Origin: Acetatifactor sp. | GTDB taxonomy: Bacteria > Bacillota > Clostridia > Lachnospirales > Lachnospiraceae | Reading direction: 5' to 3' | Length of the DNA stretch: 64,000 nt | NCBI GenBank assembly: GCA_041838515.1 | Contig: JBGYPP010000018.1 | Location: 25,034 to 89,033, forward strand | Shown here: positions 1-64,000 of the stretch, in pieces | Layout of the letters: each line of letters opens with the position of its first letter | How positions within the stretch are numbered: the first letter of the stretch is position 1 | Program-made: the position numbers and the translations under genes | Notes under the pieces: model-generated | Databases searched by the model: none | Seen by the model: the letters and a program-made list of their open reading frames with translations, nothing else | What the model was told of the DNA's origin: nothing

Positions 1-2
1 CG

Positions 3-569
3 CAAAAAATAGAAGAGGAATTTGACAGACATCCGGAGGCGGATATGTTGCTCTTCAATGTGGAGGTGGAGCAATCCCGAAGCACTTATTGGAATACCGG
101 ATATAAGAGAGTGCGCTGGTACAATGCGGGGCGCTATGGCGCAGTCAGTTTTGCCATACGCAGGAAGGCCCTGTTGGACAGCGGCGTGATGTTCTCTCTG
201 CTCTTTGGCGGAGGCGCCCGGTACGGTAGCGGAGAGGATAGCCTTTTTCTGCAAAGGCTGCTGGAGAGGGGGATGGCCGTTTACACCTCCCCGGTCTGCA
301 TAGGCAGGGAGCGGCCCGGCCAGTCCAGTTGGTTTCAGGGGTATACAGAGAAGTTTTTTTACGACAAGGGTGTGCTGTACCGCCACCTTTACGGAGGGGG
401 AAGGCGGGGGTTCTGGCCCGTGCTGGTGGCCAAATGCCTGGGCCGCCGCTTTGTGTTTGCTCGCAGGCGGCAGTGGCTGGACAGGCTGAGCTGGCAGATG
501 GCCGTATACTATTTGGACAAGGGGGTGGAGCTTTGCCCTTGGAGTGAAGCGCACAAGCAGGAGGGATGA
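3..569 (+). CDS. glycosyltransferase (GT2-like), 3' part of a gene that begins upstream of the window
   Basis: The frame is open from base 3, with no stop before the listed Met at 45. The tail carries a GSGEDSLF acidic motif, and the gene heads a run of sugar-transferase genes. Confidence 0.55.
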   Translation, partial: QKIEEEFDRHPEADMLLFNVEVEQSRSTYWNTGYKRVRWYNAGRYGAVSFAIRRKALLDSGVMFSLLFGGGARYGSGEDSLFLQRLLERGMAVYTSPVCIGRERPGQSSWFQGYTEKFFYDKGVLYRHLYGGGRRGFWPVLVAKCLGRRFVFARRRQWLDRLSWQMAVYYLDKGVELCPWSEAHKQEG

Positions 570-1689
570 GCCTGTGGGGCTTGGAGCATGGTTTTATGTG
601 TTGGTTCTGATCCTGGCTGTGTCGGCAGCCTATCTCCTGGGCAGGGACATGTATGGCTACGGGGGAAATATGTATGCCCGGAACGGACAAAGACTGCGGG
701 ATAGGATATGTCTGGCTTGGCTCTTTGCCCTACTGGGCGGCGTATCTGCGGCTCGCATAGCTGTGGGAAATGATTATTGGGTGTATGTGGAAAACTTTCG
801 CCTGATATACCAGGGGCGCCATGTGTCCTCAGAGTGGGGGTTCAACCAGGTGGCCTTTTTTATGCAATGGCTGTTTGGATACAATGCCTATCTGCCTATC
901 TTTGGGCTTTTTTCTCTGATAACAGTGTCACTTTTTTTGGCGGCCTTTTGGAGGCTCAGGGCCTGGATGCCGGGCTGCATTTTTTTGTTTCTGGCTGGAG
1001 GGTATTATTTCTCTTCCCTAAATTCTCTGCGCTACTACCTGGTTCTGGCCGTGGCGCTGTTTGCTCTGTCTTATCTGCTGGAGGGGCGGTATATGCCCTT
1101 TCTGCTCTGCATCTGCCTGGGTTCGCTGTTTCACAAGTCCATTTTGGTGGTCATACCCCTTTATGGGCTGGCCTATGGGCTGGCCTCTAGACCCTGGAAA
1201 ATCTGGCACAGCCTGATGCTGGCTTTGGGTGGGGGCATAATGGTATGTTTTCCCCAGGCAATACGGAAAATTATATTTACCTTCTATCCCTTTTATGAGA
1301 ACTCTGGCTTTGACAGGGGTGGCATATCTTATGCCAATGTAGTAAAATGCCTGTTGGCACTGGGTCTGGCCGCCTGGGCATGGAGGAGGAGGCCCGAACT
1401 GCTGGCTCTGGGCAGTGCCAACAGGGTATATGCCATTCTGCAAATGTTCGCTTTGATCTTGTATCTGGGAGGAAGTTTTATACCTGAGGTCAGTCGCATA
1501 GGGTATTATCTGCTCATATCCCAGCTGCTGCTGCTGCCCTCCCTGGCGCGGGGGCTGGACAGGCCCGGCAAGCCCTGGATGCTCACCCTAGTGGGATTGG
1601 GATATTTGCTGTTCTTTGCACTGTTTCTGCAAAAGGCCTATGCTGTGGATATACGCCTGCTTCCATACAGAACCTGGCTGTTTCATTAA
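544..1689 (+). CDS. EpsG/Wzy-like polysaccharide polymerase family membrane protein
   Basis: 381-aa ORF that is hydrophobic throughout (many predicted TM helices). The GNDYWVYVENF segment near the N-terminus is typical of the EpsG family. The start is uncertain: GTG 544 overlaps the previous gene. Confidence 0.6.
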   Translation: MKRTSRRDEPVGLGAWFYVLVLILAVSAAYLLGRDMYGYGGNMYARNGQRLRDRICLAWLFALLGGVSAARIAVGNDYWVYVENFRLIYQGRHVSSEWGFNQVAFFMQWLFGYNAYLPIFGLFSLITVSLFLAAFWRLRAWMPGCIFLFLAGGYYFSSLNSLRYYLVLAVALFALSYLLEGRYMPFLLCICLGSLFHKSILVVIPLYGLAYGLASRPWKIWHSLMLALGGGIMVCFPQAIRKIIFTFYPFYENSGFDRGGISYANVVKCLLALGLAAWAWRRRPELLALGSANRVYAILQMFALILYLGGSFIPEVSRIGYYLLISQLLLLPSLARGLDRPGKPWMLTLVGLGYLLFFALFLQKAYAVDIRLLPYRTWLFH

Positions 1690-1701
1690 AGGAGATGTGG
1701 A

Positions 1702-2343
1702 ATGGAACCGTTTTTTAGCATAATTGTGGTCAGTCTCAACCCCGGTGCGGGTCTGGAGCTGACACTGGAGAGTATATTTTCCCAGAGTTTTGGAAATTAC
1801 CAGGTGGTGCTAAAGGATGCGGTGTCCACTGACGGCTCTGTGGAGGCTGCCCAGGCCCGCTACGGCCGGGATGCCCGGCTGCTGGTGGAGCGGAGGCGGG
1901 ATGGGAGCATATACCAGGGCATGAATCAGGCGCTTGCTCTGGCCGTAGGGCAGTATTGGATTTTTCTCAACTGCGGCGACTGTTTTTATAGCAGAGAGGT
2001 GCTGGAGCTGGCCGCACGCAAGCTGGAGAAGAGCGGAGGTCCGGGCGTGCTGGCCTATGGAGATACGTTTATACGCTCGGCCGGAGTCCTGTCCAAGGCC
2101 AGGCCCGTCCTCGGGGATTTTGGCTTGTACAGGGGCCTGCCCTGCCATCAGTCCTGTATTTATCACAGGGATTTATTTGGTCAGAGGGGATATGCTGAGG
2201 AATTTGCCGTGCGGGGGGATTATGAGCACTTCCTGTGGGCGCACTATGTATATAAGGCCCGGCTGCTGTATCTGGATATGGCTGTATCCTCCTATGAGGG
2301 GGGGGGGATTCTCGGAATCCGCCGGGAACTGGGAGAGGGATAA
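1702..2343 (+). CDS. family 2 glycosyltransferase, apparently truncated by a frameshift in a G10 tract (the remainder reads on in the +1 frame to 2530)
   Basis: N-terminus FSIIVVSLNPGAGLELTLESIFSQSF...DGS is a GT2 signature. After the G10 run (2298-2307) this frame stops at 2343. The neighbouring frame continues GGGFSESAGNWERDKREHEQITAMYMP... and ends in an ATGA overlap with the next gene's start at 2527. Confidence 0.8.
   Translation: MEPFFSIIVVSLNPGAGLELTLESIFSQSFGNYQVVLKDAVSTDGSVEAAQARYGRDARLLVERRRDGSIYQGMNQALALAVGQYWIFLNCGDCFYSREVLELAARKLEKSGGPGVLAYGDTFIRSAGVLSKARPVLGDFGLYRGLPCHQSCIYHRDLFGQRGYAEEFAVRGDYEHFLWAHYVYKARLLYLDMAVSSYEGGGILGIRRELGEG
2298..2307 (+). repeat. homopolymeric G10 tract inside the GT2 coding sequence
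   Basis: Counted directly: ga-gggggggggg-att. Removing one G fuses ORF 1702..2343 to the open frame ending at 2530. Confidence 0.95.
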
Positions 2344-2526
2344 GAGGGAGCATGAACAGATAACGGCCATGTATATGCCGGCCTGGAAAACCCGCTGTTT
2401 TGGCCTGCTGTTAGCGCTGAGCCTGCCGGGCCTGCGTCGTCGGCTGTTTTCTAAAGGGCCGCTGGCACGTTGCTATGCGGGACTCAAAGGCCTTTGGTAC
2501 GGCCTGGGAAGAAAAAGGGAGGCAGA

Positions 2527-3858
2527 ATGAGAGTACTGTGGGTATGCAATATTATGCCGGCCATATTTTCCGCCAAGCTGGGAAGAAGGTCCAGCAACAA
2601 GGAGGGGTGGATAGAGGGGCTGCTGGAGGCCATATGGAAAAATAAAAAGGGGGAGGCTTTTTCCCTGGGCCTGGCCTTTCCCATGGAGGAGCAGGCCGGT
2701 ATGCTCAACACCACTTTTAGCATTCATTCCATGGCCATCACCTGCTATGGTTTCTATGAGGATCCCCAGGCCCATATCTATACACCGGGCCTGGAGGAGC
2801 GCATGGAGGCCATTATCCGGGATTTTTCTCCGGATATTGTGCATTGTTTTGGAACGGAATACGGTCATACGCTGGCGGCGGCCAGGGTATGGAAACGGCC
2901 GAACCGTCTGTTGATAGGCATACAAGGTCTGTGCGGCGTGTATGCCAAGGCGTATATGGCGGATCTGCCCCGGAGGGTGATTCGCAGGCGCACACTGAGG
3001 GATGTGCTGCGCAGGGACGGCCTGCTCCTGCAGCAGGAGAGGTATAGGTTGCGGGGCGAGATGGAGAGGGAGGCCATATCCCTCTGCGGCCATGTGGCCG
3101 GCCGCACGCATTGGGATAAGCGATATTCCCAGATCTACCAGCCCAGGGCCGTATACCACCACCTTGGAGAGAGCTTGCGGCCATGTTTTTACGAGGAGCA
3201 GTGGAGCCGGGAAAAGGCCATACCCTACAGGATATTTCTCAGCCAGGGAGATTATCCCATCAAGGGTCTGCACTACGCTCTGCTGGCCCTGCCCAGGATA
3301 CAGCAGGCCTATCCCCAGGCCCATCTGGCCGTGGCCGGCGCGCCATTGGTGAAGCTGGGCGATTTGGCCAATAGCTTGAAGAGAGGCTCATATGCCAAGT
3401 ATCTGGCCTATTTGATAAAAAAGTATCAATTAAGACGCAGCGTGGAATTTCTGGGCAGGCTGACAGCTCTGGAGATGCGGCAGGCCTACCTGGACAGCAG
3501 CGTATTCCTTTGCCCCTCCTCCATAGAGAATTCCCCCAATTCCCTGGGGGAGGCCATGCTGCTGGGCATGCCCTGCGTGGCAGCCAAGGTGGGCGGCGTG
3601 GAGAGCATGATGCGCCACGGTCTGGAGGGCCTGCTCTATGAGGGTTTTGATCCGGATGCGCCCAGTGAGGGCCGGGAGGAGGACCTGCTGGAGATCCGGG
3701 TGCAGGCTCTGGCGGATACCGTGATAGGGCTGTGGCAGGAGGAGGAGGCTCAGGCGGCCTACGCCTATAGGGCCAGGGAAAGGGCTTTAGAAAACCATAA
3801 TCCGCATAAAAATTTTTTGCGCCTGATGGAGATCTATACCCTGATGATGGGGAGCTAG
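2527..3858 (+). CDS. family 4 (GT-B, GT1/GT4) glycosyltransferase
   Basis: Starts MRVLWVCNIMP with a GGGAGG SD upstream. The C-terminal half carries the ENSPNSLGEAMLLGMPCVA (E-x7-E type) motif. The listed ORF start 2470 is probably too far upstream. Confidence 0.8.
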   Translation: MRVLWVCNIMPAIFSAKLGRRSSNKEGWIEGLLEAIWKNKKGEAFSLGLAFPMEEQAGMLNTTFSIHSMAITCYGFYEDPQAHIYTPGLEERMEAIIRDFSPDIVHCFGTEYGHTLAAARVWKRPNRLLIGIQGLCGVYAKAYMADLPRRVIRRRTLRDVLRRDGLLLQQERYRLRGEMEREAISLCGHVAGRTHWDKRYSQIYQPRAVYHHLGESLRPCFYEEQWSREKAIPYRIFLSQGDYPIKGLHYALLALPRIQQAYPQAHLAVAGAPLVKLGDLANSLKRGSYAKYLAYLIKKYQLRRSVEFLGRLTALEMRQAYLDSSVFLCPSSIENSPNSLGEAMLLGMPCVAAKVGGVESMMRHGLEGLLYEGFDPDAPSEGREEDLLEIRVQALADTVIGLWQEEEAQAAYAYRARERALENHNPHKNFLRLMEIYTLMMGS

Positions 3859-3871
3859 GGAGAGTAACCCT

Positions 3872-5035
3872 ATGGAGAGATGGTACTTCGTATCCAATTA
3901 TATGAATCATCATCAGATAGCCTTTTGCGATGCCATGTACCAAAGACTGGGGGAGGCCTTTGTCTTTGTGCAGCTGGAGGATATGGAGGAGCACAGGCGG
4001 CAGATGGGCTGGAGGGAGTATGAGCGGCCCTATATACGATATTGGCAGAAGGAGGCACAGGCCCTGGCAGGGGAGCTGCTTGCCGCCAGGCTGGTGCTTT
4101 TTGGCGGCAGCGATGAGGAGGAGGTGATCAGACCCCGCCTGGATAGGGGTCTGCCTACCCTGCGGTATAGCGAAAGCATATACAAAAGGGGGCGGTGGAG
4201 AGCGGTCAGCCCCAGGGGCCTGTGGAGAAAGTATCAGGACCATATTTGCCGCAGAAAGGATCCGGTGTACATGCTCTGCGCCGGCGCCAGAGCCGGCGGA
4301 GATTTTGGCCTGTTGGGGGCTTACCCCGGCAAGTTGTACAAATGGGGGTATTTTCCACCCTTTGTGGAGCAGGACATAGAGGCTCTGCTGGATGCCAAGG
4401 AGGGGCGCAGCCTGGGTAGGCCCAAAATATTGTGGGTGGGACGTATGATAGATTGGAAGCATCCGGAGTTGGCTTTGGAGGCAGCCGGGCGGCTGGCAGA
4501 TCTGGGGCTGGATTTTTCCATGGAGTTGGTGGGGCAGGGTCCCAGGCGACAGGCCTGCCAAGCCTGGGTGGACAAAAAAGGACTGGATAGAAGTATCGAA
4601 TTTACAGATTTTCAATCTCCAGAGGCCATACGGGTCAAGATGGAGAGGGCGGATATATTCCTGATGACCAGCGACCGGCAGGAGGGTTGGGGAGCCGTGG
4701 CCAATGAGGCCATGAACAGCGGCTGCGCGCTGGTGGCCAACAGCAGTGCCGGAGCCATACCCTACCTTCTCCGCTCGGGTATGGAGGGATATGCCTTTCG
4801 CAATGGGCAGGCGGCGGACTGTGCGGACAAGCTGGGCCGTCTGCTGACACAGGCAAAGCTGAGGGAGGATATGGGCCGGGCGGCCTATGGGCGAATACGG
4901 AGGCTGTGGAATCCCGGAGCCGCAGCGGATGCGCTGCTGGCGCTGGCCGGCTCTCTGGGGCTATGGCCGGTCTTGCCCGGTCTGGAGGCGGCCATAGCGG
5001 AGGATGGGCCCTGTTCCCCGGCTCCCTATATTTGA
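3872..5035 (+). CDS. family 4/1 glycosyltransferase
   Basis: 387-aa ORF with the C-terminal GT-B motif SDRQEGWGAVANEAMNSGCALVA. Sits in the EPS gene context. Confidence 0.75.
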   Translation: MERWYFVSNYMNHHQIAFCDAMYQRLGEAFVFVQLEDMEEHRRQMGWREYERPYIRYWQKEAQALAGELLAARLVLFGGSDEEEVIRPRLDRGLPTLRYSESIYKRGRWRAVSPRGLWRKYQDHICRRKDPVYMLCAGARAGGDFGLLGAYPGKLYKWGYFPPFVEQDIEALLDAKEGRSLGRPKILWVGRMIDWKHPELALEAAGRLADLGLDFSMELVGQGPRRQACQAWVDKKGLDRSIEFTDFQSPEAIRVKMERADIFLMTSDRQEGWGAVANEAMNSGCALVANSSAGAIPYLLRSGMEGYAFRNGQAADCADKLGRLLTQAKLREDMGRAAYGRIRRLWNPGAAADALLALAGSLGLWPVLPGLEAAIAEDGPCSPAPYI

Positions 5036-5046
5036 GGAATAAGAAT

Positions 5047-6030
5047 ATGCCAAGGATTAGCGTCATTGTGCCGGTCTACAACGTAGAGAGCTATCTAGAG
5101 GCCTGTATACGTTCTATAGCAGGTCAGAGCTTTGGCGATTGGGAGCTGTTGTTGGTGGATGATGGATCCACAGATGGCTCGGCGCAGATATGCTCTGGCT
5201 GGGCGGTCAGGGACAGCCGCATACGGCTATTGCAAAAGGAAAACGGGGGAACTTCCACAGCTCGGAACTGGGGATTGGCCCACGCCACAGGAGAGTATGT
5301 GTCCTTTGTGGACGGGGATGACTACATAGACCCGGAAATGCTGGAGCAGTTGTGGAGGGCGGTGGAGGAGCATGGAGCGGATATGGCCCAGGTGGGCCGT
5401 ATAGAAGAGACAGAGGACGGCAGGCGGCTGCCGGATATCTGTACTCCGCCGGAAGAAGAGCGCTGGGAGAGTGCTGAGGAATTTCTGCGGCAGCTTCTAC
5501 TGCACAAGGGGGATTGTTCCTTTTGTACCAAATTGACCCGCCGCAGCCTGTTGGCGGCCGAGGCTTTTCCCCCGGGCAGGCTGAATGAGGATTTCTACCT
5601 ATGCCTGGAACTGCTGCCCCGCATAGAGGCGGTGAGGCTGCTGTCCGGCCGCCACTACCATGTGCGTTACCGCCAGGGCAGCAATACCCGCCAGGGCGGC
5701 GGGGCGGGCTTTTCCCAGGTGTATATAGACAATGTGGACAATGCGCAAAAGGCCCTGGAGCTGTGCCGGGACCGTTATCCTCAGCTGTTGCCCATATGCC
5801 GCCGCTTTGGCGCATACCAGAGGCTGGATTATATGCTGCACATACCCCTGGGAGAGATGTCGGCGGACAATGTCTTTTTCAGGCGGACAGTGGCGGACAT
5901 GAGAAAGGGGTTGGCGGGCGTGCTGGCCAGCCCCTGGCTGGGCCTGCGGGAGAAGAGTTACTATGCCCTGCTGGCCCTATGGCCCCGGGGGATACGGCAC
6001 CTCCACGCCAGACTCAAGGGCTGGATTTGA
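5047..6030 (+). CDS. family 2 glycosyltransferase
   Basis: MPRISVIVPVYNVESYLEACIRSIAGQSF...LLLVDDGSTDGS...DGDD are canonical GT2 motifs. ATG 5047 was chosen inside listed ORF 4906..6030. Confidence 0.85.
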   Translation: MPRISVIVPVYNVESYLEACIRSIAGQSFGDWELLLVDDGSTDGSAQICSGWAVRDSRIRLLQKENGGTSTARNWGLAHATGEYVSFVDGDDYIDPEMLEQLWRAVEEHGADMAQVGRIEETEDGRRLPDICTPPEEERWESAEEFLRQLLLHKGDCSFCTKLTRRSLLAAEAFPPGRLNEDFYLCLELLPRIEAVRLLSGRHYHVRYRQGSNTRQGGGAGFSQVYIDNVDNAQKALELCRDRYPQLLPICRRFGAYQRLDYMLHIPLGEMSADNVFFRRTVADMRKGLAGVLASPWLGLREKSYYALLALWPRGIRHLHARLKGWI

Positions 6031-7005
6031 GGCTCCCTGCTCTGGGGAGAGCCGGTATTCCCGGGGCGTATGCCCATAGCATTGTTTGAATATGCGGTGG
6101 AAGAAGCTGGTGTTGCTGTACCCTGTCATGGCCGCGATCCGGTCTATGGGCAGAGCCGTATGGCGCAGCAGTCTGGCGGCCTGCCGCAGCCTGCGCTCCT
6201 GCAACAGCTGTTTGAAGGTGTTGCCGGAGTTTTTTTTGATCAGTCTGCTCAGCGCATAGGCCGGCTGGCCGCAGATATGGGAGAGTTCCTCCAGGCTGGC
6301 TGTGGCATAGCAATGGTCTATATATCGCAACGCCTCCCAAAAAATGCCCTGTTCATATCCCTCCGGCCCCTCCTCGCTGCAGATGCGTCCTGTCTGGCCC
6401 TGCAGGAGCAGAAGCAACAGACCCATAGAGGTCTGATTGACCCTCCGGGAGGCGCCCTGGGGATGGGTCAGCGCATGGATCAGATTTTCTACGATATTTT
6501 GTATGGGCAGTATGTCAGACACCTGAAAGTATAGATGGTCTATGGAGCCGTTTTCCTCCCGCAGGGCAGACATCAGAAAATGCCAGAGCAGATTGCCCTC
6601 ATCCATCAGCAATACCGGAAGGTCAAAGAACTCCGGCAGTATGATAAAATTGACGGCCAGATCCCCATATCCGCAGGGCAGTATCTCATGGGAGGCATGG
6701 GGGTTGAGCAGCAGCAGTTCTCCGGCCTTTAGCTGTAGCCTCCTCCGGTCATTGATGATATGTGTGGTCTGTCCCTGGCACATATAGATGATCTCCAGGT
6801 AATTGTGCCTGTGGCGGGGGAAGTGCGCAAATCGAGTGTGGGGGCGCATATCCATCAGCATACCCCGCCGCAGCATTTTTTGGCTGTCCACAACGAAGGC
6901 GCTCCCGCTGGCGTACAGGGATTGCTCCACTCCGACTCCACCTTTTTGTATGGCCTCCTCCTCCGGGGATATGCGCATCAGTATGTCCAACAGGCTCTGC
7001 TGCAT
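5977..7005 (-). CDS. AraC family transcriptional regulator with N-terminal cupin sensor domain (candidate rhamnose regulator)
   Basis: Cupin-like HRHNYLEIIYMCQG...LLLLNPHASHE, and a C-terminal HTH ...IAAMTGYSNTSFFHRIFKQCYGHTPREYR. AAGGAGG SD before the ATG. Divergent from rhaA. Confidence 0.85.
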   Translation of the reverse strand: MQQSLLDILMRISPEEEAIQKGGVGVEQSLYASGSAFVVDSQKMLRRGMLMDMRPHTRFAHFPRHRHNYLEIIYMCQGQTTHIINDRRRLQLKAGELLLLNPHASHEILPCGYGDLAVNFIILPEFFDLPVLLMDEGNLLWHFLMSALREENGSIDHLYFQVSDILPIQNIVENLIHALTHPQGASRRVNQTSMGLLLLLLQGQTGRICSEEGPEGYEQGIFWEALRYIDHCYATASLEELSHICGQPAYALSRLIKKNSGNTFKQLLQERRLRQAARLLRHTALPIDRIAAMTGYSNTSFFHRIFKQCYGHTPREYRLSPEQGASNPALESGVEVPYPPGP

Positions 7006-7139
7006 TCTGCCTCCTTGGGCCCTGCCCTATATCCCTATTGTATCCCCAGGGGCGGCATTATGCAAATAAAGACGGAAAAAAATGCAAGATAAAATCTTAA
7101 AAATGGGAAAGTCTGGGAATATAATAGATTTATCCAATG

Positions 7140-7223
7140 CAAGAATTTGCAATTAAGGATGGAAATACGGAAAGGAGCAAGTTCAAGAATTTGCAATTCA
7201 GGATGGAAATACGGAAAGGAGCA
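7140..7223 (+). repeat. tandem direct repeat, two 40-bp copies with a 44-bp period, covering the rhaA ribosome-binding site
   Basis: Copy 1 at 7140-7179 is caagaatttgcaattAaggatggaaatacggaaaggagca. Copy 2 at 7184-7223 is identical except for A->C. Confidence 0.9.
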
Positions 7224-7227
7224 GGGT

Positions 7228-8490
7228 ATGGGGGTACAGAGCAGGTATGAGGAGGCTAAGGCCATCTATGCCGGACTGGGCATAGACACGGATAAGGCCA
7301 TAGAGAGTTTGAGAAAGGCGCCGGTGTCCCTGCACTGCTGGCAGGGGGATGATGTGCGGGGATTTGACCACGAGGGGGGATTGACCGGAGGCATACAGAC
7401 CACCGGCAATTATCCGGGCCGGGCGCAGACGCCCCAGGAGCTGTTCGCCGATATGGATAAGGTTCTGCGGCTGACCCCGGGCGCAAAGAAGATCAATGTA
7501 CACGCCTGCTACGCCATATTCGGCGAGGACGGCTTTGTGGATAGGGACAAGCTGGAACCCAGGCATTTCCAGGCTTGGGTGGATTTTGCCAAGGCCCGGG
7601 GGCTGGGTCTGGATTTCAATCCCACCTTTTTCTCCCATGAAAAGGCTGCAGACGGTCTGACTCTAGCCCATCCGGATCCCCAGATCCGAGCCTTTTGGAT
7701 AGAGCATGGAAAGGCCTGCATACGCATATCCTCCTATTTTGCCGAGGAGACGGGCATACCCTGCGTAATGAATATCTGGACAGGGGATGGATTTAAGGAC
7801 ATACCGGCTGACAGGATGGGCCCCAGGCTGCGGTACAAGGAATCTATAGAGGCCATACTGTCCGAACCCTTTGATTTTGCCATGGTAAAGCCCTGCGTGG
7901 AATCCAAGGTCTTTGGCATAGGTGTGGAGTCGTATACCGTGGGATCGGGAGAATTTGCGCTGAGTTTTGCCGCTGCCCATCCGGACAAGTGTATGCCTCT
8001 GATGGACAATGGCCATTATCACCCTACGGAGATGGTGTCTGACAAGATACCCGCTCTGCTGTGCTTCTATCCGGAGATCGCCCTGCATATCACCCGTCCC
8101 GTGCGCTGGGACAGCGACCATGTGGTGATCTTTGACGATGAGACAAGGGAGATAGCCAAGGAGATCGTGCGCAATGGCGCTCTGGAGAGGGTGCATATGG
8201 CGCTGGATTACTTTGACGCCTCTATCAACAGGGTGGCTGCCTGGGCGCTGGGCTTCCGTTCTTTCCAAAAGGCACTGCTCTTTGCGCTTCTGCAGCCCAA
8301 TGACAGGGCTAGGGAGCTGCAGGAGGGCGGCTGGTGGAGCCGGCTGATGGCTCTGGCGGAGGAGGCCAAATGCCTGCCCTTTGGGGATGTGTGGGAGTAT
8401 TACTGCCAGGTATGCCAGGTCAAGGGCGAGGCGGAGTGGTTTGCCGATGTGGAGGAGTACGAGAGGGAAGTGCTGTCTTTGAGGCAGTGA
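7228..8490 (+). CDS. rhaA: L-rhamnose isomerase
   Basis: 420-aa product. YEEAKAIYAGLGIDTDKAIESLRKAPVSLHCWQGDDVRGFD and ...MDNGHYHPTE... are RhaA-like. GGAAAGGAG SD before ATG 7228. Confidence 0.9.
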   Translation: MGVQSRYEEAKAIYAGLGIDTDKAIESLRKAPVSLHCWQGDDVRGFDHEGGLTGGIQTTGNYPGRAQTPQELFADMDKVLRLTPGAKKINVHACYAIFGEDGFVDRDKLEPRHFQAWVDFAKARGLGLDFNPTFFSHEKAADGLTLAHPDPQIRAFWIEHGKACIRISSYFAEETGIPCVMNIWTGDGFKDIPADRMGPRLRYKESIEAILSEPFDFAMVKPCVESKVFGIGVESYTVGSGEFALSFAAAHPDKCMPLMDNGHYHPTEMVSDKIPALLCFYPEIALHITRPVRWDSDHVVIFDDETREIAKEIVRNGALERVHMALDYFDASINRVAAWALGFRSFQKALLFALLQPNDRARELQEGGWWSRLMALAEEAKCLPFGDVWEYYCQVCQVKGEAEWFADVEEYEREVLSLRQ

Positions 8491-8517
8491 TGCCGGGGAG
8501 GAGGCTGAGTGATAATG

Positions 8518-10353
8518 CTAAGGGGATGGGCTGTCCTGGTCCATCCCCTCTTTTGCGTGCAAGGGTATGCGCAGCCGCACCTCTGTGCCGCAGCCCGGAT
8601 GGGAGGAAAATTCCAGTCCATAGGCCGGGCCATAGAGCAGCCGCAGCCTTTGATGGGTATTGTATATGCCTATATTGCTCCCCTTGCCAGGAGGCAGAGA
8701 GCCGCCGGGCAGGGCGCGGAGTTTGTCCGGCTGTATGCCCACGCCATCGTCAGAGATGACAAAGAGTATATCTCCCGCCTCCTGCCAGGCCATAATGACT
8801 ATCTCCCCGGCCTTTTCCTCTTTTTCAAATATACCGTGTTGTATAGAGTTCTCCACTATGGGCTGCAGCACCAGTTTGGGAATCTGTGCATCCAAAAACT
8901 GCTCCGGCACATCGATGAGAAAGCCGATTTTGTTTTCATAGCGCATATTCTGTAGGGCGACATACAATTCTACATGGCGCAGTTCCTCACGTATAGGTAT
9001 GAGTATGTTGCGGCGGCTGAGGGTCAGTTTGTAGAATTTGGACAGGGTCTGTATGGCCAGGGATACCTCTTGCTGTTTGCCGCTCTGGGCCAGCCAGTTG
9101 ATCATATCCAGCATATTGTAGAGAAAATGGGGGTTGATCTGCGCCTGCAAGGCCCGCACCTCGGATACCTTTAGCGCCTCGGCCGCTTTTTTCTGTTCAT
9201 CCAGGGATTTTTGCAGGCGGATCACCATGCGGTTGTAATGGGAGATCAGATGGCCTATCTCATCCCTGTCCCTGGCGCTCTCCAGCTGTAAGGGTTGTTC
9301 CTCCTGCTTGTCCATGGTGGAAATCAGCCTTGAGAGGCGGCGGGAGAGGCTGTCGGAGAGCAGTAGGGATATGGCTAGGGTCAGCAGTATAAAGAAGAGG
9401 TATCCGTAAGAGGCGGCGCGCAACAGTCCCTCCTCCTGGGAAAATATGCGGTTCTTGGGTATGACGGACACCAGACGCCAATCTGTCTGATGCAATTGGC
9501 GGTAGCTCAGATACAGTGGCTCGCCCAAGATGGTGGCCGTGGTAAAGGAGTATGAGCTGCCCATCAGGGCCGGCAGGGAGTCATAGCGCATGAAATAGGT
9601 GCCGGCCAGGCCGGCATGAGAGGCTCCGGCCAGGCTATTGCGGCTGTTGATGATATAGTAGACGCTCTCCTCCTCCGGACTGTTCTGTCTCAGCAGGTCC
9701 AGCAGAGGCTGTTTGGAGAAATAAATGGCTACATAGACCTTGTGCTCCCGGCTGGGGGTCTGCAGGGTGAATTTGCGTATATAAGCCATATCGCCCAGAG
9801 TATCCAGCTCCGGATAGCTGAGATAAAACTCCGGGCAGAGCAGGCTCTCGGTCTGGGGGGATCCAGAGAATATGCCGTGCCAATAACTGCCTAGTATATC
9901 AAAATCTGAGCGAAGAAACAGGCCGGCCTTGCCCGGCAGGGAAGGCATATCCGGAGCATAGATGCGTATGGCGCTTATCAGCTGTCCGTCAGTGTAGTCT
10001 TGCAGGCTGGAGAAAAAATCCAATGCCTGCGGGCTTTGCCAGACCTGGGCTTGCGCTTCCCCGGCCTGGGAATGGAGCAGATAATCCTGAAAAAATCTGT
10101 CGCCGGAGAGGCTGTCCATAACATGGCGCAGCCGGGAGATCTGCCCCTCCAGCGCAGAAGCTGTCTGGCTGACCAGCGCCTGGCTGGAGGCCAGCGTATT
10201 GCTGCGTATGATGGATGAGAGCCGGGTGTAGAGAAAGATGTAGAGAAAGAGGGAGGGAAGCAGCAATACCAGCAGTATCAGAGCCATAAACTTTCGTTTT
10301 AGCCGCATATGGTGAAAGAAATAATATAGGGGCTTGGGTGTCTTTGCCGGCAT
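8518..10353 (-). CDS. sensor histidine kinase, YesM/LytS-type (two TM, HAMP, His_kinase, HATPase_c)
   Basis: N-terminal TM, large extracytoplasmic segment and a second TM. Then ...QINPHFLYNMLDMINWLA... (H-box of the YesM family) and ...DDGVGI...GSNIGIYNTHQRLRLLYG... (ATPase). Confidence 0.85.
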   Translation of the reverse strand: MPAKTPKPLYYFFHHMRLKRKFMALILLVLLLPSLFLYIFLYTRLSSIIRSNTLASSQALVSQTASALEGQISRLRHVMDSLSGDRFFQDYLLHSQAGEAQAQVWQSPQALDFFSSLQDYTDGQLISAIRIYAPDMPSLPGKAGLFLRSDFDILGSYWHGIFSGSPQTESLLCPEFYLSYPELDTLGDMAYIRKFTLQTPSREHKVYVAIYFSKQPLLDLLRQNSPEEESVYYIINSRNSLAGASHAGLAGTYFMRYDSLPALMGSSYSFTTATILGEPLYLSYRQLHQTDWRLVSVIPKNRIFSQEEGLLRAASYGYLFFILLTLAISLLLSDSLSRRLSRLISTMDKQEEQPLQLESARDRDEIGHLISHYNRMVIRLQKSLDEQKKAAEALKVSEVRALQAQINPHFLYNMLDMINWLAQSGKQQEVSLAIQTLSKFYKLTLSRRNILIPIREELRHVELYVALQNMRYENKIGFLIDVPEQFLDAQIPKLVLQPIVENSIQHGIFEKEEKAGEIVIMAWQEAGDILFVISDDGVGIQPDKLRALPGGSLPPGKGSNIGIYNTHQRLRLLYGPAYGLEFSSHPGCGTEVRLRIPLHAKEGMDQDSPSP

Positions 10354-10383
10354 ATGCTCTCCTGTCCTGCCGCAGGGCGGCGC

Positions 10384-11952
10384 TTATCTGGAACGGGGGG
10401 CCTCCCTGTATTCTGAGGGGGTGAGCCCTGTCATCTTCTTGAACAATTTGCCAAAATAATGGCTGTCGCCATATCCCACCCGGGCGGCTATGCCTTGAAT
10501 TTTTTGGCTTGGATCCTGGAGGAATTCCTTGGCCTTGTCCAGGCGGTATTCTGTCAGATATTGATTGAGGGTGCTGCCGGTTTCTTGTTTGAACAGTGTG
10601 CAGACATAGGAGGCGGACAGATAGACATGGCCGCTGATATCCTGTATGGATAAACCTTCACTGTGATAATGGGTGGATATATAAGCCTTGATCTTGGCCA
10701 CCACCCTGCCCGCATCTCCCTGGGAGGAGATCTGGCTGCTCCAGCGCTGCAGCCGCTGGCAGGCTACCTGGTGCAGGGAGGCCAGGCTGGGAGATTCCAG
10801 CAAATGCCCCCAGGCCTCTGACGGACTCTCCGTCTGGGCCGGCATACGGCTTTTGCTCTGTCGCTCCTCCAGTATATCCAGCAGGCGGAAATAATATGCC
10901 TTGGCCTGGTGGGGCAGGGGATGGGGCGGCGCTTGAAACAGAGCGAAGACCTGATCCAACAATAGCTGGGCCTGCTTGGCATCCTGCTGCAGCAGGGACT
11001 CCCGAAAGCGTGGGGGAATGGTGGAGAGAACCTCTTCTCTTTGCTCCAAGCCGGGAGCATCCGGCTCCGGCTCTCCATAGAAATGTAGGCTGCCAGTCGG
11101 GGAGAAAAAGGCTTTTTGCAGGGCCAATACGCCGCAGGTATAGGATTCCGGACACTGGCCGATGCTATTCTGCACCGGGCCTATGGCCAGGTGGAAATCT
11201 CTTGTGTGTCCAGACAAATGGGAGCAAAATTCCTCGGCTAGGGAGAGGATTTTTTCCCTGTCCGGAGGGGAGAGGGACCACAGATGAAAGATCCAGAGAT
11301 GGGGTTGACGCAGGAAAAAAATGTGCCCAAAGTCATATTTTTCGCATAAGAATTCCATAATATTTGGGGGTGCATCCCCGTTTTCCTCTGTAGAAAAATA
11401 GCTGTACACAGGCAGAATCATGGTAAAAAAATAGTATTTTTTCTCAGTCAAAAAAAGCAAATCCGCATCGGAGAGCAAGCCTATTATAGAAGATTCATCA
11501 GAGAATTTTGTTAACCTTGATGCCAGGATTTCTCGGGAGCGGGATAGGGAAGTGGTGATTTTATCCCGGTTTTCCCTGTGCTTTTTTACATGGGATATGG
11601 CCTCTTTTAGAGCCTCCTCCAGTTCCGCAGGATCTATGGGTTTTTCCACATAGCTAAGGGCCTTGAGGCGTATGGCGGCCTTGAGATAGGCCTTGTCTGA
11701 GTATCCGCTCATAAAGATAATGGGCATTTCCGGCCGCAGCGCCTGCAAGCGGCTGGCCAGGGATATGCCGTCCATGCGGGGCATGCGTATATCGCTCAGC
11801 AATATGTCCGGCATGGCAGCAGAGGCCATGTGCAGCGCATCCAGGCCGTCCACAGCGGTCTGCACCTGCTCTATGCCCAGCTGTCTCCAGGGTAAAATCT
11901 GGGATATGCCCTCCCGCGTCAGCTTTTCATCGTCCACGATTAACAGCCGCAT
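10384..11952 (-). CDS. response regulator with AraC-type HTH output (YesN-like)
   Basis: MRLLIVDDEKLTREG...DILLSDIRMPRMDG is a receiver domain. C-terminal ...YLSASYVCTLFKQETGSTLNQYLTEYRL...IAARVGYGDSHYFGKLFKK is an AraC HTH. AAGGAGGGAGAA SD before the second ATG (11952). Confidence 0.85.
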   Translation of the reverse strand: MRLLIVDDEKLTREGISQILPWRQLGIEQVQTAVDGLDALHMASAAMPDILLSDIRMPRMDGISLASRLQALRPEMPIIFMSGYSDKAYLKAAIRLKALSYVEKPIDPAELEEALKEAISHVKKHRENRDKITTSLSRSREILASRLTKFSDESSIIGLLSDADLLFLTEKKYYFFTMILPVYSYFSTEENGDAPPNIMEFLCEKYDFGHIFFLRQPHLWIFHLWSLSPPDREKILSLAEEFCSHLSGHTRDFHLAIGPVQNSIGQCPESYTCGVLALQKAFFSPTGSLHFYGEPEPDAPGLEQREEVLSTIPPRFRESLLQQDAKQAQLLLDQVFALFQAPPHPLPHQAKAYYFRLLDILEERQSKSRMPAQTESPSEAWGHLLESPSLASLHQVACQRLQRWSSQISSQGDAGRVVAKIKAYISTHYHSEGLSIQDISGHVYLSASYVCTLFKQETGSTLNQYLTEYRLDKAKEFLQDPSQKIQGIAARVGYGDSHYFGKLFKKMTGLTPSEYREAPRSR

Positions 11953-12053
11953 TTCTCCCTCCTTCATCTCCGCAGATATACTGCGTTAAATACTATATAG
12001 CGCAAATGGGGGAGAAAAATCAAATAGAGAAAAGCGCTGTCATTACAAAAGCC

Positions 12054-12117
12054 CAAAAGATATTACCCCTAATCCAAAGATTATCCCGTATGGGAAATGG
12101 AGGGTCGGCGCTATAAT
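12054..12117 (+). promoter_or_regulatory. candidate activator-dependent promoter: direct repeats AAAGATATTACCC / AAAGATTATCCC plus a TATAAT -10
   Basis: Repeats at 12056-12068 and 12076-12087, about 20 bp apart, abut a poor -35. TATAAT lies at 12112-12117, about 27 nt before the GTG of the ABC ATPase gene. Confidence 0.3.
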
Positions 12118-12143
12118 GAATTTGCAAAGAAGGAGGGGCTGCC

Positions 12144-13703
12144 GTGTCAGATTATGTGTTGGAATTGAAAAATATTACCAAGATTTTTCCGGGAGTCAAG
12201 GCCTTGGATGGTGTGCAATTCGCCCTGAAAGCGGGGGAAATACACGCCTTAATGGGAGAGAATGGAGCAGGTAAATCCACATTTATCAAGGTGATCACCG
12301 GCGTGCATAAGGCGGATGCCGGTGAGATATGGTTGGATGGCAAGCGGGTGGAATTTAAGGGTCCTAAGGATGCCGCAGCCATGGGTATTGCTGCCATATA
12401 TCAGCATGTGACTGCCTATCCCCATTTGAGTGTGGCTGAGAATATTTTTATGGGTCATGAGATCAAGAAAGGGGGATTCATACAGTGGAAAGAGATGTAT
12501 GCCCAGGCGGATGCCTATTTGCGGGAGTTAGAGGCGGGATTTGACTCTACCAGGGAGATGGGGTCTTTGTCCGTGGCCGGACAGCAGATGGTGGAGATAG
12601 CCAAGGCCATGTCCATGAAAGCCAGGATTATTATTATGGACGAGCCTACGGCGGCGCTGACCAGACAGGAATCAGAGCGCTTATACCGGATCAGCGAAAA
12701 GCTCCGGGATGAGGGGGCGGCTATTATTTTTATCTCCCACCGCTTTGAGGATATGTATAGGCTGGCTACCAAGGTGACGGTATTTAGGGATGCCAGGTAT
12801 ATAGGATGCTATGATGTGGACGGCATCAGCAATGGGGATCTGATCAAGGCCATGGTGGGCCGTGAGATACAGGATATGTTTCCCAAGCCGGACATAAGGC
12901 CGGGCAAGGAGGTTCTGCGGGTGGAGGGTCTGTGCCGGGAGGGGTATTTCCAGGACATACACTTTAGCGTACGCAGAGGAGAGATATTGGGATTGACCGG
13001 ATTGGTGGGCGCCGGCCGCACAGAGGTCATACAGAGCATATACGGCATACATCCGGCGGAGAAAGGCCGGATATGGCTGGAGGGGGAGCAGGTGCGTATC
13101 TCCAGCCCCAGCCAGGCGCTGTCGTTGGGCATAGGCCTGTTGCCGGAGGATAGGCAGAGGCAGGGGTTGATTCTGGACTGGGGTATAGGCCGCAATATCA
13201 CCTTGACGGAGATAGCCTCCCTGGGCCGGCATGGGCTGACGGATGAAAAGGCGGAGAGAATGCGGGCGGCAGAGCTGGCGGAGCAGGTGGATACCAAGGC
13301 TGTGAGTATTTTTGACAAGGTCAGCACGCTCTCCGGGGGCAATCAGCAAAAGGTGGTAGTGGCCAAGATCCTGGCCTCAAAGCTCAAGCTGATCATATTG
13401 GATGAGCCCACCAAGGGAGTGGATGTGGGCGCCAAGGCGGAGATATACCGCATTATGGGTGAACTGGCCGGCCAGGGTTATGCCATTATTATGATTTCCT
13501 CGGAAATGCCGGAGATACTGGGTATGTGCGACCGTATCGCTGTGATGTGCGAGGGCAGGGTCACCGGTGAGCTGACCAGGGCTGAGGCCACCCAGGAGGC
13601 CATACTGCGGCTGGCCATGGCCAAGCATGGGCGAGGAGAACAGGGAGTTTCCGCCGGGGAGGGAGAAGATGAAAAAAATCGGATTATTCCTGAAAAAAAC
13701 TAG
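12144..13703 (+). CDS. sugar ABC transporter ATP-binding protein, duplicated ABC domains (RhaT/RbsA-like)
   Basis: Walker A GENGAGKST, signature LSVAGQQ, a second domain with LSGGNQQK and ILDEPTKGVD. GTG start after a GAAGGAGG SD. Confidence 0.9.
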   Translation: MSDYVLELKNITKIFPGVKALDGVQFALKAGEIHALMGENGAGKSTFIKVITGVHKADAGEIWLDGKRVEFKGPKDAAAMGIAAIYQHVTAYPHLSVAENIFMGHEIKKGGFIQWKEMYAQADAYLRELEAGFDSTREMGSLSVAGQQMVEIAKAMSMKARIIIMDEPTAALTRQESERLYRISEKLRDEGAAIIFISHRFEDMYRLATKVTVFRDARYIGCYDVDGISNGDLIKAMVGREIQDMFPKPDIRPGKEVLRVEGLCREGYFQDIHFSVRRGEILGLTGLVGAGRTEVIQSIYGIHPAEKGRIWLEGEQVRISSPSQALSLGIGLLPEDRQRQGLILDWGIGRNITLTEIASLGRHGLTDEKAERMRAAELAEQVDTKAVSIFDKVSTLSGGNQQKVVVAKILASKLKLIILDEPTKGVDVGAKAEIYRIMGELAGQGYAIIMISSEMPEILGMCDRIAVMCEGRVTGELTRAEATQEAILRLAMAKHGRGEQGVSAGEGEDEKNRIIPEKN

Positions 13704-14670
13704 CAATTCCAGGGAGATGAGCCTGGTCTTGGTATTGCTGGCCCTATGCCTCTTTGTCCAGATGCGCAACAGCTCTTTCCTGCAGCTGGGAACACTGGAG
13801 GATATGTTCCGCAATTACACTGTTATCTTTATACTGGCCCTGGGCATGATGTGCGTGCTGCTCACCGGGGGTATAGACATATCCATAGGCTCTTCTCTGG
13901 CGTTTTCGGGCATGAGTGCCGGCCTGTTGATGCGGGATTTTGCCATAGCCACGCCGCTGGCTTTTCTGGTGTCCACGCTGGTGGGAGGGGTGCTGGGCGC
14001 GCTGGTGGGGCTTTTGATTGCCAAGGGCAAGGTGCCGCCCATAGTGTGTACGCTGGGATTGATGAATATCTACCGGGGGCTGACCTATCTGATAGCAGAC
14101 AACCGCTGGGTGGCCGCCTACCAGTTTACCGAGAGTTTTAAGCGCTTTGCCTTATCCAAGTACCTGGGCTTTGGCCTGGTGAACAATATGATAGCGCTGA
14201 TGCTGTACTGCACACTGGCTTTTGGCCTCTGGCTGCGGTACACCACCTCCGGCCGGCGCATATATGCCGTGGGCTCCAATGGGGAGGCGGCGCAGGTGTC
14301 GGGCATCAAGACGGAGTGGGTGCAGATAGGTGTGTATAGTTTGATGGGTCTGCTCTGCGGTCTGGGCGGCGCCCTTTGGACCTCCCTGTACAAATCCGCC
14401 CAGGGGGATATGGCTGCCGGCATAGAGATGGACGTGATCGCGGCCTGTGTGGTGGGAGGCGTCAGCCTGACCGGAGGCAGGGGCAGCGTGGCTGGCGTAT
14501 TCTTAGGCGCGCTGACCATAGCCGTCATAGGCAAGGCCCTGCCTCTGATAGGCGTATCCCAGTTCTGGCAGAGTGCCATCAAGGGGGTGATCATCCTGGC
14601 GGCTGTGCTGCTGAATGTGCTGGCACAGAGGGCCATGGAAGCCAACAATAGGAAAAGGAGGGAGATATAA
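13669..14670 (+). CDS. sugar ABC transporter permease (RbsC/RhaP-like)
   Basis: Multi-TM protein with ...GGIDISIGS... and ...GGVSLTGGRGS... motifs of the RbsC family. ATG 13669 follows GGGGAGGGAGAAG. Confidence 0.85.
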   Translation: MKKIGLFLKKTSNSREMSLVLVLLALCLFVQMRNSSFLQLGTLEDMFRNYTVIFILALGMMCVLLTGGIDISIGSSLAFSGMSAGLLMRDFAIATPLAFLVSTLVGGVLGALVGLLIAKGKVPPIVCTLGLMNIYRGLTYLIADNRWVAAYQFTESFKRFALSKYLGFGLVNNMIALMLYCTLAFGLWLRYTTSGRRIYAVGSNGEAAQVSGIKTEWVQIGVYSLMGLLCGLGGALWTSLYKSAQGDMAAGIEMDVIAACVVGGVSLTGGRGSVAGVFLGALTIAVIGKALPLIGVSQFWQSAIKGVIILAAVLLNVLAQRAMEANNRKRREI

Positions 14671-15677
14671 TGGCCGGCAAATCGGGAAGAACCATACACT
14701 ATAAGCAGGATTTCTCTCCCAAGGCCTTTTTCCTGCAGTGGGAATGGCTGCTGGTGGTCATATTCCTGGGCGTGAATGTGATGAATCTCTATCTCTCCGA
14801 GTTCTACAGGAGCGTTCCGGGTCTGTTCAATGCCACCAACTCCTTTTTGGAGAAGGCCTTTGTGGCCCTGCCCATGGCCTTTGTGCTGGTGCTGGGGGAT
14901 ATAGATATCTCGGTGGGGTCTACGGCCTGTCTTTCAGCAGTGGTTCTGGCGTACTGTTACAATCTGGGTCTGCCCATGGGCATGTGCGTGGCCATCTGCC
15001 TGCTGGTGGGCACTCTCTGCGGCGCCTTAAATGGTTGGATATTGACCCGGTTCACAGAGTTGGCGCCTATGATAGTCACTCTGGGCACGCAGATCCTCTT
15101 CCGGGGTATAGCCGAGGCCCTGCTGGGGGATGAGGCTCGGGGCGGCCTGTCCAATGTGGCCTGGTTTTCCAATCTCTATTGGGGCAAGATAGGCATAGTG
15201 CCTATCATGTTTATCTTCTTCGTCATCTGTGCGGGGGTTTTTGGTTTTGTCCTGCATAAGACCTGCTTTGGCCGGCGGCTGTACGCCATAGGCGCCAACA
15301 AGACGGCGGCGCAATACGCCGGCATAGAGGTGCAGAAAATCCGTATGCTGGTGTTTACGCTGACTGGTACCTTTGCGGCGGTGACGGCTATATTCCTGGC
15401 CGCCAGAATGGGTTCCACCCGGGCGGATATCGCTACGGGATATGAGATGGAGGCCATAGCCATGGCGGTGCTGGGGGGATTTAGCACCTCCGGAGGCAAG
15501 GGAAATTTTGCCGGATTGATATTGGCCATATTTATCGTGGGCATGTTGCGCTATGGGCTGGGTCTGATCAATATCCCCTCCCAGCTGATGCTGGTTATCA
15601 TAGGCTTGTTGTTGATCATTACGGTGCTGCTGCCTCGCTTTCAGGCGCTGGTCAAGGGCAGGAGGCTGCAGGCATAG
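14670..15677 (+). CDS. sugar ABC transporter permease (RbsC/RhaQ-like)
   Basis: TAATG overlap with the previous gene. GDIDISVGS and GGFSTSGGKGN motifs. Confidence 0.85.
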   Translation: MAGKSGRTIHYKQDFSPKAFFLQWEWLLVVIFLGVNVMNLYLSEFYRSVPGLFNATNSFLEKAFVALPMAFVLVLGDIDISVGSTACLSAVVLAYCYNLGLPMGMCVAICLLVGTLCGALNGWILTRFTELAPMIVTLGTQILFRGIAEALLGDEARGGLSNVAWFSNLYWGKIGIVPIMFIFFVICAGVFGFVLHKTCFGRRLYAIGANKTAAQYAGIEVQKIRMLVFTLTGTFAAVTAIFLAARMGSTRADIATGYEMEAIAMAVLGGFSTSGGKGNFAGLILAIFIVGMLRYGLGLINIPSQLMLVIIGLLLIITVLLPRFQALVKGRRLQA

Positions 15678-15746
15678 GATGCTGACGGCCTAGGCCGTTT
15701 GGTATATATATCTAAGCCCTGCAGCAGGGGCGGAAATGGAGGAAGT

Positions 15747-16808
15747 ATGAAGAAAAAAGCATTGAGTCTGCTACTGGCTCTGAGCCTGATAGGCGGCAGC
15801 CTGGCCGCCTGCGGCAATCAGGGCGCATCCACGGGGCAGAGCGCCGCCGGCGCCGCCGGCTCGGCAGAGAGCGGCGTGTACGCCGTGGTGACCAAGTCGG
15901 CTGGAAATCCCTACAGTGAGAGGGAGGCCCAGGGCTTTGAGGAGGCCATGGCAGAGCTGGGATACAGCGGCCAGCAGGTGGTGGTAAAGCATCCTGAGTC
16001 GGCAACGGCGGATGCCCAGATTACCATGATCAATGAGTTGATTTCCCAGAAGGTCAGTGGCATAGCCATAGCGGCCAATGATCAGGATGCTCTGCAGCCC
16101 GTATGCGAGCAGGCCAAGGCGGCCGGCATAGAGATTATCTCCTTTGACTCCAGCCTTAACGCAGCCAGCCGTATGACCCATGTGAACCAGGCAGGCACCC
16201 AGATTATAGGCCAAACCCTGATGGATGCCGTGCTGGATCTGAGCGGCGGTCAGGGACAGTGGGCTATACTGTCCGCCACCTCCCAGGCTTCCAACCAAAA
16301 TGCCTGGATAGCCGCTATGAAAGAGGTGATGACCCAGGACAAGTATAAGGGGCTGGAATTGGTGGAGATCGCCTATGGCGATGACGAGTACCAAAAGTCC
16401 GTGGATCAGACCCAGGCTCTGCTGACCAATTATCCGGACCTGAAAGTGATTTGCGCACCTACCACTGTAGGCATTATGGCCGCAGCCGGCGTGTTGTCGG
16501 ATAAGGGATCTGCTGTCAAGCTGACCGGTCTGGGTCTGCCCTCCGAGATGGCCGATTATATAGGCGAGGATAAGGTGTGCCCCTATATGTACCTCTGGAA
16601 TCCCATAGATATAGGCCGGCTGGCGGCGTATACGCTGGTGGCTGCCTCGAAGGGTGAGATCAGCGGTGCGGCCGGAGAGAGCTTTGATGCCGGGGATATG
16701 GGTAAATATGAGATTACCGCAGCCTCAGACGGAGGCACGGAAATTATTCTTGGGCCTCCCTTCGCCTTTACTCCTGAGAATATAGAGGAGTGGAAGAGCG
16801 TATATTAA
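15747..16808 (+). CDS. sugar ABC transporter substrate-binding lipoprotein (rhamnose-binding RhaS/LsrB-like)
   Basis: MKKKALSLLLALSLIGGSLAACGN is a lipoprotein signal with a lipobox. Periplasmic-binding-protein type 1 fold features. Lies between the permeases and rhaM. Confidence 0.8.
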   Translation: MKKKALSLLLALSLIGGSLAACGNQGASTGQSAAGAAGSAESGVYAVVTKSAGNPYSEREAQGFEEAMAELGYSGQQVVVKHPESATADAQITMINELISQKVSGIAIAANDQDALQPVCEQAKAAGIEIISFDSSLNAASRMTHVNQAGTQIIGQTLMDAVLDLSGGQGQWAILSATSQASNQNAWIAAMKEVMTQDKYKGLELVEIAYGDDEYQKSVDQTQALLTNYPDLKVICAPTTVGIMAAAGVLSDKGSAVKLTGLGLPSEMADYIGEDKVCPYMYLWNPIDIGRLAAYTLVAASKGEISGAAGESFDAGDMGKYEITAASDGGTEIILGPPFAFTPENIEEWKSVY

Positions 16809-16865
16809 TATAATGTAGCTGATGAGAGGGCTGCCCCCGGGCGGCCCTTTCTCACAGCAGAAAGT

Positions 16866-17186
16866 GTGGCGCATATGGTGAAAATGTTTGTCATGCAATT
16901 ATACCCCGGAATGGAGGAGGAGTACGAGAAACGTCATAAGGATCTGTGGCCGGAGATGGTGGAGATGATACACGCCCATGGAGGAAAGAATTATTCCATA
17001 GCCTTAGATCCGGAGAGCCTAAAGCTCTTTGGCTATATAGAGATAGAGGATGAGCAGCTCTGGGCACGGGGGGCGGACACGGCCATCAACCGCCGCTGGT
17101 GGGATTATATGGCGGATATCATGGAAACCAATGAGGACAATTCGCCCGTGGCCAGGGATCTGCGGTTGTTGTTTCATTTGGATTAG
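16866..17186 (+). CDS. rhaM: L-rhamnose mutarotase
   Basis: About 104 aa. ...YPGMEEEYEKRHKDLWPEMVEMIHAHGGKNYSI...WWDYMADIMETNEDNSP matches the RhaM/YiiL family. The start could be GTG 16866 or ATG 16875. Confidence 0.85.
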   Translation: MAHMVKMFVMQLYPGMEEEYEKRHKDLWPEMVEMIHAHGGKNYSIALDPESLKLFGYIEIEDEQLWARGADTAINRRWWDYMADIMETNEDNSPVARDLRLLFHLD

Positions 17187-17236
17187 GGGGGAGGCCCGGA
17201 TAAGGGCGAAAGAAAGACCGGAATTTTTTGGAATTG

Positions 17237-17278
17237 GGGCTGTCGCACTAACTAAGTTAGCGCGATGCCCTTTTTTTT
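17237..17278 (+). terminator. intrinsic terminator after rhaM
   Basis: Imperfect GC-rich hairpin ggggctgtcgcactaac...gttagcgcgatgccc followed by T8. Confidence 0.6.
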
Positions 17279-17290
17279 ATACAAAGTTAA

Positions 17291-17335
17291 GGGGGTGTTG
17301 CAGTAACGATTTTTAATCGTTACTGCAACACCCCC
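17291..17335. terminator. perfect 21-bp stem / 3-nt loop hairpin between convergent genes
   Basis: gggggtgttgcagtaacgatt-ttt-aatcgttactgcaacaccccc. It lies 40 nt past the stop of the minus-strand DUF2812 gene. Confidence 0.5.
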
Positions 17336-17375
17336 AGTTTTGTTGGAGAATATTGGCGCCGGGGTTAAAGTGTGC

Positions 17376-17924
17376 TTATTCCCAGATCCTGGCCTCCTCC
17401 TGCTCCGGGGCATATTTTCTCCGTCTGCGCAGGCCCTGGAGGAAAAAGGCGCTGCCGGAGATCATCAATCCGCCGGCTATGGCCACAGTGATCCACAGAG
17501 GCAGGCCCCGGGAGGGGGCAAAGAACAGTGCCTGCGCCAGCGCAAAGAGGGCCAGCATGCACTGGGATATGCCCAGGGCAAAAAAATGCGCATTGGCCCT
17601 GTGCAGCTGTTTGGACAGATGGCTTTTTTCGCTGTAGAGTTCCAGCGGTCCGTCAGCCCGGTTCTTCCGCAGATACAGCCTGCCGCCGTAGGAGGCTGCC
17701 ACGGATATGCCCATCTCTTCCAGAAATGCCATATCATTTCTTTTCTTGGCGCCGGTATATGCGGGGAGGTCTATCTTGTAGATGTACTCTGCCGGCGACA
17801 TATCCTCAAACACATATTCTCCACTGTGATAAGCGGTGAGCATCAAGCCCCTGCTTCCCTGCTCGTTCAGCCATTCTTCTTCCTTTTGGATATCCAAAAA
17901 GGTTTTTTTGATATGGGTTTTCAT
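17376..17924 (-). CDS. DUF2812 family membrane protein (usual partner of PadR regulators)
   Basis: FLDIQKEEEWLNEQGSRGLMLT...EYIYKIDL...DGPLELYSEKSHLSKQLHR followed by two TM helices. 4-nt overlap with the upstream PadR gene. Confidence 0.75.
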   Translation of the reverse strand: MKTHIKKTFLDIQKEEEWLNEQGSRGLMLTAYHSGEYVFEDMSPAEYIYKIDLPAYTGAKKRNDMAFLEEMGISVAASYGGRLYLRKNRADGPLELYSEKSHLSKQLHRANAHFFALGISQCMLALFALAQALFFAPSRGLPLWITVAIAGGLMISGSAFFLQGLRRRRKYAPEQEEARIWE

Positions 17925-18247
17925 AAGCTGTCTCCTGTATAATTTGCCGCATTGTGCAGCATTTCTTCCAGACGTATGCGCTCCTTTTCAAAGAATTGCC
18001 TGCCTGTGTCCGTGATAAGATATGCGATCTTTCTGTCCTGGGGATGCTCCTCCATAGCCCGTATCCATCCCTTTTTTTCTAAGGTATCCAAAGCCCCGTA
18101 GAGGGAGCCGGCGCCCAACTGCACCCGCCCGCTTGTCATCCGCGCTATGTCCTTCATCAGGGCATAACCGTGTGCTGGTTGGTGCAGCCGCAGCAGGATG
18201 TAAAAGACGGATTCTGTGAGAGCGCCGCTGTTGGCTGATCTGCCCAT
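17921..18247 (-). CDS. PadR family transcriptional regulator
   Basis: LTESVFYILLRLHQPAHGYALMKDI...GSLYGALDTLEKKGWI is a winged-HTH PadR signature. AGGAGG SD present. Confidence 0.9.
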   Translation of the reverse strand: MGRSANSGALTESVFYILLRLHQPAHGYALMKDIARMTSGRVQLGAGSLYGALDTLEKKGWIRAMEEHPQDRKIAYLITDTGRQFFEKERIRLEEMLHNAANYTGDSL

Positions 18248-18272
18248 ATGGCCTCCTTTCTAGCTACGCTTT

Positions 18273-18284
18273 TCGATATATCGA
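18273..18284. promoter_or_regulatory. perfect 12-bp palindrome TCGATATATCGA in the PadR/cassette divergent intergenic region (candidate operator)
   Basis: Read directly. Sits about 25 nt upstream of the PadR start codon. Confidence 0.3.
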
Positions 18285-18391
18285 TATTTGTAATAGGCGT
18301 CAAGCTGGGATGTATTGACGAAAAAAGTGAATGCATAAATGAAAAATTAGCAAAAAATAACAAACAAACAATGAAAATGTATTTATTGTTA

Positions 18392-18420
18392 TTGAAAAGG
18401 CACAGTAATTTTGATAAGGT
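18392..18420 (+). promoter_or_regulatory. candidate sigma-A promoter for the low-GC cassette (TTGAAA-17-TAAGGT)
   Basis: Hexamers with a 17-nt spacer, about 45 nt upstream of the SD+ATG at 18467. Confidence 0.3.
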
Positions 18421-18498
18421 ATGAGTGAAACCTGGGAACAATTCATAAATGAAGTAGGGAGTATGTATGAAAAGGATTTTTAGAATGCTTGTCGCGTT

Positions 18499-18972
18499 TT
18501 GCTGATTTCATGTCTGGGTTGTGGCATTTTTAACTCTGTACAAGTACAAGCACAGATCATGAGAAAACCTGTAGTGAAAGCTTGGCCTGGTAGGCCAGGA
18601 GGGAATGGGGATGGTTCTGAGGAGTGGCTTAAAGGGAATTATGGCGAAACAAATGGGGCCTTTCGATTGGTTGGGTCTTGCTCGGGAATAGTATCAGATC
18701 TTGTTTCTAGAGAAAGAGCATCTCGTAGCATTCGTTTTGCTATTGTGGGTCTTTTGGGTGGAAATTGTCTGCCTGGAACAAGTAAACTGGTGAAATTAGG
18801 GTATGTTACTGTTCTGATCATTGCAGAAGCGGTGTCTGGAGAATACGAAGGAAATGATTTTCGGAGTGAAACATATATTTCAGGCAGGTGTATGAAAACA
18901 ATCATAAAAACCTATGAATACAAAAATTATACAGAGCACAAAAAAACATATGTTAAGTGGACGAAATGGTGA
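18499..18972 (+). CDS. hypothetical secreted/lipoprotein-like protein, cassette A gene 1; the 5' end appears frameshifted relative to an SD+ATG at 18467
   Basis: GGGAG-N7-ATG at 18467 encodes MKRIFRMLVAFC* and stops at 18505. The listed ORF continues in the -1 frame as LLISCLGCGIFNSVQVQAQ..., so joined they read as a signal peptide. The C-terminal about 45 aa are paralogous to ORF 19249..19419. Confidence 0.5.
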   Translation: MLISCLGCGIFNSVQVQAQIMRKPVVKAWPGRPGGNGDGSEEWLKGNYGETNGAFRLVGSCSGIVSDLVSRERASRSIRFAIVGLLGGNCLPGTSKLVKLGYVTVLIIAEAVSGEYEGNDFRSETYISGRCMKTIIKTYEYKNYTEHKKTYVKWTKW

Positions 18973-19235
18973 AAATAATGGAAAAGTATTTGCTGAATTC
19001 CATGCAAGCTTTTTATCTAATCATGTTGATTTTGGGGTACTTCTATGATTACCCTGTGGAAGCTGTTTTTTTTGTATTTATATTTGTGCATTTGATGGAA
19101 ATGGGTTTTTTTGTCTTAATACGTAACAAGGGAAAAAGGGATTTTTCTGAACTCTTTGCCAGCCTGGTGGTGGTTGTCTTTTTGATGGTGTGGATGGCAT
19201 TGCAAGTGTTGGTATTTAGCGGAGTGGTGGCCTGA
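18957..19235 (+). CDS. small 3-TM membrane protein, cassette A gene 2 (translationally coupled)
   Basis: ATG 18966 overlaps the upstream stop (ATGGTGA). About 89 aa with three hydrophobic segments. Paralogous architecture to 19404..19667. Confidence 0.55.
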   Translation: MDEMVKIMEKYLLNSMQAFYLIMLILGYFYDYPVEAVFFVFIFVHLMEMGFFVLIRNKGKRDFSELFASLVVVVFLMVWMALQVLVFSGVVA

Positions 19236-19248
19236 AAGGAGAAAAGAA

Positions 19249-19419
19249 ATGAGAAAAAATATGGAAATAAAGGGCAGCATTGGGTCTGCAATAGAAGGTA
19301 ATGATGATAAATACACAACATCCATTTCTGGAAGATGTATGAAAACGGAGATAACCACATATGAATTGAAAAAGGATACTGGCTATAGGTATTCTTATAT
19401 CCGGTGGACGAGATGGTAA
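19249..19419 (+). CDS. 56-aa hypothetical protein, cassette B gene 1 (below the ORF-track cutoff)
   Basis: AAAGGAG SD, then ATG 19249. Product: MRKNMEIKGSIGSAIEGNDDKYTTSISGRCMKTEITTYELKKDTGYRYSYIRWTRW. Shares EGND...ISGRCMKTxIxTYExK...Y..WTxW with the C-terminus of ORF 18499..18972. Confidence 0.5.
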   Translation: MRKNMEIKGSIGSAIEGNDDKYTTSISGRCMKTEITTYELKKDTGYRYSYIRWTRW

Positions 19420-19667
19420 AGAGAGTCGCAGAATCCTTGTTGCTAAAGTCAAGCAATCTGATTTTTATCCTTTCCTTGCTGTGGTTGCAGGAGGAAAGGC
19501 AGGAATACCGATGGGCCTGTCTGTATGTCTTTGACGTCTGCCTGGCCAGCAGTATTTTTTACCTGGCGACAAGAAAGGCCGGCGAGGTGGACAAAAAGAA
19601 AATTGTGCAGATGTTGCTTTTTTGCATAGGCATACTGGCCTGGTATTATTATGGGCCTTGGACGTAG
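19404..19667 (+). CDS. small 3-TM membrane protein, cassette B gene 2 (translationally coupled)
   Basis: ATG 19413 overlaps the upstream stop (ATGGTAA), the same geometry as cassette A. About 84 aa with three hydrophobic segments. Confidence 0.55.
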   Translation: MDEMVKRVAESLLLKSSNLIFILSLLWLQEERQEYRWACLYVFDVCLASSIFYLATRKAGEVDKKKIVQMLLFCIGILAWYYYGPWT

Positions 19668-19704
19668 AGGGGCCAAGGATTCTATAGCATATGGCTGGGG
19701 GGGA

Positions 19705-19747
19705 GCGCGCGCCGGAGCTGGTGTATGGCCTGGCGCGCATTTTTTTC
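19705..19747 (+). terminator. intrinsic terminator closing the low-GC island
   Basis: gcgcgcc...ggcgcgc stem followed by attttttt. Confidence 0.55.
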
Positions 19748-19918
19748 GTGAAGGCTGGGGGTATGCAATCCCTTTTCGCTCTGTATATGCCTGTGCCGTA
19801 CACCCAAGGCCGCCTTGCAATTTCCCCTATTTTTCGGTATAGTTTCTTCATATGGCGAGGGGTCAATCTCGCCTGGGCGGCAGAGTTTTGTCAGGCGGAG
19901 CCAGGAATAGGAGAGATT

Positions 19919-22900
19919 ATGTTCGATAAAGTGAATCCCAATTTGCATTTCGTGGAAAATGAAAAGGCCATAGAGGCCTTGTGGCGGGAGAGGGATGTCT
20001 TTCGCAAGAGTATGGATATGCGCAAGGGTGGGCCTTGCTTTACCTTTTATGACGGGCCGCCTACGGCCAATGGCAAGCCCCATATAGGGCATGTGGAAAC
20101 CCGCACCATCAAGGATATGATCCCCAGGTACAGGGCCATGAAGGGGGCCTATGTGCCCCGCAAGGCGGGCTGGGATACCCACGGCCTGCCGGTGGAGCTG
20201 GAGGTGGAGAAGCTGCTGGGTCTGGATGGCAAGGAGCAGATAGAGGAATACGGCCTGGCGCCCTTTATAGACAAGTGCAAGGAGAGCGTTTGGAAGTATA
20301 AGGGCATGTGGGAGGATTTCTCCGCCACAGTGGGATTTTGGGCGGATATGGACAATCCTTATGTAACCTATCACGATGATTATATAGAGTCTGTGTGGTG
20401 GGCCCTGCGCAAGATTTGGGATCAGGGTCTTTTGTACAAGGGATTCAAGATCGTTCCCTATTGCCCCCGCTGCGGCACGCCCCTCTCCAGCCATGAGGTG
20501 GCCCAGGGGTACAAGGACGTGAAAGAGCGTTCGGCCATAGTCCGCTTCCCCTTGGTAGACGAGGATGCGTACATACTGGCCTGGACCACCACGCCCTGGA
20601 CCCTGCCCTCCAATGTGGCCCTGTGCGTCAATCCCCAGGAGGCCTACGCCAAGGTGAAGGCGGCAGACGGCAAGGTGTATTACCTGGCCCAGGCTCTGTT
20701 GGATGCGGTTTTGGGCGGCATACCCAGGGAGGAGGGGCAGCCGGCCTATACCCTGTTGTCTGCTTGCCAGGGCAAGGATTTGGAGCATAGGGAGTACAAG
20801 CCCTTGTTTGGAGCGGCGGCAAAAATTGCCGCCCAGCAGGGCAAGAAGGGCTTCTTTGTCACCTGTGATGGGTATGTAACCCTGACAGACGGCACTGGCG
20901 TGGTGCATACGGCGCCGGCCTTTGGTGAGGACGATGCGCGCATAGGCCGCCTGTATGACCTGCCCTTTGTCCAGCTGGTGGACGGCAAGGGCGAGATGAC
21001 GGCGGATACGGATTACGCCGGTATGTTTTGCAAGGAGGCGGATGGGGCCATACTCAAGGATTTGGATGCCTGGGGGCTGCTCTTTGCCGCTCCCAAGTTT
21101 GAGCACAGCTATCCCCATTGCTGGCGCTGCGACACGCCGCTGATCTACTACGCCCGGGAGAGCTGGTTCGTACAGATGAGCGCCGTCAAGGACAGGCTTA
21201 TAGCCAATAACAATACCATCAACTGGATACCCCCCTCCATAGGCAAGGGGCGTTTTGGGGATTGGCTGGAGAATATCCAGGACTGGAGCATATCCCGCAA
21301 CCGGTATTGGGGCACGCCGCTGAATGTCTGGGAATGCGCCTGTGGCCATACCCATGCCGTGGGCAGCCGGCAGGAACTGGCGGAGCTGTCAGGCAAGCCG
21401 GAGTATGCCCAGGTGGAGCTGCACAGGCCCTATATAGATGAAGTAGAATTTCCTTGTCCCAAGTGCGGTCAGAGCATGCGGCGGGTGCCGGAGGTGATAG
21501 ACTGCTGGTTTGATTCCGGGGCCATGCCCTTTGCCCAGCACCACTATCCCTTTGAAAATAAGGAGCTTTTTGAAAGCCAATTCCCGGCGCAGTTTATCTC
21601 CGAGGCTGTGGACCAGACCCGGGGATGGTTCTACTCCCTGCTGGCCATATCCACACTGCTCTTTGACAAGGCCCCTTATGAAAATGTGCTGGTGATGGGC
21701 CATGTGCAGGACGAAAACGGCCAGAAGATGAGCAAGTCCAAGGGCAATGCCGTGGATCCCTTTGAGGCCCTGGAAACCTATGGCGCCGACGCCATACGCT
21801 GGTATTTCTACACCAGCTCCGCCCCCTGGCTGCCCAAGCGTTTCTCGGGCAAGTTGGTGATGGAGGGCCAGCGCAAGGTCATGGGCACGCTGTGGAATAC
21901 CTATGCCTTTTTCGTATTGTACGCCAATATAGACGGCTTTGACCCCAAGGCGCACCGCCTGGAGCCGGAAAAGCTGGGGGTGATGGATAGGTGGCTGCTC
22001 TCCAGGCTGTACAGCACGGTGGCTTCTGTGGATGCGGATTTGGAGCGTTATGCCATACCCGAGGCCGGCCGCGCCATAGCCGAGTTCGTGGACGGCATGA
22101 GCAACTGGTATGTGCGCCGCAGCCGGGAGCGCTTCTGGGCCAAGGGCATGGAGCAGGACAAGATCAATGCGTATATGACGCTGTATACGGCGCTGGTGGA
22201 GCTGTGCAAGCTGGCGGCGCCTATGATACCCTTTATCACCGAGGCCATATACCAGAATCTGGTGTGCAAGGCCGATGCCCAGGCTCCGGAGAGCGTACAT
22301 CTGTGCGATTATCCCCAGGCCAGGCCGGAGCTGACAGATACCGCCCTGGAGGCGGATATGGCCCTGCTGCTGGATCTGGTGGTGCTGGGCCGTGCCTGCC
22401 GCAATGAGGCGCTGATCAAAAACCGTCAGCCTGTGGCCACCCTCTATGTGGCCGGGGATCAGGAACTGCCGGATTTCTGTGTGGACATACTTAAGGAGGA
22501 GTTGAATGTCAAGCAGGTGGAGCTGACCCGGGATGCAGGCGCTTTTGCCAACTACAGCTTTAAGCCCCAACTGCGCACTCTGGGGCCGAAGTATGGCAAG
22601 AGGCTGGGCCTGATACAGAAAGCGCTGGCCGCCCTGGAGGGCAATGCCGCCATGGCGGAGTTGGAGAGGGAGGGCGCCATACGCTTGGATTTGGACGGGG
22701 AGGAGGTACGTCTGGCCCGGGAGGATCTGTTGATAGAAACCGGCCGCAAGGAGGGATTTATCAGCGCCTGCGAGGGCGGGCATACAGTGGTGCTGGATAT
22801 ACGCCTCAGCCAGGATTTGCTGGAGGAGGGATATGTGCTGGAGCTGATCTCCAAGATACAGACCATGCGCAAGGAGGCGGATTTTGAGGTTACAGACCAT

Positions 22901-23077
22901 ATCCGTGTGGGCATATCCGGCTCTGTCTTGTTGGAGGAATTGATGGAGAAGCATTGGGCGGCCATAGGCGGCAAGGTGTTGGGAGATGCCTTTTTGCCGG
23001 GCCAGGCGCTGGCCGCGTCCAAGGACTGGGATATCAACGGGCAGCTGGTCTGCTTGTCTATAGAGAGGATACGTTGA
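19919..23077 (+). CDS. ileS: isoleucine--tRNA ligase (long, about 1052 aa form)
   Basis: PPTANGKPHIGH (HIGH motif), KMSKSKGN (KMSKS motif), editing-domain TTTPWTLPSN. ATG 19919 follows AGGAATAGGAGAG; the listed ORF start 19691 is upstream read-through. Confidence 0.95.
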   Translation: MFDKVNPNLHFVENEKAIEALWRERDVFRKSMDMRKGGPCFTFYDGPPTANGKPHIGHVETRTIKDMIPRYRAMKGAYVPRKAGWDTHGLPVELEVEKLLGLDGKEQIEEYGLAPFIDKCKESVWKYKGMWEDFSATVGFWADMDNPYVTYHDDYIESVWWALRKIWDQGLLYKGFKIVPYCPRCGTPLSSHEVAQGYKDVKERSAIVRFPLVDEDAYILAWTTTPWTLPSNVALCVNPQEAYAKVKAADGKVYYLAQALLDAVLGGIPREEGQPAYTLLSACQGKDLEHREYKPLFGAAAKIAAQQGKKGFFVTCDGYVTLTDGTGVVHTAPAFGEDDARIGRLYDLPFVQLVDGKGEMTADTDYAGMFCKEADGAILKDLDAWGLLFAAPKFEHSYPHCWRCDTPLIYYARESWFVQMSAVKDRLIANNNTINWIPPSIGKGRFGDWLENIQDWSISRNRYWGTPLNVWECACGHTHAVGSRQELAELSGKPEYAQVELHRPYIDEVEFPCPKCGQSMRRVPEVIDCWFDSGAMPFAQHHYPFENKELFESQFPAQFISEAVDQTRGWFYSLLAISTLLFDKAPYENVLVMGHVQDENGQKMSKSKGNAVDPFEALETYGADAIRWYFYTSSAPWLPKRFSGKLVMEGQRKVMGTLWNTYAFFVLYANIDGFDPKAHRLEPEKLGVMDRWLLSRLYSTVASVDADLERYAIPEAGRAIAEFVDGMSNWYVRRSRERFWAKGMEQDKINAYMTLYTALVELCKLAAPMIPFITEAIYQNLVCKADAQAPESVHLCDYPQARPELTDTALEADMALLLDLVVLGRACRNEALIKNRQPVATLYVAGDQELPDFCVDILKEELNVKQVELTRDAGAFANYSFKPQLRTLGPKYGKRLGLIQKALAALEGNAAMAELEREGAIRLDLDGEEVRLAREDLLIETGRKEGFISACEGGHTVVLDIRLSQDLLEEGYVLELISKIQTMRKEADFEVTDHIRVGISGSVLLEELMEKHWAAIGGKVLGDAFLPGQALAASKDWDINGQLVCLSIERIR

Positions 23078-23139
23078 CCGGGGCAGGGCCTCTGACATTG
23101 TGGGATGTCGGGGGCTCTGTTTTTGGGGAAAAGTCCTCC

Positions 23140-23168
23140 TTGGCTTTGGACAGAAAATTTGTTATGAT
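23140..23168 (+). promoter_or_regulatory. candidate promoter of glgP (TTGGCT-17-TATGAT, TGn-extended)
   Basis: Hexamers read directly, about 110 nt upstream of the GTG start. Confidence 0.35.
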
Positions 23169-23280
23169 GAAAATTGCTACAAATAAGCTCTCGGAATGGC
23201 GGAGAGGCCTCAGGAGTAGGCCTGTCCGGTGTGTGTGGGGGAGAGGGGAGTCTAGGGCAGCCTAGAGAAGGAGGAGAAGC

Positions 23281-25812
23281 GTGGTATCCAAAAAGGAGAT
23301 TCCCGGCCAGCCCATCAGCGGGCTAGCGGCCAAGTCCAAATTTGACAAGGAATTGTTTAAGCGCAGCGTACTGTACAATATCAAGACCTTGTACCGCAAG
23401 ACCTTGGAAGAGGCGGACGAGCAGCAGATTTACCAAGCCGTGGCATATGCGATCAAGGATCAGATTATAGATGCTTGGATGGACACGCAGAAGGCATATG
23501 AGGCACAGGATGCCAAGATTTTGTACTATATGTCTATGGAATTTTTGATAGGCCGCGCCCTGGGTAATAATCTGATCAATATGATGGCCTATAAGGAGGC
23601 CAGGGAGGCTCTGGAGGAGTTAAAGATAGATATCAATGCCATAGAGGATCAGGAGCCGGACGCCGCGCTGGGCAATGGCGGCCTGGGTCGCTTGGCCGCC
23701 TGCTTTTTGGATTCGCTGGCCACGCTGGGCTATGCCACTTACGGCTGTGGCATACGCTATCATTACGGTATGTTCAAACAGAGGATTAAGGACGGCTACC
23801 AGGTAGAGGTGCCGGACCACTGGCTGGCCAATGGCAATCCCTTTGAGCTGCGCCGCCCGGAATACGCCAAGGAGATCAAATTCGGCGGATATGTGCAGGT
23901 GCGGGTGGATGAACAGGGCCGCAATGTCTTTGTTCAGGAGGATTACCAGTCTGTCAAGGCCGTTCCCTATGACCTTCCGGTGGTGGGATATGGCAATGGC
24001 ATAGTGGATACGCTGCGCATATGGGATGCGGAGCCGGTGGAGTGCTTCCATCTGGACTCCTTTGACAAGGGGGATTACCGCAAGGCGGTGGAACAGGAAA
24101 ATCTGGCCCGCAATATCACCGAGGTGCTGTATCCTAATGACAACCACTATGCCGGCAAGGAGCTGAGGCTCAAGCAGCAGTATTTCTTTATCTCCGCCTC
24201 CGTACAGGCAGCCGTGGAGAAGTATTTGAAAAATCATAAGGATATCAAAAAATTCCACGAAAAGGTGGCGTTCCAGTTGAATGACACCCATCCCACCGTG
24301 GCCATACCAGAGTTGATGCGCATACTGATGGACGAGCATTTCCTCTCCTGGGAGGAGGCCTGGGAGGTCACCTGCAAGACCTGCGCCTACACCAACCACA
24401 CCATTATGGCCGAGGCTTTGGAAAAGTGGCCCATAGAGCTGTTCTCCCGCCTGCTGCCCAGGGTGTACCAGATCGTGGAGGAGATTAACCGCCGATTTAT
24501 AGAGGATATACACCGCCGCTACGACGGCCAGCACGGCGTGAACGTACAGGACAAGATCCGTGCCATGGCCATTATTTACGACGGTCAGGTCAAGATGGCC
24601 CATATGGCCATAGTGGCCGGGTATTCCGTCAATGGGGTGGCCTGGCTGCACACGGAGATACTCAAGAAACAGGAGCTGAGGGATTTCTATGAGATGTTCC
24701 CGGAGCGCTTTAACAATAAGACCAACGGCATTACCCAGAGGCGTTTCCTCCTCCACGGCAATCCCTTGCTGGCAGAGTGGGTCAGCCGTTATGCCGGGGA
24801 TGAGTGGGTGACGGATCTGCCTCAAATATCCCGCCTCAAGGTCTATGTGGACGATACAAAGGCACAGCAGGAGTTCCTTAATATTAAATACCGCAACAAG
24901 GTGCGGCTGGCCAAGTACATAGAGAAGCACAACGGCATAGAGGTGAACCCCCGCTCTATCTTTGACGTACAGGTAAAGCGCCTGCATGAGTACAAGCGGC
25001 AGCTGCTGAATATACTCCATGTGATGCATTTGTATAACCAGCTCAAGGACCATCCGGAGATGGAGTTCTATCCACGCACCTTTATTTTCGGCGCCAAGGC
25101 GGCGGCCGGATACCTGAACGCCAAGCTGACCATCAAATTGATCAATGCCGTGGCGCAGGTGGTCAACAACGATGGGGCCTTAAACGGCAGGCTCAAGGTC
25201 GTGTTTATAGAGAATTACAATGTGTCCAATGCGGAGATTATCTTTGCGGCGGCAGATGTGTCGGAGCAGATTTCCACGGCTTCCAAGGAGGCCTCCGGCA
25301 CCGGCAATATGAAATTTATGCTCAACGGAGCGCTGACCATAGGCACTATGGACGGAGCCAATGTGGAGATAGTTGAGGAGGTGGGGGAGGAGAACGCCTT
25401 TATCTTCGGACTCAGCTCCGATGAGGTCATACGGTATGAGAACTATGGCGGTTACCATCCCATGGAGATCTTTAACAACGATCCGGATGTGCGCAGAGTC
25501 ATGATGCAGCTGATCAACGGCACCTACTCTCCTGGGGATCCGGAGCTGTTCCGCCCTCTGTACAATGCCTTGCTCAACGGCCAGGGCGCGGCCAGGCCGG
25601 ATACCTACTTTATTCTCAAGGACTTCCAGTCCTATGCTCAGGCGCAGAAGCGGGTGGAACAGGCGTACAGGGACGAGAAGGGCTGGGCTAGGGCAGCCAT
25701 GATGAATGTGGCCTGCAGCGGCAAGTTCACCTCTGACCGGACCATACAGCAGTATGTAGACGAGATTTGGCATTTGGACAAGGTGGTTCTGCCGGCCAAG
25801 CGTTTGCGCTAA
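23281..25812 (+). CDS. glgP: glycogen/maltodextrin (alpha-glucan) phosphorylase
   Basis: 843 aa. ...[21 protein letters not shown]... and the PLP-lysine region ...[27 protein letters not shown]... are canonical GT35 motifs. GAAGGAGGAG SD before the GTG. Confidence 0.95.
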
Positions 25813-25891
25813 GACTGGCGGCAGATCTGAGGGAGAGGGGCTATCCCATGGACGGGAAGCCCCTTTTCCATCCTGGAAAAAAGGAGATGCT

Positions 25892-28165
25892 ATGGTAAAA
25901 ATTTGGGAACAGGGCGGATATTGGACTAAGGAAGGGCAGATACTGCCCGCAGAGGCGTTGGAGAAGGGGGATATCTCCGGACGGCGGGAGGCAGCCAAGG
26001 GTACTATAGCCTATGGGATATTGGAGAGGCACAATACGGCTCCGGATATGGAGAAGCTGCAGATCCGCTTTGACTCTCTGGCCTCCCACGATATCACCTT
26101 TGTGGGCATAATACAGACGGCCAGGGCCTCGGGCCTGGAGCGGTTTCCCATGCCCTATGTGCTGACCAATTGCCACAATTCCCTCTGTGCAGTGGGAGGT
26201 ACTATCAACGAGGACGACCATATGTTTGGACTGTCCTGCGCCAAGCGCTATGGCGGCATATATGTGCCTCCCCACCAGGCTGTTATACACCAGTATGAGA
26301 GGGAGCAGATGGCCCAGGCCGGAGGTATGATACTGGGTTCAGATTCCCATACGCGCTATGGCGCGCTGGGCACTCTGGCCATGGGGGAGGGCGGGCCGGA
26401 GCTGGTGAAGCAGCTGCTGGGCCAGACCTATGATATAGACCGGCCCCAAGTGGCAGCCATTTATTTGAGCGGCACAGTGGTAGAGGGCGTGGGACCTCAG
26501 GATGTGGCCCTGGCCATCATAGGCCAGGTCTTTGCCAAGGGAACGGTAAAGAACAGGATAATGGAATTTGTCGGCCCCGGCGTGGCCGGCCTGTCGGCGG
26601 ATTTCCGCATAGGGGTGGATGTAATGACCACGGAAACCACCTGCCTTTCCTCCATCTGGCAGACGGATGGCCTTATAGAGGAGTATTACAGCATTCACGG
26701 GCGGCCGGAGGCCTATAAGGAGCTGAGGCCGGCGGAAGGGGCATATTATGACATCGTGGTGGAGGTGGATCTGGGCGCCATTCGTCCTATGATAGCCATG
26801 CCCTTCCATCCTAGCAATACATATACCATAGAAGAATTGAATGAAAATCTGGAGGATCTGCTGCCCATCTGTCAGGAGAAGGCCCAGGAGGCGTTGGGAG
26901 AGGGGGCCAGGTTGGACTGGGCCTCTAAGGTAAAGAATGGCCGTTTCCTGGTGGATCAGGGTATAATCGCCGGCTGTTCCGGGGGCTGCTTTGAAAATAT
27001 CTGCCATGCGGCGGATATACTGCGGGGCAAGAACATAGGTTCTGATGCCTTTACGCTGAGCGTATATCCCTCCTCCACCCCCATTTACATGGAGATGGTG
27101 AAAAATGGCGTGGCGGCGGATCTGATGGCCAGCGGCGCCGTGCTAAAGACAGCATTCTGCGGACCCTGTTTTGGCGCCGGGGATACGCCCTCCAATCAGG
27201 GATTTAGCATCAGACATACTACCAGGAATTTCCCCAGCAGGGACGGATCCAAGCCAGGAGCGGGACAGTGGACCAGCGTGGCTCTGATGGATGCCCGCTC
27301 CATAGCAGCAACGGCGGCCCGTGGGGGGTATCTGACTCCGGCTACGGAGTTTACAGGCCGTTTGGGCCAGTACAAGTATTTCTTTGACCAGCGTATCTAT
27401 GCCAACCGCATCTTTGACTCCAAAGGGGTGGCAGATTCCGGGGAGGCCCTGGTCTTTGGCCCCAATATCAAGGACTGGCCCGCCATGCCTGCGCTGCCGG
27501 AAAATCTGCTCCTGCGGGTGGTCAGCGAGATACACGACACAGTCACGACTACGGATGAGCTGATCCCCTCTGGGGAAACCTCCTCTTATCGCTCCAATCC
27601 CCTGGGACTGGCAGAGTTTACCCTTAGCCGCCGGGATCCCGCCTATGTGGGCAGGGCCAAGGAGATGCGGGCTTTGCAGCAGGCCCATATGGAGGGGCTA
27701 GATCCCTGGGCCGTCGGAGAGGGACTGGGTCTGGAGCAGGTCCGGGAGGCCTTGGAGGAGAGGGGGGCCGGCCTGGAGGATCTGGGATTTGGCTCTCTGA
27801 TATTTGCCAACAAGCCCGGGGATGGCTCGGCCAGGGAGCAGGCGGCCTCCTGCCAGCGGGTGCTTGGAGGCTGGGCCAATATAGCCAGGGAATATGCCAC
27901 CAAGCGTTACCGCTCCAATCTCATCAACTGGGGTATGCTGCCCCTGCTTTGGGAGGGTGGGGATCTGCCCTTTGCCAACCTGGATTATATCTACCTGCCG
28001 GACATACGCGCCGCGGTGGAAAGAGGGGAGCAGGGCATAAAGGCTCTGGCCATAGGCTCCGGCGGATGCCGGGAGTTCGCTCTGGCGCTGGGGGAGATGA
28101 CCGCCCAGGAGAGGCAGATCATACTCAAGGGCTGTCTGATCAATTACAATAGGGTGGAATCATAG
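25892..28165 (+). CDS. aconitase-family hydratase (putative aconitate hydratase, 757 aa)
   Basis: GSDSHT, CGPCFG (Fe-S ligand regions) and a swivel-domain [10 protein letters not shown] motif. The domain order is as in monomeric aconitases, but the N-terminus is non-canonical. Confidence 0.7.
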
Positions 28166-28167
28166 GA

Positions 28168-28207
28168 AAACAGGGCCGCCGCCCGAGTTTGGGGCGACGG
28201 CCCTGTT
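28168..28207. terminator. bidirectional hairpin between the convergent aconitase-family gene and plsC
   Basis: aacagggccgccgccc-gagttt-ggggcgacggccctgtt, one mismatch. Confidence 0.5.
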
Positions 28208-28257
28208 CTTATGTATTTTGGGATGACGAAGAACAATGTGCTGTTCCAGGCCTGCAC

Positions 28258-29007
28258 CTAGGTCTGGGGCAGGCTTCCGGTTGGAGCGTGCCGGTAGTAG
28301 TTCTCCTCTATGACCTGCTGGACATAGCGGCCGGGCTGACGGCGCTGTTCCTTTTCCAAGCGTTCCAGATATATGGGTTGGCCGTAGACCAGTATGACCT
28401 TGGCCGGCCGCACCATGGGCATATGGTCCTCGAACATGGCATGGGAGCCTATGATGCTGATGGGTATGACAGGGACACGGGCCTTTTCGGCCATTTTGAA
28501 ACTGCCCTCATGAAAGGGCAGAAAATCCTGGCCGCTTTTGTTGCGGGTGCCCTCGGGGAAGATGCACATGGATATGCCCCTCTGGATCTGCTCGGCCCCA
28601 GTCAATATAGTGCGGAAGCCCTGCTTTACATCCTTGCGGTCCAGGAAGAGGCAGTATATGCCCCGCATCCAATCCCTGAGCAGAATATAGCGCAGCATCT
28701 CCTTTTTGGCCACATAACCGGTGATGGAGGGCATATGCACGCAAGTGAGGAGGATGTCAAAGTAGCTGCGGTGGTTGGCCACATAGAGCACGGATTCTCC
28801 CTGGGGCAGATGCTCCCTACCCTCTATAATCACCTCCACGCCACTGATCCGGAGTATGCAGCGGAAAGCCCATTGGACTATGGCAAAATAGGCCTTATCT
28901 CTCCAGCCGGGATTCCACAGGCCCACCAAGGGCAGCAAGAGCAGCAGGGGTATGCTCAAAAGCAGAAAGCTGCCCAGGAAAAGGGCGATGAGCAAAAAAC
29001 GTATCAT
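28258..29007 (-). CDS. plsC: 1-acyl-sn-glycerol-3-phosphate acyltransferase
   Basis: N-terminal TM, NHRSYFD (HX4D) and FPEGTR motifs. Confidence 0.9.
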   Translation of the reverse strand: MIRFLLIALFLGSFLLLSIPLLLLLPLVGLWNPGWRDKAYFAIVQWAFRCILRISGVEVIIEGREHLPQGESVLYVANHRSYFDILLTCVHMPSITGYVAKKEMLRYILLRDWMRGIYCLFLDRKDVKQGFRTILTGAEQIQRGISMCIFPEGTRNKSGQDFLPFHEGSFKMAEKARVPVIPISIIGSHAMFEDHMPMVRPAKVILVYGQPIYLERLEKEQRRQPGRYVQQVIEENYYRHAPTGSLPQT

Positions 29008-29193
29008 GGCCGGTCCTCTCTGTCAAAATGATTTCGTCAAAACTATACAAAAGCAAAAGGGAAAAAAACATATACTTGGCATTTTATCACAAATCTAAGG
29101 CCGGTGTCAAAGAGCATAAGCGCTGATAGAGTGAGAAAAATCCAGGGGAGTCAAATATGGCCAAGTAAAGAAGAAAAAAATTGTCTGAGCCTA

Positions 29194-29222
29194 TTGACAA
29201 GACCTGGATATGCTCCTATACT
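29194..29222 (+). promoter_or_regulatory. consensus-like promoter of the acpP-fab operon (TTGACA-17-TATACT)
   Basis: TTGACA at 29194-29199, 17-nt spacer, TATACT at 29217-29222. Confidence 0.6.
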
Positions 29223-29229
29223 AACCATG

Positions 29230-29248
29230 TATTTTGAATATCAAAATA
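29230..29248. promoter_or_regulatory. FabT-box-like palindrome TATTTTGA-ata-TCAAAATA immediately downstream of the -10
   Basis: Perfect 8+8 inverted repeat with a TTTGA/TCAAA core. A MarR/FabT-like repressor gene ends the same operon. Confidence 0.55.
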
Positions 29249-29305
29249 TTTGAAATCCATAAGAAATGGCATCCAGCCAGAAAAAACAAAAAAAGGAGAG
29301 TAGAA

Positions 29306-29539
29306 ATGCTGGAGAAAATCAAAGAGATCATGGGCGCGCAGTTGACGGTGGATGTTGCGGACATTACGGAGAAATCTTCCTTTAAGGATGATTTGGGTAT
29401 TGATTCTTTGGATTTGTTTGAGCTGATCATGGCTTTTGAGGAGGAGTACGGCATAGAGATCCCTGCCGAGGAGCTGGAGGAGATCAAGACCGTAGGTGAT
29501 ATGATGGCGTATTTGCAGAGCAAGGGCATAGAGGCCTAA
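29306..29539 (+). CDS. acpP: acyl carrier protein
   Basis: 77 aa with the DLGIDSLDLFELIMAFEEEYGIEI phosphopantetheine-site motif. AAAGGAGAG SD. Confidence 0.95.
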   Translation: MLEKIKEIMGAQLTVDVADITEKSSFKDDLGIDSLDLFELIMAFEEEYGIEIPAEELEEIKTVGDMMAYLQSKGIEA

Positions 29540-29718
29540 GCCCCGGGAGTCTGAAGCCATTTACAAAACGAAATGCTATAGGAAATGACATTGCCCGGGA
29601 GAGATAGCCCGGGCAAAATGCTATAAACCCCTGGTCTGGTTTCAGGGGGTGGGCAGGCAGCTTTGGATGTATACAGGAGGCAACCGGGGGAATATCCGGT
29701 TGGGAAAGGGCAAAACAA

Positions 29719-30666
29719 GTGGAGGGTCGGATTACACAGCTTTTGGGCATACAGTATCCCATTATCCAAGGCGGTATGGCCTGGGTGGCGGAGTACCATC
29801 TGGCAGCCGCCGTATCCAATGCCGGGGGCTTGGGCATTATAGGCGCGGCTTCGGCGCCGCCCTCCGTGGTGCAGGAGCAGATCCGGGAGGCTCGCCAGCT
29901 TACGGATAAGCCTTTTGGCGTAAATGTCATGCTGATGAACCCCAATGCGGCGGAGGTGGCCGAGTTGGTGGTCAAGGAGGGCGTGGGCGCTGTAACTACG
30001 GGAGCTGGCAATCCGGCCAAGTTCTTGCCCATGTGGAAGGAAGCTGGCGTCAAGGTCATACCGGTGGTGGCCAGCGTGGCCATGGCTAAGATGATGGAGA
30101 GGGCCGGGGCGGATGCCGTGGTGGTGGAAGGCATGGAGGCCGGCGGACATGTGGGCGCATTGACCACTATGGCCCTGCTGCCCCAGGTCTGTGATGCCGT
30201 GGACATACCGGTAATCGCCGCCGGCGGCATAGGTGACGGCCGTGGTATGGCCGCCGCCTTTATGCTGGGCGCCGAGGGAGTGCAGATAGGTACCCGTTTT
30301 TGCGTGGCCAGCGAGGCCATCACCCATGCCGCTTATAAGGAACGCATATGCAAGGCCAAGGATATTGACACGGTTTTGACAGGCATGAGCCACGGCCATC
30401 CCATTCGCTCCATACGCAACCAGATGACCAAGGAGTATCTGCGGCTGGAGCAGGAGGGGGCAGGTCTGGAGGAGCTGGAGAGGCTGACCTTGGGTTCCCT
30501 GCGCAAGGCGGTTATAGAGGGGGATGTGCAGGGCGGCACGGTGATGGCAGGGCAGATCTCCGGGCTGGTGGACAGGGTGCAGAGCTGCGCCGAGATAGTG
30601 GAAGAGATGATGGCCGGCTTTGGACGGGCCTTGGGCCGGGGTGCAGATCTGGCCGCCAGGCTCTAG
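29719..30666 (+). CDS. fabK: enoyl-[ACP] reductase FabK (FMN, nitronate monooxygenase fold)
   Basis: ITQLLGIQYPIIQGGMAWVA...NAGGLGIIG... and the fab operon context. Confidence 0.85.
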   Translation: MEGRITQLLGIQYPIIQGGMAWVAEYHLAAAVSNAGGLGIIGAASAPPSVVQEQIREARQLTDKPFGVNVMLMNPNAAEVAELVVKEGVGAVTTGAGNPAKFLPMWKEAGVKVIPVVASVAMAKMMERAGADAVVVEGMEAGGHVGALTTMALLPQVCDAVDIPVIAAGGIGDGRGMAAAFMLGAEGVQIGTRFCVASEAITHAAYKERICKAKDIDTVLTGMSHGHPIRSIRNQMTKEYLRLEQEGAGLEELERLTLGSLRKAVIEGDVQGGTVMAGQISGLVDRVQSCAEIVEEMMAGFGRALGRGADLAARL

Positions 30667-30717
30667 GGTTCGGTTCTTTTGGCGGCGGCAGGCCGCCATG
30701 TCTATAGAGGAGGGGAG

Positions 30718-31644
30718 ATGGCAAAGAAAATAGGGTTTTTGTTTCCCGGCCAAGGGGCGCAGGTGGCTGGTATGGGCAAGGATTTTTACGATGCCTTTGC
30801 CTCCAGCCGAGAGGTATATGCCAAGGCTTCCCAGGCCGGAGGCATGGATGTAGAGGCCATATGCTTTGGCGAGGATGCCCGGCTGCATATCACGGAGTAT
30901 ACCCAGTTGGCCATGCTGGCCACTGAGGCGGCTATATTGGAGGCTGTGCGGGAGTTGGGCATAGCGCCTGCGGCTGCAGCCGGACTGAGTCTGGGAGAGT
31001 ACGGAGCGCTTCTGGCCAGCGGCGCCATAGGTCAGGAGGATGCCTTTATGGTCATACGCCATAGGGGCAAATTGATGCAGGATGCCTATCCGGTGGGCGG
31101 CGCCATGAGCGCGGTTCTGGGGCTGTCCAATGCCCAGGTGGAGGAAGTGGTGGGCGGTCTGGCCAAGCAGGCCTGGGTGGCCAACTACAACTGCCCCGGC
31201 CAGGTGGTGATTACCGGCACCCAGGAGGATGTGGAGGAGGCCGGCGCTGCGCTGAAAGCGGCTGGAGCCAAGGCGGTAAAACCGCTAAAGGTCAGCGGCC
31301 CTTTTCACTCCCCCCTGCTGCAGCAGGCAGCACAGCAATTGGGAGAGGTATTGGCGGGCGTGGAACTGTCGGATATGCAGATTCCGTATCTGACCAATGT
31401 GACCGGGGAGTATGTGACAGATGTATCCCAAATTAAGGATTTGCTGGTGCGGCAGGTACAGTCCTCCGTTCGCTGGCAGCAGTGTATGGAGCGTATGTTG
31501 GCGGATGGCATTGACACCTTTGTGGAGATAGGCCCGGGCAAGACGCTGGCCGGATTTGCCAAGCGCATCAACAAGGATGCCGTAGTGCATACTGTGGAAA
31601 CCGTGGCGGATTTGGAGAAATTGAAGGAGGCCGGATTATGCTAA
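30718..31644 (+). CDS. fabD: malonyl CoA-ACP transacylase
   Basis: FLFPGQGAQ and GLSLGEY active-site motifs. Confidence 0.95.
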
Positions 31645-32378
31645 AGGGAAAGGTGGCCCTGGTTACCGGCGGCAGCCGGGGTATAGGCCGGGAGATCTGT
31701 CTGGCCTTTGGCGCCCAGGGAGCCAAGGTGGCTGTCAACTATCAGGGCAATGCCCAGGCGGCCCAGGAGGTGGCGGATGCCATCTGCCAGGCCGGAGGGG
31801 AGGCTGTGGCCATAGGCTGCGCTGTGCAGGATTCGGCGGCTGTGGAGGCCATGGTGGCCCAGGTGCTGGAGCGTTTTGGCCGTCTGGATATATTGGTCAA
31901 CAATGCGGGGATCACCCGGGACAATCTGATGCTCAAGATCACGGATCAGGATCTGGACAGTGTGCTGGATGTCAATCTCAAGGGCGCTTTCTATACTATA
32001 CGCCATGCCTATAAAGCCTTTATGAAGCAGAGGAGCGGGAGAATAATCAATATCTCCTCTGTGACAGCCCTGCTGGGCAATGGGGGGCAGACCAATTACA
32101 CGGCTTCCAAGGCCGGATTGATAGGTCTGACCAAGAGCATAGCAAGGGAGCTGGCGGCCAGGGGAGTGACAGCCAATGCCATAGCGCCGGGATTTATAGA
32201 AACGGATATGACCTCTGCACTGCCCCAGGCGGCCCGGGAGGCCATACTGTCCCAGGTGCCTCTAAAGCGCATGGGCAGTCCTAAAGAGGTGGCGGATCTG
32301 GCCGTATTCCTGGCTTCTGATCAGGCGGCGTATATCACTGGACAGGTAATTAGCGTAGACGGGGGCATGCATATGTAG
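31638..32378 (+). CDS. fabG: 3-oxoacyl-[ACP] reductase
   Basis: SDR motifs [19 protein letters not shown]. Overlaps the fabD stop. Confidence 0.95.
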
Positions 32379-32426
32379 CCTTGCCGGCCCATGGGCGGAC
32401 ATAGGCGCAGAGAGAGGGTTGCAAAT

Positions 32427-33659
32427 ATGAAAAGGCGAGTTGTGGTAACCGGTATGGGAGTGGTTAGCCCTATAGGCACGGGCTTGGCCAAGTTTTGGTC
32501 TTCTATACGTGAGGGGCGTATAGGGTTTGCGCCTATAGAGTATTTTGATGCTTCTGATTTCAAGGCCAAGGTGGCGGCCCAGGTCAAGGATTTTGTGGCT
32601 GGGGATTTTATGGATCCCAAGGCGGCCAGGCGCATGGAGCTGTTTTGCCAATTCGCCGTGGCGGCATCTAAGGAGGCCATGGAGGATGCCGGCCTGGATA
32701 TGTCCAAGGAGGATCCCTTCCGGGTGGGAGTATCCATAGGCTCCGGCGTGGGCTCCCTGCAAACGGTGGAGAGGGAGCATGCCAAGCTCCTGGCTAAGGG
32801 GCCGGGCAAGGTGGGACCTATGATGGTGCCGCTGATGATAGGCAATATGGCTGCCGGAAATGTGTCCATACAGCTGGGCCTGCGGGGCAAGAATATCAAT
32901 GTGTGCACGGCCTGCGCCACTGGCACCAACTCCATAGGCGAGGCCATGCGTTCCATACAGTACGGGGAGGCGGAGGTCATGCTGGCCGGAGGCGCGGAGG
33001 CCTCTATTACGCCCATATCCATGGCGGGATTTTCGGCGCTGACGGCCCTGTCCACAGTGGAGGATCCAAAGGCCTGCTCCCTGCCCTTTGACAAGAACCG
33101 CAGCGGTTTTGTCATGGGTGAGGGCGCCGGCGTGCTGGTGCTGGAGGAGAGGGAGAGGGCCATAGCCCGCGGGGCAAAGATTTACGGCGAAGTGGCCGGC
33201 TACGGCGCCACTGCCGATGCCTACCACATCACCTCACCGGCAGAGGACGGCTCCGGCGCGGCCAAGGCCATGGAGTACGCTATAGCCGATGGAGGCATAT
33301 CCAAGGAGCAGGTGGATTATATCAATGCCCATGGAACGGCCACGCCCTTGAACGATTTGTTTGAAACCAGAGCTATCAAACTGTTGTTCGGAGATCATGC
33401 ATATAAACTAAAGGTCAATTCTACCAAGTCCATGGTGGGGCATCTGTTGGGCGCGGCCGGTGCGGTGGAGGCCATAGCTGCGCTGAAATCCCTGGAGGAG
33501 GGTTATATACATGCCACCGTGGGATACCAGACCCCGGATGAGGAGCTGGATCTGGATTATTGCAAAGAGGCGGTGGAAATGCCCATACGCTACGCCCTGT
33601 CCAACTCCCTGGGCTTTGGCGGGCATAATGCCAGCCTGCTCTTTGCCAAGGCGGATTAG
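32427..33659 (+). CDS. fabF: 3-oxoacyl-[ACP] synthase II
   Basis: RRVVVTGMGVVSPIG, active-site CTACATG, HGTATPLND, GHLLGAAG, NSLGFGGHN. Confidence 0.95.
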   Translation: MKRRVVVTGMGVVSPIGTGLAKFWSSIREGRIGFAPIEYFDASDFKAKVAAQVKDFVAGDFMDPKAARRMELFCQFAVAASKEAMEDAGLDMSKEDPFRVGVSIGSGVGSLQTVEREHAKLLAKGPGKVGPMMVPLMIGNMAAGNVSIQLGLRGKNINVCTACATGTNSIGEAMRSIQYGEAEVMLAGGAEASITPISMAGFSALTALSTVEDPKACSLPFDKNRSGFVMGEGAGVLVLEERERAIARGAKIYGEVAGYGATADAYHITSPAEDGSGAAKAMEYAIADGGISKEQVDYINAHGTATPLNDLFETRAIKLLFGDHAYKLKVNSTKSMVGHLLGAAGAVEAIAALKSLEEGYIHATVGYQTPDEELDLDYCKEAVEMPIRYALSNSLGFGGHNASLLFAKAD

Positions 33660-33662
33660 GAG

Positions 33663-34103
33663 GTGGACATGGCCAAGCTGGGCATACAAGAGATCAAGAA
33701 TATCATACCCCATAGGTATCCTTTTTTGCTCATCGATGCCATAGAGGAGCTGGAGGAGGGAAAGCGGGCTGTGGGCATTAAATGTGTGACGGTGAACGAA
33801 CCCTTTTTTCAGGGGCATTTTCCCTCGGAGCCTGTCATGCCCGGCGTGCTGATCATAGAGGCTCTGGCGCAGGTGGGGGCGGTGGCCCTATTATCCCAGC
33901 CCCAATATGCCGGGGGCACGGCGTATTTTGCCGGCATATCCAATGCCCGATTTAAGCGTAAGGTGGTGCCAGGGGATGTCCTGCGGCTGGAAACCGAGCT
34001 GACCAAGATCAAGGGGCCTATGGGCATAGGTGTGGCCAAGGCCTATGTGGGGGAGGCTTTGGCGGCCAGCGCGGAGTTGACCTTTGCCATAGGCCGGGCC
34101 TAG
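33663..34103 (+). CDS. fabZ: 3-hydroxyacyl-[ACP] dehydratase
   Basis: [11 protein letters not shown]...[21 protein letters not shown] motif. Confidence 0.95.
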
Positions 34104-34122
34104 GACGGAAAGGGGTCGAGAT

Positions 34123-35100
34123 ATGAGCAAAAGGTGCAAAATCATAGGCACGGGCAGCTATTTGCCCAGCCGCGCCATTACCAATGACCAGCTCTCTGCG
34201 GTGGTGGACACCTCGGATGAGTGGATACGCTCCCGTACCGGCATAGGCCAGAGGCATTTGGTGGGGGAGGGGGAGGGTACCTCCCAGATGTGCCTGGAAG
34301 CGGCCAAATTGGCACTGGAGGATGCGGGTCTGGAGGCCAAGGATTTGGATCTGATCCTGGTGGGCACGGTTACGGCAGACACGCTGACCCCCTCTGCCGC
34401 CTGCATATTGCAGGGGGCCTTGGGCGCAGAGAGGGCCATGGCCTTTGATTTGAATGCGGCCTGCGCAGGATTTCTCTATGCTCTGTATACAGTAGAGGCG
34501 TACATACGCGCGGGTTTTGTGAAAAACGCTCTGATCGTAGGGGCGGAAACTCTCTCCCGCATTATGGACTGGGAGGATAGAAGCACCTGCGTGCTCTTTG
34601 GTGACGGAGCCGGCGCGGCCGTGGTCAGCGCCGCTGAGGAGGGGGGGCTGCTCTTTGCCTCTATGGGATCAGATGGCAGCCGCAATGAGGCCATATGCTG
34701 TTACAGCCGCAGGAACGGACATCCCTTTGTAGAGGTATCCGGAGAGGGACAGGGGTATCTGCATATGGACGGCCAGGGCGTGTACAAATTCGCCGTGTCC
34801 ACCGTGCCTGCCAATATACTGGAGGTGCTGGATCAGGCCGGACTGGAGCCGGGGGATGTGGATCACTATATATTGCACCAGGCCAATCTGCGCATATTGC
34901 AGGCTGTGGCCAAGAGGCTGGATCTCTCCCTGGATAAATTCCCTATCAGCTTGGACAGGGTGGGAAATGTATCGGCGGCCAGCATACCCATATTGCTGGA
35001 TGAGTTACACAGGCAGGGCAGGCTGCAGAGAGGTCAGAAGTTGATACTCTCCGGCTTTGGCGCCGGCCTGGTTTGGGGCAGCGCGTTGTTGGAATGGTAA
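34123..35100 (+). CDS. fabH: 3-oxoacyl-[ACP] synthase III
   Basis: TSDEWIRSRTGI, NAACAGF active-site Cys region, HQAN, GFGAGL. Confidence 0.95.
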   Translation: MSKRCKIIGTGSYLPSRAITNDQLSAVVDTSDEWIRSRTGIGQRHLVGEGEGTSQMCLEAAKLALEDAGLEAKDLDLILVGTVTADTLTPSAACILQGALGAERAMAFDLNAACAGFLYALYTVEAYIRAGFVKNALIVGAETLSRIMDWEDRSTCVLFGDGAGAAVVSAAEEGGLLFASMGSDGSRNEAICCYSRRNGHPFVEVSGEGQGYLHMDGQGVYKFAVSTVPANILEVLDQAGLEPGDVDHYILHQANLRILQAVAKRLDLSLDKFPISLDRVGNVSAASIPILLDELHRQGRLQRGQKLILSGFGAGLVWGSALLEW

Positions 35101-35122
35101 GAACACCCGGGAAAGGAGCGCC

Positions 35123-35557
35123 ATGGAAATTCGGACAGCATTGAATGAAATATTGGTGGGCCTTTTCCGGGATATTTCTTCTATAGAAGAAAAGGCGATA
35201 AAACGGGGGGAACACGCCGATCTCTCCCTCAATGATATGCATGTTATAGAGGCCATAGACACGGGTGAGGCCAAGAATATGAGCTCTGTGGCCAAGAGTT
35301 TGCAGGTCACCACCGGCACTCTGACAATATCGGTCAACGGCCTGGTGAAGAAGGGATATGTACAGCGCATACGTTCCGAGCTGGATAGGCGGGTAGTGCT
35401 GGTTTCCCTGACGGAGAAGGGCAGAAAAGCCCATGCCAGGCACCAGGCCTTTCATCGGCAGATGGTGGGGGCCGTCCTGCAGGGGCTGAATCAGACGGAG
35501 CAGACGATACTTGCCAGGGCCTTGGAAAATTTATACGGCTACTTTCGCACATGGTAG
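35123..35557 (+). CDS. MarR family transcriptional regulator, FabT-like by position
   Basis: About 144-aa winged-helix MarR (LSLNDMHVIEAI...TGTLTISVNGLVKKGYV.R...DRR). It is the last gene of the fab operon, and a FabT-box-like site sits at the operon promoter. Confidence 0.7.
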   Translation: MEIRTALNEILVGLFRDISSIEEKAIKRGEHADLSLNDMHVIEAIDTGEAKNMSSVAKSLQVTTGTLTISVNGLVKKGYVQRIRSELDRRVVLVSLTEKGRKAHARHQAFHRQMVGAVLQGLNQTEQTILARALENLYGYFRTW

Positions 35558-35590
35558 GGCGCGGGGCCTAGAGCTGCCGCGCTTTTTTTT
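35558..35590 (+). terminator. intrinsic terminator of the fab operon
   Basis: gcgcgg...ccgcgc stem followed by T8. Confidence 0.8.
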
Positions 35591-35610
35591 GAGTACAATC
35601 CGCAGAACTA

Positions 35611-35639
35611 TTGCAATTTTGGAAAAAGTCTTATATACT
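35611..35639 (+). promoter_or_regulatory. candidate promoter of pntA (TTGCAA-17-TATACT)
   Basis: Hexamers read directly. Followed by the palindrome cctagta-ttt-tactagg at 35656-35672. Confidence 0.45.
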
Positions 35640-35699
35640 ACAAAAAATATAAAATCCTAGTATTTTACTAGGAAAAGAGAGAAAGGATATGGGAGGTCT

Positions 35700-36824
35700 A
35701 TGAGGCGAGTATTGGTGTGCAGGGAAGAGGATAGATTGGAAACCAGGGTGGCCATGGTGCCGGAAGATATCAAGAAGATGTCCGCCCTGGGATTTTCCTT
35801 TGTGGTGGTCAGAGGGGCTGGGGAAAAGGCCGGATTTTCTGATGGGGAATATGAAAAGGCGGGGGCGGCATTGGCGGCCTCCAATGAGGAGGCATATGCC
35901 GGGTCGGAGATCGTAGTCCGCATAGGCAAGCCAGATTCAGCCCGGGGGCTGCCGGCCCAGGCGCTGCATATCAGCTATATGGATCCTTTCCGGGAAAAGA
36001 CGCTGCTGGAGGATTTTGCCCAGGCGGGCATTTCTGCCATATCCTTGGAAATGATACCCCGCACTACGCTGGCGCAGAAGATGGATGTGCAGTCCTCTCA
36101 GACCTCCCTGGCTGGGTATGTGGCTGTTCTGCATGCGGCGGCCAGACTGCCCAAGATTTTTCCCATGATGATGACTCCGGCCGGAACCATTTCTCCGGCT
36201 AAGGTCTTTGTCATAGGTGTGGGCGTGGCCGGACTTCAGGCCATAGCCACGGCCAAGAGGCTGGGCGCCCAGGTATCGGCCTTTGACACCCGCCCCGTGG
36301 TGGAGGAGCAGGTGCGCTCTCTGGGGGCAAATTTTGTCAAGATTGATCTGGGAGAGATGGGGCAGACGGCCCAGGGATATGCAAAGGAGCTGACTCCGGA
36401 GCAGATAGCCAAGCAGCAGGAGGCTCAGGCCAAGGTGTGTGAGAAATCCCATGTGGTCATCACCACGGCCAAGGTCTTTGGGCGGCCTGCACCCAGACTG
36501 TTGACTGCGGAGGTGCTGGACCGTATGCAGCCCGGCAGCGTGGTGGTGGATATGGCCGTGTCCACCGGGGGCAATGTAGAGGGATCCAAATTGTTCGAGG
36601 AGGTAATCCGGGACAATGGCGTGATCATACTCTCGGGAGATTTGCTGGAGAGGCGGGTGCCCTATGATGCCTCCCGTATGCTCTCCGGCAATATCAGCGC
36701 GTTTTTGGGGCATTTCACCAAGGAGGGGCAATTGGCGCTGGACAGGCAGGATGAGATCATGGCAGGCTGTCTGCTGACCCATGGCGGGGCGGTTGTACAC
36801 CCGGCATTTGCGGACAAGGCCTGA
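35700..36824 (+). CDS. pntA: NAD(P) transhydrogenase subunit alpha part 1
   Basis: Alanine-dehydrogenase/PNT fold with Rossmann VFVIGVGVAGLQAIATAKRLGA. Followed by the small membrane alpha-2 and beta subunits. Confidence 0.9.
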   Translation: MRRVLVCREEDRLETRVAMVPEDIKKMSALGFSFVVVRGAGEKAGFSDGEYEKAGAALAASNEEAYAGSEIVVRIGKPDSARGLPAQALHISYMDPFREKTLLEDFAQAGISAISLEMIPRTTLAQKMDVQSSQTSLAGYVAVLHAAARLPKIFPMMMTPAGTISPAKVFVIGVGVAGLQAIATAKRLGAQVSAFDTRPVVEEQVRSLGANFVKIDLGEMGQTAQGYAKELTPEQIAKQQEAQAKVCEKSHVVITTAKVFGRPAPRLLTAEVLDRMQPGSVVVDMAVSTGGNVEGSKLFEEVIRDNGVIILSGDLLERRVPYDASRMLSGNISAFLGHFTKEGQLALDRQDEIMAGCLLTHGGAVVHPAFADKA

Positions 36825-36863
36825 TGGTCTGAGGATAGAGTGTTTAGGAGAGAGGAGTTTCTT

Positions 36864-37154
36864 ATGGGTATGTTGATTTTTGTCTTTGTATTGGCGGCAT
36901 TTTTGGGCGTGGAGCTGATATCCAAGGTGCCCTCCCAGCTGCATACGCCACTGATGAGCGGCACCAATGCCATCTCCGGCATTACCATAGTGGGGGCCAT
37001 GGCCGTCACCGCTGTCAGCGTGGGAGATACGCTGGGCCTGATATTGGGTTTTTTGGCCATAGTGCTGGCCGCCATCAATGTGGTGGGCGGTTATTTGGTG
37101 ACAGACCGTATGCTGGGTATGTTTAAGAAGAAAGATAGCAACAAGAAGCCCTAG
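36864..37154 (+). CDS. NAD(P) transhydrogenase subunit alpha part 2 (membrane)
   Basis: About 96 aa with 3 TM. LHTPLMSGTNAISGI motif. Confidence 0.85.
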   Translation: MGMLIFVFVLAAFLGVELISKVPSQLHTPLMSGTNAISGITIVGAMAVTAVSVGDTLGLILGFLAIVLAAINVVGGYLVTDRMLGMFKKKDSNKKP

Positions 37155-37214
37155 GCTGGGGTGCTGCTGGCAGATAAAATTTGGCCGCCCTGTGCGGCAC
37201 AGATGGGAGCGAAT

Positions 37215-38615
37215 ATGAATGTAGGTATAGCCATATTGTATATGGTAGCTTGTATTTTTTTCATCAGAGGTATCAAGTGGATGGGAAAGGCGGAAACAGC
37301 CCGCAAGGGCAACGCCTACTCTGCGTTTGGCATGGCTATAGCCATGGGCGCTGTGCTGCTGGAGGGAGATGTGCTGGCCTCCTGGTCATCCCAGTTGGGC
37401 GGCAATGGATATCTTTACCTGGCCGGAGGTGTGGCTCTGGGTTCTATAATAGGCGCTGTATGGGCCAAGAGGGTGGAAATGACGGGCATGCCCCAGCTGG
37501 TGGCCCTGTTCAATGGCTTTGGCGGCCTTTCTTCCTTTTTGGTGGCCTGGGCCGAATTTTTGCACAATGGAGGTGAGGGAGATGCCTTTACCAAGGCAAC
37601 CCTGGGATTGACCATAGCCATAGGCGCCGTGGCCTTTACCGGCTCTGTGGTGGCCTGGGGCAAGCTCTCCGGAAAGATGTTCAAGAAGCAAGCCCGCATA
37701 CCGGCCAAAAATGCGTTGAATATGCTGCTGGCTCTGCTGGGTCTGGGGGGTACGGCGCTCTATGCGCTGGCCCAGGGGCCTCATCTGCTGACCGGCATAG
37801 CGCTGGTGTCCATCACCTATCTGCTGCTGGGGTATACCATGGTGGTGGGTATAGGCGGCGGGGATATGCCCGTGGTCATCTCTCTGCTCAATGCGCTGTC
37901 CGGTTTGGCGGCGGCCTTTGCCGGATTCGCCATACAGAACACAGTGCTGGTAGTGGCCGGCTGTCTGGTGGGCGCCTCGGGACTGATACTGACCCTGATT
38001 ATGTGTAAGGCTATGAATCGCAGCCTCTATAGCCTGCTCTTTGGCAGCTTTGGAGGCGGTGGGCAAAAGGGCGGCGGCGAGGAGGCTGAGCCCAAGTCTA
38101 TGTCTGTAGAGGATGCGTACCTGGTGCTGGAGGCGGCCTCTTCCGTGGTCTTTGTACCCGGATATGGCATGGCAGTGGCCCAGGCCCAGCATGCTGTCAA
38201 GGATCTGGCAGACCGGCTGGAGGCCAACGGCGCAGAGGTGAGCTTTGCCATACATCCTGTAGCCGGCCGTATGCCAGGCCATATGAATGTGTTGTTGGCG
38301 GAGGCGGATGTGCCTTATGAGCAGCTCAAGACGGCTGATGAGATCAATCCCCATATGCCCATGCAGGATGTGGCCTTTGTCATAGGCGCCAACGATGTGG
38401 TCAATCCTGCAGCCATTACAGACCAGAGTTCTCCCATCTATGGCATGCCCATTATTAACGCTTTCCAGGCGCGGACAGTATTTGTCCTCAAGAGGGGCAA
38501 GGGTACTGGCTTCTCCGGCCTGGCCAATCCTCTGTTTACCAATGACAATACGGTGATGATCTATGGCGATGCCAAGCAGACGGTAGCCGCTTTGGTGGGA
38601 GAATTTGACAATTAG
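37215..38615 (+). CDS. pntB: NAD(P) transhydrogenase subunit beta
   Basis: Multi-TM N-terminal half. C-terminal NADP(H) domain VPGYGMAVAQAQH...HPVAGRMPGHMNVLLAEA...GANDVVNP. Confidence 0.9.
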   Translation: MNVGIAILYMVACIFFIRGIKWMGKAETARKGNAYSAFGMAIAMGAVLLEGDVLASWSSQLGGNGYLYLAGGVALGSIIGAVWAKRVEMTGMPQLVALFNGFGGLSSFLVAWAEFLHNGGEGDAFTKATLGLTIAIGAVAFTGSVVAWGKLSGKMFKKQARIPAKNALNMLLALLGLGGTALYALAQGPHLLTGIALVSITYLLLGYTMVVGIGGGDMPVVISLLNALSGLAAAFAGFAIQNTVLVVAGCLVGASGLILTLIMCKAMNRSLYSLLFGSFGGGGQKGGGEEAEPKSMSVEDAYLVLEAASSVVFVPGYGMAVAQAQHAVKDLADRLEANGAEVSFAIHPVAGRMPGHMNVLLAEADVPYEQLKTADEINPHMPMQDVAFVIGANDVVNPAAITDQSSPIYGMPIINAFQARTVFVLKRGKGTGFSGLANPLFTNDNTVMIYGDAKQTVAALVGEFDN

Positions 38616-38683
38616 CCTTGGCGGCTTGGCGAACAGCTCTCCCCCATGGTACAATGCAAAAAAGGCCAGCGGCGGGAGGAGAT

Positions 38684-40612
38684 ATGCACAATTATTATCG
38701 TTTGCTCAAGGAACGTTTTCCCAAAAAGACGGCGGTGCTGACAGAGCTGATCAATCTGGAGGCCATACAGCATCTGCCCAAGGGTACAGAATTTTTCGTC
38801 AGCGACCTGCATGGGGAGTATGCCGCCTTTGACTATGTGCTGCGGCATGGATCTGGCAACCTCAAGGTCAAATTGCAGGAGTGGGCGCAGGAGGTGGGGG
38901 AGGAAAATCTGGAGGTGGATATAGACTCCCTGGCTCTGTTTATCTATTATCCGGAGAAGATGATGGAGAAAAAGGCCGCCTGCCTGTCCAAGGAGCAATT
39001 GGAGGATTTGCTGGAGAGCTACATACCCTCGCTGATACGGGTGGTCAAATTCGTGGGCAGCAAATATACCCGGTCCAAGCTGCGCAAGGCCATGCAGGCC
39101 GAATTTGCCTATGTGATGGAGGAACTGGTGGCCGAGGTGGACCGGCGGGAGGATAAGGCCGGGTATTGCAGCTCCATTCTTAAGAAAATACGGAATCTGG
39201 GCCAGTTGGACGAGCTCTTTGTCGCCCTGGCCAATCTGATACAGCACCTGACCATAGATCATCTCCATGTGCTGGGGGATATATACGACCGTGGAGCCCA
39301 TCCGGACCGCATAATAGAGCGCATAGGCCAGATGTCCAATGTGGATATACAGTGGGGCAATCACGATATTACCTGGATGGGAGCGGTGGCCGGCTCCGCG
39401 CTGTGCATGATCAATGTCATACGCATAGCGGCCAGATACAACAATTTGGCCCTGCTGGAGGACAGCTACGGCATCAATCTGCGGCGGCTGGTGGATTATG
39501 CGCTGAGCTATTACACGCCTCTGCCCAGCTTTGCGCCTGTGCTGGACGGAGCCAAGGTGGGGGAAAAAGAGCAGGATGCGCTGAACTGCCTGCAACAGGC
39601 CTGTGCGGTCTTGCAGTGGAAGCTGGAGTACCAGTGCATAGAACGCAGGCCGGATTTCCGTATGGGCAGCCGGCAGGTTCTGGCCCATATAGACTGGGAG
39701 CAAGGCTTGCTGCGCCGGGGAAACAAAACTTACGTTCTCGAAAATTGGAATCCCTGCCGTATAGATCCCCAGAATCCCGGAGCCCTGATGGGGGAGGAGG
39801 AGGCGCTGATCAACCAGTTGATTCACAGCTTTCAGAGCAGTGAGCGGCTGGTGCGGCATATGGACTTTCTGATCGAAAATGGCAGCATGTATCTGACCTA
39901 TAACAAGCAGCTGCTCTTCCACGGCTGCATACCCCTGCACGAGAATGGGGATCTCAAATCCCTGCGCATAGAGGGGAAGAGTTATAGGGGCAAGGAGCTG
40001 CTGGATTTTTATGAATATCATGTACGCAAAGGATACAGGCATCCGGAGCGGCGGGAGGATTTGTCCACGGATCTGTTTTGGTATCTATGGACGGGGGAGT
40101 GTTCCTCCCTCTTTGGCAAGGCTGCTATGACCACCTTTGAGCGCTATTATATCAGCGATGCCTCCACCCACAGGGAGGAGAAAAATCCTTATTATTCCCT
40201 GCGGGATGAGGAAGAGATCTGCGAGATGATACTGGCGGAATTTGGCCTGGGTCCGGGCAGCCATATCATCAATGGGCATACGCCAGTGATAGAGAGCAAG
40301 GGGGAGAGTCCTATCAAGGCCGGGGGCCGTATGCTGGTCATAGATGGGGGCTTTGCCAAGGCCTATCAGAAAAAGACGGGCAATGCCGGCTATACCCTGG
40401 TATTTAACAGCTATGGATTTCAATTGGTGGCGCACAGGCCCTTTACCGGTGTGGAGGATGTGCTCGCCGGGAATTGTGATGTGCTGTCCACCCAGCGGCT
40501 GGTGGAGTACTCTGACAGGCGCATACTGGTAAAAGACACCAGCATAGGCCAGAGGCTGGGCAGGGAGATACAGGATCTGGAGCATCTATACCTGCATTTT
40601 GAGGAGTATTGA
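38684..40612 (+). CDS. fbp: fructose-1,6-bisphosphatase class 3
   Basis: About 642 aa. ...FFVSDLHGEYAAFDYVLR...LGDIYDRG...INGHTPV... are class III FBPase metallophosphoesterase motifs. Confidence 0.9.
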   Translation: MHNYYRLLKERFPKKTAVLTELINLEAIQHLPKGTEFFVSDLHGEYAAFDYVLRHGSGNLKVKLQEWAQEVGEENLEVDIDSLALFIYYPEKMMEKKAACLSKEQLEDLLESYIPSLIRVVKFVGSKYTRSKLRKAMQAEFAYVMEELVAEVDRREDKAGYCSSILKKIRNLGQLDELFVALANLIQHLTIDHLHVLGDIYDRGAHPDRIIERIGQMSNVDIQWGNHDITWMGAVAGSALCMINVIRIAARYNNLALLEDSYGINLRRLVDYALSYYTPLPSFAPVLDGAKVGEKEQDALNCLQQACAVLQWKLEYQCIERRPDFRMGSRQVLAHIDWEQGLLRRGNKTYVLENWNPCRIDPQNPGALMGEEEALINQLIHSFQSSERLVRHMDFLIENGSMYLTYNKQLLFHGCIPLHENGDLKSLRIEGKSYRGKELLDFYEYHVRKGYRHPERREDLSTDLFWYLWTGECSSLFGKAAMTTFERYYISDASTHREEKNPYYSLRDEEEICEMILAEFGLGPGSHIINGHTPVIESKGESPIKAGGRMLVIDGGFAKAYQKKTGNAGYTLVFNSYGFQLVAHRPFTGVEDVLAGNCDVLSTQRLVEYSDRRILVKDTSIGQRLGREIQDLEHLYLHFEEY

Positions 40613-40632
40613 CAAAGAAATGCGGATAAGGC

Positions 40633-40684
40633 AAAAAAACCGCCTAGGGATTCCGTTGCATTAGGATCCCAAGCGGTTTTTTTG
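40633..40684. terminator. bidirectional intrinsic terminator between fbp and pflA
   Basis: aaaaaaaccgc...gcggttttttt with an internal stem; A-run and T-run flank it. Confidence 0.7.
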
Positions 40685-40735
40685 TTATGCTATCGTCAGA
40701 TAGGCTGGTAATGCCCGTAGAATTCTCCAGCTGGC

Positions 40736-41521
40736 CTAAAGATTGCCCTCTGCGCTCTCCTGGGCGCGGCGCTTTTTGATGCCCAGCAGTATCTGTCTTT
40801 TCTTGGCCGGTATCAGCTCCTTGTCCATGGGAGGCGTATCCTTTAGGGGATATTCCATGCCCAGCTGCTCATACTTGGCCGTGCCCATGGTGTGGTAGGG
40901 CAGCACATCCAGGGCTGTCAGATTGGGGAACTGGCCAATGAAATACCCCAGAGCAAAGAGATCCTCGTTATCGTCAGACCAGCCGGGTACTACCACGTGG
41001 CGCACCCACATATCCACCTTGCGGGAGGCCAGATAGGCGGCAAAGGCAAAGATATTTTTGTTGGGCTGGGCCACCAGCTTTTCGTGAGTTTCCGGATCCA
41101 TGTGCTTGATATCCAGCATGACCAGATCCGTCAGCTCCATTAGCGTATCCAGCTTCTTGATCAAAAAGGCATTGGCCGGATTGTAGGTGATGCCGGAGGT
41201 GTCTATGCAGGTGTGTATGCCCTTGGCCTTGGCCAATTGAAACAGGGCCGTGACAAAATCTATCTGCATCAGAGGTTCGCCTCCGGTGACTGTGATGCCG
41301 CCGCCTTTGTAGAAATTGATATTGCGCATATACTGTTCGATGATATAGGCCGGCTCCATCCAGGTGCCGCCCTCCACATCCCAGGTGTCCGGGTTGTGGC
41401 AGTACAGACATCGCATGGGGCAGCCTTGGAGGAATACGACAAAGCGCACTCCGGGGCCGTCCACAGTGCCAAAGCTCTCCAGGGAATGTACCCTGCCTTG
41501 TATGGGCTTCGTATCGGGCAT
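40736..41521 (-). CDS. pflA: pyruvate formate-lyase activating enzyme (radical SAM)
   Basis: ESFGTVDGPGVRFVVFLQGCPMRCLYCHNPDTW (CX3CX2C) and GGGITVTGGEP. Confidence 0.95.
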   Translation of the reverse strand: MPDTKPIQGRVHSLESFGTVDGPGVRFVVFLQGCPMRCLYCHNPDTWDVEGGTWMEPAYIIEQYMRNINFYKGGGITVTGGEPLMQIDFVTALFQLAKAKGIHTCIDTSGITYNPANAFLIKKLDTLMELTDLVMLDIKHMDPETHEKLVAQPNKNIFAFAAYLASRKVDMWVRHVVVPGWSDDNEDLFALGYFIGQFPNLTALDVLPYHTMGTAKYEQLGMEYPLKDTPPMDKELIPAKKRQILLGIKKRRAQESAEGNL

Positions 41522-41540
41522 AAGGCTCCTTTCTCAAGCA

Positions 41541-41572
41541 AAAAGGCGAAGGCGCAGCTAGGGCAGCGCCTC
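41541..41572 (-). terminator. possible attenuator/partial terminator between the radical-domain gene and pflA
   Basis: On the minus strand: ggaggcgctgccctagctgcgccttc followed by gccttttt. Confidence 0.3.
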
Positions 41573-41609
41573 CGTCCTTTTGTCAAAAGATACGGCGTCC
41601 GGTGATGGA

Positions 41610-41849
41610 TTAAACGGACTCGTGGAAAGTGCGGTTGATAACATCCGTCTGCTGCTCGGGAGTCAGCTTGATAAAATTTACGGCATAGCCGGAAACACGG
41701 ATGGTCAGCTGGGGATACTTCTCAGGGTGCTTCTGGGCATCCAGCAGCATATCCCTGTTGAGTACGTTTACGTTCAGGTGATGGCCGCCCTGCTCGGCGT
41801 AACCATCCAACAGAGCCACCAAATTATCTACCTGTGCGGTGTTGTTCAT
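41610..41849 (-). CDS. free-standing glycyl-radical domain protein (GrcA-like; corresponds to the C-terminal about 70 aa of canonical PflB)
   Basis: 79 aa: ...[59 protein letters not shown] contains the RVSGYAV glycine-radical motif. Has its own AGGAGG SD 6 nt before the ATG. Confidence 0.9.
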
Positions 41850-41885
41850 ATTTTACCTCCTATAGTTGTATGCCCTGTAATGGCA

Positions 41886-42086
41886 TCAGCGGTAGTCGTC
41901 CAGGCCCTCTTGCAACGTGGGGACAGAGCAGGCCAGGGGGGTGCGTGAGCAGTCATTGCACCCCATGGTCTGGGTGGAAACCTGGTTGGAACTCTCATCG
42001 GTTTCCACATTGATATGGCCTACGCCCTTTTCCACATCCGCATCCAACATGGCGACCAACTGGTCTATGGCATTGGGATTGTTCAT
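41886..42086 (-). CDS. 66-aa hypothetical protein: its N-terminus is paralogous to the start of the glycyl-radical protein, and its tail contains three Cys
   Basis: GGAGGG SD 5 nt before the ATG. MNNPNAIDQLVAMLDADVEKGVGHINV aligns with [27 protein letters not shown] of the next ORF. The tail ...TMGCNDCSRTPLACSVP... has no RVSGYA motif. Confidence 0.6.
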   Translation of the reverse strand: MNNPNAIDQLVAMLDADVEKGVGHINVETDESSNQVSTQTMGCNDCSRTPLACSVPTLQEGLDDYR

Positions 42087-42101
42087 ATGTTCCCTCCAAA
42101 C

Positions 42102-44165
42102 TTAGGGCCTGGACTCCTCAACCTCGGTCAGATCCAGATCCAAGCTCAAATCACTGCTAAATACCTTCTCCTCCTTGCCCAAGGCGCCGGGTATGATGGT
42201 AAAGGTATTGGAGATGCCGTCCTGCGCATCCTGGAAAGGCAGCTTGGATACGGTGGCCAGGGAGGCGATGGCGCCGTGGGTATCGCGGCCGTGCATAGGG
42301 TTGGCGCCGGGTGCGAAGGGCTGGCCCTTCCTGCGGCCGTCAGGCGTATTGCCGGTGGCCTTGCCATATACCACGTTGGAGGTAATGGTCAAAATGGAGG
42401 TGGTGGGAACGCCCTTCCTGTAGGTGTGGTGCCTGCGTACGGCGGTCATAAAGCGGTGTACGATGTCCTTGGCTATCATATCCACCCTGTCGTCGTCGTT
42501 GCCGTACTTGGGGAAATCGCCGGTGGTCTTGAAGTCGGTGATTACGCCGTCATCATCACGGATAACCTCTACCTTGGCATGCTTGATGGCGGAGAGGGAG
42601 TCGGCCACGATGGAGAGGCCGGCGATACCGGTGGCGAAATACCTCTTCACATCCCTGTCGTGCAGGGCCATCTCAGCGCGCTCGTAGCAGTACTTGTCAT
42701 GCATATAGTGGATGATGTTCAGCGTGTTTACATATACATCTGCCTGCCACTCTATCATATCGGTGAACTTCTGCATTACATCGTCGAAGTCCAGCACATC
42801 CCCCTCTACAGGGCGGAAGCGGGGACCTACCTGCTTCTTGCTCACCTCGTCCACGCCGCCGTTGAGTGCATAGAGCAGGCACTTGGCCAGATTGGCGCGG
42901 GCGCCGAAGAACTGCATTTCCTTACCCACCTTCATGGAGGATACGCAGCAGGCTATGGCATAGTCGTCGCCATGGGTCACGCGCATCATATCGTCATTCT
43001 CGTACTGCAGGGAAGAAGTCTCTATGGACATCTTTGCACAGTAACGCTTCCAAGCCTGGGGCAGCCTGGTGGACCACAGCACGGTCAGGTTGGGCTCGGG
43101 GGAAGGGCCCAGCGTGGTCAGCGTATGCAGGAAACGGAAGCTCATCTTGGTAACCAGGGAACGTCCGTCTATGCCCACGCCGGCCAGGGACTCGGTAACC
43201 CATACCGGATCGCCTGCAAAAATCTGGTTGTACTCGGGTGTGCGAGCGAATTTGATCAGGCGCAGCTTCATAACGAAGTGGTCTACAAACTCCTGAATCT
43301 GCTGCTCGGTAAAGGTACCATTGGCCAGATCCCTCTCAGCGTAGATATCCAGGAAGGTGGAGGTGCGGCCCAGGGACATAGCGGCGCCGTTCTGCTCCTT
43401 TACTGCGGCCAGATAGCCGAAGTAAGTGGCCTGTATGGCCTCCTGCACGTTGGTGGAGGGCTTGGAGATATCAAAGCCGTAGGAGGCGGCCATCTGCTTC
43501 ATCTGCTTCAGGGCCACGATCTGCTCGGAAATCTCCTCACGCAGACGGATGACATCGTCTGTCATCACACGGCCGGTGGAATCCTTTTGGTTGTTCTTGT
43601 CCTCGATCAGACGGTCTATGCCATAGAGGGCCACACGGCGATAGTCGCCTATGATGCGGCCGCGGCCGTAGGCATCCGGCAGACCGGTGATAATATGGGA
43701 GGAGCGGCAGGCGCGCATATCCTCGTTGTAGGCGTCAAAGCAGCCGGCATTGTGGGTTTTTCTGTGGGTGGAGAAGAACTCGCTGATCTCCGGATCCACC
43801 TCATATCCGTTGTCCGAGCAGGCCTTCTCGGCCATGCGGATGCCGCCGTAGGGCTGCAAGGAACGCTTGAAAGGCTTGTCGGTCTGGAAACCCACGATGG
43901 TTTCCTTGCTCTTGTCCAGATATCCGGGGCCATGGGATACGATGGTGGAAATGATCTTGGTATCCATGTCCAGAACGCCGCCGGCATCCCTCTCCTGCTT
44001 TTGTAGCTCCAGAACCTGAGCCCACAGGTCATTGGTATTTTGGGTCGCCTCGGCAAGGAAAGACTCATCGCCGTCGTACGGGGTGTAGTTCCTCTGGATG
44101 AAATCCCGTACGTTGACGTCGTGCTCCCACTTGCCGCCTACAAAACCAGTCCATTCCGTTCTCAT
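42102..44165 (-). CDS. pflB: formate C-acetyltransferase (pyruvate formate-lyase) catalytic core lacking the C-terminal glycyl-radical domain
   Basis: 687 aa from ATG 44165 (AGGAGG SD). PFL-like throughout (...RVALYGID..., ...[10 protein letters not shown]... active-site Cys pair, ...[10 protein letters not shown]...[20 protein letters not shown]), then ends in the acidic tail [19 protein letters not shown]. Confidence 0.9.
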
Positions 44166-44377
44166 TGCAGGTCGCCTCCTATGTTTGGGAAATGCTAGTA
44201 AACAGTGTCTTGTATACAATCTAATTATAGGTAGAAAAAGCGGGCCAGTCAATGGATATTCTGTACTTTTTGCAATACATGACAAAAAAATATCAGTAAA
44301 AAATTGGGCAGGCCTTATATAGCCCCGCTTGCCAATCCACAGCCTATGGATTAAAGTAATAAGGAGAAAATGCGGGG

Positions 44378-46036
44378 GTGGAAACGGTGGCGCTTTTTGG
44401 ACAAACAAGGCATGGCTTGGGCAGATTATGGCTGAGAGCATGGGCGTGGCTGGGCGGCATTGCGGAGCCGGCGGCGCGTTGGGGCATGGCCCTGGCAGGC
44501 CTCCCGGTGTGGATTTTTCTGTGTTGGTACAGTTTTCGTTACAGCTATCTGGAGGGAGTGCATGTACCGGAGAAGCTAAGCCTGGTCAAGGACAGCATGG
44601 GCCGCCATATGCTGGGCATTTTGGCTCTGGCGCTGGCGTGGGGGGGGCTGCTGCGGCTGGAAAGGCGCTGCTCCAAGGCTCGGCTGGAACTGGGGGCGAG
44701 GAGTTTGGCTCTGCTGGCTGTGGCCTGGCATCTGGCCTGGGGCCTGTGGTGGATCTATTCCTCAGATAAGGTGCCGGGAGGGGATCAGGCCTTTCTCTAC
44801 GGCGGCGCCAGCTACCTGTTGGAGGGTTCCAGGACATTTTTGGGTCTGGGGGGATATCTGGAGATGTACCCCCATCAGCTGCCCGCAGTGTTTGTCGTGC
44901 AGTCCGTATTCTCCCTGGTGGGCACTTACCAATATCCTTTTTTGCAATTGTGCAATGTGCTGTTTGCCGCTGGTACCGTGGGTCTTGCCTATGGCCTGCT
45001 GGAGGCCTGGGGGGCAGGCTTTGCGGCCAAGGCGGCATATGCGCTTCTGGCCCTGGGCCTGCAGCCCCTGGTGTATTACACCTCCTTTGTCTATGGGGAG
45101 TTGGGCTTTTGCTTCTTTGCGCTGGCAGCCCTGTGCTGCTTTGTCTATTTGGACAAAAAGGGGCGGCCGGCCATACTGTCGCTGATGGGAATTTGTCTGT
45201 GGCTGATGTGGGCGCTGAGACCGGCTGGCCGCATATTCCTCCTGGCCTTTTGTCTATGCCTTGGCCTGTGGGCGCTGAGGCGGGGGAGGCTGGGGGTTCT
45301 GGCTCTGGCCCTGTTCTTTTTCCTGATACCCAATATCACGCTCTGGGGCCTGCGAGCCTATTACTACCCTCCCGGCTCGGCTGAGTATTATACCGGAGGC
45401 ATGCCGGTAGAGGGCTGGCTGGCGCTGGGCATAGAGGAATCGCCCATGGGCCCCGGCTGGTACAACCACGATGTAGTGCGCAATTATTACCTGGCGGAAT
45501 GTGACCCCTATGAGGCGGCCAAGATCTATAGGCAGCAGATAGAGGCTCGTCTGGCCTTTTTCCGGGACTATCCCGGGGAGGCCGGACAGTTTTACAAGGA
45601 TAAGATATTGAGTCAGTGGATAGCGCCTCTGTATCAGGGCCTGTTCTTTGGCTCTCAGCCGGACCAGGGCAAGCAGATTCCGGAGGGAAGTCTGTTGGCC
45701 TATGTATACAGCCACGGCGGGCAATTGCAACAGTGGGCGGATGTGTGGCAGTTCCTGGTCTATGGCGGAGTCCTTTGCTTTTTTGCGGGCCTGCCGGCGC
45801 TGGGGCGCAGATCCATACCCCTGCTGGTTCTGCCTATGGCCCTGTTGGGCACCTTTGTGTTTTCCCTTTTCTGGGAGGCCAAGGCCAGGTATATTTTTCC
45901 CAGCTATGTTTTGATGTATCCCATGGCGGCCCTGGGGCTGGAGGCGGCCTTTGGCCTGCTCCAGTCGGGCTGGCGCAGATGGTTTTGGAAGGGGGCGGAG
46001 GGTGGAAAAGCTGAGCGTAATCGTGCCTTGCTTTAA
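44378..46036 (+). CDS. GT-C fold membrane glycosyltransferase (ArnT/PMT, GT39/83-like)
   Basis: 552-aa polytopic membrane protein. The early extracytoplasmic loop ...[19 protein letters not shown] resembles the GT-C acidic loop. The start is uncertain: GTG 44378, while the AAGGAG SD at 44361 is closer to an out-of-frame ATG at 44370. Confidence 0.55.
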
Positions 46037-46931
46037 TGAGGAAGAGAATATTGAGGCATTTTATAAAGAATTTGTAAAAAATCAGTCTTTTTTTGATTCT
46101 CGGCCCTTGGATTGGGAGCTCATCTTTGTAGACGATGGCTCCTGTGACGGCACTGTGGCCCGGGTGCGTCTGCTGGGGCAGGGGGATGGGCGGGTGCATT
46201 TGTTGTCTTTTTCCCGCAATTTTGGCAAGGAGGCGGCCATGTATGCCGGCCTGCAAAAAGCGGCCGGGGAGTATGTGGTGATCATGGATGCGGATTTGCA
46301 AGATCCCCCCTCCCTGCTTCCGGAGATGTTTGCCGCCCTGGATGAGGGATATGATTCTGTGGCCACCCGGCGGGTCAGCCGAAAGGGAGAGCCTCCGGTG
46401 CGGAGTTTTTTTGCCAGGAGGTTTTATGCGCTGATGAAAAAGATATCCCAAACGGAGATTATGGACGGGGCCAGGGATTACAGGCTGATGCGCAGGCCTA
46501 TGGTGGATGCAGTCCTATCCATGGGGGAGTACAACCGCTTTACCAAGGGCATATTTGGCTGGGTGGGATTTCGTACCCGGTGGATGAGTTTTGAGAATGT
46601 GGAGAGGGCTAGGGGAGAGACTAAGTGGAATTTTTGGAAGCTGTTTCTCTACTCTCTGGAGGGCATCACCGCCTTTTCCACCCTGCCCCTGACTTTTGCC
46701 GCGGGACTGGGCGTGCTTTTTTGTTTGCTGGCCTTTGTTCTGATTATTTTTATTATTGTGAGAAAAATGCTATTCGGAGATCCGGTATCCGGCTGGCCTT
46801 CCCTGGTCTGCATCATAGCCATGGTCAGCGGCGTGCAGCTTTTCTGTCTGGGCATAGTGGGGCAGTACCTGGCCAAGACCTATATGGAGGTCAAGAGGCG
46901 GCCTATATACCTGCTCAAGGAGGAGTGGTGA
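46002..46931 (+). CDS. polyprenyl-phosphate glycosyltransferase (GT2, GtrB/CsbB/ArnC-like)
   Basis: [14 protein letters not shown]...FVDDGSCDGT...SRNFGKEAAMYAGL...VIMDADLQDPP... plus two C-terminal TM helices, the classic GtrB architecture. GTG 46002 follows GGGGGCGGAGG. Confidence 0.85.
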   Translation: MEKLSVIVPCFNEEENIEAFYKEFVKNQSFFDSRPLDWELIFVDDGSCDGTVARVRLLGQGDGRVHLLSFSRNFGKEAAMYAGLQKAAGEYVVIMDADLQDPPSLLPEMFAALDEGYDSVATRRVSRKGEPPVRSFFARRFYALMKKISQTEIMDGARDYRLMRRPMVDAVLSMGEYNRFTKGIFGWVGFRTRWMSFENVERARGETKWNFWKLFLYSLEGITAFSTLPLTFAAGLGVLFCLLAFVLIIFIIVRKMLFGDPVSGWPSLVCIIAMVSGVQLFCLGIVGQYLAKTYMEVKRRPIYLLKEEW

Positions 46932-46932
46932 T

Positions 46933-47865
46933 ATGGCGGGGGTAGGGGAGAGGCCGGCCAATCTGCCCCTGGATATGGCCGCTTACGCTGCCCTGGGTCT
47001 GGCAGGCGCCTGGGCGGCCTATCTGCCGGCCTGGCGTTGGGGCTGGGGCTTGGATACCTACAGGCAGCTGCTTTTGGTCTGGGGCCTGGCGTGGCTGGGG
47101 CTGGGTCTTCGATATGCCTGGAGTATGCTGCACAGACCGGGCCGGGGGCAGATGCCGGCGGCGGATGCAAGAATTGGTGTACTGACCTGTTGTTTTGGCC
47201 TGCTCCTGATGGTCCAGATCTGGGTCATACTGTATCCGGCCGACCTGCCATGGGCTATTTGGGTGCCGGATGTGGCGCTGGCTGGGGATATGACTTTGGA
47301 GAGGGTGGGCGCTATAGTGGCAGATGGGGTCTTTGCTCATTCTCATCCGCTGACCGGGCAGCCTCTCTCGGAGGGGCAGCCCGCCCGCCTGTCTATACTG
47401 GTTCTGCCCCCTTTGTATGCCGCCGTGTTTGGAGAGGTGGATTGGTGGCTGTGGACGCCCAGGCTGGGGGCCTTAGCCTGCTGGGCCTGGTCTTATCTGG
47501 CCTGGGCCGGTGTGGTCAAGGCTCTTTGGCCTGAGAATGCCCGTCGCCGCTGGGCTTTTTTGCTGGCTCTGGCCGCCCTGGTCAGCCTGGGTGCTGTCTG
47601 GACGGGTATGGAGGGGCATCTCCTGCTCCTGGGGGGGTATACGCCCCAGGCTCTGCGGCGTCATGCGCTGCTGCCCCTGGCTCTGGCCGCTCTGGCGGCC
47701 AGGCGGCCGGTTTGCGGAGTTTTGGCCGTGGCGGCTGAGGCGGCGCTGGTGTGGACGGGTTTTGGACTGGGGTATACGGCCCTGCCCCTGGGCATATATG
47801 CCGTCTGTGTCTTGTGGCGGCGATTTTGCCGGGCCGGGGGAAAGGATGGGGGCGGCATATGCTGA
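46933..47865 (+). CDS. Trp-rich polytopic membrane protein, unknown function
   Basis: 310 aa with about 20 Trp by my count and several hydrophobic helices. Start is 2 nt after the previous stop. Confidence 0.55.
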   Translation: MAGVGERPANLPLDMAAYAALGLAGAWAAYLPAWRWGWGLDTYRQLLLVWGLAWLGLGLRYAWSMLHRPGRGQMPAADARIGVLTCCFGLLLMVQIWVILYPADLPWAIWVPDVALAGDMTLERVGAIVADGVFAHSHPLTGQPLSEGQPARLSILVLPPLYAAVFGEVDWWLWTPRLGALACWAWSYLAWAGVVKALWPENARRRWAFLLALAALVSLGAVWTGMEGHLLLLGGYTPQALRRHALLPLALAALAARRPVCGVLAVAAEAALVWTGFGLGYTALPLGIYAVCVLWRRFCRAGGKDGGGIC

Positions 47866-49661
47866 AAAAACCCAGAGGAGTGATAGGCGTACAGATATTG
47901 GTATGCGTATTGGCCATTGCCCAGCTGTCTTTTTTTGCCTCGAGGAAAGAGGGGTTTCACATGGACGAAATCCTGACCTTTCAATTGGCCAATTCCTATT
48001 ATGGACCCTGGATAGTGCCCACCCAGCCGGAGGGCCGCATGGCCAAATTCCTCCGGGAGGAAGTGGGGAATGGGGGCATAGGCCGCTGGTGGGAGCTGGC
48101 CCTGGACTGGCTGCAGCACGGGGAGGAGAGCCGTATTTCCAGCTTTACCGCCGATGTCTATGAGGAGCCGGTGTGGATATCCCGCCAGCAGATGGCGGAT
48201 TATATCACAGTGGATGAGCGGGGGGGCTTCTCCTGCCTGTCCGTGATTTTTAATATGAAAAATGATGCGCATCCCCCTCTGTTCTTTATGGCTGTCCACA
48301 CCATCAGCGCACTGTTTCCCGGACGGATGGCGGCTTGGATGGGCAATGTGTGGACTATAGCCGCTGTGGCTGCATCCTGTTGGCTGATGATGGAGATGGC
48401 TGGGGAATTTGGCCGGCTGGGGGGCTGGGGAGAGGCCAAGGGCCTGGCGGCCGGAGCTGTGGCGGCTCTGTGGTACGCCGGCAGCTCTGGAGGCATATCC
48501 ACGGCGCTGTTTATACGGATGTACGCCTTTCTGGCATTTTTTTGCCTGTGGCTTTTGGCCAGGCATATGCCCTATTTTTTTCCTAGGGAAGAGGCGGGGG
48601 ATGGATCCGGGTCTGTGGGCTTGTGGGATGTTCCCCTGGCGCTGGCTCTTTGCGGAGGCTTTCTCAGCCAGTATTTCTTTCTCTTTTTCGCAGGCATACT
48701 GGGACTGATAAGCCTGGTCTGGCTGTGGAGGCAGGGGGATAAGCCCCGGCTGCGACGGTACGTCTGCTCCATGGCTGGTGGAGGGCTGCTGTCTGTATGC
48801 CTATTCCCCTTTGCTATCCCGGCGCTGCTCTTTAGCAGCCGGGGGGTGGAGGCTATGGAGGCTATGGGCCAGACCCTGGCCGAGTATGGCCGAAGGCTGG
48901 CTGTCTTTGGCCGTCTGCTGACAGAGGCGGTATTTCCCCCGGGAGGGCTGTGGGTATGGGCCGGAGCCTGCCTGGTACTGGCTCTGCTGCGGCTTTGGAG
49001 GTGGCCGGGTACTATGGCTGTCAGCGGTGAGGGGGACGAAAGGGCTGGCCGGTCTCGGAGGCGGCAGGCCGCTTTTTTGGCCCTGGTGTTCCTGCCTGCG
49101 GCGGGGTATTTTCTGATGGCCAGCCGGGTATCCCCCTTTTTGATCAACAGATATATTATGGCCATATTTCCCCCGCTCTGTCTGCTTCTGGTACTGCTCC
49201 CGGCCTGGCTGCTCTCGTCCTGGCCTGTGTCCCGTTTTTTGGCCGCTCTGGCCCTGTGCGCGCTGCCTCTGGCCGGGGCTTCACTGGGAAATTATCATGG
49301 GGAGTACCTGTACAAGGGATATGGCTCTCAGCTGGCCCTGGCCAGAGAGTATGGGGAGCTGCCAGCGCTCTGTGTCTATGAGGGTTTATCCTATTATGAG
49401 AATATACAAGAGTTCGCCTTATACAGCCGGAGCCTGTTGCTGACCGGGCAGGAGTGGGAGGCCAAAGGCGAGGATGGAAACCCGGATCCCGTCCTGGCCG
49501 GGGAGCAGGCCCTGGTAGTGCTGGTCAAGCGCCTGGTATCCCAGGAGGCCGTCCTGGAGAAGCTAAAGGAGGCCTATGGATTTGATGAACAGAGCCTGCT
49601 GCTGGAGAATTCGGTCTATGGGGATAGGATATGGCTGGTGCGCAAATCCCGGACCGGTTGA
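47859..49661 (+). CDS. GT-C fold membrane glycosyltransferase-like protein
   Basis: MLKKPRGVIGVQILVCVLAIAQLSFFASRKEGFHMDEILTFQLAN is a first TM followed by a DE loop, as in ArnT/PMT-type enzymes. About 600 aa, many TM helices plus a soluble C-terminal domain. 7-nt overlap with the previous gene. Confidence 0.6.
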   Translation: MLKKPRGVIGVQILVCVLAIAQLSFFASRKEGFHMDEILTFQLANSYYGPWIVPTQPEGRMAKFLREEVGNGGIGRWWELALDWLQHGEESRISSFTADVYEEPVWISRQQMADYITVDERGGFSCLSVIFNMKNDAHPPLFFMAVHTISALFPGRMAAWMGNVWTIAAVAASCWLMMEMAGEFGRLGGWGEAKGLAAGAVAALWYAGSSGGISTALFIRMYAFLAFFCLWLLARHMPYFFPREEAGDGSGSVGLWDVPLALALCGGFLSQYFFLFFAGILGLISLVWLWRQGDKPRLRRYVCSMAGGGLLSVCLFPFAIPALLFSSRGVEAMEAMGQTLAEYGRRLAVFGRLLTEAVFPPGGLWVWAGACLVLALLRLWRWPGTMAVSGEGDERAGRSRRRQAAFLALVFLPAAGYFLMASRVSPFLINRYIMAIFPPLCLLLVLLPAWLLSSWPVSRFLAALALCALPLAGASLGNYHGEYLYKGYGSQLALAREYGELPALCVYEGLSYYENIQEFALYSRSLLLTGQEWEAKGEDGNPDPVLAGEQALVVLVKRLVSQEAVLEKLKEAYGFDEQSLLLENSVYGDRIWLVRKSRTG

Positions 49662-49685
49662 GGTGGGTCTGGTGCGGAGGTATGT

Positions 49686-50891
49686 ATGCGGGTGTTGGCG
49701 GGGATCTTTTGGCTGGGGGTTTTGCCCCTGTGGCTAGGCTGCCCCTTGGCATGGTCGTGGAGGCGGCCTGAGAAAGGCGGCTGGGGTATCTTTCCTTTGG
49801 AGGGCTGGCTGTCGGGGCAGATCCTGCTCTGGGCTATATTCCAATGGCTGTCCCTGCCTTATATATGGCGGGGCAAGGCCTTTGGGGATTTGATACAAAT
49901 ATATAATGGTATTATTCTGCTGGCAGCCTTGGCTGCGCTTTGGCCCTGGAGCCATATCCGGTCTGCGGTTCTGAAGCGGTGGCGGCAGCGGCCCGGGCTC
50001 TGGCCAGGTGGCAGGCCGCAGCTTTGCCTGGCTTGGGATAGTCGGCTGCTTCTGCCTCTGGCCGTTTGCCTGCTCTTTGCCCTGCAAATATATATGTCCA
50101 TTTTTTGGGTGTACCAGGACGGGGATGACGCCTTTTTCGTCGCCGTATCCGCCATAGCCCAGGAGAGCAATACCATGTATGCCAAGCTGCCTTATACCGG
50201 AGGTACGGGCATACTGGACCTGCGGCACGGTCTGGCCCCCTTTCCCCTGTGGGTGGCCTGGGTGGCCAAGGTATTGGATGTGCCTGCGGCTTTGGCCGCC
50301 CACAGTGTGCTGGCGCCATTGGGCATAGCCGCCGCCTATGGCGTATACGCCTTGCTGGCTGGGTGTCTTTTAGAGGGGGAGGAGGCCTGGAAACGCTGGC
50401 TGTTCCTGCTCCTGATCCAGTGTTTCGTCCTCTTTGGGGATGTATCCCCATATACGGTGGAAAATTTTTTGTTGGCCCGCAGCCGCCAGGGCAAGGCGGC
50501 TTTGGGCAGCCTGGTCATTCCCCTGGTATTTTTCGCGCTTTTGCAGTTGGGAGGGCTTTGGCGGCAGGGTAGTGGAAGCCTAAGAAGAGGGAAAAAGAAT
50601 GCCGGGGCAACAGAGGGTGGGGCAATTCATGCAGGCGATGCCCGGGCTAGGGATGCGGAGGCATGGGAGGCTCTGGCCAAAGCCTGGGCCGGACTGTGGA
50701 TATTCTTATTCTGTCTGGTGTCGGCGGCCTGTCTTTGTACCACGCTGGGGGCGTTTTTGGCCGCTGCGCTGGTGGGAGCCGGAGGGCTGCTGATCGCCCT
50801 TTGGACCAGGCGGTGGCTGCCTCTGCTGCCCCTGGCTCTGTGTTGCGCGCCGGCGGCGTTTTTTGGCTCTATTTATGTTTTTTTTGGTTAG
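49686..50891 (+). CDS. polytopic membrane protein, possibly a third GT-C-like member
   Basis: 401 aa with multiple TM helices. The loop VYQDGDDAFFVAVSAIAQESN is reminiscent of GT-C acidic loops. Confidence 0.45.
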   Translation: MRVLAGIFWLGVLPLWLGCPLAWSWRRPEKGGWGIFPLEGWLSGQILLWAIFQWLSLPYIWRGKAFGDLIQIYNGIILLAALAALWPWSHIRSAVLKRWRQRPGLWPGGRPQLCLAWDSRLLLPLAVCLLFALQIYMSIFWVYQDGDDAFFVAVSAIAQESNTMYAKLPYTGGTGILDLRHGLAPFPLWVAWVAKVLDVPAALAAHSVLAPLGIAAAYGVYALLAGCLLEGEEAWKRWLFLLLIQCFVLFGDVSPYTVENFLLARSRQGKAALGSLVIPLVFFALLQLGGLWRQGSGSLRRGKKNAGATEGGAIHAGDARARDAEAWEALAKAWAGLWIFLFCLVSAACLCTTLGAFLAAALVGAGGLLIALWTRRWLPLLPLALCCAPAAFFGSIYVFFG

Positions 50892-50904
50892 GGGGAGGGA
50901 GTAT

Positions 50905-51339
50905 ATGCGCAGATACAGGCACAAGGCCATGTACTATGAAACGGATCAGATGGGCATTATTCATCATTCCAATTATATACGCTGGATGGAGGAGGCCAGG
51001 ATGGACTATATGGATGCCATGGGCATACCCTACAAGGATATGGAAGCCCTGGGCATTATCAGTCCGGTGCTGGGCATAGAATGCCAGTACAAGGCCATGG
51101 TGTATTTTGGCGACACGGTGGAGATAGAAAGCCGTATTACCAAGTATAACGGCCTGCGCATGGAGGTGGAGTATCATATGTACAGCCAGGGCAAATTGTG
51201 CTTTCGCGCCCTGAGCAGCCACTGCTTTCTGGACAGGCAGGGGCGGCCTCTCAGCGTAAAAAAAGCGGCTCCGGATATGCATGGCCGATTTCTGGAGGAG
51301 TGGGCGAAGCTGGAAGCTGGGCTGGAGGGGGAAGCCTAG
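50905..51339 (+). CDS. acyl-CoA thioesterase, 4HBT/YbgC hot-dog family
   Basis: YYETDQMGIIHHSNYIRWMEEARMDYM...ISPVLGIECQYKAMVYFGD is a hot-dog thioesterase signature. GGGGGAGGGAG SD. Confidence 0.8.
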   Translation: MRRYRHKAMYYETDQMGIIHHSNYIRWMEEARMDYMDAMGIPYKDMEALGIISPVLGIECQYKAMVYFGDTVEIESRITKYNGLRMEVEYHMYSQGKLCFRALSSHCFLDRQGRPLSVKKAAPDMHGRFLEEWAKLEAGLEGEA

Positions 51340-52221
51340 ATGGAAGGATGGATGGAAGCCTTTTGGGAGGCGTTGCGGCTCTTTGGCGCTTATATGGGCC
51401 GGGGATCATTGCTGCTCATCTTCCTCTGCGCCCAGCTGTATTTGTTTTTTGCCGAGAGGGACGGGCTGAGGCGTATTCTTTTTTTGTACCTGCCCTGGGG
51501 CTTGCTCGCGCTGTTTTTTCAGCCCTGGTTTGCCGGCATATTCTTTCGCCTGGCAGGGGAGGAGATTTATTACCGGCTGCTGTGGCTTATGCCCATGTCC
51601 ATAGTCAGCGCCTATGCTCTGGTGGGCGCAGTGTCCCGAGTTGGGCGGCCGGTTCTAAAGGCCGATAGGGAGGACAGACTGCAAAAAGAACTGGAGTTCG
51701 AGAAAGAGGCCAGGTCTGTGCCTGATCTGGCCGCAAAACCGCCCGCCATCCTGGCCTCTGTTTTGGCCTCCGTTCTGGCCATAGGCCTGGGTGGCAGTTG
51801 GATCTATGCCAATCCCCACTATGTGCTGGCGGAGAATGCTTATCACGTTCCTCAGGCTGTGGTGGACATATGCGATGCCATTCATGTGGAGGGTAGGGAG
51901 GTGATGGCAGCTTTTCCGCCGGAGATGCTGCAATTTGTCCGTCAATACGATGCCGCTATCTGTATGCCCTATGGCCGTGAATCCCTGGTACCTACCTGGG
52001 GCCAGCCCAATGACCTGGGTTCCCTAATGGAGAGCCGGGAGGAGGTCAGCGCTGAGGAGATGGCAGGTCTGGCCAGAGAATATGCCTGCCATTACATTGT
52101 CGTGGGCGAAGAAAAAGCCATTGCCGGCCGTCTGGCTGACAATGGCTATGGGGAATTTGCCCGCATGCACGGGTATATTATTTATAAGGACATCAATTTT
52201 TCTGTTGCTCTTGTGCCTTGA
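51340..52221 (+). CDS. hypothetical membrane-anchored protein
   Basis: ATG directly abuts the previous stop. N-terminal TM helices and a soluble C-terminal domain; I recognise no motif. Confidence 0.5.
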   Translation: MEGWMEAFWEALRLFGAYMGRGSLLLIFLCAQLYLFFAERDGLRRILFLYLPWGLLALFFQPWFAGIFFRLAGEEIYYRLLWLMPMSIVSAYALVGAVSRVGRPVLKADREDRLQKELEFEKEARSVPDLAAKPPAILASVLASVLAIGLGGSWIYANPHYVLAENAYHVPQAVVDICDAIHVEGREVMAAFPPEMLQFVRQYDAAICMPYGRESLVPTWGQPNDLGSLMESREEVSAEEMAGLAREYACHYIVVGEEKAIAGRLADNGYGEFARMHGYIIYKDINFSVALVP

Positions 52222-53365
52222 TTTGGAAATAGTTGAGCGCATAATCAAAGCGCTCCGCCACCCTTTTGCGGCCGGCCACATTCAGGTGTATATGGTCCCG
52301 CAGGTACTTGGGCGCATCGTCCTCGTTGACCGTGCCGTAGAGATTGTCCACAAAGGTGACACCCTGGGTATAGGCGGATTCCATCTGCTTGATCACATAG
52401 GTGGAGAGCACATCCTGGCCATAGCGCTGTATGTCGCTGCTGACGAATTTGCCCTGGGAATCCAGTCCATAAGCATAGGTGGGCGAGAGGACGATAATGC
52501 GTATATGGGGATAGGTACTGAGTATCAGTTCCAGGCCGGCCTCCATATTGCCGGTGAATTGGGTGATGTCTGTCCGGTTCTGGTCGCTGTACATGGGGCG
52601 GCCGGCCAGATAATCCGAGCCGTCATACATCAGCGTGATCACATCTACCTTGCTAAAATCCAGGGTGGACAGTGTATTGTAGGCCTGCCGGGCGTCCTGG
52701 GGCAGGGTGTCGCTCTGGCTGTCGAGCAGGTGCTGGTACACATGGGCATTGTTTCGCAGGCAGAATACGGTGGTCAGCCAATAGAAGCTAAAGGCGTCCA
52801 TGGGATGCTTCTCCAGATCCAGGATCTCCGATTGGGCGGAGAGCAGGCTGTCTGCCACCGACACATTATAAACGGTGGCCTTGCTCTTTGCGGCTATCAA
52901 ATTGGCCAGCCCATCCGCGCTCTCCCTGTCGTCGGCAAAGGGGGCATTGCCAAAGGCCACGATCTGCAGCTCGCCGTCATCCGCCATGTTCAGCTGTTCC
53001 TGGTGGAATACCGGGGCAAAGTAATCCATGACCTCCGGGCCGTTGTTGGCTGGAACCTCGTCGGGATTGACCACGCGGCCGAAGCTGAAGAAGCGGTAGA
53101 CCGCAAAGAGGATAAAGAGCAGGCACACGGCGGCCAGAGCCATATGCAGGCGGAAACGCCATGTGCTGTTGTCCAGAAATCCGGGCTTTTCCTCTGGGAT
53201 TTCCAGAGCCTCATCCTCCTCCGTCAGGGCCTCCGCCTCCTGGGGTGAAGCATCCAGGTCTATCATATCCACATCCGGTATGTCCATATCCTGCAAATAG
53301 TGATAGGGCAGCTGGCCGGCGCCTTTTTGTTTTTTCCAAATCCTGTCCGTGATCTTTTTTTTCAT
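52193..53365 (-). CDS. membrane-anchored SGNH/GDSL-family hydrolase
   Basis: Acidic N-terminal region, one TM, then ...IVAFGNAPFADD... and C-terminal ...DHIHLN... (SGNH block V). Its 3' end overlaps the convergent gene by 29 nt. Confidence 0.6.
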   Translation of the reverse strand: MKKKITDRIWKKQKGAGQLPYHYLQDMDIPDVDMIDLDASPQEAEALTEEDEALEIPEEKPGFLDNSTWRFRLHMALAAVCLLFILFAVYRFFSFGRVVNPDEVPANNGPEVMDYFAPVFHQEQLNMADDGELQIVAFGNAPFADDRESADGLANLIAAKSKATVYNVSVADSLLSAQSEILDLEKHPMDAFSFYWLTTVFCLRNNAHVYQHLLDSQSDTLPQDARQAYNTLSTLDFSKVDVITLMYDGSDYLAGRPMYSDQNRTDITQFTGNMEAGLELILSTYPHIRIIVLSPTYAYGLDSQGKFVSSDIQRYGQDVLSTYVIKQMESAYTQGVTFVDNLYGTVNEDDAPKYLRDHIHLNVAGRKRVAERFDYALNYFQIKAQEQQKN

Positions 53366-53408
53366 AAGATGGCTCTTGCTCCTCTTCTCTAAACTCCCCT
53401 TAACCAGA

Positions 53409-54545
53409 TTATTGTACCTCTATAGGCGGTGCTTGTATATGCGCATTCGCAGCCGCCTGCTCCCTCTGTGCCTCTTTTTTTGACACAAATTCCCGGACCA
53501 GCCTGTAGATGACGGCAAAGACGGGGGTGAGGAAGATCATGCCCGCCAGTCCAAAGAGGCTGCCGCCCACGGTGGCCGCTGCCAGCGTAAAGAGGCCGGG
53601 CAGACCCACGGAGTTGCCCACTACCTTGGGGTAGATAACATTGCCTTCCACCAATTGTACGGCCTGGAATACGGCTATGGACAAAAGGGCCTGCCAGGGG
53701 TTGATGGGAAATATAAATATGGCGCCCAGCAGGCAGGCGCTGAGGGAGCCTATATAGGGGATAAAGGAGAGTATGCCGGCCAAAACGGCAGTCATGGCCG
53801 CATAAGGCAGGCGGCAGAGGCTGTAGGCGGTAAAGATCATCAGGCTGACTATGCAGGCTTCGGCTATCTGCCCCATAAGGAATTTATCATAGGTTTCCAC
53901 GGAGAGGCGGCCTATATAATCCAGCCTATCCATAAGGCTGGGGGGGAGATATAGGGCCAGCAGCCTCTTGCTTATGCGGCCCAGATATTCCTTGGAGGCC
54001 AACATGGACAGGGTAAAGGTGATGATCAAAAAACCATTGAAAAAGCCTGTGAACACATGTTTGATATTGCCAGTCAAATTGCCCAAAATGGCTGTGGTGG
54101 CTTTGGTGATGGTGCCGGAATTGGCCTGAATTTGTTCCATGGCCTTGGCCAGTATATCTGCGCCGGCGAGCTGGGAACCCTCAGCCCAGTCCAGGGCGGC
54201 GTAGAACAGCTTGTTCAATACCTGGCCCAACTGGCTGATGGTGGTGCTGAGGTTGGGCAGGATGATGGCCACGGTGGCGGCGCCTATCAGCAGCAGCAAC
54301 AGCACTACCAGCAATATGGATATGGGCCGCAGCAGCCTGGATGGGCAGCGCCAGCGCCCCAAGAGGCCCTCGAATTTTTTCATAGGCACATTGAGAACAA
54401 AGGCCAGGGCTGCGCCCGTGGTCAAATTGGAAAATACCTGGAGGAAATTCGATGTGGATGCCCATATGTCCTTGGCGTGCAGGGCCAGGGCCAGCACCAG
54501 GCCGGCAAAGCTGATGGTCCAAAAGATTTTGGGTATTTTTGGCAT
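53409..54545 (-). CDS. AI-2E family transporter (PerM/YdiK-like)
   Basis: 378 aa, about 8 TM, with ...VEGNVIYPKVVGNSVGLPGL... the family signature. Confidence 0.85.
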   Translation of the reverse strand: MPKIPKIFWTISFAGLVLALALHAKDIWASTSNFLQVFSNLTTGAALAFVLNVPMKKFEGLLGRWRCPSRLLRPISILLVVLLLLLIGAATVAIILPNLSTTISQLGQVLNKLFYAALDWAEGSQLAGADILAKAMEQIQANSGTITKATTAILGNLTGNIKHVFTGFFNGFLIITFTLSMLASKEYLGRISKRLLALYLPPSLMDRLDYIGRLSVETYDKFLMGQIAEACIVSLMIFTAYSLCRLPYAAMTAVLAGILSFIPYIGSLSACLLGAIFIFPINPWQALLSIAVFQAVQLVEGNVIYPKVVGNSVGLPGLFTLAAATVGGSLFGLAGMIFLTPVFAVIYRLVREFVSKKEAQREQAAANAHIQAPPIEVQ

Positions 54546-54762
54546 GTGTACTCCTTGTTATGGAATCCGGGTATGGGAGGCCTGGCGGCTGCTGCCCGCA
54601 CAAACGCCTGAGGCCCTCCTTCCCGGCCATGCTCCAGCCTGGGAGATGGGAAATTTTTCCCATGAGAAGTGCGCCTCTGGCTAGCAGTATACCAAAGCAG
54701 GGGTGAAAAGTATAGCGCCGCCGCCAAAAGGGAGGTGAAGGAGGTAGAGCTTTAGCCTAGGC

Positions 54763-55590
54763 TCATGACTGGACGGAGCGGCGGTATTGTATGGGCGTAA
54801 GGCCGGTATATTTTTTGAAGCTTTGGCTGAAATAATTGGCTGAGGAGAAGCCCATGGCCTGGGCCAGCGTGGATATGCTGTAATCCGTTTGCTCCAGCAT
54901 ATTTTTGGCTTTGAGTATGCGCTGCTCGGTCAGATAGCGCATGGGGGCCACGCCGTAGCTTTCTTTGAAGATATGCGCCAGGTAAAATTTGTTCAGATGG
55001 ACGGCCCTGGCCAGATCCTCCAGGCGGATGTCCTCCTCCAGATGGGCATCTATGTAATTCTTCACATAGCTGCACTCCCGGGGGATGTTCTCGTCCTCCA
55101 GGTTGACATAATTGGTGTGGCTGAGCGCTTCCAGCTTGCACAGCAGAGCCTGCAGCAATTTTTGGCAGACAAAGGAGGAGGTGTCGGAGCGGGACTTGGC
55201 CTCTTCCAGCATGAGATTGAGCAGCGCCTCTATATTTTCTCCGCCAGCCCTGGGGATGTGTATCACGCTGCGGGGCAGAGAGGAGGAGCTTTTAAAGACC
55301 ACATTGCGCACGCCCAGCACCAGATATTTGAGGGGGCTTAGGGAGGAGCTTTTCTCCGTGTGGATGACATGGGGATTGATGATAAAGAGTGAGTGCTTTT
55401 GTATGGGCAGTTCCCCCTCGGCTGTGCAGAATAAGCCCTGGCCGTCCACCACATAGAAGATCTCGGAGAAGCTGTGGGAGTGCATAGTGCTCAGCCAGTC
55501 CTGCTCATAGGCCGTGGCCGTGATATAGAGCAGACGCTCCTGGGCATCCGGCGTTTCCTTGGCTTGAATGGAGTATTGCCTATAGGCCAT
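54763..55590 (-). CDS. AraC family transcriptional regulator with cupin domain
   Basis: Cupin HSHSFSEIFYVVDGQG. C-terminal HTH LARAVHLNKFYLAHIFKESYGVAPMRYL...LAQAMGFSSANYFSQSFKKYTGLTP. ATG 55590 follows GGGAAAGGAAAAAAG. Confidence 0.85.
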   Translation of the reverse strand: MAYRQYSIQAKETPDAQERLLYITATAYEQDWLSTMHSHSFSEIFYVVDGQGLFCTAEGELPIQKHSLFIINPHVIHTEKSSSLSPLKYLVLGVRNVVFKSSSSLPRSVIHIPRAGGENIEALLNLMLEEAKSRSDTSSFVCQKLLQALLCKLEALSHTNYVNLEDENIPRECSYVKNYIDAHLEEDIRLEDLARAVHLNKFYLAHIFKESYGVAPMRYLTEQRILKAKNMLEQTDYSISTLAQAMGFSSANYFSQSFKKYTGLTPIQYRRSVQS

Positions 55591-55837
55591 CTTTTTTCCT
55601 TTCCCAGCCCTTGTTTTGGCGGGCTGCAACGGCAAAGCGTACAGATAAGGGCTTTTTTTCGGAAATTTTCTTAGACAAGATGGTGGAAAAACCTTTGTTA
55701 AGCAGAGAAAAATATATCATAATTACCAATAAAAAGCAAGATATATAACTTTTCGAGCAAAATAATGGCTTGTGGCGGGAGTGGATAGTTTATAAAATGG
55801 GGCAAAGGGCAGGCGGGCTGCCTGCTGGAGGCTGGAG

Positions 55838-58048
55838 ATGAGCGTGGATGTATTAAAGGAAAAAACAGATAAGAATTTTGGACGGGTGACACTGCCCACG
55901 GATGCGGATGTGGTGGAGGAAACCCTGACGGTGATGCAGAGGCTGGGAGCGGACGCGCTGCGGGACTGCGACGGAACGGACTTTCCTCCGGAGCTGGCGG
56001 ACAGCGGCGCCAAGATTTATGCCACGTATTACACCACCCGCAAGGACAATGCCTGGGCCAAGGCCAATCCGGATGAGATACAGCAGATGTATATTATGAC
56101 GGATTTTTATACGGCGGAGGGGGGGGAGCTGCGCATACCCCTGATGCGGGGCATCTATCCGGAGATGCTGCAGGTCAACGACAGGGATGACATAGGCCGC
56201 TGGTGGGAGGTGATGGACAGAACCCTGGGCCAGCCTCTGGACAAGAGCCGCTGGCGTTATGACAGAGGCAGCCAGGAGGTGGTCATAGAGGCCCCGGAGG
56301 ATTTTCATGCCTACACGGTCAGCTTTTTGGCGTATATCATATGGGATCCGGTGCATATGTACAATGCCGTGACCAATGGCTGGGAGAATTTTGAGAAGCA
56401 GATTACCTTTGATGTCCGCCAGCCCAAGACTCGGGCGTATTCTATGGACAGGCTGCGGAGGTTTTTGGAGGAGCATCCCCATGTGGATGTCATCCGCTTT
56501 ACCACCTTTTTCCACCAATTTACACTGGTGTTTGACGAACTGGCCAGGGAGAAGTATGTGGACTGGTACGGCTACAGCGCCAGCGTCAGCCCTTATATAC
56601 TGGAGCAATTTGAGAGGGAGGTGGGATACGCCTTCCGCCCCGAGTTTATCATAGACCAGGGGTATATGAACAACAACTACCGCATACCCTCCAAGGAATT
56701 TAAGGATTTCCAGGCCTTTCAGAGGCGGGAGGTGGCGGCGCTGGCCAAGGAGATGGTGGACATAGTCCATTCCTATGGCCGGGAAGCCATGATGTTCTTG
56801 GGGGATCACTGGATAGGTATGGAGCCCTTTATGGAGGAGTTCGCCACCATAGGCCTGGATGCCGTGGTGGGCAGCGTGGGCAACGGGCAGACGCTGAGGC
56901 TGATCAGCGATATCTCCGGCGTGTCCTACACCGAGGGCCGTTTCCTGCCCTACTTCTTCCCGGATGTGTTCCATGAGGGGGGAGATCCGGTGGCCGAGGC
57001 CAGAACCAACTGGATCACGGCCCGCAGGGCCATACTGCGCAGCCCCATAGACCGCATAGGCTATGGCGGCTACCTAAAATTGGCCATGCAATTCCCGGAA
57101 TTTTTGGATTATATCACAGGGGTTTGCCAGGAGTTTCGGCAGTTGTATGCCTATGCCCGGGGGACTACGGCGCATTGCCTGCAAAGAGTGGCCGTGCTCA
57201 ACGCCTTGGGCAGGCAAAGGGCCTGGGGCAGCCATATGGTGCATCACGCCATCTACCACAAGAAGAATTACTCTTATGCCGGGGTGATAGAGGCCCTGAG
57301 CGGCGCGCCCTTTGATGTGCGCTTTATCAGTTTTGACGATATATTGGAGGATGCATCCATATTGGATGACATAGATGTCATTATCAACGTGGGGGATGCC
57401 TATACGGCCTACTCCGGCGGTGAGTATTGGAAAGACCAGCGGATACTGACAGCCATACACTCTTTTGTCCACAGGGGCGGCGGCTTTATAGGCATAGGCC
57501 AGCCCGGCGCCTGTCAGCACCAGGGCCGCTTCTTCCAGCTGGAGGCCATACTGGGCGTGGAATATGAGTCCGGGTTCACATTGAACAAGGACAAGTACAA
57601 CTGGGAATGTCACGACCATTTCCTGCTGGAGGATGTGGAGGGGGAGATAGACTTCGGCGAGGGCCAAAAGGGCATTTATGCCACCCAGGGCAAGATACTG
57701 GCGCTGAGGGATAAGGAGGTACAGCTGGCCGTCAAGGAATTTGGCTCCGGCAGGGGCGTGTATATCTCCGGCCTGCCCTACAGCTTTGCCAATGCCAGAC
57801 TGCTGCATAGGGCCGTATTCTGGGCCGCCTCCAGAGAGGCGGAGCTGCACAGGTGGTTTAGCAGCAACTGCAATGTGGACGTGCATGCCTATGTGGCAAA
57901 TAACAAGTTTTGTGTGGTTAACAATACCTATGAGGCACAGGACACGGTGGTATACAAGGGGGATGGAAGCCATTTCTCCCTGCGCCTGGAGCCCAATGAA
58001 ATCATATGGTATAGCATAGACAACTTTCACAAAGGAGGAAGGACATGA
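55838..58048 (+). CDS. GH112 beta-galactoside phosphorylase (1,3-beta-galactosyl-N-acetylhexosamine phosphorylase family; could instead be the Gal-beta1,4-Rha phosphorylase subtype)
   Basis: 736 aa. The N-terminal GRVTLPTDADVVEETLTVMQRLGADALRDCDGTDFP and overall layout match my memory of LnpA/GnpA-type enzymes. Confidence 0.75.
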   Translation: MSVDVLKEKTDKNFGRVTLPTDADVVEETLTVMQRLGADALRDCDGTDFPPELADSGAKIYATYYTTRKDNAWAKANPDEIQQMYIMTDFYTAEGGELRIPLMRGIYPEMLQVNDRDDIGRWWEVMDRTLGQPLDKSRWRYDRGSQEVVIEAPEDFHAYTVSFLAYIIWDPVHMYNAVTNGWENFEKQITFDVRQPKTRAYSMDRLRRFLEEHPHVDVIRFTTFFHQFTLVFDELAREKYVDWYGYSASVSPYILEQFEREVGYAFRPEFIIDQGYMNNNYRIPSKEFKDFQAFQRREVAALAKEMVDIVHSYGREAMMFLGDHWIGMEPFMEEFATIGLDAVVGSVGNGQTLRLISDISGVSYTEGRFLPYFFPDVFHEGGDPVAEARTNWITARRAILRSPIDRIGYGGYLKLAMQFPEFLDYITGVCQEFRQLYAYARGTTAHCLQRVAVLNALGRQRAWGSHMVHHAIYHKKNYSYAGVIEALSGAPFDVRFISFDDILEDASILDDIDVIINVGDAYTAYSGGEYWKDQRILTAIHSFVHRGGGFIGIGQPGACQHQGRFFQLEAILGVEYESGFTLNKDKYNWECHDHFLLEDVEGEIDFGEGQKGIYATQGKILALRDKEVQLAVKEFGSGRGVYISGLPYSFANARLLHRAVFWAASREAELHRWFSSNCNVDVHAYVANNKFCVVNNTYEAQDTVVYKGDGSHFSLRLEPNEIIWYSIDNFHKGGRT

Positions 58049-59424
58049 AGAAGAAGCTAGTAGCAAGCGTGATGGCCCTGGTGATGACGGCCATGCTGGG
58101 CGCCTGCGGGGCTCAGACCCAGGCTCCCGCTGCCACGGGAGGCGAGAGCGCAGCGGCGGCCGGCGCCAGCACGGAGGCGGCTGTGGCGGAGGGCGAGGCC
58201 AAGGTATTGCGCGTGGCAGCCTTTGAGGGCGGATACGGCGCGGAGCTGTGGACCGAGGTGGCCAAGGCCTTTGAGGAGCAGCATGGAAATGTGACCGTAG
58301 AGCTGACTGTGGACAAGAAGATAGAGGATGTGATCTCCCCCGGCATGAAAGCCGGCGATTATCCGGATGTGGTGCATTTGGCCACCGGCCGTGAGGCGGG
58401 ATTGACGGAAACCCTGACCAAGGAAAAGGCCATACTGCCCCTGACGGATGTTCTGGAGATGAACGTACCCGGAGAGAGCGTAAAGGTAAAGGACAAGATC
58501 GTTCCCGGCTTTCTGGATACGCTGGGCACCAATCCCTACGGCGATGGCGTGACCTATTATGCGCCCATGTTCTACAGCCCCTGCGGACTGTTCTATAACG
58601 CCGCGCTGCTGGAGGAGAAGGGCTGGGAGCTGCCCACCACCTGGGAGGAGATGTGGGAGCTGGGCGAGGCCGCCAAGGCTGAGGGCATATCCCTTTTCAC
58701 CTATCCCACCGCGGGATATTTTGACGCTTTTGTCTTTGCCATGCTGACCTCTTCCGGCGGTTTTGATTTCTATAACGATGCCATGACCTATGTGGACGGC
58801 GTATGGGAGAAGCCCGAGGCCAAGGCTGTATTTGACACAGTGAACAAGCTGGCTGCCTACACCGAGCCTACGGTAGTGGCCAATGCCAACAATGACAACT
58901 TTACCAAGAACCAGCAGCTGATACTAGACAACAAGGCTATCTTCTGCCCCAACGGCACCTGGCTGCCCGGGGAGATGGCAGAGGCGCCCAGGGCTGACGG
59001 CTTTACCTGGGGCTTTACCGCAGTTCCCTCTGTAGATCCCGCCGGCAAGCCCAGTTCCTATACTTTCTTCGAGCAGATGTGGATACCCGCAGGTGCTGTT
59101 GAGCAGGATCTGGCCAAGGAATTTGTTGCCTTTATGTACTCTGATGTGGCCGCAGGCATCTTTGCCTCCCACAATGCAGCCCAGCCCATATCTGGAGTTG
59201 CCGGTATGCTCAGCGAAGAGAACCGTTTATTCTATGAAATCTATGAGAGCGGCGCCGTGGCCGTTATGGGCGGATTTGCCACAACGGCTCCCGTGGAGGG
59301 CGTGTCCATGTTCGAAACCCTGTTCGGCACCATAAACTCTATTATGAGCGGGGATAAGACTGTGGATCAGTGGCAGGCAGATGTAGAGGCTGCCAGCGAC
59401 AAGCTCCGCGCAGCTATGGAATAA
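58045..59424 (+). CDS. carbohydrate ABC transporter substrate-binding lipoprotein
   Basis: ATGA overlap with the phosphorylase stop. MKKKLVASVMALVMTAMLGACGAQ is a lipobox. Family 1 extracellular solute-binding protein features. Confidence 0.85.
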   Translation: MKKKLVASVMALVMTAMLGACGAQTQAPAATGGESAAAAGASTEAAVAEGEAKVLRVAAFEGGYGAELWTEVAKAFEEQHGNVTVELTVDKKIEDVISPGMKAGDYPDVVHLATGREAGLTETLTKEKAILPLTDVLEMNVPGESVKVKDKIVPGFLDTLGTNPYGDGVTYYAPMFYSPCGLFYNAALLEEKGWELPTTWEEMWELGEAAKAEGISLFTYPTAGYFDAFVFAMLTSSGGFDFYNDAMTYVDGVWEKPEAKAVFDTVNKLAAYTEPTVVANANNDNFTKNQQLILDNKAIFCPNGTWLPGEMAEAPRADGFTWGFTAVPSVDPAGKPSSYTFFEQMWIPAGAVEQDLAKEFVAFMYSDVAAGIFASHNAAQPISGVAGMLSEENRLFYEIYESGAVAVMGGFATTAPVEGVSMFETLFGTINSIMSGDKTVDQWQADVEAASDKLRAAME

Positions 59425-59501
59425 GCAAGACAGCCTATGTCCCGGCGGCCTTTTCCAGGGCCGCCGGAGGCATATCTGCTTTGGAGAGGAGAGGATGGCC
59501 C

Positions 59502-60395
59502 ATGCGCGGCAAACAGGCGAGAAATATTTTCATATCCGTATGTGTCCTGCCTTCAGTCTTATTGTACATACTGTTTATGTTGATACCCACGGTGAATATC
59601 TTTGTCATGTCTTTGTACAAGTGGGGAGGATTCTCCAACAACAAGACCTTTGTGGGCTTGAATAATTTCCGCATACTTTGGGAGGATGCCAAATTTCTGC
59701 GGGCCTTTCAAAACAGCATACTGCTGATAGTGACGGTGGCCGTTTTTACCATCGTTTTGGCCTTGTTTTTTGCCTTTATACTGACTAGGGAAGATATCAA
59801 GGGCAAGAATGGGTTCCGCATTATTTTCTACATACCCAATATCTTGTCCGTTGTGGTTATATCGGCCATATTTTCTGCCATCTATGATCCCAGCAACGGC
59901 CTGCTCAACAGCATACTGGGCTGGTTCCGGGGGGAGGGGGCGGCGCCCATACTCTGGCTGGGAGATCAGAAGCTGGTAATCTACAGCATAGCCGGAGCCA
60001 TGGTGTGGCAGGCCATAGGATATTATATGGTTATGTACATGGCCAGCATGAGTGGCGTGCCTGAGAGCCTGTATGAGAGCGCCAGGCTGGAAGGCGCCAG
60101 CCGCAGCCAGCAGTTCTTTGGCATCACTCTGCCCCTGATTTGGAATAATGTGCGTACTACGCTGACCTTCTTTATTATCAGCACCATCAACCTCAGCTTT
60201 CTTTTTGTGAAATCTCTCACAAACGGCGGGCCCGATGGGGCGACAGAGGTGTTCCTCAGCTATATGTATGGACAGGCGTATACCAATTCCTCCTATGGCT
60301 ATGGTATGGCCATAGGTGTGGTGGTGTTCCTCTTTTCCTTTGGCCTCTCCGCCCTGGTCAACGGGGTCACAGCCAGGGAAAATCTGGAATTTTAG
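59502..60395 (+). CDS. carbohydrate ABC transporter permease (MalF/LacF-like)
   Basis: 6 TM and an EAA-like loop SLYESARLEGASRSQQFFGITLPL. Confidence 0.85.
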   Translation: MRGKQARNIFISVCVLPSVLLYILFMLIPTVNIFVMSLYKWGGFSNNKTFVGLNNFRILWEDAKFLRAFQNSILLIVTVAVFTIVLALFFAFILTREDIKGKNGFRIIFYIPNILSVVVISAIFSAIYDPSNGLLNSILGWFRGEGAAPILWLGDQKLVIYSIAGAMVWQAIGYYMVMYMASMSGVPESLYESARLEGASRSQQFFGITLPLIWNNVRTTLTFFIISTINLSFLFVKSLTNGGPDGATEVFLSYMYGQAYTNSSYGYGMAIGVVVFLFSFGLSALVNGVTARENLEF

Positions 60396-60410
60396 CAAAG
60401 GAGGGGGTGT

Positions 60411-61301
60411 ATGGCACAGAGCAACAAAAACTTGCGGCGGGCCGATTTGGCAGTTTGGCTGACTTATGCCGGACTTCTGGCCCTGACCATCAGCATAGTG
60501 GTGCCGGTGGGCTGGGTGTTTCTGGCCTCTATTAAGGAGAACAGCGAATTTTATGCCAATCCCTGGAATTTGCCCAAGGGATTCTATTTTCAAAACTTTA
60601 TAGACGCCTTTCAAAAGGCCAATATGGGCGGATACTTTATGACCTCGGTGTGGGTGACGGCGGCGGGCCTGCTGTTGCTTTTGCTCATAGCCCTGCCCAG
60701 TGCTTATGTGCTGTCGCGCTACCGTTTCTGGGGCAGCCGTCTGATCCGCGTACTGTTTATGGCCGGCCTCTTTATCAATGTCAATTATATAGTCGTGCCC
60801 ATATTCCTTATGCTGGTCAACGGCGATGTCTGGATGAAGAAAGTGCTGGGATTTCGGCTCTTTCTCAACAATCCCTGGATGGTAGCTCTGGTCTATGCCT
60901 CTACGGCGCTGCCCTTTACCATCTATCTGCTGTCCGGCTTCTTCGCCACCATACCCAAGGAATATGAGGAGGCAGCCTTTGTGGATGGCAGCGGGTATTT
61001 CCACACCATGTTCCACATCATGCTGCCCATGGCCAGGCCCAGCATTATCACTGTCATTCTCTTCAATTTCCTGGCCTTTTGGAATGAGTATATCATCAGC
61101 ATGACCCTGCTCACGGAGAAGGGCGGAGCCAGAACACTGGCTGTGGGATTGATGCAGCTGATGCAGGCGCAAAAATCCGCTGCCAACTATGGCCGGCTGT
61201 ATGCGGGTCTGATTATCGTAATGCTGCCCACATTGATTTTGTATATTTTTGTGCAAAAGAAATTGACTGAAGGCATGAGCCTGGGCGGATTGAAGGGTTG
61301 A
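60411..61301 (+). CDS. carbohydrate ABC transporter permease (MalG/LacG-like)
   Basis: 6 TM and an EAA loop EYEEAAFVDGSGYFHTMFHIMLPMARP. Confidence 0.85.
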   Translation: MAQSNKNLRRADLAVWLTYAGLLALTISIVVPVGWVFLASIKENSEFYANPWNLPKGFYFQNFIDAFQKANMGGYFMTSVWVTAAGLLLLLLIALPSAYVLSRYRFWGSRLIRVLFMAGLFINVNYIVVPIFLMLVNGDVWMKKVLGFRLFLNNPWMVALVYASTALPFTIYLLSGFFATIPKEYEEAAFVDGSGYFHTMFHIMLPMARPSIITVILFNFLAFWNEYIISMTLLTEKGGARTLAVGLMQLMQAQKSAANYGRLYAGLIIVMLPTLILYIFVQKKLTEGMSLGGLKG

Positions 61302-61317
61302 GATACGGGAGGCGGGA

Positions 61318-61491
61318 ATGAAATATTTGCACAATTTGGGCTTGTTCCTGTGGCTGTTCCTGTCCATGACATTGGTAATCCGGGGTCATGGACAGCACAA
61401 CAAAGGGGGTCTGGCCTGGCAGGCGGCAGGCTTGGCTCTGATGTTGGGGTTGCTGTATTATTACAACAAGAAAAAGCAGAACCTCTCCTGA
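61318..61491 (+). CDS. 57-aa two-TM hypothetical membrane peptide (below the ORF-track cutoff)
   Basis: GGGAGG SD, then ATG 61318, 16 nt after the permease stop. Product: MKYLHNLGLFLWLFLSMTLVIRGHGQHNKGGLAWQAAGLALMLGLLYYYNKKKQNLS. Confidence 0.35.
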   Translation: MKYLHNLGLFLWLFLSMTLVIRGHGQHNKGGLAWQAAGLALMLGLLYYYNKKKQNLS

Positions 61492-61691
61492 GGCCCACAG
61501 ACTGCCAGGGCAGGCTGAATAGGGCTTTCCCGGCGGATGGCCGGCTGAGGGCGGCTGCGTGGCGGTATTTGCCAGGGGGGCTGCAGTCCTGGCCCGATGT
61601 GAGGACAGGCCGGAGCCTTGTCCAGGGTTTTGCCGTCCGTATGCTTCCGTGCGTTGACCGGGCTTCATGCCGCCAAGGAATGGGAAAACAA

Positions 61692-61724
61692 CAGCCCCGG
61701 ATGGCCTATGGGCCGTCCGGGGCT
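61692..61724 (-). terminator. hairpin downstream of the minus-strand secreted-protein gene
   Basis: cagccccgga...tccggggct stem. The minus-strand trailing sequence is tgttgttttc. Confidence 0.4.
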
Positions 61725-61773
61725 TGTCTGTTCCCTGTGGCAGGGCTTGGTACTCTTGGGGAAGAACTGGGGG

Positions 61774-62496
61774 CTAGCGCCGGCGCTTTTTGACAGTGCT
61801 TGCTTTCTTGGCCTCCTCCAGTTTCTTGAAATAGGCATCCAGAGATCCCTCGGGAGCGAAAGTCAGCGCAATAACGCCCCTCTTATTGGTTTCAAAGGTC
61901 AAGGTCTTGGGGTCTGTGTCCAAATCCCTGAGTATGGTAACCTCATCCTTGTACACCCGGATGGCGGCAAAATCCCTGTTATAATTCTCCGGCAATACTA
62001 CGTACTCATTGCCGGCCTCATCATGGGCCTTTTTGGGTATGCCCATGATCATTTGTATGGGGGCTGTGGTGTTGTCCAGCTCGTAGAAAGCTGTGGAATC
62101 CCAGCGGAAGAGCCGCAAATCCACCATGGTTACCACAGTGCCGCCAAAGTCCTTGGCCGCCTTTTGCGCCAGCCGCCTCTCGTAGCTTGCCCAGGGGAAG
62201 GAGTTTATATACAGCACAGGCTCATATCCCTTGGCCACTTGCTCCTTGGTGATGCCAAAGGCCTCAGCTATATCCTTGGCTGTGCTGGTGCTGACCATGC
62301 CCAGTATATTGCCGGCGTGGTAATTGGTGGCCACAGTGCGGTGATAAGTCTTGGAAGTGCCCTGCACTGCGCTGCTGAGGCTGCTCTCATCCCGTACCTC
62401 GGCCAGGGCTGTCAGCGGGGAGAGCTCCAGTGTGGCCAAAGTAAGTGCCAGAGCCAAAAGTCCCAACTTTTTCTTTGTAGGTTTTTTTGTTGTCAT
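61774..62496 (-). CDS. hypothetical secreted protein
   Basis: MTTKKPTKKKLGLLALALTLATLELSPLTALAE is a Sec signal peptide. Lys/Arg-rich C-terminus. I recognise no motif. Confidence 0.6.
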   Translation of the reverse strand: MTTKKPTKKKLGLLALALTLATLELSPLTALAEVRDESSLSSAVQGTSKTYHRTVATNYHAGNILGMVSTSTAKDIAEAFGITKEQVAKGYEPVLYINSFPWASYERRLAQKAAKDFGGTVVTMVDLRLFRWDSTAFYELDNTTAPIQMIMGIPKKAHDEAGNEYVVLPENYNRDFAAIRVYKDEVTILRDLDTDPKTLTFETNKRGVIALTFAPEGSLDAYFKKLEEAKKASTVKKRRR

Positions 62497-62642
62497 AGTA
62501 CACCTCCCTTTCTATAAAACACCTGCATTTACTATCAGTTTAACCAATTTTCGGGTATTATTCAATATGATTATATGCTTTTTTGCCAAAGCGTGTTATA
62601 CTGTTCCAATTCAAAGAAGCCGTGATGGGAGGAGATGGGCTT

Positions 62643-63146
62643 ATGGAAATCGTTTTGTGGCCCTTGACGCCGGAGGATGTGCCGGCATTTGCAAAGATGT
62701 GTAATGATATGGACAGAAGCTATCTGACCGATGCCTTTCCCCACCCATACACCGAGGAGGTGGCGCAGTGGTGGATAGACCAGTGCGCCCGGCAAGAGGG
62801 AAAGCAGGGTATGTACCGGGCAGTATTCCGGGATGGGGTCATGGTGGGCAATGTGGGAGTCAACTGCAAACAGGATGTGTTTTCTAAGGATGCCATGCTG
62901 GGCTATTCCTTCAAAACGGAGGTCTGGAGTCAGGGCATAGCCACCCAGGCGGTGCGGCAGATGTGCGGCTTGGCCTTTGCAAACCTGGGTCTGCTGCGGA
63001 TTACGGCCCAGGTCTTTGAGCCAAACAGGGCCTCCTGCCGGGTGTTGGAGAAGAATGGATTTGTGCTGGAGGGCATACAAAAAAAGGCCGTTTATAAAAA
63101 CGGCCAGGTATGGGATCTGATTTTATATGCGAAATATCGTGATTAG
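62643..63146 (+). CDS. GNAT family N-acetyltransferase (RimJ/RimL-like)
   Basis: ...LGYSFKTEVWSQGIATQAVRQMCGLAF...LLRITAQVFEPNRASCRVLEKNGF is the acetyl-CoA binding core. GGGAGGAG SD. An alternative ATG lies at 62625. Confidence 0.8.
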   Translation: MEIVLWPLTPEDVPAFAKMCNDMDRSYLTDAFPHPYTEEVAQWWIDQCARQEGKQGMYRAVFRDGVMVGNVGVNCKQDVFSKDAMLGYSFKTEVWSQGIATQAVRQMCGLAFANLGLLRITAQVFEPNRASCRVLEKNGFVLEGIQKKAVYKNGQVWDLILYAKYRD

Positions 63147-63709
63147 CGTCTGATGCCGGCCCTTTCCAGCAGCCGGTTTATGCGGGGGCCTGCGATGGCA
63201 GCCAGGGCAATCTTGGCCATATCTCCCGGTATATAGGGAACTATGCCCAGCAGGCTGGCCTGCCAGAAGCTCTTGTCCAACACCTCCGCCAGCCAATAGG
63301 TGCCGCAAATATAGCAGAGGGCGGTGCCCAAGACCATGGCGGCCAGGCTGGGCAGCGTCTTGTATGCAAAGCGCTCCATCAGCCATCCGCTGACCAGACA
63401 GAGCAGGAGGAATCCCATGAGGTAGCCGCCTGTGGGTCCCGTCAGCTTGGCCAGGCCTCCGCTGTAGCTGGAGAATACCGGCAGTCCGGCCGCGCCCAGC
63501 AGCAGGTAAATGCCATAGGCCCACAGGGTTTTGCGCATGCCCAGGGCATAGAGGCATAGGTACAATATGCCATTGGTCAGGGATATGGGAACAGGGCTGA
63601 TGGGCAGGGGCAGAGCCATGGGCGCCAGTATGCACAGCAGTGCGGCGACCAGGGATATCTGTGTCATCTGCGCCAGGTGCAGGCGCGCGGAAAGGCTTTG
63701 ATCTGTCAT
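63143..63709 (-). CDS. bioY: biotin transporter BioY (ECF S component)
   Basis: 188 aa, about 6 TM. ...PISPVPISLTNG...GGLAKLTGPTGGYLMGF... is the BioY signature. Confidence 0.85.
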   Translation of the reverse strand: MTDQSLSARLHLAQMTQISLVAALLCILAPMALPLPISPVPISLTNGILYLCLYALGMRKTLWAYGIYLLLGAAGLPVFSSYSGGLAKLTGPTGGYLMGFLLLCLVSGWLMERFAYKTLPSLAAMVLGTALCYICGTYWLAEVLDKSFWQASLLGIVPYIPGDMAKIALAAIAGPRINRLLERAGIRR

Positions 63710-63794
63710 AATGTCCTCCTAGTGGTCTATGTGTATCCGGCCAGGGCGGCAACTATGGCTTATTGCTCTTGGGCGGTGGGAAAATGATGAAAAA

Positions 63795-64000
63795 CTATAC
63801 ATCTTCTCCTCTCTGGTAGGCGGCCACCACGGCCTGTATCCTCTCGCTGGGACTGAGCAGGTCGCTGATGGAGGAGTCGTGATTTAGCGTGTCTATAATA
63901 TACGCTATATACTTGCTCATATCGCAGTTGATATACCAGGGCCTTTCCAGGAGTTCCGGGCTTTGGTAAATCAGATTGCAGGTCAGTACCCTGTCTATGC
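63795..64000 (-). CDS. 3' end of a gene truncated by the window edge; the tail resembles long-form ribose-phosphate pyrophosphokinase
   Basis: Minus-strand frame reads ...IDRVLTCNLIYQSPELLERPWYINCDMSKYIAYIIDTLNHDSSISDLLSPSERIQAVVAAYQRGEDV*. Family assignment is from memory only. Confidence 0.4.
   Translation of the reverse strand, partial: IDRVLTCNLIYQSPELLERPWYINCDMSKYIAYIIDTLNHDSSISDLLSPSERIQAVVAAYQRGEDV

What the first reader, a model, noticed from the sequence alone, without database searches (positions are those of the whole stretch)
18250..19700. Low-GC island carrying a tandemly duplicated two-gene cassette: a small protein ending ...ISGRCMKT.I.TYE.K...Y..WT.W, coupled to a 3-TM mini-membrane protein
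Seen in sequence: between the PadR/DUF2812 pair and ileS the composition drops sharply. Single 60-nt lines I counted gave 25% and 42% GC, versus 62% for a line inside ileS.

The island holds two copies of the same module. Cassette A is ORF 18499..18972, whose C-terminus is ...EGNDFRSETYISGRCMKTIIKTYEYKNYTEHKKTYVKWTKW. A roughly 89-aa 3-TM protein follows, and its ATG overlaps the stop as ATGGTGA. Cassette B is an unlisted 56-aa ORF (19249..19419: MRKNMEIKGSIGSAIEGNDDKYTTSISGRCMKTEITTYELKKDTGYRYSYIRWTRW). A roughly 84-aa 3-TM protein follows with the same overlap geometry (ATGGTAA). Cassette B's first gene is only the shared C-terminal module and has no signal peptide. Cassette A's first gene has a long N-terminal extension and a signal-peptide-like start. 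I recognise no family for any of the four proteins.

Inference: the architecture is a variable small protein plus a tightly coupled small polytopic membrane protein, duplicated, in a compositionally foreign patch. That pattern fits effector/immunity or bacteriocin/immunity type cassettes. The divergent PadR, a family often tied to membrane and antimicrobial stress, could control it.
Basis: partly seen in the sequence, partly recalled or inferred. Interest (0 to 1): 0.7.

Follow-up and report, generated by a model that had tools for sequence, protein, structure and literature searches.

The report
Decayed candidate bacteriocin-immunity gene island
A 1.4-kb foreign, low-GC patch carries two diverged copies of a rare, unannotated two-gene unit of Gram-positive bacteria (a secreted ~14-kDa protein plus a tiny membrane protein) that looks like a new antibacterial toxin/immunity pair; in this genome both toxin-like genes are damaged and both membrane genes are intact.

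Summary
Window 18330-19700 is 39% GC against 56% elsewhere, the lowest stretch in the 64 kb. It carries four same-strand ORFs in two cassettes with ATGGTRA stop/start overlaps.

Gene 1 belongs to a rare family: 49 clusters among 1.84 billion proteins. It has no Pfam, NCBIfam, PHROG or PADLOC match and no structural match. Family members have a Sec signal peptide, a nearly invariant box (AWPGRPGGNGDGSEEWLxGxYGExNGP), a variable semi-hydrophobic helical region, and a beta-meander ending YISGRCMKT..TY...KW.

A 70-105-aa 2-3-TM ORF follows gene 1 in every locus with readable downstream sequence, about 17 distinct types across Bacillota. Flanking genes are unrelated. The C. celatum copy is called viral by IMG/VR, and one contig carries plasmid Rep/Mob genes.

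Correction 1: A1's signal peptide is frameshifted in a T4 run. B1 is an internal-deletion relic.

Correction 2: A2 and B2 are not demonstrably homologous.

Damaged gene 1 with an intact partner recurs elsewhere. Partners diverge far faster than gene 1.

The best reading is a new Sec-dependent bacteriocin-like toxin with a membrane immunity protein, here reduced to an immunity-only island. This is inferred, not shown. The proposed PadR link is unsupported.

The parts
18330..18466 (+). AT-rich leader and presumed promoter region of the island. The left edge is approximate: 18248 to about 18325 is the padR promoter/operator.
   Evidence: GC is 36-38% here. The padR operator motif TTACA(A/G)ATA(T/A)CGATATATCG is shared with orthologues L047 and L049 and ends near 18296. 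The padR -35 element is at about 18316-18321. No consensus sigma-70 site was found on the + strand.
18467..18505 (+). Displaced 5' end of gene A1. ATG with SD (GGGAG) encodes MKRIFRMLVAFC*, the n-region and start of the h-region of the signal peptide. It is out of frame by one base with the rest of A1.
   Evidence: Read directly from the sequence. All 27 full-length homologues start with an MKK/MRK-type signal peptide. The sequence is identical in independent assemblies.
18499..18972 (+). Gene A1, the toxin-like gene 1 (157 aa as listed, TTG start). It has the N-box WPGRPGGNGDGSEEWLKGNYGETNG, a helical middle, and a C-terminal beta-meander ...YISGRCMKTIIKTYEYKNYTEHKKTYVKWTKW. Its signal peptide is crippled by the frameshift.
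   Evidence: AF2 model with pLDDT 69 overall and about 90 in the C-module. GC3 is 31%.
18966..19235 (+). Gene A2, the partner of A1. It is 89 aa with 3 predicted TM segments, and its ATG overlaps the A1 stop (ATGGTGA). Immunity-like.
   Evidence: No family match. An intact ORF.
19249..19419 (+). Gene B1, 56 aa. It is an internal-deletion relic of a second gene 1: MRKNME followed by the end of the last helix and the C-terminal beta-meander. It has no signal peptide, N-box or helices. A strong SD lies 13 nt after the A2 stop.
   Evidence: 48% identity to A1 residues 108-157, E 2e-14. It keeps all nearly invariant C-module residues. An analogous deletion form occurs in L044-46.
19413..19667 (+). 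Gene B2, the partner of B1. It is 84 aa with 3 predicted TM segments, and its ATG overlaps the B1 stop (ATGGTAA). Immunity-like. Its composition is close to the host's (GC3 62%).
   Evidence: There is a weak link to the L014-type partner subfamily (phmmer 4.5e-4 in a 17-sequence set).
19706..19746 (+). Terminator-like GC-rich hairpin (GCGCGCC...GGCGCGC) followed by T7. It probably marks the end of the four-gene transcript, ahead of the ileS promoter-like site at 19815-19843.
   Evidence: The fold z-score for the whole 96 nt is not significant, so this rests on the hairpin plus T-run pattern.

Best explanation
The island is a horizontally acquired pair of old, diverged cassettes of a rare, uncharacterised Bacillota two-gene module.

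GENE 1. It encodes a Sec-exported protein of about 14 kDa. It has a nearly invariant N-terminal box (AWPGRPGGNGDGSEEWLxGxYGExNGP), a variable Gly/Ala/Ser-rich semi-hydrophobic helical region, and a conserved four-stranded beta-sheet.

GENE 2. It is translationally coupled to gene 1 and encodes a fast-evolving 70-105-aa membrane protein with 2-3 TM segments.

MOST LIKELY MECHANISM (inferred). Gene 1 is a secreted, unmodified antibacterial protein, that is, a bacteriocin-like toxin. Its conserved box and beta-sheet would engage a conserved envelope target, and its helices would insert into the membrane. Gene 2 would be the producer's membrane immunity protein that intercepts the toxin.

STATE IN THIS GENOME. 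Both toxin-like genes are crippled. A1 has a 1-nt frameshift in its signal peptide. B1 has an internal deletion that leaves only 56 aa. Both partner genes are intact and still translationally coupled. The locus therefore most likely acts now as an immunity-only (orphan immunity) island. It would be read as one operon from the AT-rich leader to the hairpin at about 19706-19746.

SHOWN: the gene anatomy, family membership, partner linkage, foreign composition, the damage to A1 and B1, and the difference in evolutionary rates.

INFERRED: secretion, toxicity, immunity and operon structure.
For: 1. Signal-peptide-like N-termini occur in all full-length relatives. Mature size is 13-16 kDa.
2. A small 2-3-TM ORF follows gene 1 in every locus with readable downstream sequence, about 17 distinct module types. 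The ATGGTRA overlap recurs in L001, L016, L025, L027, L050-52, L060/61 and both window cassettes.
3. The module is autonomous and mobile.
   - Seventy-seven neighbouring genes share no recurrent Pfam family and are mostly housekeeping genes.
   - The same C. celatum segment occurs beside an integrase and prohead protease, in an IMG/VR viral contig, and on a 6.4-kb contig with Rep_1 and Mob_Pre.
   - Distribution across Clostridia, Lachnospiraceae, Erysipelotrichaceae, Carnobacteriaceae, Streptococcus and Anaerococcus is patchy.
   - Module GC is 28-40% in other hosts. In this 56%-GC host it is 39%.
4. Gene 1 is repeatedly inactivated while the partner stays intact: window A1, window B1, L041 (GNGDGS*E stop plus RPG deletion, in 11 contigs) and L044-46 (frameshift in an A7 run plus an internal deletion).
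5. The partner is hypervariable.
   - Median pairwise identity is 16% for partners against 38% for gene 1, and the partner is lower in 78 of 78 pairs.
   - In the L032 tandem repeat the gene 1 copies differ at 0 of 492 nt. The partner copies differ at 36 of 291 nt, with 20 nonsynonymous and 9 synonymous codon changes.
6. Tandem arrays with extra partner-like ORFs occur in the isolate Granulicatella balaenopterae. There the module lies directly downstream of a GHKL (HATPase_c_5) kinase and a LytTR response regulator. From established knowledge, this regulator type controls class II bacteriocin loci (Blp, Pln, Com).
7. The helical region is borderline hydrophobic: median maximum KD19 is 1.56, and 19 of 45 proteins reach 1.6 or more. 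In the AF2 model (pLDDT 80) it packs on a four-stranded sheet. This layout is compatible with a soluble form that can insert into a membrane.
Against: - There is no sequence or fold similarity to any known bacteriocin, toxin or immunity protein.
- Mature pI ranges from 4.6 to 9.7, so the protein is not uniformly cationic.
- An almost invariant 27-residue box is unusual for a diversifying toxin. It could instead indicate a housekeeping-type interaction.
- Identical gene 1 copies next to diverged partners (L032) is not classical toxin-immunity co-diversification.
- The kinase/LytTR neighbourhood is seen in only one locus.
- Partner homology across the family cannot be demonstrated.
- A1 might still be made from the TTG by termination-reinitiation, so 'immunity-only' is not proven.
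- All window-type sequences come from related samples.
Confidence: 0.5

Rival explanations
1. Non-antagonistic envelope module. Gene 1 is a secreted or surface protein that the small membrane partner anchors or receives. Its role would be self-directed, for example surface decoration, envelope maintenance, or signalling through the invariant N-box.
For: The N-box is extremely conserved (0.83 majority-residue frequency), as expected for a fixed interaction. The pI is not cationic. There is no similarity to toxins. Tight translational coupling suggests a stoichiometric complex.
Against: The family is very rare and patchy: 49 clusters in 1.84e9 proteins. The module occurs in mobile and foreign contexts. 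Gene 1 is repeatedly lost while the partner is kept. The partner is hypervariable. Tandem arrays with spare partner genes occur. All of these fit conflict systems better than housekeeping functions.
Confidence: 0.2
2. Mobile-element exclusion or defence cargo. The pair would be a prophage or plasmid 'moron' that blocks phage infection or conjugative entry at the envelope (superinfection exclusion), not an attack on other cells.
For: The C. celatum copy lies in a region with an integrase and a prohead protease (Peptidase_S78) that IMG/VR calls viral. One contig carries Rep_1 and Mob_Pre. B2 has a weak match to a PHROG 'moron' membrane protein (E 0.0055).
Against: tblastn found no hit in 50,697 phage records or 72,556 plasmid records. 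There was no PADLOC hit. Most loci are flanked by housekeeping genes with no element genes nearby. Only 1 of 2.9 million IMG/VR contigs carries the module.
Confidence: 0.12
3. B1 is not a relic. It would be a functional small cytoplasmic protein, a stand-alone C-module, that regulates or chaperones B2 or neutralises incoming gene-1-type proteins.
For: B1 keeps every nearly invariant C-module residue. It has a strong SD and an intact coupling junction. Short forms consisting of the C-module only also exist in L044-46.
Against: The C-module is extracellular in full-length proteins, whereas B1 has no signal peptide. The L044-46 short form keeps a signal-like segment and is itself frameshifted. 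In L041 the 59-aa 'short form' is clearly the tail of a gene with a nonsense mutation. Keeping the 3' end of gene 1 is explained sufficiently by the need to translate B2 through the ATGGTAA overlap.
Confidence: 0.12
4. A PadR-controlled membrane-stress operon. The divergent PadR/DUF2812 pair would sense envelope or antimicrobial stress and switch on the four-gene island.
For: The arrangement is divergent with a 219-nt intergenic region. A conserved PadR-type operator (TCGATATATCGA core) lies between the two units.
Against: The operator is conserved with PadR orthologues that have no module nearby (ICE-like contexts). It sits at padR's own -10/+1 region, about 170 nt from A1's SD. None of about 17 other module types has a PadR neighbour. 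The island is compositionally foreign to padR: GC3 is 31-49% for A1, A2 and B1 against 62% for padR.
Confidence: 0.08

Closest known systems
Class III non-lytic, Sec-dependent streptococcal bacteriocins with an adjacent membrane immunity factor (dysgalacticin DysA/DysI; streptococcin A-M57)
   Same: Both are unmodified proteins of tens of kDa exported through a Sec signal peptide. Both are carried on plasmids or other mobile DNA, and both have an adjacent gene for a membrane-associated immunity factor. Neither has a dedicated exporter or modification genes (PMC8308785, read).
   Different: No sequence relationship was found: there was no tblastn hit in PLSDB plasmids and no Pfam or NCBIfam hit. 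The mature protein here is smaller (about 14 kDa against 17-21.5 kDa). It has an invariant N-box and a predicted alpha/beta fold with no known match. No activity is known for it.
Pore-forming colicins and their 3-4-TM inner-membrane immunity proteins (for example colicin E1/Cei, colicin A/Cai); from my own knowledge
   Same: In both, a toxin with a hydrophobic or semi-hydrophobic helical hairpin shielded in a soluble fold is paired with a small polytopic membrane protein encoded next to it. The colicin immunity protein recognises the inserted helices within the membrane, and immunity specificity evolves quickly.
   Different: The phylum and export route differ. There is no Colicin-domain hit. 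The toxin here is about one quarter the size and has no receptor or translocation domains. The predicted fold is a beta-sheet plus helices, not a 10-helix bundle.
Lactococcin 972 family (PF09683), Sec-dependent class IId bacteriocins
   Same: Both have a Sec signal peptide, are unmodified and beta-rich with an aromatic-rich C-terminus ending in W, and are plasmid-borne in Firmicutes.
   Different: There is no Pfam hit at E up to 1. Lcn972 is about 7.5 kDa and purely beta. From my own knowledge, its immunity is an ABC-type system, not a 3-TM miniprotein.
Orphan immunity genes and immunity-gene arrays next to decayed toxin genes (class II bacteriocin loci, T7SS and CDI systems)
   Same: Both show intact immunity-like genes kept beside truncated or frameshifted toxin genes, tandem paralogues, and mosaic divergence of the immunity genes. 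An example is tandem T7SS immunity paralogues, PMC9484751, listed.
   Different: Here the toxin function itself is hypothetical, and the partners are not demonstrably homologous to each other.

Membership tests
Bacteriocin + cognate immunity pair (generic kind) | The structural gene product is exported (Sec signal or double-glycine leader) | tested here: met
   Family members have MKK-type n-regions, a hydrophobic core (KD12 of 1.6 or more) and an AxA-like end. This was judged by eye and by hydropathy, with no SignalP run. In the window itself A1's signal is frameshifted and B1 has none.
Bacteriocin + cognate immunity pair (generic kind) | The secreted product kills or inhibits related bacteria | not testable with these tools
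   This needs an activity assay. No literature mentions the motifs.
Bacteriocin + cognate immunity pair (generic kind) | An adjacent co-transcribed gene protects the producer | tested here: inconclusive
   The positional criterion is met in every locus examined, often with an ATGGTRA overlap. Protection itself is untested.
Bacteriocin + cognate immunity pair (generic kind) | Homology to a described bacteriocin or immunity family | tested here: not met
   Pfam, NCBIfam, PHROGs, PADLOC, the PDB sequence profile, and Foldseek against PDB and BFVD all gave nothing.
Lactococcin 972 family (PF09683) | Match to the family HMM | tested here: not met
   No Pfam family at E up to 1 for A1 or B1.
Dysgalacticin / streptococcin A-M57 (class III non-lytic) | Sequence similarity to DysA or ScnM57 | not tested
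   Their sequences were not at hand. Indirectly, tblastn of P0002 against 72,556 plasmid records found nothing, but I did not verify that pW2580 or pDN571 are in that collection.
Holin (reading of the 3-TM partner) | Match to a holin family, a highly charged C-terminal tail, and an adjacent endolysin | tested here: not met
   There was no holin hit in Pfam or PHROGs for A2 or B2. The C-termini are hydrophobic or aromatic (...VFSGVVA...YYYGPWT). No lysin is adjacent.
Cyt / volvatoxin-like pore-forming toxin fold | Significant structural superposition | tested here: not met
   3ron (Cyt1Aa) and 1vcy (VVA2) appear only as noise: E about 2.6 and TM about 0.18-0.19.
PadR regulon member | Conserved linkage to PadR and/or an operator in the module's own promoter | tested here: not met
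   No other module locus has a PadR neighbour. PadR-DUF2812 orthologues lack the module. The operator lies at padR's own promoter. Regulation in vivo is untested.
Gene-1 family defined here (N-box / C-module proteins) | N-box WPGRPGGNGDGSEE(W/Y/F) plus the C-module (Y)xSGRxxK..I.TY...Y..W | tested here: met
   A1 has both features (E 1e-46 to nearest relatives). B1 has only the C-module.

The most novel reading that the evidence does not exclude
This is a previously undescribed family of Sec-dependent protein bacteriocins of Bacillota. It has a new alpha/beta fold and a 27-residue invariant 'box', functionally comparable to the YGNGV pediocin box, that docks onto a conserved envelope target. 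Its hypervariable 3-TM immunity genes outlive the toxin genes and accumulate as orphan immunity islands. The window would be a snapshot of that end state in a high-GC host.
Probability: 0.4. Interest if true: 0.62.

Novelty: new variant of a known kind. Interest (0 to 1): 0.5.

Why it matters
If gene 1 is an antibacterial protein, it defines a new bacteriocin family. The family occurs in oral, gut and food Bacillota (Granulicatella, Streptococcus, Carnobacterium, Johnsonella, Roseburia, Anaerococcus, Clostridium celatum). Current bacteriocin-mining tools would not find it, because it has no HMM and no structural relative.

Its invariant N-terminal box would then point to a conserved and possibly exploitable envelope target.

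The repeated pattern of a dead toxin gene beside a live membrane partner gives a clean natural system for studying orphan immunity.

Two cultured strains carry intact copies: C. celatum DSM 1785 and G. balaenopterae DSM 15827. The hypothesis can therefore be tested directly.

For this genome the practical outcome is modest. It is a small foreign island of four hypothetical genes, two of them damaged.

Tried and rejected
- Known-family searches. Pfam, NCBIfam, PHROGs and PADLOC on all four proteins and two relatives gave nothing above noise.
- PDB sequence profile. No hit at E up to 10.
- Structure. Two AF2 models (pLDDT 69 and 80) were searched with Foldseek against PDB and BFVD. There was no hit at E below 0.01. 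The SpoIIAB, Cyt1Aa and VVA2 matches are noise.
- tblastn against annotated plasmids and phages found no match.
- A full-text search for the motifs found no paper.
- Assembly error as the cause of the A1 frameshift. This is unlikely, because the sequence is identical in the NCBI MAG and several Logan runs. All of them are from related samples, however.
- Island-less relatives to define the insertion site. The nearest DUF2812/PadR orthologues are only 59-63% identical and lie in unrelated ICE-like contexts, so no empty site was found.
- Recurrent neighbours (exporter, regulator, modification enzyme). None was found among 77 neighbouring proteins.
- Partner-family profile search. It returned 12 small unannotated proteins and no broader family. 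A2/B2 homology could not be established.
- T-box or other RNA element between the island and ileS. No credible Rfam hit.
- LytTR-type repeats upstream of the L017 module. Only one 14-nt direct repeat, at 23-nt spacing and upstream of a terminator-like hairpin, so it was not used.
- Circularity of the Rep/Mob contig L003 was not demonstrated.
- P0074, a 1017-aa repeat protein with GDCMKTQVFTY repeats, was judged a chance or low-complexity resemblance.
- L066 and L067 have frameshifts in both genes. They were not counted as decay examples, because I suspect (not verified) that they come from error-prone assemblies.
Full report
1. WHAT IS IN THE SEQUENCE

Between the divergent padR (17921-18247, minus strand) and ileS (start about 19920) lie four same-strand ORFs.
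- A1: 18499-18972.
- A2: 18966-19235. Its ATG lies inside ATGGTGA, overlapping the A1 stop.
- B1: 19249-19419. It has a strong SD, AAAGGAG, 13 nt after the A2 stop.
- B2: 19413-19667. Its ATG lies inside ATGGTAA, overlapping the B1 stop.

A GC-rich hairpin followed by a T7 run is at about 19706-19746. An ileS promoter-like site is at 19815-19843.

The composition drop is real. Positions 18250-19700 are 39.4% GC. All other 1400-nt windows of the 64 kb average 55.9% (sd 2.5, minimum 48.3), so this is the lowest stretch in the window. GC3 is 31% for A1, 49% for A2, 37% for B1 and 62% for B2. Neighbouring host genes have GC3 of 59-73%.

The C-terminus of A1 and B1 are clearly homologous: 48% identity over 50 aa, E 2e-14.

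A2 and B2 are not demonstrably homologous. BLASTP gives E 0.056, and profile and phmmer scores are at the level of shuffled sequences. They share length, position and three predicted TM segments.

At DNA level the two cassettes share only 63 nt at 75% identity plus the 17-nt junction. They are old paralogues, not a recent duplication.

2. A CORRECTION TO A1

The listed ORF starts at a TTG inside the hydrophobic core of a signal peptide and has no SD. Thirty-two nt upstream, an ATG with a GGGAG SD opens MKRIFRMLVAFC* in another frame. That short ORF stops at 18503-18505 and overlaps the TTG.

One extra T in the T4 run at 18497-18500 would give MKRIFRMLVAFLLISCLGCGIFNSVQVQAQ... This matches the MKK/MRK-type signal peptides of every full-length relative.

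The frameshifted sequence is identical in the NCBI MAG (GCA_041796785.1) and in several Logan assemblies from separate runs. A one-off assembly error is therefore unlikely, although the samples are related.

A1 is best described as a gene with a crippled export signal. Low-level reinitiation at the TTG cannot be excluded.

3. THE FAMILY OF GENE 1

A word-indexed search found 28 homologues of about 165 aa, none with a Pfam domain or an informative name. An exhaustive profile search of 1.84 billion cluster representatives found only 49. The family is therefore rare.

Alignments show the following regions, with majority-residue frequency in brackets.
- A signal peptide.
- A variable linker.
- A nearly invariant box, AWPGRPGGNGDGSEEWLxGxYGExNGP (0.83).
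- A variable Gly/Ala/Ser/Thr-rich helical region (0.39).
- A conserved C-module, YxGxYYxxxxYISGRCMKxVIxTYxxxNxTxxxxTYxxxxKW (0.58).

The Cys is replaceable by S, R, Q or K, so it is not essential.

The helical region is borderline hydrophobic. The median maximum 19-residue KD score is 1.56, and 19 of 45 proteins reach 1.6 or more. Mature proteins are 13-16 kDa with pI from 4.6 to 9.7.

AlphaFold models (pLDDT 69 for A1, 80 for P0002) give a four-stranded antiparallel sheet with the helices packed on one face. The N-box is predicted with lower confidence.

None of the following searches gave a credible match:
- Foldseek against PDB or BFVD;
- a PDB sequence profile;
- Pfam, NCBIfam, PHROGs or PADLOC;
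- tblastn against annotated plasmids and phages;
- a literature search for the motifs.

4. THE PARTNER AND THE MODULE

I examined loci from the look-up of encoding contigs, the GTDB genome scan, IMG/VR and the metagenome scan. These cover about 17 distinct module types from Clostridium celatum, Johnsonella, Granulicatella, Streptococcus and Carnobacteriaceae bins, Erysipelotrichaceae, Lachnospiraceae, Roseburia and Anaerococcus.

Wherever the downstream sequence was readable, gene 1 is followed at once by a 70-105-aa ORF with 2-3 hydrophobic segments. The same ATGGTRA overlap is frequent.

The partners share an architecture: a basic N-terminus, two TM segments, a short basic loop, a third TM segment and a short aromatic tail. 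They are barely alignable. Only the subgroup L014, L015, L016, L026 and L027 is detectably homologous.

Median pairwise identity is 16% for partners and 38% for gene 1. The partner is the less conserved of the two in 78 of 78 locus pairs.

The neighbours are unrelated, mostly housekeeping genes (FTHFS, GidA/GidB, MreB, RodA, ThyA, SecA, PrfB and others). No Pfam family recurs among them. The pair is thus a self-contained unit that has landed in different places.

In C. celatum the module lies in a region with an integrase and a prohead protease that IMG/VR calls viral. The same segment also occurs on a 6.4-kb contig with Rep_1 and Mob_Pre genes. Circularity of that contig was not shown.

Module GC in other hosts is 28-40%, at or below their flanks. 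The 56%-GC host of the window is an outlier, which fits acquisition from a low-GC donor.

5. PATTERNS THAT BEAR ON FUNCTION

(a) Gene 1 is repeatedly damaged while the partner ORF stays intact.
- Window A1 is frameshifted.
- Window B1 is MRKNME joined to the end of the last helix and the beta-meander. An in-frame internal deletion has removed the signal peptide, the N-box and the helices.
- L041 has a premature stop inside the box (GNGDGS*E) and a deletion of RPG. It was seen in 11 contigs.
- L044-46 has a frameshift in an A7 run of the signal n-region and an internal deletion of the N-box and helices.

(b) Tandem arrays occur elsewhere.
- In L032 the module is a ~920-bp direct repeat. The gene 1 copies are identical (0 of 492 nt differ). 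The partner copies differ at 36 of 291 nt, all within the central part, with 20 nonsynonymous and 9 synonymous codon changes.
- In the isolate Granulicatella balaenopterae DSM 15827, gene 1 is followed by two partner-like 74-aa ORFs and a second, truncated gene 1.

(c) In that isolate the array lies directly downstream of a GHKL/HATPase_c_5 kinase and a LytTR response regulator. From established knowledge, this regulator type controls class II bacteriocin loci (Blp, Pln, Com/Agr type). This is a single locus, and I found no convincing LytTR repeats there.

6. BEST EXPLANATION

The features listed below are the signature of a secreted antibacterial protein with its membrane immunity protein.
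- A Sec-exported small protein.
- A tightly coupled, fast-evolving polytopic miniprotein.
- Autonomy and mobility of the pair.
- Tandem arrays with spare partner genes.
- Toxin-like genes that decay while partners persist.

The closest analogues in function are two.
- Sec-dependent, plasmid-borne class III non-lytic bacteriocins with an adjacent membrane immunity factor, such as dysgalacticin/DysI (PMC8308785).
- Pore-forming colicins with 3-4-TM immunity proteins that recognise the inserted helical hairpin (from my own knowledge).

I propose the following mechanism, which is inferred. The invariant box and the sheet engage a conserved envelope component. The variable semi-hydrophobic helices act in the membrane. 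The partner intercepts them there.

In the window both toxin-like genes are disabled, so the island most likely serves as a two-gene orphan-immunity locus. Keeping the 3' end of B1, with its SD, is explained by the need to translate B2 through the overlap.

Evidence against this reading:
- there is no link to any known toxin;
- the pI is variable and not cationic;
- a 27-residue invariant box is unusual for an arms-race protein;
- L032 shows identical gene 1 copies with diverged partners, which is not classical co-diversification;
- there are no functional data at all.

I put the functional reading at about 0.5. I put the structural reading (a foreign, decayed, two-cassette copy of a conserved two-gene module) at above 0.85.

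7. THE PadR IDEA

The 12-bp palindrome TCGATATATCGA and the surrounding motif TTACA(A/G)ATA(T/A)CGATATATCG are conserved upstream of PadR orthologues of 59-60% identity. Those orthologues lie in ICE-like contexts without the module.

In the window the motif sits at padR's own promoter (18270-18296), about 170 nt from A1's SD. No other module locus has a PadR neighbour.

The adjacency therefore looks accidental. Regulation is not excluded but has no support.

8. VERDICT

Its interpretation as an effector/immunity pair is the best available reading but is not proven.

The copy in this window is degenerate.

Novelty: a new variant of a known kind, that is, a candidate new bacteriocin/immunity family with no sequence or structural relatives.

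Interest is moderate, at 0.5. Two cultured strains with intact copies make the hypothesis directly testable.

Noticed in passing
L032:3601-5495 (Erysipelotrichaceae MAG CAMCRE010000017.1): The module is a ~920-bp direct repeat with a 51-bp spacer. The gene 1 copies are identical (0 of 492 nt differ). All 36 differences fall in the central part of the partner gene, with 20 nonsynonymous and 9 synonymous codon changes. This mosaic suggests recombination or diversifying selection on the partner.
   Followed up: partly
L017:63-3344 (Granulicatella balaenopterae DSM 15827, NZ_FOGF01000070.1): An AgrC/BlpH-type kinase (HATPase_c_5) and a LytTR response regulator lie directly upstream of the module. 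After them come gene 1, two partner-like 74-aa ORFs, and a second gene 1 copy that ends after 91 aa. A 14-nt direct repeat with 23-nt spacing follows the regulator gene.
   Followed up: partly
window 18265-18325 (minus-strand padR promoter): The operator-like motif TTACAAATATCGATATATCGAA, with the palindromic core TCGATATATCGA, is conserved upstream of PadR orthologues in L047 and L049. It is probably the PadR autoregulatory site.
   Followed up: partly
L034/L035 compared with window 16866-17376: Beyond DUF2812, some assemblies of the same organism continue into dnaB, rplI and gdpP instead of rhaM and the sugar ABC transporter. This is either a strain-level rearrangement or a second copy of the PadR-DUF2812 unit. 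Orthologues of that unit are ICE cargo in Lachnospiraceae (L047).
   Followed up: no
window 18485-18512: If the A1 frameshift is repaired, the signal peptide contains L-I-S-C, a lipobox-like motif that other family members lack. It may be a coincidence.
   Followed up: no
window 19668-19920: No T-box leader or other Rfam element was detected upstream of ileS (E up to 1). There is only a terminator-like hairpin and a promoter-like site.
   Followed up: partly
window 17275-17350: A strong hairpin lies between the convergent rhaM-like gene and DUF2812. It produced spurious mir-883 Rfam hits on both strands. It is probably a bidirectional terminator.
   Followed up: no
window 19413-19667 compared with 18499-18972: B2 has host-like codon composition (GC3 62%), whereas A1 has GC3 31%. 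The two cassettes may have been resident for different lengths of time, or may come from different donors.
   Followed up: no
window about 11300-11600 and about 29000-29400: These are the only other 300-nt windows below 42% GC. The first lies in the linker region of a YesN/AraC-type response regulator. The second is the intergenic region plus the acyl-carrier-protein gene. Both look ordinary.
   Followed up: partly
P0074 (1017 aa, from the profile search): This repeat protein has 12 copies of ...GEITGDCMKTQVFTYSAVDDCGNKVSETVTYTWKV..., which resembles the C-module core (SGRCMKTVITTY). I judged it a chance or convergent beta-hairpin resemblance (E 2e-4, summed over the repeats).
   Followed up: no

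Follow-up and report, generated by a model that had tools for sequence, protein, structure and literature searches.

Among the glycyl radical enzymes of gut microbiomes, pyruvate formate-lyase (PFL) is the most abundant, and the Lachnospiraceae are major gut fermenters. Free-standing glycyl-radical modules, GrcA (YfiD) of E. coli and Y06I of phage T4, serve as spare parts for an otherwise complete PflB: small free proteins with an RVSGYAV loop, they are activated by PflA and pass their radical on to the paired cysteines of a PFL body without a working radical domain. In benzylsuccinate synthase the beta and gamma subunits, and in 4-hydroxyphenylacetate decarboxylase the gamma subunit, bind [4Fe-4S] clusters via four cysteines, and the radical domain stays on the large subunit.

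Two-chain PFLs in which the radical acts in trans have been made in the laboratory. Truncated E. coli PFL(1-695) together with YfiD is fully active once activated; in vitro, however, the truncated protein binds YfiD poorly and is poorly activated, and residues 696-733 of cleaved E. coli PFL are needed for YfiD recruitment (Andorfer et al. 2021, PMC8683613). Likewise, formate is produced in vivo when E. coli PflB-G734A is combined with GrcA (Kammel et al., PMC12338860). The formate-lyase class has no known accessory subunit, and a 2026 review describes spare parts of the YfiD type only (PMC13450708).

Here we analyze a window of 64,000 nucleotides from Acetatifactor sp. (GCA_041838515.1, contig JBGYPP010000018.1, positions 25,034 to 89,033 of the forward strand) that encodes a naturally split PFL. 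The split is genuine, ancient and selected, and it is evolutionarily fixed in hundreds of Lachnospiraceae species; the gene content, homology, conservation, selection and distribution of the operon are direct observations. A sequence-only reading of the same DNA knew of no described split PFL of this type. Our literature search found no paper that names GrcA3 or describes a naturally split PFL, the middle protein reported below or the three-gene layout, but the small radical-bearing protein already has a family name, GrcA3, in NCBIfam (NF038360). That name covers the small protein only, and we found no record of its truncated PFL partner or of a third gene.

Results

Organization of the locus

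The minus strand encodes, in order, a PFL core, a 66-aa middle gene, grcA3 and pflA (Table 1). The sequence-only reading had described a 687-aa PFL-like core with a 19-aa acidic tail and a 79-aa ORF with an AGGAGG, an ATG and the motifs HLNVNV and RVSGYAV, followed by pflA, and all of these were recovered in our analysis. The same reading saw a gap of about 250 nt between core and 79-aa ORF; these 252 nt in fact contain the conserved 66-aa ORF.

Table 1. Features of the split PFL locus, in window positions
Feature	Position	Strand	Basis
Promoter-like site, TTGACT-17 nt-TATAAT	44224..44252	-	11/12 consensus positions; consensus match only
PFL catalytic core, 687 aa plus stop, ATG at 44165	42102..44165	-	TIGR01255 and Pfam
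Catalytic cysteine codons, core C406-C407 in IACCVSS (residues 404-410)	42945..42950	-	translation
Acidic C-terminal core tail, 19 aa, alternating hydrophobic and acidic residues, after ...ALGKEEKV	42105..42161	-	translation
Middle gene, conserved 66-aa protein, candidate accessory subunit	41886..42086	-	GGAGG 7 nt before ATG; conservation
N-terminal 30 residues of middle protein, GrcA3-like helix and strand (PFL ~677-709)	41997..42086	-	hhalign
Cysteine motif of middle protein, TMGC(N/T)DCSRTPLACSVPTL(Q/H)(E/Q)GLDDY	41892..41969	-	alignment
grcA3, 79-aa autonomous glycyl-radical module	41610..41849	-	NF038360, Pfam; AGGAGG before ATG
Predicted radical glycine codon, G54 in RVSGYAV	41688..41690	-	alignment
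Terminator-like hairpin (A-run, GC stem, U-run), grcA3/pflA interval	41538..41584	-	RNA fold
pflA, radical-SAM activase	40736..41521	-	TIGR02493, 296.4 bits (cut-off 231.75); Pfam Radical_SAM and Fer4_12

The PFL core ends before the radical loop

The core scores 1090.1 bits on the PFL equivalog model TIGR01255 (cut-off 994.2) and covers model positions 2-670 of 744. Its Cys pair, C406 and C407, is invariant in a 17-species alignment, and we take it to be the counterpart of E. coli PFL C418 and C419. The chain stops at the position that corresponds to residue 680 of E. coli PflB. The RVSGYAV glycyl-radical loop is missing from it and sits on the separate 79-aa chain. Earlier described as lacking the glycyl-radical domain, the core does lack the radical-bearing half, but the N-terminal half is kept: Pfam assigns to it, in addition to PFL-like, positions 1-51 of the 106 of Gly_radical. 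Together the two chains cover TIGR01255 fully and with no gap, the core accounting for 2-670 and GrcA3 for 664-743, and alignment of GrcA3 to E. coli PFL places the chain break between residues 680 and 681 of E. coli PflB.

The core tail of relatives is shorter than the one in this window and is conserved, with the pattern (V/I)F(A/S)GD(I/L)(E/D)(I/L/V)DL(N/S)K, which is present in a lineage of 34% GC too. More than 100 protein clusters and all 80 genomes inspected contain the truncated core with its conserved acidic tail (ALGKEDQVFAGDIELDLNK*), and the 118 clusters closest to the core are 678-690 aa in length. Annotation pipelines label this protein "formate C-acetyltransferase", although the radical cannot reside on it.

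The split is conserved and under selection

The same gene order is found in two NCBI assemblies and four Logan contigs, and the sequence is identical across all six. More broadly, the order core, middle gene, grcA3 holds in every one of 80 species-representative genomes, which were drawn from at least 571 Lachnospiraceae species with the middle gene. The layout also occurs in the 34% GC lineage and in 45 of the best 80 metagenome loci containing GrcA3. Carriers in culture or with complete genomes include Acetatifactor muris, Kineothrix, Lachnospiraceae bacterium YSD2013 and strain 526-35. Assembly error, which the sequence-only reading had wished to see excluded, is excluded by the independent assemblies and the 80 genomes. 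All four genes are under purifying selection. The core has a pN/pS of 0.118 across 54 species; the values of the middle gene, grcA3 and pflA are 0.26, 0.16 and 0.23.

Could the split nonetheless be an artefact of assembly or sequencing, come from a recent nonsense mutation, or be healed in the cell by readthrough, by an intron or by protein splicing? In this genome the three ORFs share one frame, with stop codons alone between them, as such an explanation would have it. The six independent contigs and the conservation in hundreds of species speak against it, however, as do the separate Shine-Dalgarno sequences and ATG codons of the three ORFs. From species to species the ORFs fall into relative frames at random (in frame in 21 of 78 and 24 of 78), and in 76 of 78 species the core gene ends with the strong stop codon TAA. 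Purifying selection also acts on the segment in between, which encodes a protein of its own. A scan of 40500..45000 against Rfam at E values up to 1 gave no matches, whether intron, riboswitch or other RNA family. We regard the artefact or healing explanation as effectively refuted by the independent contigs, the conservation and the random frames, with next to no probability left to it. Stop-codon readthrough was rejected on the random frames, and an intron or riboswitch in the locus on the empty Rfam scan.

The radical loop lies on a GrcA3-type protein

The 79-aa protein matches positions 2-77 of the 78 in NF038360, "autonomous glycyl radical cofactor GrcA3", with 158.0 bits, a borderline score at a cut-off of 158; its operonic relatives score between 157.7 and 168.8 bits. 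Close relatives are named GrcA3 in NCBI records. It falls below the cut-offs of the GrcA model TIGR04365 (99.7 bits against 170) and of the GrcA2 model NF008341 (104.6 bits against 145). In Pfam it matches Gly_radical from position 50 to the end of the model (106). Residues 7-78 align with E. coli PFL 682-758, and residue G54 aligns with PFL G734 and YfiD G102 and is invariant in 32 homologues. We infer from this alignment that G54 carries the radical.

GrcA3 genes are not confined to the operon. Stand-alone copies exist away from pfl genes, 85-97% identical to the operonic ones, and phage contigs bear GrcA3-type genes beside nrdD-nrdG. Stand-alone and operonic sequences are too alike (85-97%) to form separable paralogue clades.

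These stand-alone copies, together with a family name that implies a GrcA-like repair role, suit a reading in which GrcA3 is merely a spare part: a full-length PFL encoded at another site would do the work, and the truncated core would be a leftover in decay or put to another use. We found no second PFL in the window, and that search covered 64 kb of the genome, which leaves such a reading some room and makes an obligate split, as the sequence-only reading had it, a presumption. We nevertheless consider it very unlikely. A decaying remnant would not be expected to be the most strongly constrained gene of the operon, to retain its catalytic Cys-Cys pair and to pass the PFL equivalog cut-off; moreover, the core has a conserved new tail and lies beside pflA in at least 80 species. 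Finally, there is no full-length PFL among the best 120 relatives of the core, nor among the best 80 metagenome loci containing GrcA3.

A conserved protein between core and GrcA3

As in the two-chain PFL put forward in the sequence-only reading, the core carries no radical glycine, but a conserved third gene intervenes in nearly all cases. At 90% identity the family of the 66-aa middle protein falls into 1011 clusters, all annotated as "hypothetical" and without a Pfam hit; at 50% identity it has 224 representatives. Its invariant residues show full synonymous codon variation. We found no Pfam, NCBIfam or PDB relative of the middle protein, a PDB profile search returning a chance hit (E 1.5), and a scan of viral contigs found no member of the family.

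The N-terminal part of the middle protein resembles that of GrcA3. By hhalign the two profiles align over columns 1-33 of both (probability 94%, E 1.5e-7), and the middle-family HMM matches a full-length PFL at residues 669-697 (E 2e-4). Residues 5-29 of the middle protein give a sub-threshold match of 18.7 bits to the first 28 positions of the GrcA3 model. The middle protein does not match Pfam PF01228, and hhalign aligns its first 30 residues only; it has no radical-glycine fingerprint, and hhalign detects no similarity to the C-terminal half of GrcA3.

In place of that half the middle protein carries the cysteine motif, 24 columns of which are invariant in 55 sequences. The wider family retains DC...AC.VPTL..G.D. 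There are three cysteines in the Acetatifactor protein and two in much of the family, accompanied by a conserved His; about half of the wider family has Ser in place of the first Cys. AlphaFold2 predicts the middle protein alone to form a single helix at residues 4-19 and to be disordered elsewhere (pLDDT 55.6). For a fused 848-aa chain of the three ORFs, modeled from a shallow alignment, the mean pLDDT of the predicted structure is 35.6, too low to place the middle protein in a complex.

In rare two-piece lineages the middle gene is absent, and a similar motif, [AG]CC.P, lies on the core tail. The motif is short and was noticed post hoc, and it also turns up about 8 times by chance in roughly 25,000 ORFs; the match of the middle-family HMM to the two-piece core tails is not significant. 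Some split operons (L235 and L238) have neither a middle gene nor a Cys-bearing tail, and the middle protein is therefore not universally required.

Expression signals

The ATG at 44165 follows the promoter-like site at a distance of about 58 nt, which favours the 687-aa start over the start of a 779-aa ORF. Further downstream, a simple terminator scan did not flag the hairpin between grcA3 and pflA, while RNA folding of 41522..41612 gives -34.9 kcal/mol with a z-score of -3.1, and none of 200 shuffles was as stable. This hairpin may lower pflA expression.

Discussion

How might a PFL divided in this way work? It is probable, in our judgement, that the operon encodes a PFL whose radical is supplied in trans by GrcA3, with the middle protein as a third component. 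The operon would be read as promoter, core, middle gene, grcA3, attenuating hairpin and pflA. The barrel would come from the 687-aa core, which has no radical glycine, and so would the substrate sites and the Cys-Cys pair; GrcA3 would add, on a chain of its own, the final helix and final barrel strand together with the Gly loop and the C-terminal helix (E. coli 681-759). PflA would install the radical on Gly54 of GrcA3, and docked GrcA3 would then hand the radical to the core cysteine, in the way that GrcA serves damaged PflB in E. coli. The middle protein, which shares the docking helix and strand of GrcA3 and has the cysteine motif in exchange for the Gly loop, could bind at the empty radical-domain slot and the acidic tail of the core, or next to them, stabilise the radical-less core, and govern the entry and exchange of GrcA3. 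How the chains assemble, their activation in trans, repair through exchange and what the middle protein does are all inferred. The last barrel strand is copied in both the middle protein and GrcA3, and the barrel admits one, a point that counts against this model.

Since the radical piece would be a free 9-kDa subunit, an oxygen-cleaved copy could be replaced without remaking the 77-kDa core. Such repair after oxygen cleavage, which the sequence-only reading had already raised, becomes more plausible because stand-alone and phage-borne GrcA3 copies exist; these additional chromosomal or phage-encoded copies could plug into the core as well.

The comparison with E. coli is instructive in several respects. 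E. coli PFL is complete and GrcA acts after damage only, whereas the Acetatifactor core never has a radical domain, and the Acetatifactor system has a third protein, unlike PflB and GrcA. We propose that GrcA3, like GrcA and Y06I, is activated by PflA and donates its radical to the Cys pair of a body without a working radical domain. Residues 19-78 of GrcA3 align with YfiD 67-126; the 79-aa protein is without the disordered N-terminus of about 60 residues found in YfiD and instead has a helix equivalent to PFL 682-693. Both engineered systems, PFL(1-695) with YfiD and PflB-G734A with GrcA, resemble the natural one in being two-chain with the radical in trans. The natural break, however, lies 15 residues before the end of PFL(1-695), and the natural core adds an acidic tail. 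In addition, the middle protein carries a segment like residues 681-709 on a separate chain, for which the engineered E. coli system has no equivalent. Given the poor binding of YfiD by PFL(1-695), truncation by itself need not make a core a good partner, and the natural split system may need the core tail or the middle protein for partner binding. The tail could form a strand that clamps the partner subunits, and the middle protein may, by analogy, play the recruiting role of E. coli residues 696-733.

We propose the middle protein as a new accessory subunit. Whether it acts as a placeholder or adaptor on the PFL core is a more tentative matter, and we put this forward as a possibility to which we give somewhat less than even weight. 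Like the beta and gamma subunits of benzylsuccinate synthase and the gamma subunit of 4-hydroxyphenylacetate decarboxylase, it is a small (60-90 aa) Cys-containing protein encoded beside the catalytic subunit, and such a protein could modulate the behaviour of the radical domain. It has no sequence similarity to those subunits, and it differs from them in its two to three cysteines and its derivation from the radical domain, where the FeS accessory subunits have a four-Cys motif.

A protective switch is a related alternative, in which the middle protein would act in regulation or redox sensing, with cysteines that respond to oxygen or oxidants or hold a metal, and would block or release the slot or quench the radical. 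Two to three conserved cysteines and a conserved His are what such a sensor might use, and a protein that mimics the docking half of GrcA3 and is predicted to be disordered when alone could compete with GrcA3. In benzylsuccinate synthase, small Cys-rich accessory subunits are reported to control radical-domain dynamics (PMC12590467). Yet the middle protein resembles no known FeS, Zn or redox family in Pfam, NCBIfam or the PDB, and the frequent replacement of its first Cys by Ser sits poorly with a sensing role. We think a regulator of this kind unlikely, with the proviso that it overlaps the placeholder or adaptor reading and that present evidence does not tell the two apart.

Taken furthest, the placeholder or adaptor reading leads to a 'cartridge' PFL on which Lachnospiraceae would run their central pyruvate metabolism: a long-lived, radical-less core would be served by a disposable 9-kDa GrcA3, a 66-aa mimic of the radical domain would fill or guard the slot and control both loading and exchange, and chromosomal and phage GrcA3 would be interchangeable. 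We offer this picture speculatively and would not yet bet on it. If it is true, the 66-aa family is the first accessory subunit of the formate-lyase class, and the 66-aa protein is the natural counterpart of the 'recognition element' (E. coli 696-733) postulated for spare-part repair.

The consequences of the split itself reach further. Because the design is fixed in hundreds of Lachnospiraceae species, the single-chain textbook picture fails for a large share of gut pyruvate-to-formate flux. The operon also offers a natural test system for the recognition of a free radical domain, its activation by PflA, its insertion and the repair of oxygen damage, which are now studied with engineered E. 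coli fragments. The 66-aa family, more than 1000 clusters and unannotated, could represent a new type of subunit with an accessory or regulatory role. Finally, the phage-borne GrcA3 genes suggest an auxiliary metabolic function, and with interchangeable GrcA3, if the cartridge picture is correct, phages could keep host fermentation running.

The radical domain is encoded apart from the PFL core

Pyruvate formate-lyase (PFL) is encoded here by a compact operon in which the core carries no radical domain of its own (see table). The sequence-only reading had described a PFL-like core with an acidic tail, a separate 79-aa ORF bearing the radical-glycine motif, and pflA next in line; ORF, TIGR01255 and Pfam analyses bear this out, and since all of these features are present where it placed them, the observation is correct in every stated detail. 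The core scores 1090 bits against TIGR01255, the NCBI curated PFL equivalog (cut-off 994), yet covers only model positions 2-670 of 744; its Pfam matches are PFL-like and, of the 106 positions in Gly_radical, 1-51 only. The catalytic cysteine pair is kept (IACCVSS), and the C-terminus runs through ...ALGKEEKV into a 19-residue acidic tail, which is a longer, divergent variant of the tail conserved across relatives, ALGKEDQVFAGDIELDLNK*. The 79-aa protein matches Gly_radical positions 50-106 and TIGR01255 positions 664-743, and E. coli PFL residues 682-758 align with its residues 7-78. Between them, the two chains thus span all of the PFL model, and the break corresponds to E. coli residues 680/681. 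What had been taken for a gap of about 250 nt between them is 252 nt that hold a conserved 66-aa ORF, the middle gene. No full-length pflB was found within the 64-kb window.

Features of the split PFL locus
Feature	Coordinates	Strand	Details
Compact operon	40736..44252	minus	promoter-like site, core, middle gene, grcA3, pflA
Promoter-like site	44252..44224	minus	TTGACT-17-TATAAT, near-consensus, upstream of core ATG; sequence match
Core ORF	42102..44165	minus	687 aa; ATG at 44165, end at 42102
Middle gene	41886..42086	minus	66 aa; GGAGG 7 nt before ATG
grcA3	41610..41849	minus	79 aa; AGGAGG Shine-Dalgarno and ATG; HLNVNV, RVSGYAV
Hairpin	41538..41584	minus	strong; A-run/GC-stem/U-run, between grcA3 and pflA
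pflA	40736..41521	minus	TIGR02493, 296 bits
Class 3 fructose-1,6-bisphosphatase gene	38618..40612	plus

The hairpin, missed by a simple terminator scan, lies in a region (41522..41612) that folds at -34.9 kcal/mol with a z-score of -3.1. It is likely a terminator or attenuator, by which pflA would be expressed less strongly than the three structural genes. In several relatives (loci L013-L018, ~7462-7680), the gene directly after pflA encodes a 56-aa ferredoxin (Pfam matches to 4Fe-4S, Fer4), which might donate electrons to the activase; the window lacks this gene and has the bisphosphatase gene there instead, on the opposite strand. Two other truncated-core relatives, the database proteins P0123 (805 aa) and P0124 (821 aa), exceed the usual 679 aa by ~125-140 residues while starting and ending as other cores do, which implies an internal insertion.

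The arrangement is widespread and under selection

Is the split an artefact? Assembly error, a concern raised in the sequence-only reading, is ruled out by the recurrence of the layout in separate assemblies: it is identical in two NCBI assemblies and four Logan contigs, and the truncated core with an adjacent mini-gene is found in all 80 species loci, the best 80 of at least 571 genomes with the middle gene when each species is represented by one genome. The order in these 80 loci is truncated core (~679 aa), middle gene (~67 aa) and grcA3 (~80 aa), with pflA next in most. Their carriers are Lachnospiraceae, Acetatifactor, Kineothrix, Lachnoclostridium and similar, and two of the records (strain 526-35 and YSD2013) bear no MAG label. 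A 34% GC lineage with a distant member of the middle-protein family has the same four-gene operon and the same kind of core tail. The rumen MAG RGIG8400 holds two copies of the three-piece operon on separate contigs (L074, L085).

Recent pseudogenisation is likewise excluded, by conservation across species and by low pN/pS: constraint is strongest on the core (0.118), followed by grcA3 (0.156), and the value for the middle gene across 81 species (0.26) is near that of pflA (0.23). In the window, core, middle and grcA3 ORFs lie in a common reading frame (41610..44165, minus; stops TAA, TGA and TAA). Across 78 species, however, the frames are randomly related, matching in 21 and 24 cases, so the shared frame is a coincidence; the core stop codon is TAA in 76 of the 78, and readthrough is ruled out. 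Introns are ruled out by the absence of any Rfam match in the operon region.

The middle protein

The middle ORF is a real gene. Searching a large protein collection gave 1011 clusters (90% identity); the 120 listed ones measure 61-75 aa, lack a Pfam domain and are named "hypothetical protein" wherever a source name is given. An exhaustive HMMER search gave 224 representatives (50% identity); nearly all of the 150 listed are short, and none of them is fused to a PFL-sized protein. Its invariant residues use all synonymous codons (six for Leu; both TCN and AGY for Ser), which together with pN/pS and the cluster searches establishes the gene.

No Pfam family was found for the middle protein; only the GrcA3 model matches, weakly, its start aligning with residues 5-29. 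The N-terminal 30 residues of the middle protein (consensus M..IDDLVAMLD....GVGHINV) and those of GrcA3 are homologous (hhalign probability 94%, E 1.5e-7); their PFL counterpart is a helix and the last barrel strand, and the family HMM matches one full-length PFL over residues 669-697 (E 2e-4). The most conserved part is the remainder, TMGC(T)DCSRTPLACSVPTL..GLDDY, which has no relation to the radical loop. There are 24 invariant columns in 55 sequences, and the wider family retains DC...AC.VPTL..G.D. Modelled alone, the protein is predicted to be disordered except for a helix at residues 4-19 (pLDDT 55.6), and no relatives were found among solved structures.

We classified the best 80 GrcA3-containing metagenome loci by their neighbouring pfl genes. 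Of these, 45 are three-piece operons, four of which needed the family HMM to be recognised; 4 have the middle gene and grcA3 on a contig that does not reach the core; 2 have the order core-pflA-grcA3 and lack a middle gene; and 19 show a lone grcA3 without any pfl gene in range. The class of 10 was undeterminable, and none had a full-length PFL. A true two-piece layout, with no middle gene, occurs in two lineages. Their core tails are extended, with a Cys motif (CEGCCNPVTQSAEPDY or DCACCEPNLSVDE) at the end: ...ISGDLAVELCEGCCNPVTQSAEPDYGTAE* in loci L163-L165 (core 1892-3985), and ...LEPDCACCEPNLSVDEAE* in L246/P0124 (L246 core 3001-5466). These motifs resemble DC..GN.ACCQPTE, followed by acidic residues, in divergent middle proteins. 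The common element [AG]CC.P, short and spotted after the fact, is rare (~8 chance matches in ~25,000 ORFs); the family HMM did not detect the similarity. Taken as fusion-type evidence of moderate strength, this suggests that the C-terminal module of the middle protein may work at the core's C-terminal tail. In loci L235 and L238, which have the third order core-pflA-grcA3 and no middle gene, the tail end ...GDLDADDLGLDIDDLIKLQQ* resembles the IDDLV helix that opens both the middle protein and GrcA3.

Proposed mechanism and relation to known systems

On these sequence comparisons, the operon probably encodes a functional split PFL whose radical is supplied in trans. We propose that the active enzyme would be core plus GrcA3: PflA would install the radical on GrcA3 Gly54, from which it would be passed to the core cysteine. 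With the radical on a separate chain, the radical-bearing part would then be a cheap, exchangeable subunit. The middle protein would have the docking helix and strand of GrcA3, with a cysteine module replacing the Gly loop. Tentatively, it might act as placeholder or adaptor, stabilising a core that lacks the radical domain and controlling the entry of GrcA3; the alternating acidic tail of the core is a possible pairing partner. An alternative, overlapping with this placeholder or adaptor role, is that the cysteine-bearing protein has a redox or metal-dependent regulatory role.

E. coli PflB is cleaved by oxygen at Gly734, and the free protein GrcA (YfiD), radicalised by PflA, replaces the damaged domain. 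In vivo, PflB-G734A yields formate when GrcA is present (PMC12338860). Engineered PFL(1-695) with YfiD equals the wild type in activity once activated, binding and activation are poor, and YfiD recruitment requires residues 696-733 of cleaved PFL (PMC8683613). In a review on glycyl radical enzymes from June 2026, YfiD-type spare parts are the only kind mentioned (PMC13450708). The sequence-only reading knew of no such split PFL, and the literature searched describes neither "GrcA3" nor the middle protein, nor a PFL that is split in nature; the 79-aa protein itself, however, is catalogued. It scores exactly at the cut-off of NCBIfam NF038360, "GrcA3", and below the GrcA and GrcA2 models, and thus belongs to an already named family. 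A glycyl radical enzyme with an autonomous radical module is known, whereas the module fixed as the normal state and a third component are new. The middle protein would resemble, in position and extent, the E. coli 681-733 stub required for spare-part recruitment. Small accessory subunits also occur in benzylsuccinate synthase and 4-hydroxyphenylacetate decarboxylase, but those are FeS proteins unrelated to the middle protein, and there the radical domain stays on the large chain rather than on a separate GrcA3.

GrcA3 outside the operon

Stand-alone grcA3 genes, which share 85-97% identity with the operonic copies, are found at a distance from all pfl genes in loci L007-L012 (6001-6246; a Crp/Fnr-type regulator directly upstream), in L160-L162 (4001-4243; adjoining the spoIIIA operon) and in 19 of L166-L245. 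Two database GrcA3 entries, P0001 (103 aa) and P0006 (111 aa), have an internal direct duplication of ~20-30 residues and are probably assembly artefacts, because each comes from one single short contig.

Sixteen short GrcA3-type genes (78-81 aa from the best start codon), scoring at or slightly below the GrcA3 cut-off, reside on IMG/VR viral contigs of 26-44% GC and up to 333 kb (L102-L115, L117, L118); no middle gene was found on viral contigs. On one 230-kb contig, the gene (L109:5004-5237) directly follows nrdD-nrdG and precedes a T4-type RNA ligase and a polynucleotide kinase. Other phage contigs carry 41 YfiD/Y06I-type genes (120-150 aa), distinct from the GrcA3 type.

Follow-up and report, generated by a model that had tools for sequence, protein, structure and literature searches.

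A conserved small protein of split pyruvate formate-lyase operons combines a radical-subunit-like handle with a cysteine module

The 66-aa open reading frame (ORF) that lies between the core gene and the glycyl-radical gene of a pyruvate formate-lyase (PFL) operon is a genuine conserved gene of a naturally split PFL. The two halves of its product have two different homologues, the radical subunit GrcA3 and the C-terminal tails of other split PFL cores, and the small protein is therefore a chimera. It very probably acts on the split PFL as a trans-encoded subunit that carries a cysteine (Cys) module.

Among the glycyl radical enzymes PFL is the most widespread, and it has a central place in the fermentation of gut and rumen Lachnospiraceae. 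In a large clade the enzyme is made up of separate core and radical subunits, and in cis or in trans these split PFLs almost always bear an extra two-Cys module. Of the two forms, the one in trans is the chimera that bears the radical subunit's own docking handle. With this the question shifts from the nature of one odd ORF to the role of the Cys module in split PFLs.

Gene organization of the split PFL operon

The window (the whole stretch of DNA that was analysed, 64,000 nucleotides) contains an operon of four genes on the minus strand, the strand of all features given here. In the order of transcription these genes encode the PFL core or large subunit (687 aa, 42102..44165), the 66-aa protein (41886..42086), a 79-aa glycyl-radical protein of the GrcA3 type (41610..41849) and the PFL activating enzyme (PFL-AE), a radical SAM protein (40736..41521). 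The start of the core gene was reset to the ATG at 44165, which gives 687 aa; the listed ORF of 779 aa is overextended upstream, and the homologues of the core are 679-687 aa long. About 60 nt upstream of this ATG there is a promoter-like site (44224..44252) composed of TTGACT, a 17-nt spacer and TATAAT, with 11 of 12 matches to the consensus. A terminator-like hairpin was located 3' of the activase gene (40539..40552) by a consensus scan; like the promoter-like site, it is a pattern match only. The scan detected no terminator-like hairpin on the same strand inside the operon, and no Rfam match was obtained in the region 40500-44800.

The activase was identified with TIGR02493 (296 bits) and the Pfam domains Radical_SAM and Fer4_12. 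The core matched TIGR01255 over model positions 7-670 of 744 (1080 bits), and Pfam recognized in it the PFL-like domain together with the first half only of Gly_radical, the second half of which (Pfam positions 50-106) was matched by the 79-aa protein. The latter protein scored 158 bits against NCBIfam NF038360 (autonomous glycyl radical cofactor GrcA3), exactly the cutoff of that model, and it carries the radical glycine G54 inside RVSGYA. When both proteins were aligned to E. coli PflB, core residues 2-674 corresponded to PflB 8-686 and GrcA3 residues 7-78 to PflB 682-758. The split point therefore lies just ahead of the helix and the barrel strand beta10 that precede the glycine loop. The core thus stops short of beta10; its catalytic Cys-Cys pair is C406/C407, and after ALGK it ends in an acidic tail that has no Cys (42105..42173).

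The small ORF was found as originally predicted. Its translation agrees with the one quoted there, the Shine-Dalgarno sequence GGAGGG (42097-42092) stands 5 nt before the ATG at 42086, and the start of the ORF is 15 nt away from the core stop codon (42104-42102). In this operon the core and the 66-aa ORF are in the same frame, with nothing but that one stop codon and the 15 nt between them.

Conservation of the small gene and selection on its parts

When 5.8 billion proteins were searched by sequence, 1011 clusters at 90% identity were retrieved. The best 120 of the 1011 clusters are 61-75 aa in length and have no Pfam domain; the named ones are all called 'hypothetical protein', and those sampled align over their full length. 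A profile run against 1.84 billion representatives yielded 224 clusters at 50% identity, and homologues are present in at least 575 species genomes, as counted in a scan of one genome per species. The homologues, 60-80 aa long, are unnamed, and neither Pfam nor NCBIfam has a family model for the small protein, an unannotated protein family which deserves a name and a model. Among the 80 loci listed, the overwhelming majority come from Lachnospiraceae, including Acetatifactor, Kineothrix and Roseburia sp.; outside this family a divergent branch was met in one case, the Oscillospiraceae species Ca. Egerieicola pullicola. Every one of the loci for which the small protein had served as the query (85 of 85) showed the order core, small ORF, GrcA3, usually with the activase gene next, and this constancy extends to the divergent members and to Ca. 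Egerieicola.

In 77 of 82 loci a Shine-Dalgarno-like sequence is found upstream of the small ORF. A short stretch of variable length (median 33 nt) separates this ORF from the core, and the two are in a shared frame in only 21 of 74 loci. These frame data indicate that the small protein is not a readthrough product of the core gene and has an independent translation start.

Substitution analysis revealed strong purifying selection. With pS at about 0.78 the synonymous sites are saturated, and the invariant residues are specified by many synonymous codons. The pN/pS ratio was 0.26 for the whole protein, and by part it was 0.28 for residues 1-27, 0.52 for the linker and 0.076 for residues 40-65; the value for GrcA3, given for comparison, was 0.16. 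Saturated synonymous sites together with a low pN/pS mean that the gene is not a decaying duplicate. A decaying duplication had been one of the options named in the original prediction, and it is refuted both by the conservation of the gene and by the pN/pS of 0.08 in the Cys motif.

The handle and the Cys module

Residues 1-27 of the small protein (42006..42086) form what we call the handle, a helix followed by a beta10-like strand of the pattern G-x-G-H-x-N-V, homologous to GrcA3 1-27 and to E. coli PflB at about 682-709. The likeness of this segment to the 79-aa protein had been noticed from the start, and it was borne out: an ungapped alignment pairs residues 1-27 with residues 1-27 of that protein, 14 of 27 being identical (BLASTP E = 1e-7 in a single comparison). 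At the level of families, hhalign comparison of the small protein with GrcA3 gave a probability of 96% and E = 3.6e-9, and the homology stops at residue 33. It is only the docking segment that the ORF and the radical protein have in common. The positions L10, L14, D15, G21, H24, N26 and V27 are conserved in both families. Within the strand (G-G-x-H-L-N-V), the conserved residues G21, G23, H24, N26 and V27 are aligned to GrcA3 and to PflB 701-709. From the homology of the handle, docking of this segment on the PFL core would be expected.

What follows the handle is not a radical domain. The small protein has neither the glycine radical loop R-V-S-G-[YF]-A nor the C-terminal helix, while the neighbouring 79-aa protein has the motif. 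Against NF038360 the small protein reached 18.7 bits (cutoff 158), and over residues 5-29 only. No match to Pfam Gly_radical (PF01228) above the gathering threshold was obtained for the protein of the window; sub-threshold matches occurred in 5 of 37 members of the small-protein family (best E = 0.005). It had also been claimed that the other reading frames do not contain the missing part of a radical domain, and this was confirmed by a tblastn search of the window with the 79-aa protein, which at E <= 0.01 gave in this region only the frame-1 match to codons 1-27.

Behind the handle comes an acidic, variable linker (residues 28-39, 41970..42005), the part with the pN/pS of 0.52, which is up to about 60 aa long in some homologues. 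It leads into the Cys module, residues 40-66 (TMGCNDCSRTPLACSVPTLQEGLDDYR; 41889..41969), the part under the strongest constraint. As had been read from the sequence, this tail has C43-x-x-C46 plus C53, and the RVSGY motif is absent. The three-Cys description holds for the protein at hand and not for the family: only C46 and C53 are kept family-wide, and C43, hence the CxxC, is specific to a subgroup. The residues conserved to at least 90% in the family are D15, G21, G23, H24, N26, C46, A52 and C53, and P56 is the sole residue that is invariant across the whole family. In the Lachnospiraceae subgroup the string T-M-G-C-x-D-C-S-R-T-P-L-A-C-S-V-P-T-L-x-x-G-L-D-D-Y is nearly invariant. The general motif has two Cys and reads [D]-C-x(3-7)-A-C-x-[VI]-P-[TN]-L-x-x-G-[LI]-D, with acidic residues after it.

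The tail had been described as unrelated. In fact it has relatives, namely the C-terminal tails of other split PFL cores. So that retrieval through the small protein would not bias the view of its distribution, GrcA3 was used to retrieve 80 metagenomic loci. In 39 of them the core, the small ORF and GrcA3 were found together, and 19 lacked the small ORF beside a split core and GrcA3 (3 of these in the order core, activase, GrcA3). GrcA3 stood without a core within 1.5 kb upstream in 16 loci, three of which lie at a contig end and offered a shorter stretch, and the remaining 6 had an unsplit PFL.

It can be seen from these loci that the core tails differ according to the presence of the small gene. 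Where the small gene is present, the tails are short, acidic and free of Cys, e.g. EDQVFAGDIELDLNK. Where it is missing, the core often ends in the motif of the small protein itself, as in loci L142 (...GDLEVELSGFDGCCEGGACDSPTLFEGLDRE) and L164 (...GDLDIDDFGDDCGNNACSIPNLLQGLDRD); weaker versions were found in the core tails of L158, L165, L167, L169 and L153, and several other tails are short and rich in Cys, e.g. DCGCCEGTCQ. The pattern F-x-G/S-D...L of the core tail is conserved in split cores. When fused to a two-gene core, the motif reads D-C-x(n)-A-C-x-x-P-[TN]-L-x-x-G-L-D and occupies the very C-terminus. An HMM of residues 38-66 gave 27.4 bits with L164 and 20.7 bits with L142, the best of 2900 shuffled tails reaching 12.3 bits, and hhalign comparison of the small-protein family with these core C-termini gave a probability of about 92% (E about 7e-7). 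The same fusion is present in the database proteins P0478, P0498, P0508, P0535, P0546 and P0561, and the fused module is carried by NCBI entries named 'formate acetyltransferase, partial [Clostridia bacterium]' (...GDIEVDLDCSNGACSTPTLFEGLDDKQ). We propose to group together the split PFL polypeptides that have this motif at their C-terminus, the small protein among them.

Counting Cys residues gave a clear picture. None of 120 core tails had a Cys in loci with the small gene, and 18 of the 19 split loci lacking that gene had Cys in the core tail, 13 of them two or more. The core-tail module and the small gene are thus shown to be mutually exclusive and complementary in their distribution. There is one module for each split locus, with the exceptions of L137 (no Cys) and the three loci of the order core, activase, GrcA3 (a single Cys). 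Because of these three single-Cys loci and the 16 stand-alone GrcA3 genes, the Cys module is not universal. A natural fusion of core and small protein was sought with a query in which the last 100 residues of the core were joined to the small protein; no match spanned both parts, and the query brought up cores with the Cys module attached directly.

Structural comparisons were made as well. In the PDB the core has a close homologue, 38lb (1135 bits), with a natural, divergent Cys tail (...PDCACAADASAKEGCED) in which P-[TN]-L is missing, and the entry 38la ends directly after ALGKED. No PDB chain resembling the small protein was found, and a GrcA3 query retrieved neither 38lb nor 38la. The family profile of the small protein gave no match to PDB sequences even at E <= 10. 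With 125 sequences, AlphaFold2 produced a model of pLDDT 71 in which residues 4-19 form a helix and 24-30/35-41 a hairpin, the Cys region being coil; with 26 sequences the pLDDT was 54 and the model was mostly disordered. The AlphaFold2 model fits a peptide that may become fully ordered upon its partner. A Foldseek search of the PDB with the model returned nothing significant (best E = 2.5).

Several candidate matches were rejected on inspection. Two 'core' proteins of greater length, P0123 and P0124, contain internal duplications and are artefacts of assembly, and the 1035-aa match P0307 is an unrelated repeat protein. In a MAFFT alignment the small protein showed a likeness to residues 141-166 of the core (G-C-x-D...A-C...G-L-x-D); profile comparison of the two families found nothing, and the likeness was therefore taken as chance. 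The idea of a RiPP precursor or a peptide substrate of a radical SAM enzyme was dropped, the sole radical SAM neighbour being a bona fide PFL-AE (TIGR02493) and the context always a split PFL.

Possible roles of the small protein

Among known systems, the GrcA/YfiD spare parts (GrcA3 included) are nearest to the handle. Like the small protein, they carry the helix and beta10 segment that follows the PFL barrel, are encoded apart from the large subunit and are expected in its radical-domain socket. Unlike them, the small protein lacks the glycine radical loop, RVSGY and the C-terminal helix; it bears an unrelated Cys module instead, and therefore it cannot supply the radical. On the other side stand the cores of the two-gene split PFLs (L142, L164, P0478, P0498, P0535, P0546, P0561, and the related tail of 38lb chain A), which have the same C-terminal motif. 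In these cores the module is fused directly after G-D-[IL]-x-[IV]-x-L, whereas in the small protein it belongs to a separate gene and follows a GrcA3-like handle and a linker. A third likeness is that to residues 696-733 of oxygen-cleaved E. coli PFL (beta10 and half of the loop), also a beta10 segment without the radical glycine. That segment coexists with, or is exchanged against, the trans radical domain and influences its binding and activation (PMC8683613). In contrast to the small protein, it is a covalent damage remnant with no dedicated gene and no Cys module.

The original prediction offered a decoy or placeholder at the docking site of the core as one reading, and of all readings this is the most economical of assumptions. 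The best explanation as a whole, to which we give an even chance, is an accessory subunit made of a GrcA3 handle, a flexible acidic linker and a Cys module that would cap the empty core; the specific cap or placeholder mechanism is put forward more tentatively than that. By its handle the small protein would be seated in a core protomer without GrcA3, where it would occupy the radical-domain socket and complete the barrel with the missing beta10. The Cys module, tethered in cis or in trans, would cap or occupy the region near the catalytic C406/C407. The empty core may in this way be stabilised, and its active-site thiols protected or regulated, until an intact GrcA3 replaces the small protein. 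The small protein might be pictured as a 'blank fuse' for a PFL that has a replaceable radical fuse.

Findings made with E. coli PFL make this capping role plausible. The oxygen-cleaved enzyme is prone to proteolysis, and the spare part YfiD duplicates beta10; PFL truncated to residues 1-695 is fully active once the radical domain supplied in trans has been activated; and the beta10-containing remnant modulates the binding and activation of the spare part (PMC8683613). The remnant finding also favours another explanation, in which the small protein and GrcA3 are bound together. Moreover, in the two-gene enzymes the module is covalently alongside GrcA3, and it may therefore act while the radical subunit is bound, and not when that subunit is absent. 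Nor is it evident why a dedicated placeholder would be required, as the socket could be filled by GrcA3 that has not been activated.

In this second explanation, which is possible but clearly less probable than capping, the small protein would be a third subunit that promotes GrcA3 docking and/or activation by PFL-AE, with the handle acting like the 696-733 remnant and the Cys module contacting GrcA3 or the activase. Removal of 696-733 from the E. coli enzyme abolishes measurable YfiD binding and brings radical installation down 32-fold (PMC8683613), from which it follows that two copies of beta10 coexist in the working complex. The usual presence of the activase gene in the operon is in line with such a role. 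It is harder to reconcile with the handle, which keeps the same positions as the docking segment of GrcA3 and so suggests the same site; in addition, GrcA3 is far better conserved than the small protein, and there is no sign of a specific interface between the two. A metal or iron-sulfur subunit, as had also been suggested, is an analogy that turned out to be weak, and we regard it as unlikely. The model here would be HPAD-gamma, BSS-beta/gamma or MASS-delta, with the Cys residues, perhaps together with H24 or residues of the core, as ligands. HPAD-gamma, BSS-beta/gamma and MASS-beta/gamma/delta are likewise small, Cys-containing proteins beside the catalytic subunit of a glycyl radical enzyme, with roles that are poorly understood, and a 2026 review of the superfamily names small accessory subunits only for HPAD, BSS and MASS (PMC13450708). 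The subgroup does have three Cys and an invariant His, and several core tails are rich in Cys. However, the known small subunits use four ligands for each metal site, in HiPIP-like or rubredoxin-like folds, and are not paralogues of the radical domain. Here the two family-wide Cys, C46 and C53, fall short of a Cys4 or Cys3His site, the spacing from Cys to Cys ranges from 1 to 7 residues, the Cys module is modelled as coil, and H24 is kept in GrcA3 and E. coli PflB as well, as a part of strand beta10. Sequence similarity to any Pfam, NCBIfam or PDB family and a significant fold match were also lacking.

The module might instead carry or handle the radical itself, which A52-C53, replacing S-G of the glycine loop, would accept, store or quench, or form a disulfide redox switch with the catalytic Cys. 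The distance from the beta10 His to C53 has a mode of 30 residues (56 of 82 loci), the same as that from the His to the radical Gly in all 84 GrcA3 proteins compared; the DNA alignment pairs the codons of A-C-S-V with those of S-G-Y-A, with one difference each; and there are enzymes in which the radical site is not a glycine (PMC11528403). Yet homology was not seen past residue 33 in the profile comparison, the RV-x-G motif recognized by the activase is missing, and the distance from His to C53 varies from 26 to 39 residues, with some linkers of up to about 60 aa. In the fused versions the module comes about 15 residues past ALGK with no beta10 between. Because of this variable spacing and of the fused versions without beta10, the substitution of Cys for glycine is a minority hypothesis, and a slightly less likely one than the metal subunit. 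Finally, it seems highly improbable that the ORF is a spurious one or a non-functional remnant of a partial duplication. Its first 27 residues do partly copy the neighbouring gene, the protein is unannotated, and many sources do not call the gene at all. All this is outweighed by full-length conservation in hundreds of species with saturated synonymous divergence, by the low pN/pS of the tail, by a conserved ribosome-binding site and by a distribution complementary to that of the core-tail module.

Returning to the capping role, two bolder versions of it may be considered. Split PFLs might be 'replaceable-fuse' enzymes with the Cys module as a safety device: if the radical subunit were missing, damaged or flipped out, the invariant Cys of the module would enter the position of the glycine loop beside the catalytic Cys-Cys, and would there either cap the site reversibly by a disulfide or quench a radical; this we hold to be doubtful. 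To our knowledge, no glycyl radical enzyme has been described with a thiol-based mechanism of protection and exchange. In a related version the silent protomer of a half-sites-reactive dimer might be permanently occupied by the small protein, which would give a designed alpha2-beta-gamma asymmetry. Split PFLs offer a testable entry to the exchange of radical domains in trans, to the protection of empty or oxygen-damaged cores and to the enforcement of half-sites reactivity.

As to its origin, the small gene could have arisen by a tandem duplication in a two-gene locus that spanned the module, the stop codon, the intergenic region, the ATG and residues 1-30 of GrcA3, after which the core's own copy of the module would have been lost to give the three-gene form. 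The reverse route, by deletion, would be equally simple. We rate the small protein as a paralogue of the trans-acting radical domain that now serves a glycyl radical enzyme as accessory subunit, and we consider the Cys module, present in cis or in trans, to be the part that is genuinely new. A search for literature on naturally split PFL, an accessory subunit of it, GrcA3, the small protein or the Cys-bearing core tails found no paper. What is already known is the GrcA3 model of the NCBI curators, and two PDB entries of 2026 show that split-type cores are under study.

Conserved tail of the split PFL cores

The PFL large subunit (the core, 687 aa, 42102..44165, minus strand) lacks the glycine radical domain and ends in a short tail. 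In the core alignment, residues F669, G671, D672 and L677 of this tail (42105-42173) were found to be conserved among split cores in the pattern V-F-x-G-D-[IL]-x-[ILV]-x-L, the position of G671 being occupied by S in the core of the window. In contrast, the helix at the equivalent place in E. coli (EVRKTNLAGLM) differs from these conserved positions. The short tail of the core is not a random sequence. The operon thus carries three versions of the helix segment, in the core tail, in the 66-aa small protein (41886..42086, minus strand) and in the glycyl-radical protein GrcA3 (41610..41849, minus strand).

Two solved structures, both named 'formate acetyltransferase' and both devoid of the glycine radical domain, are close homologues of the core: PDB 38lb (chain A, 739 aa, 1135 bits) and 38la (chain A, 687 aa, 1098 bits). 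38lb ends naturally in a Cys-rich tail (…GECDMCEMKELDDVSKIDFKTVDFTIENKPDCACAADASAKEGCED), and 38la terminates directly after …SLGKED. Neither entry was retrieved when GrcA3 was used as the PDB query, no PDB chain resembled the small protein, and no paper citing either code was found in the literature. Internal tandem duplications of the kind produced by misassembly occur in two 'long' core homologues (P0123, 805 aa; P0124, 821 aa), which were rejected as longer cores; the C-terminus of P0124 is a Cys tail (…EPDCACCEPNLSVDEAE). The 1035-aa repeat protein P0307 gave 14 matches to the Cys-motif profile through its C-T-G-C-S-K-D-A-L-I-I-C-S-L-P-M-L repeat and is probably unrelated.

Reading frame and start of the core gene

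Only TAA and 15 nt (42087-42104) separate the core from the small ORF, and both lie in one frame. The frame relation is random among relatives (common frame in 21 of 74), in which no natural core-small ORF fusion was found; the common frame therefore looks coincidental. At its other end, the mechanically called core ORF (779 aa) extends 92 codons too far upstream of the real start (44166-44441), and a promoter-like site at 44252-44224 falls within this extension.

Gene order in relatives and stand-alone GrcA3 genes

The order core, activase, GrcA3 constitutes a third split architecture (L121, L126 and L136). The small ORF is absent from these three loci, and only one Cys occurs in their core tail (DCQVFTGDLDADDLGLDIDDLIKLQQ), immediately after the conserved ALGK residues. 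In one relative, L003, GrcA3 and the activase are separated by a DUF3795 protein, and the activase is followed by a small 2x[4Fe-4S] ferredoxin (entry coordinates of these neighbours 6511-6945 and 8150-8320); in L005, a thioredoxin-domain protein is encoded upstream of the core. These neighbours are not conserved between loci.

GrcA3-type genes, 80-89% identical to that of the window, also stand alone in metagenome loci L091-L093, L096, L103, L105, L109, L111-L114, L116, L143 and L146, with no PFL core within the ~970-1500 nt examined upstream. Their products may serve as genuine spare parts, or may pair with a core whose gene lies elsewhere. In L093, the GrcA3-type gene is preceded by a regulator of the Crp/Fnr type and a protein with a CxxCxxCC domain, and an aldo-keto reductase follows it.
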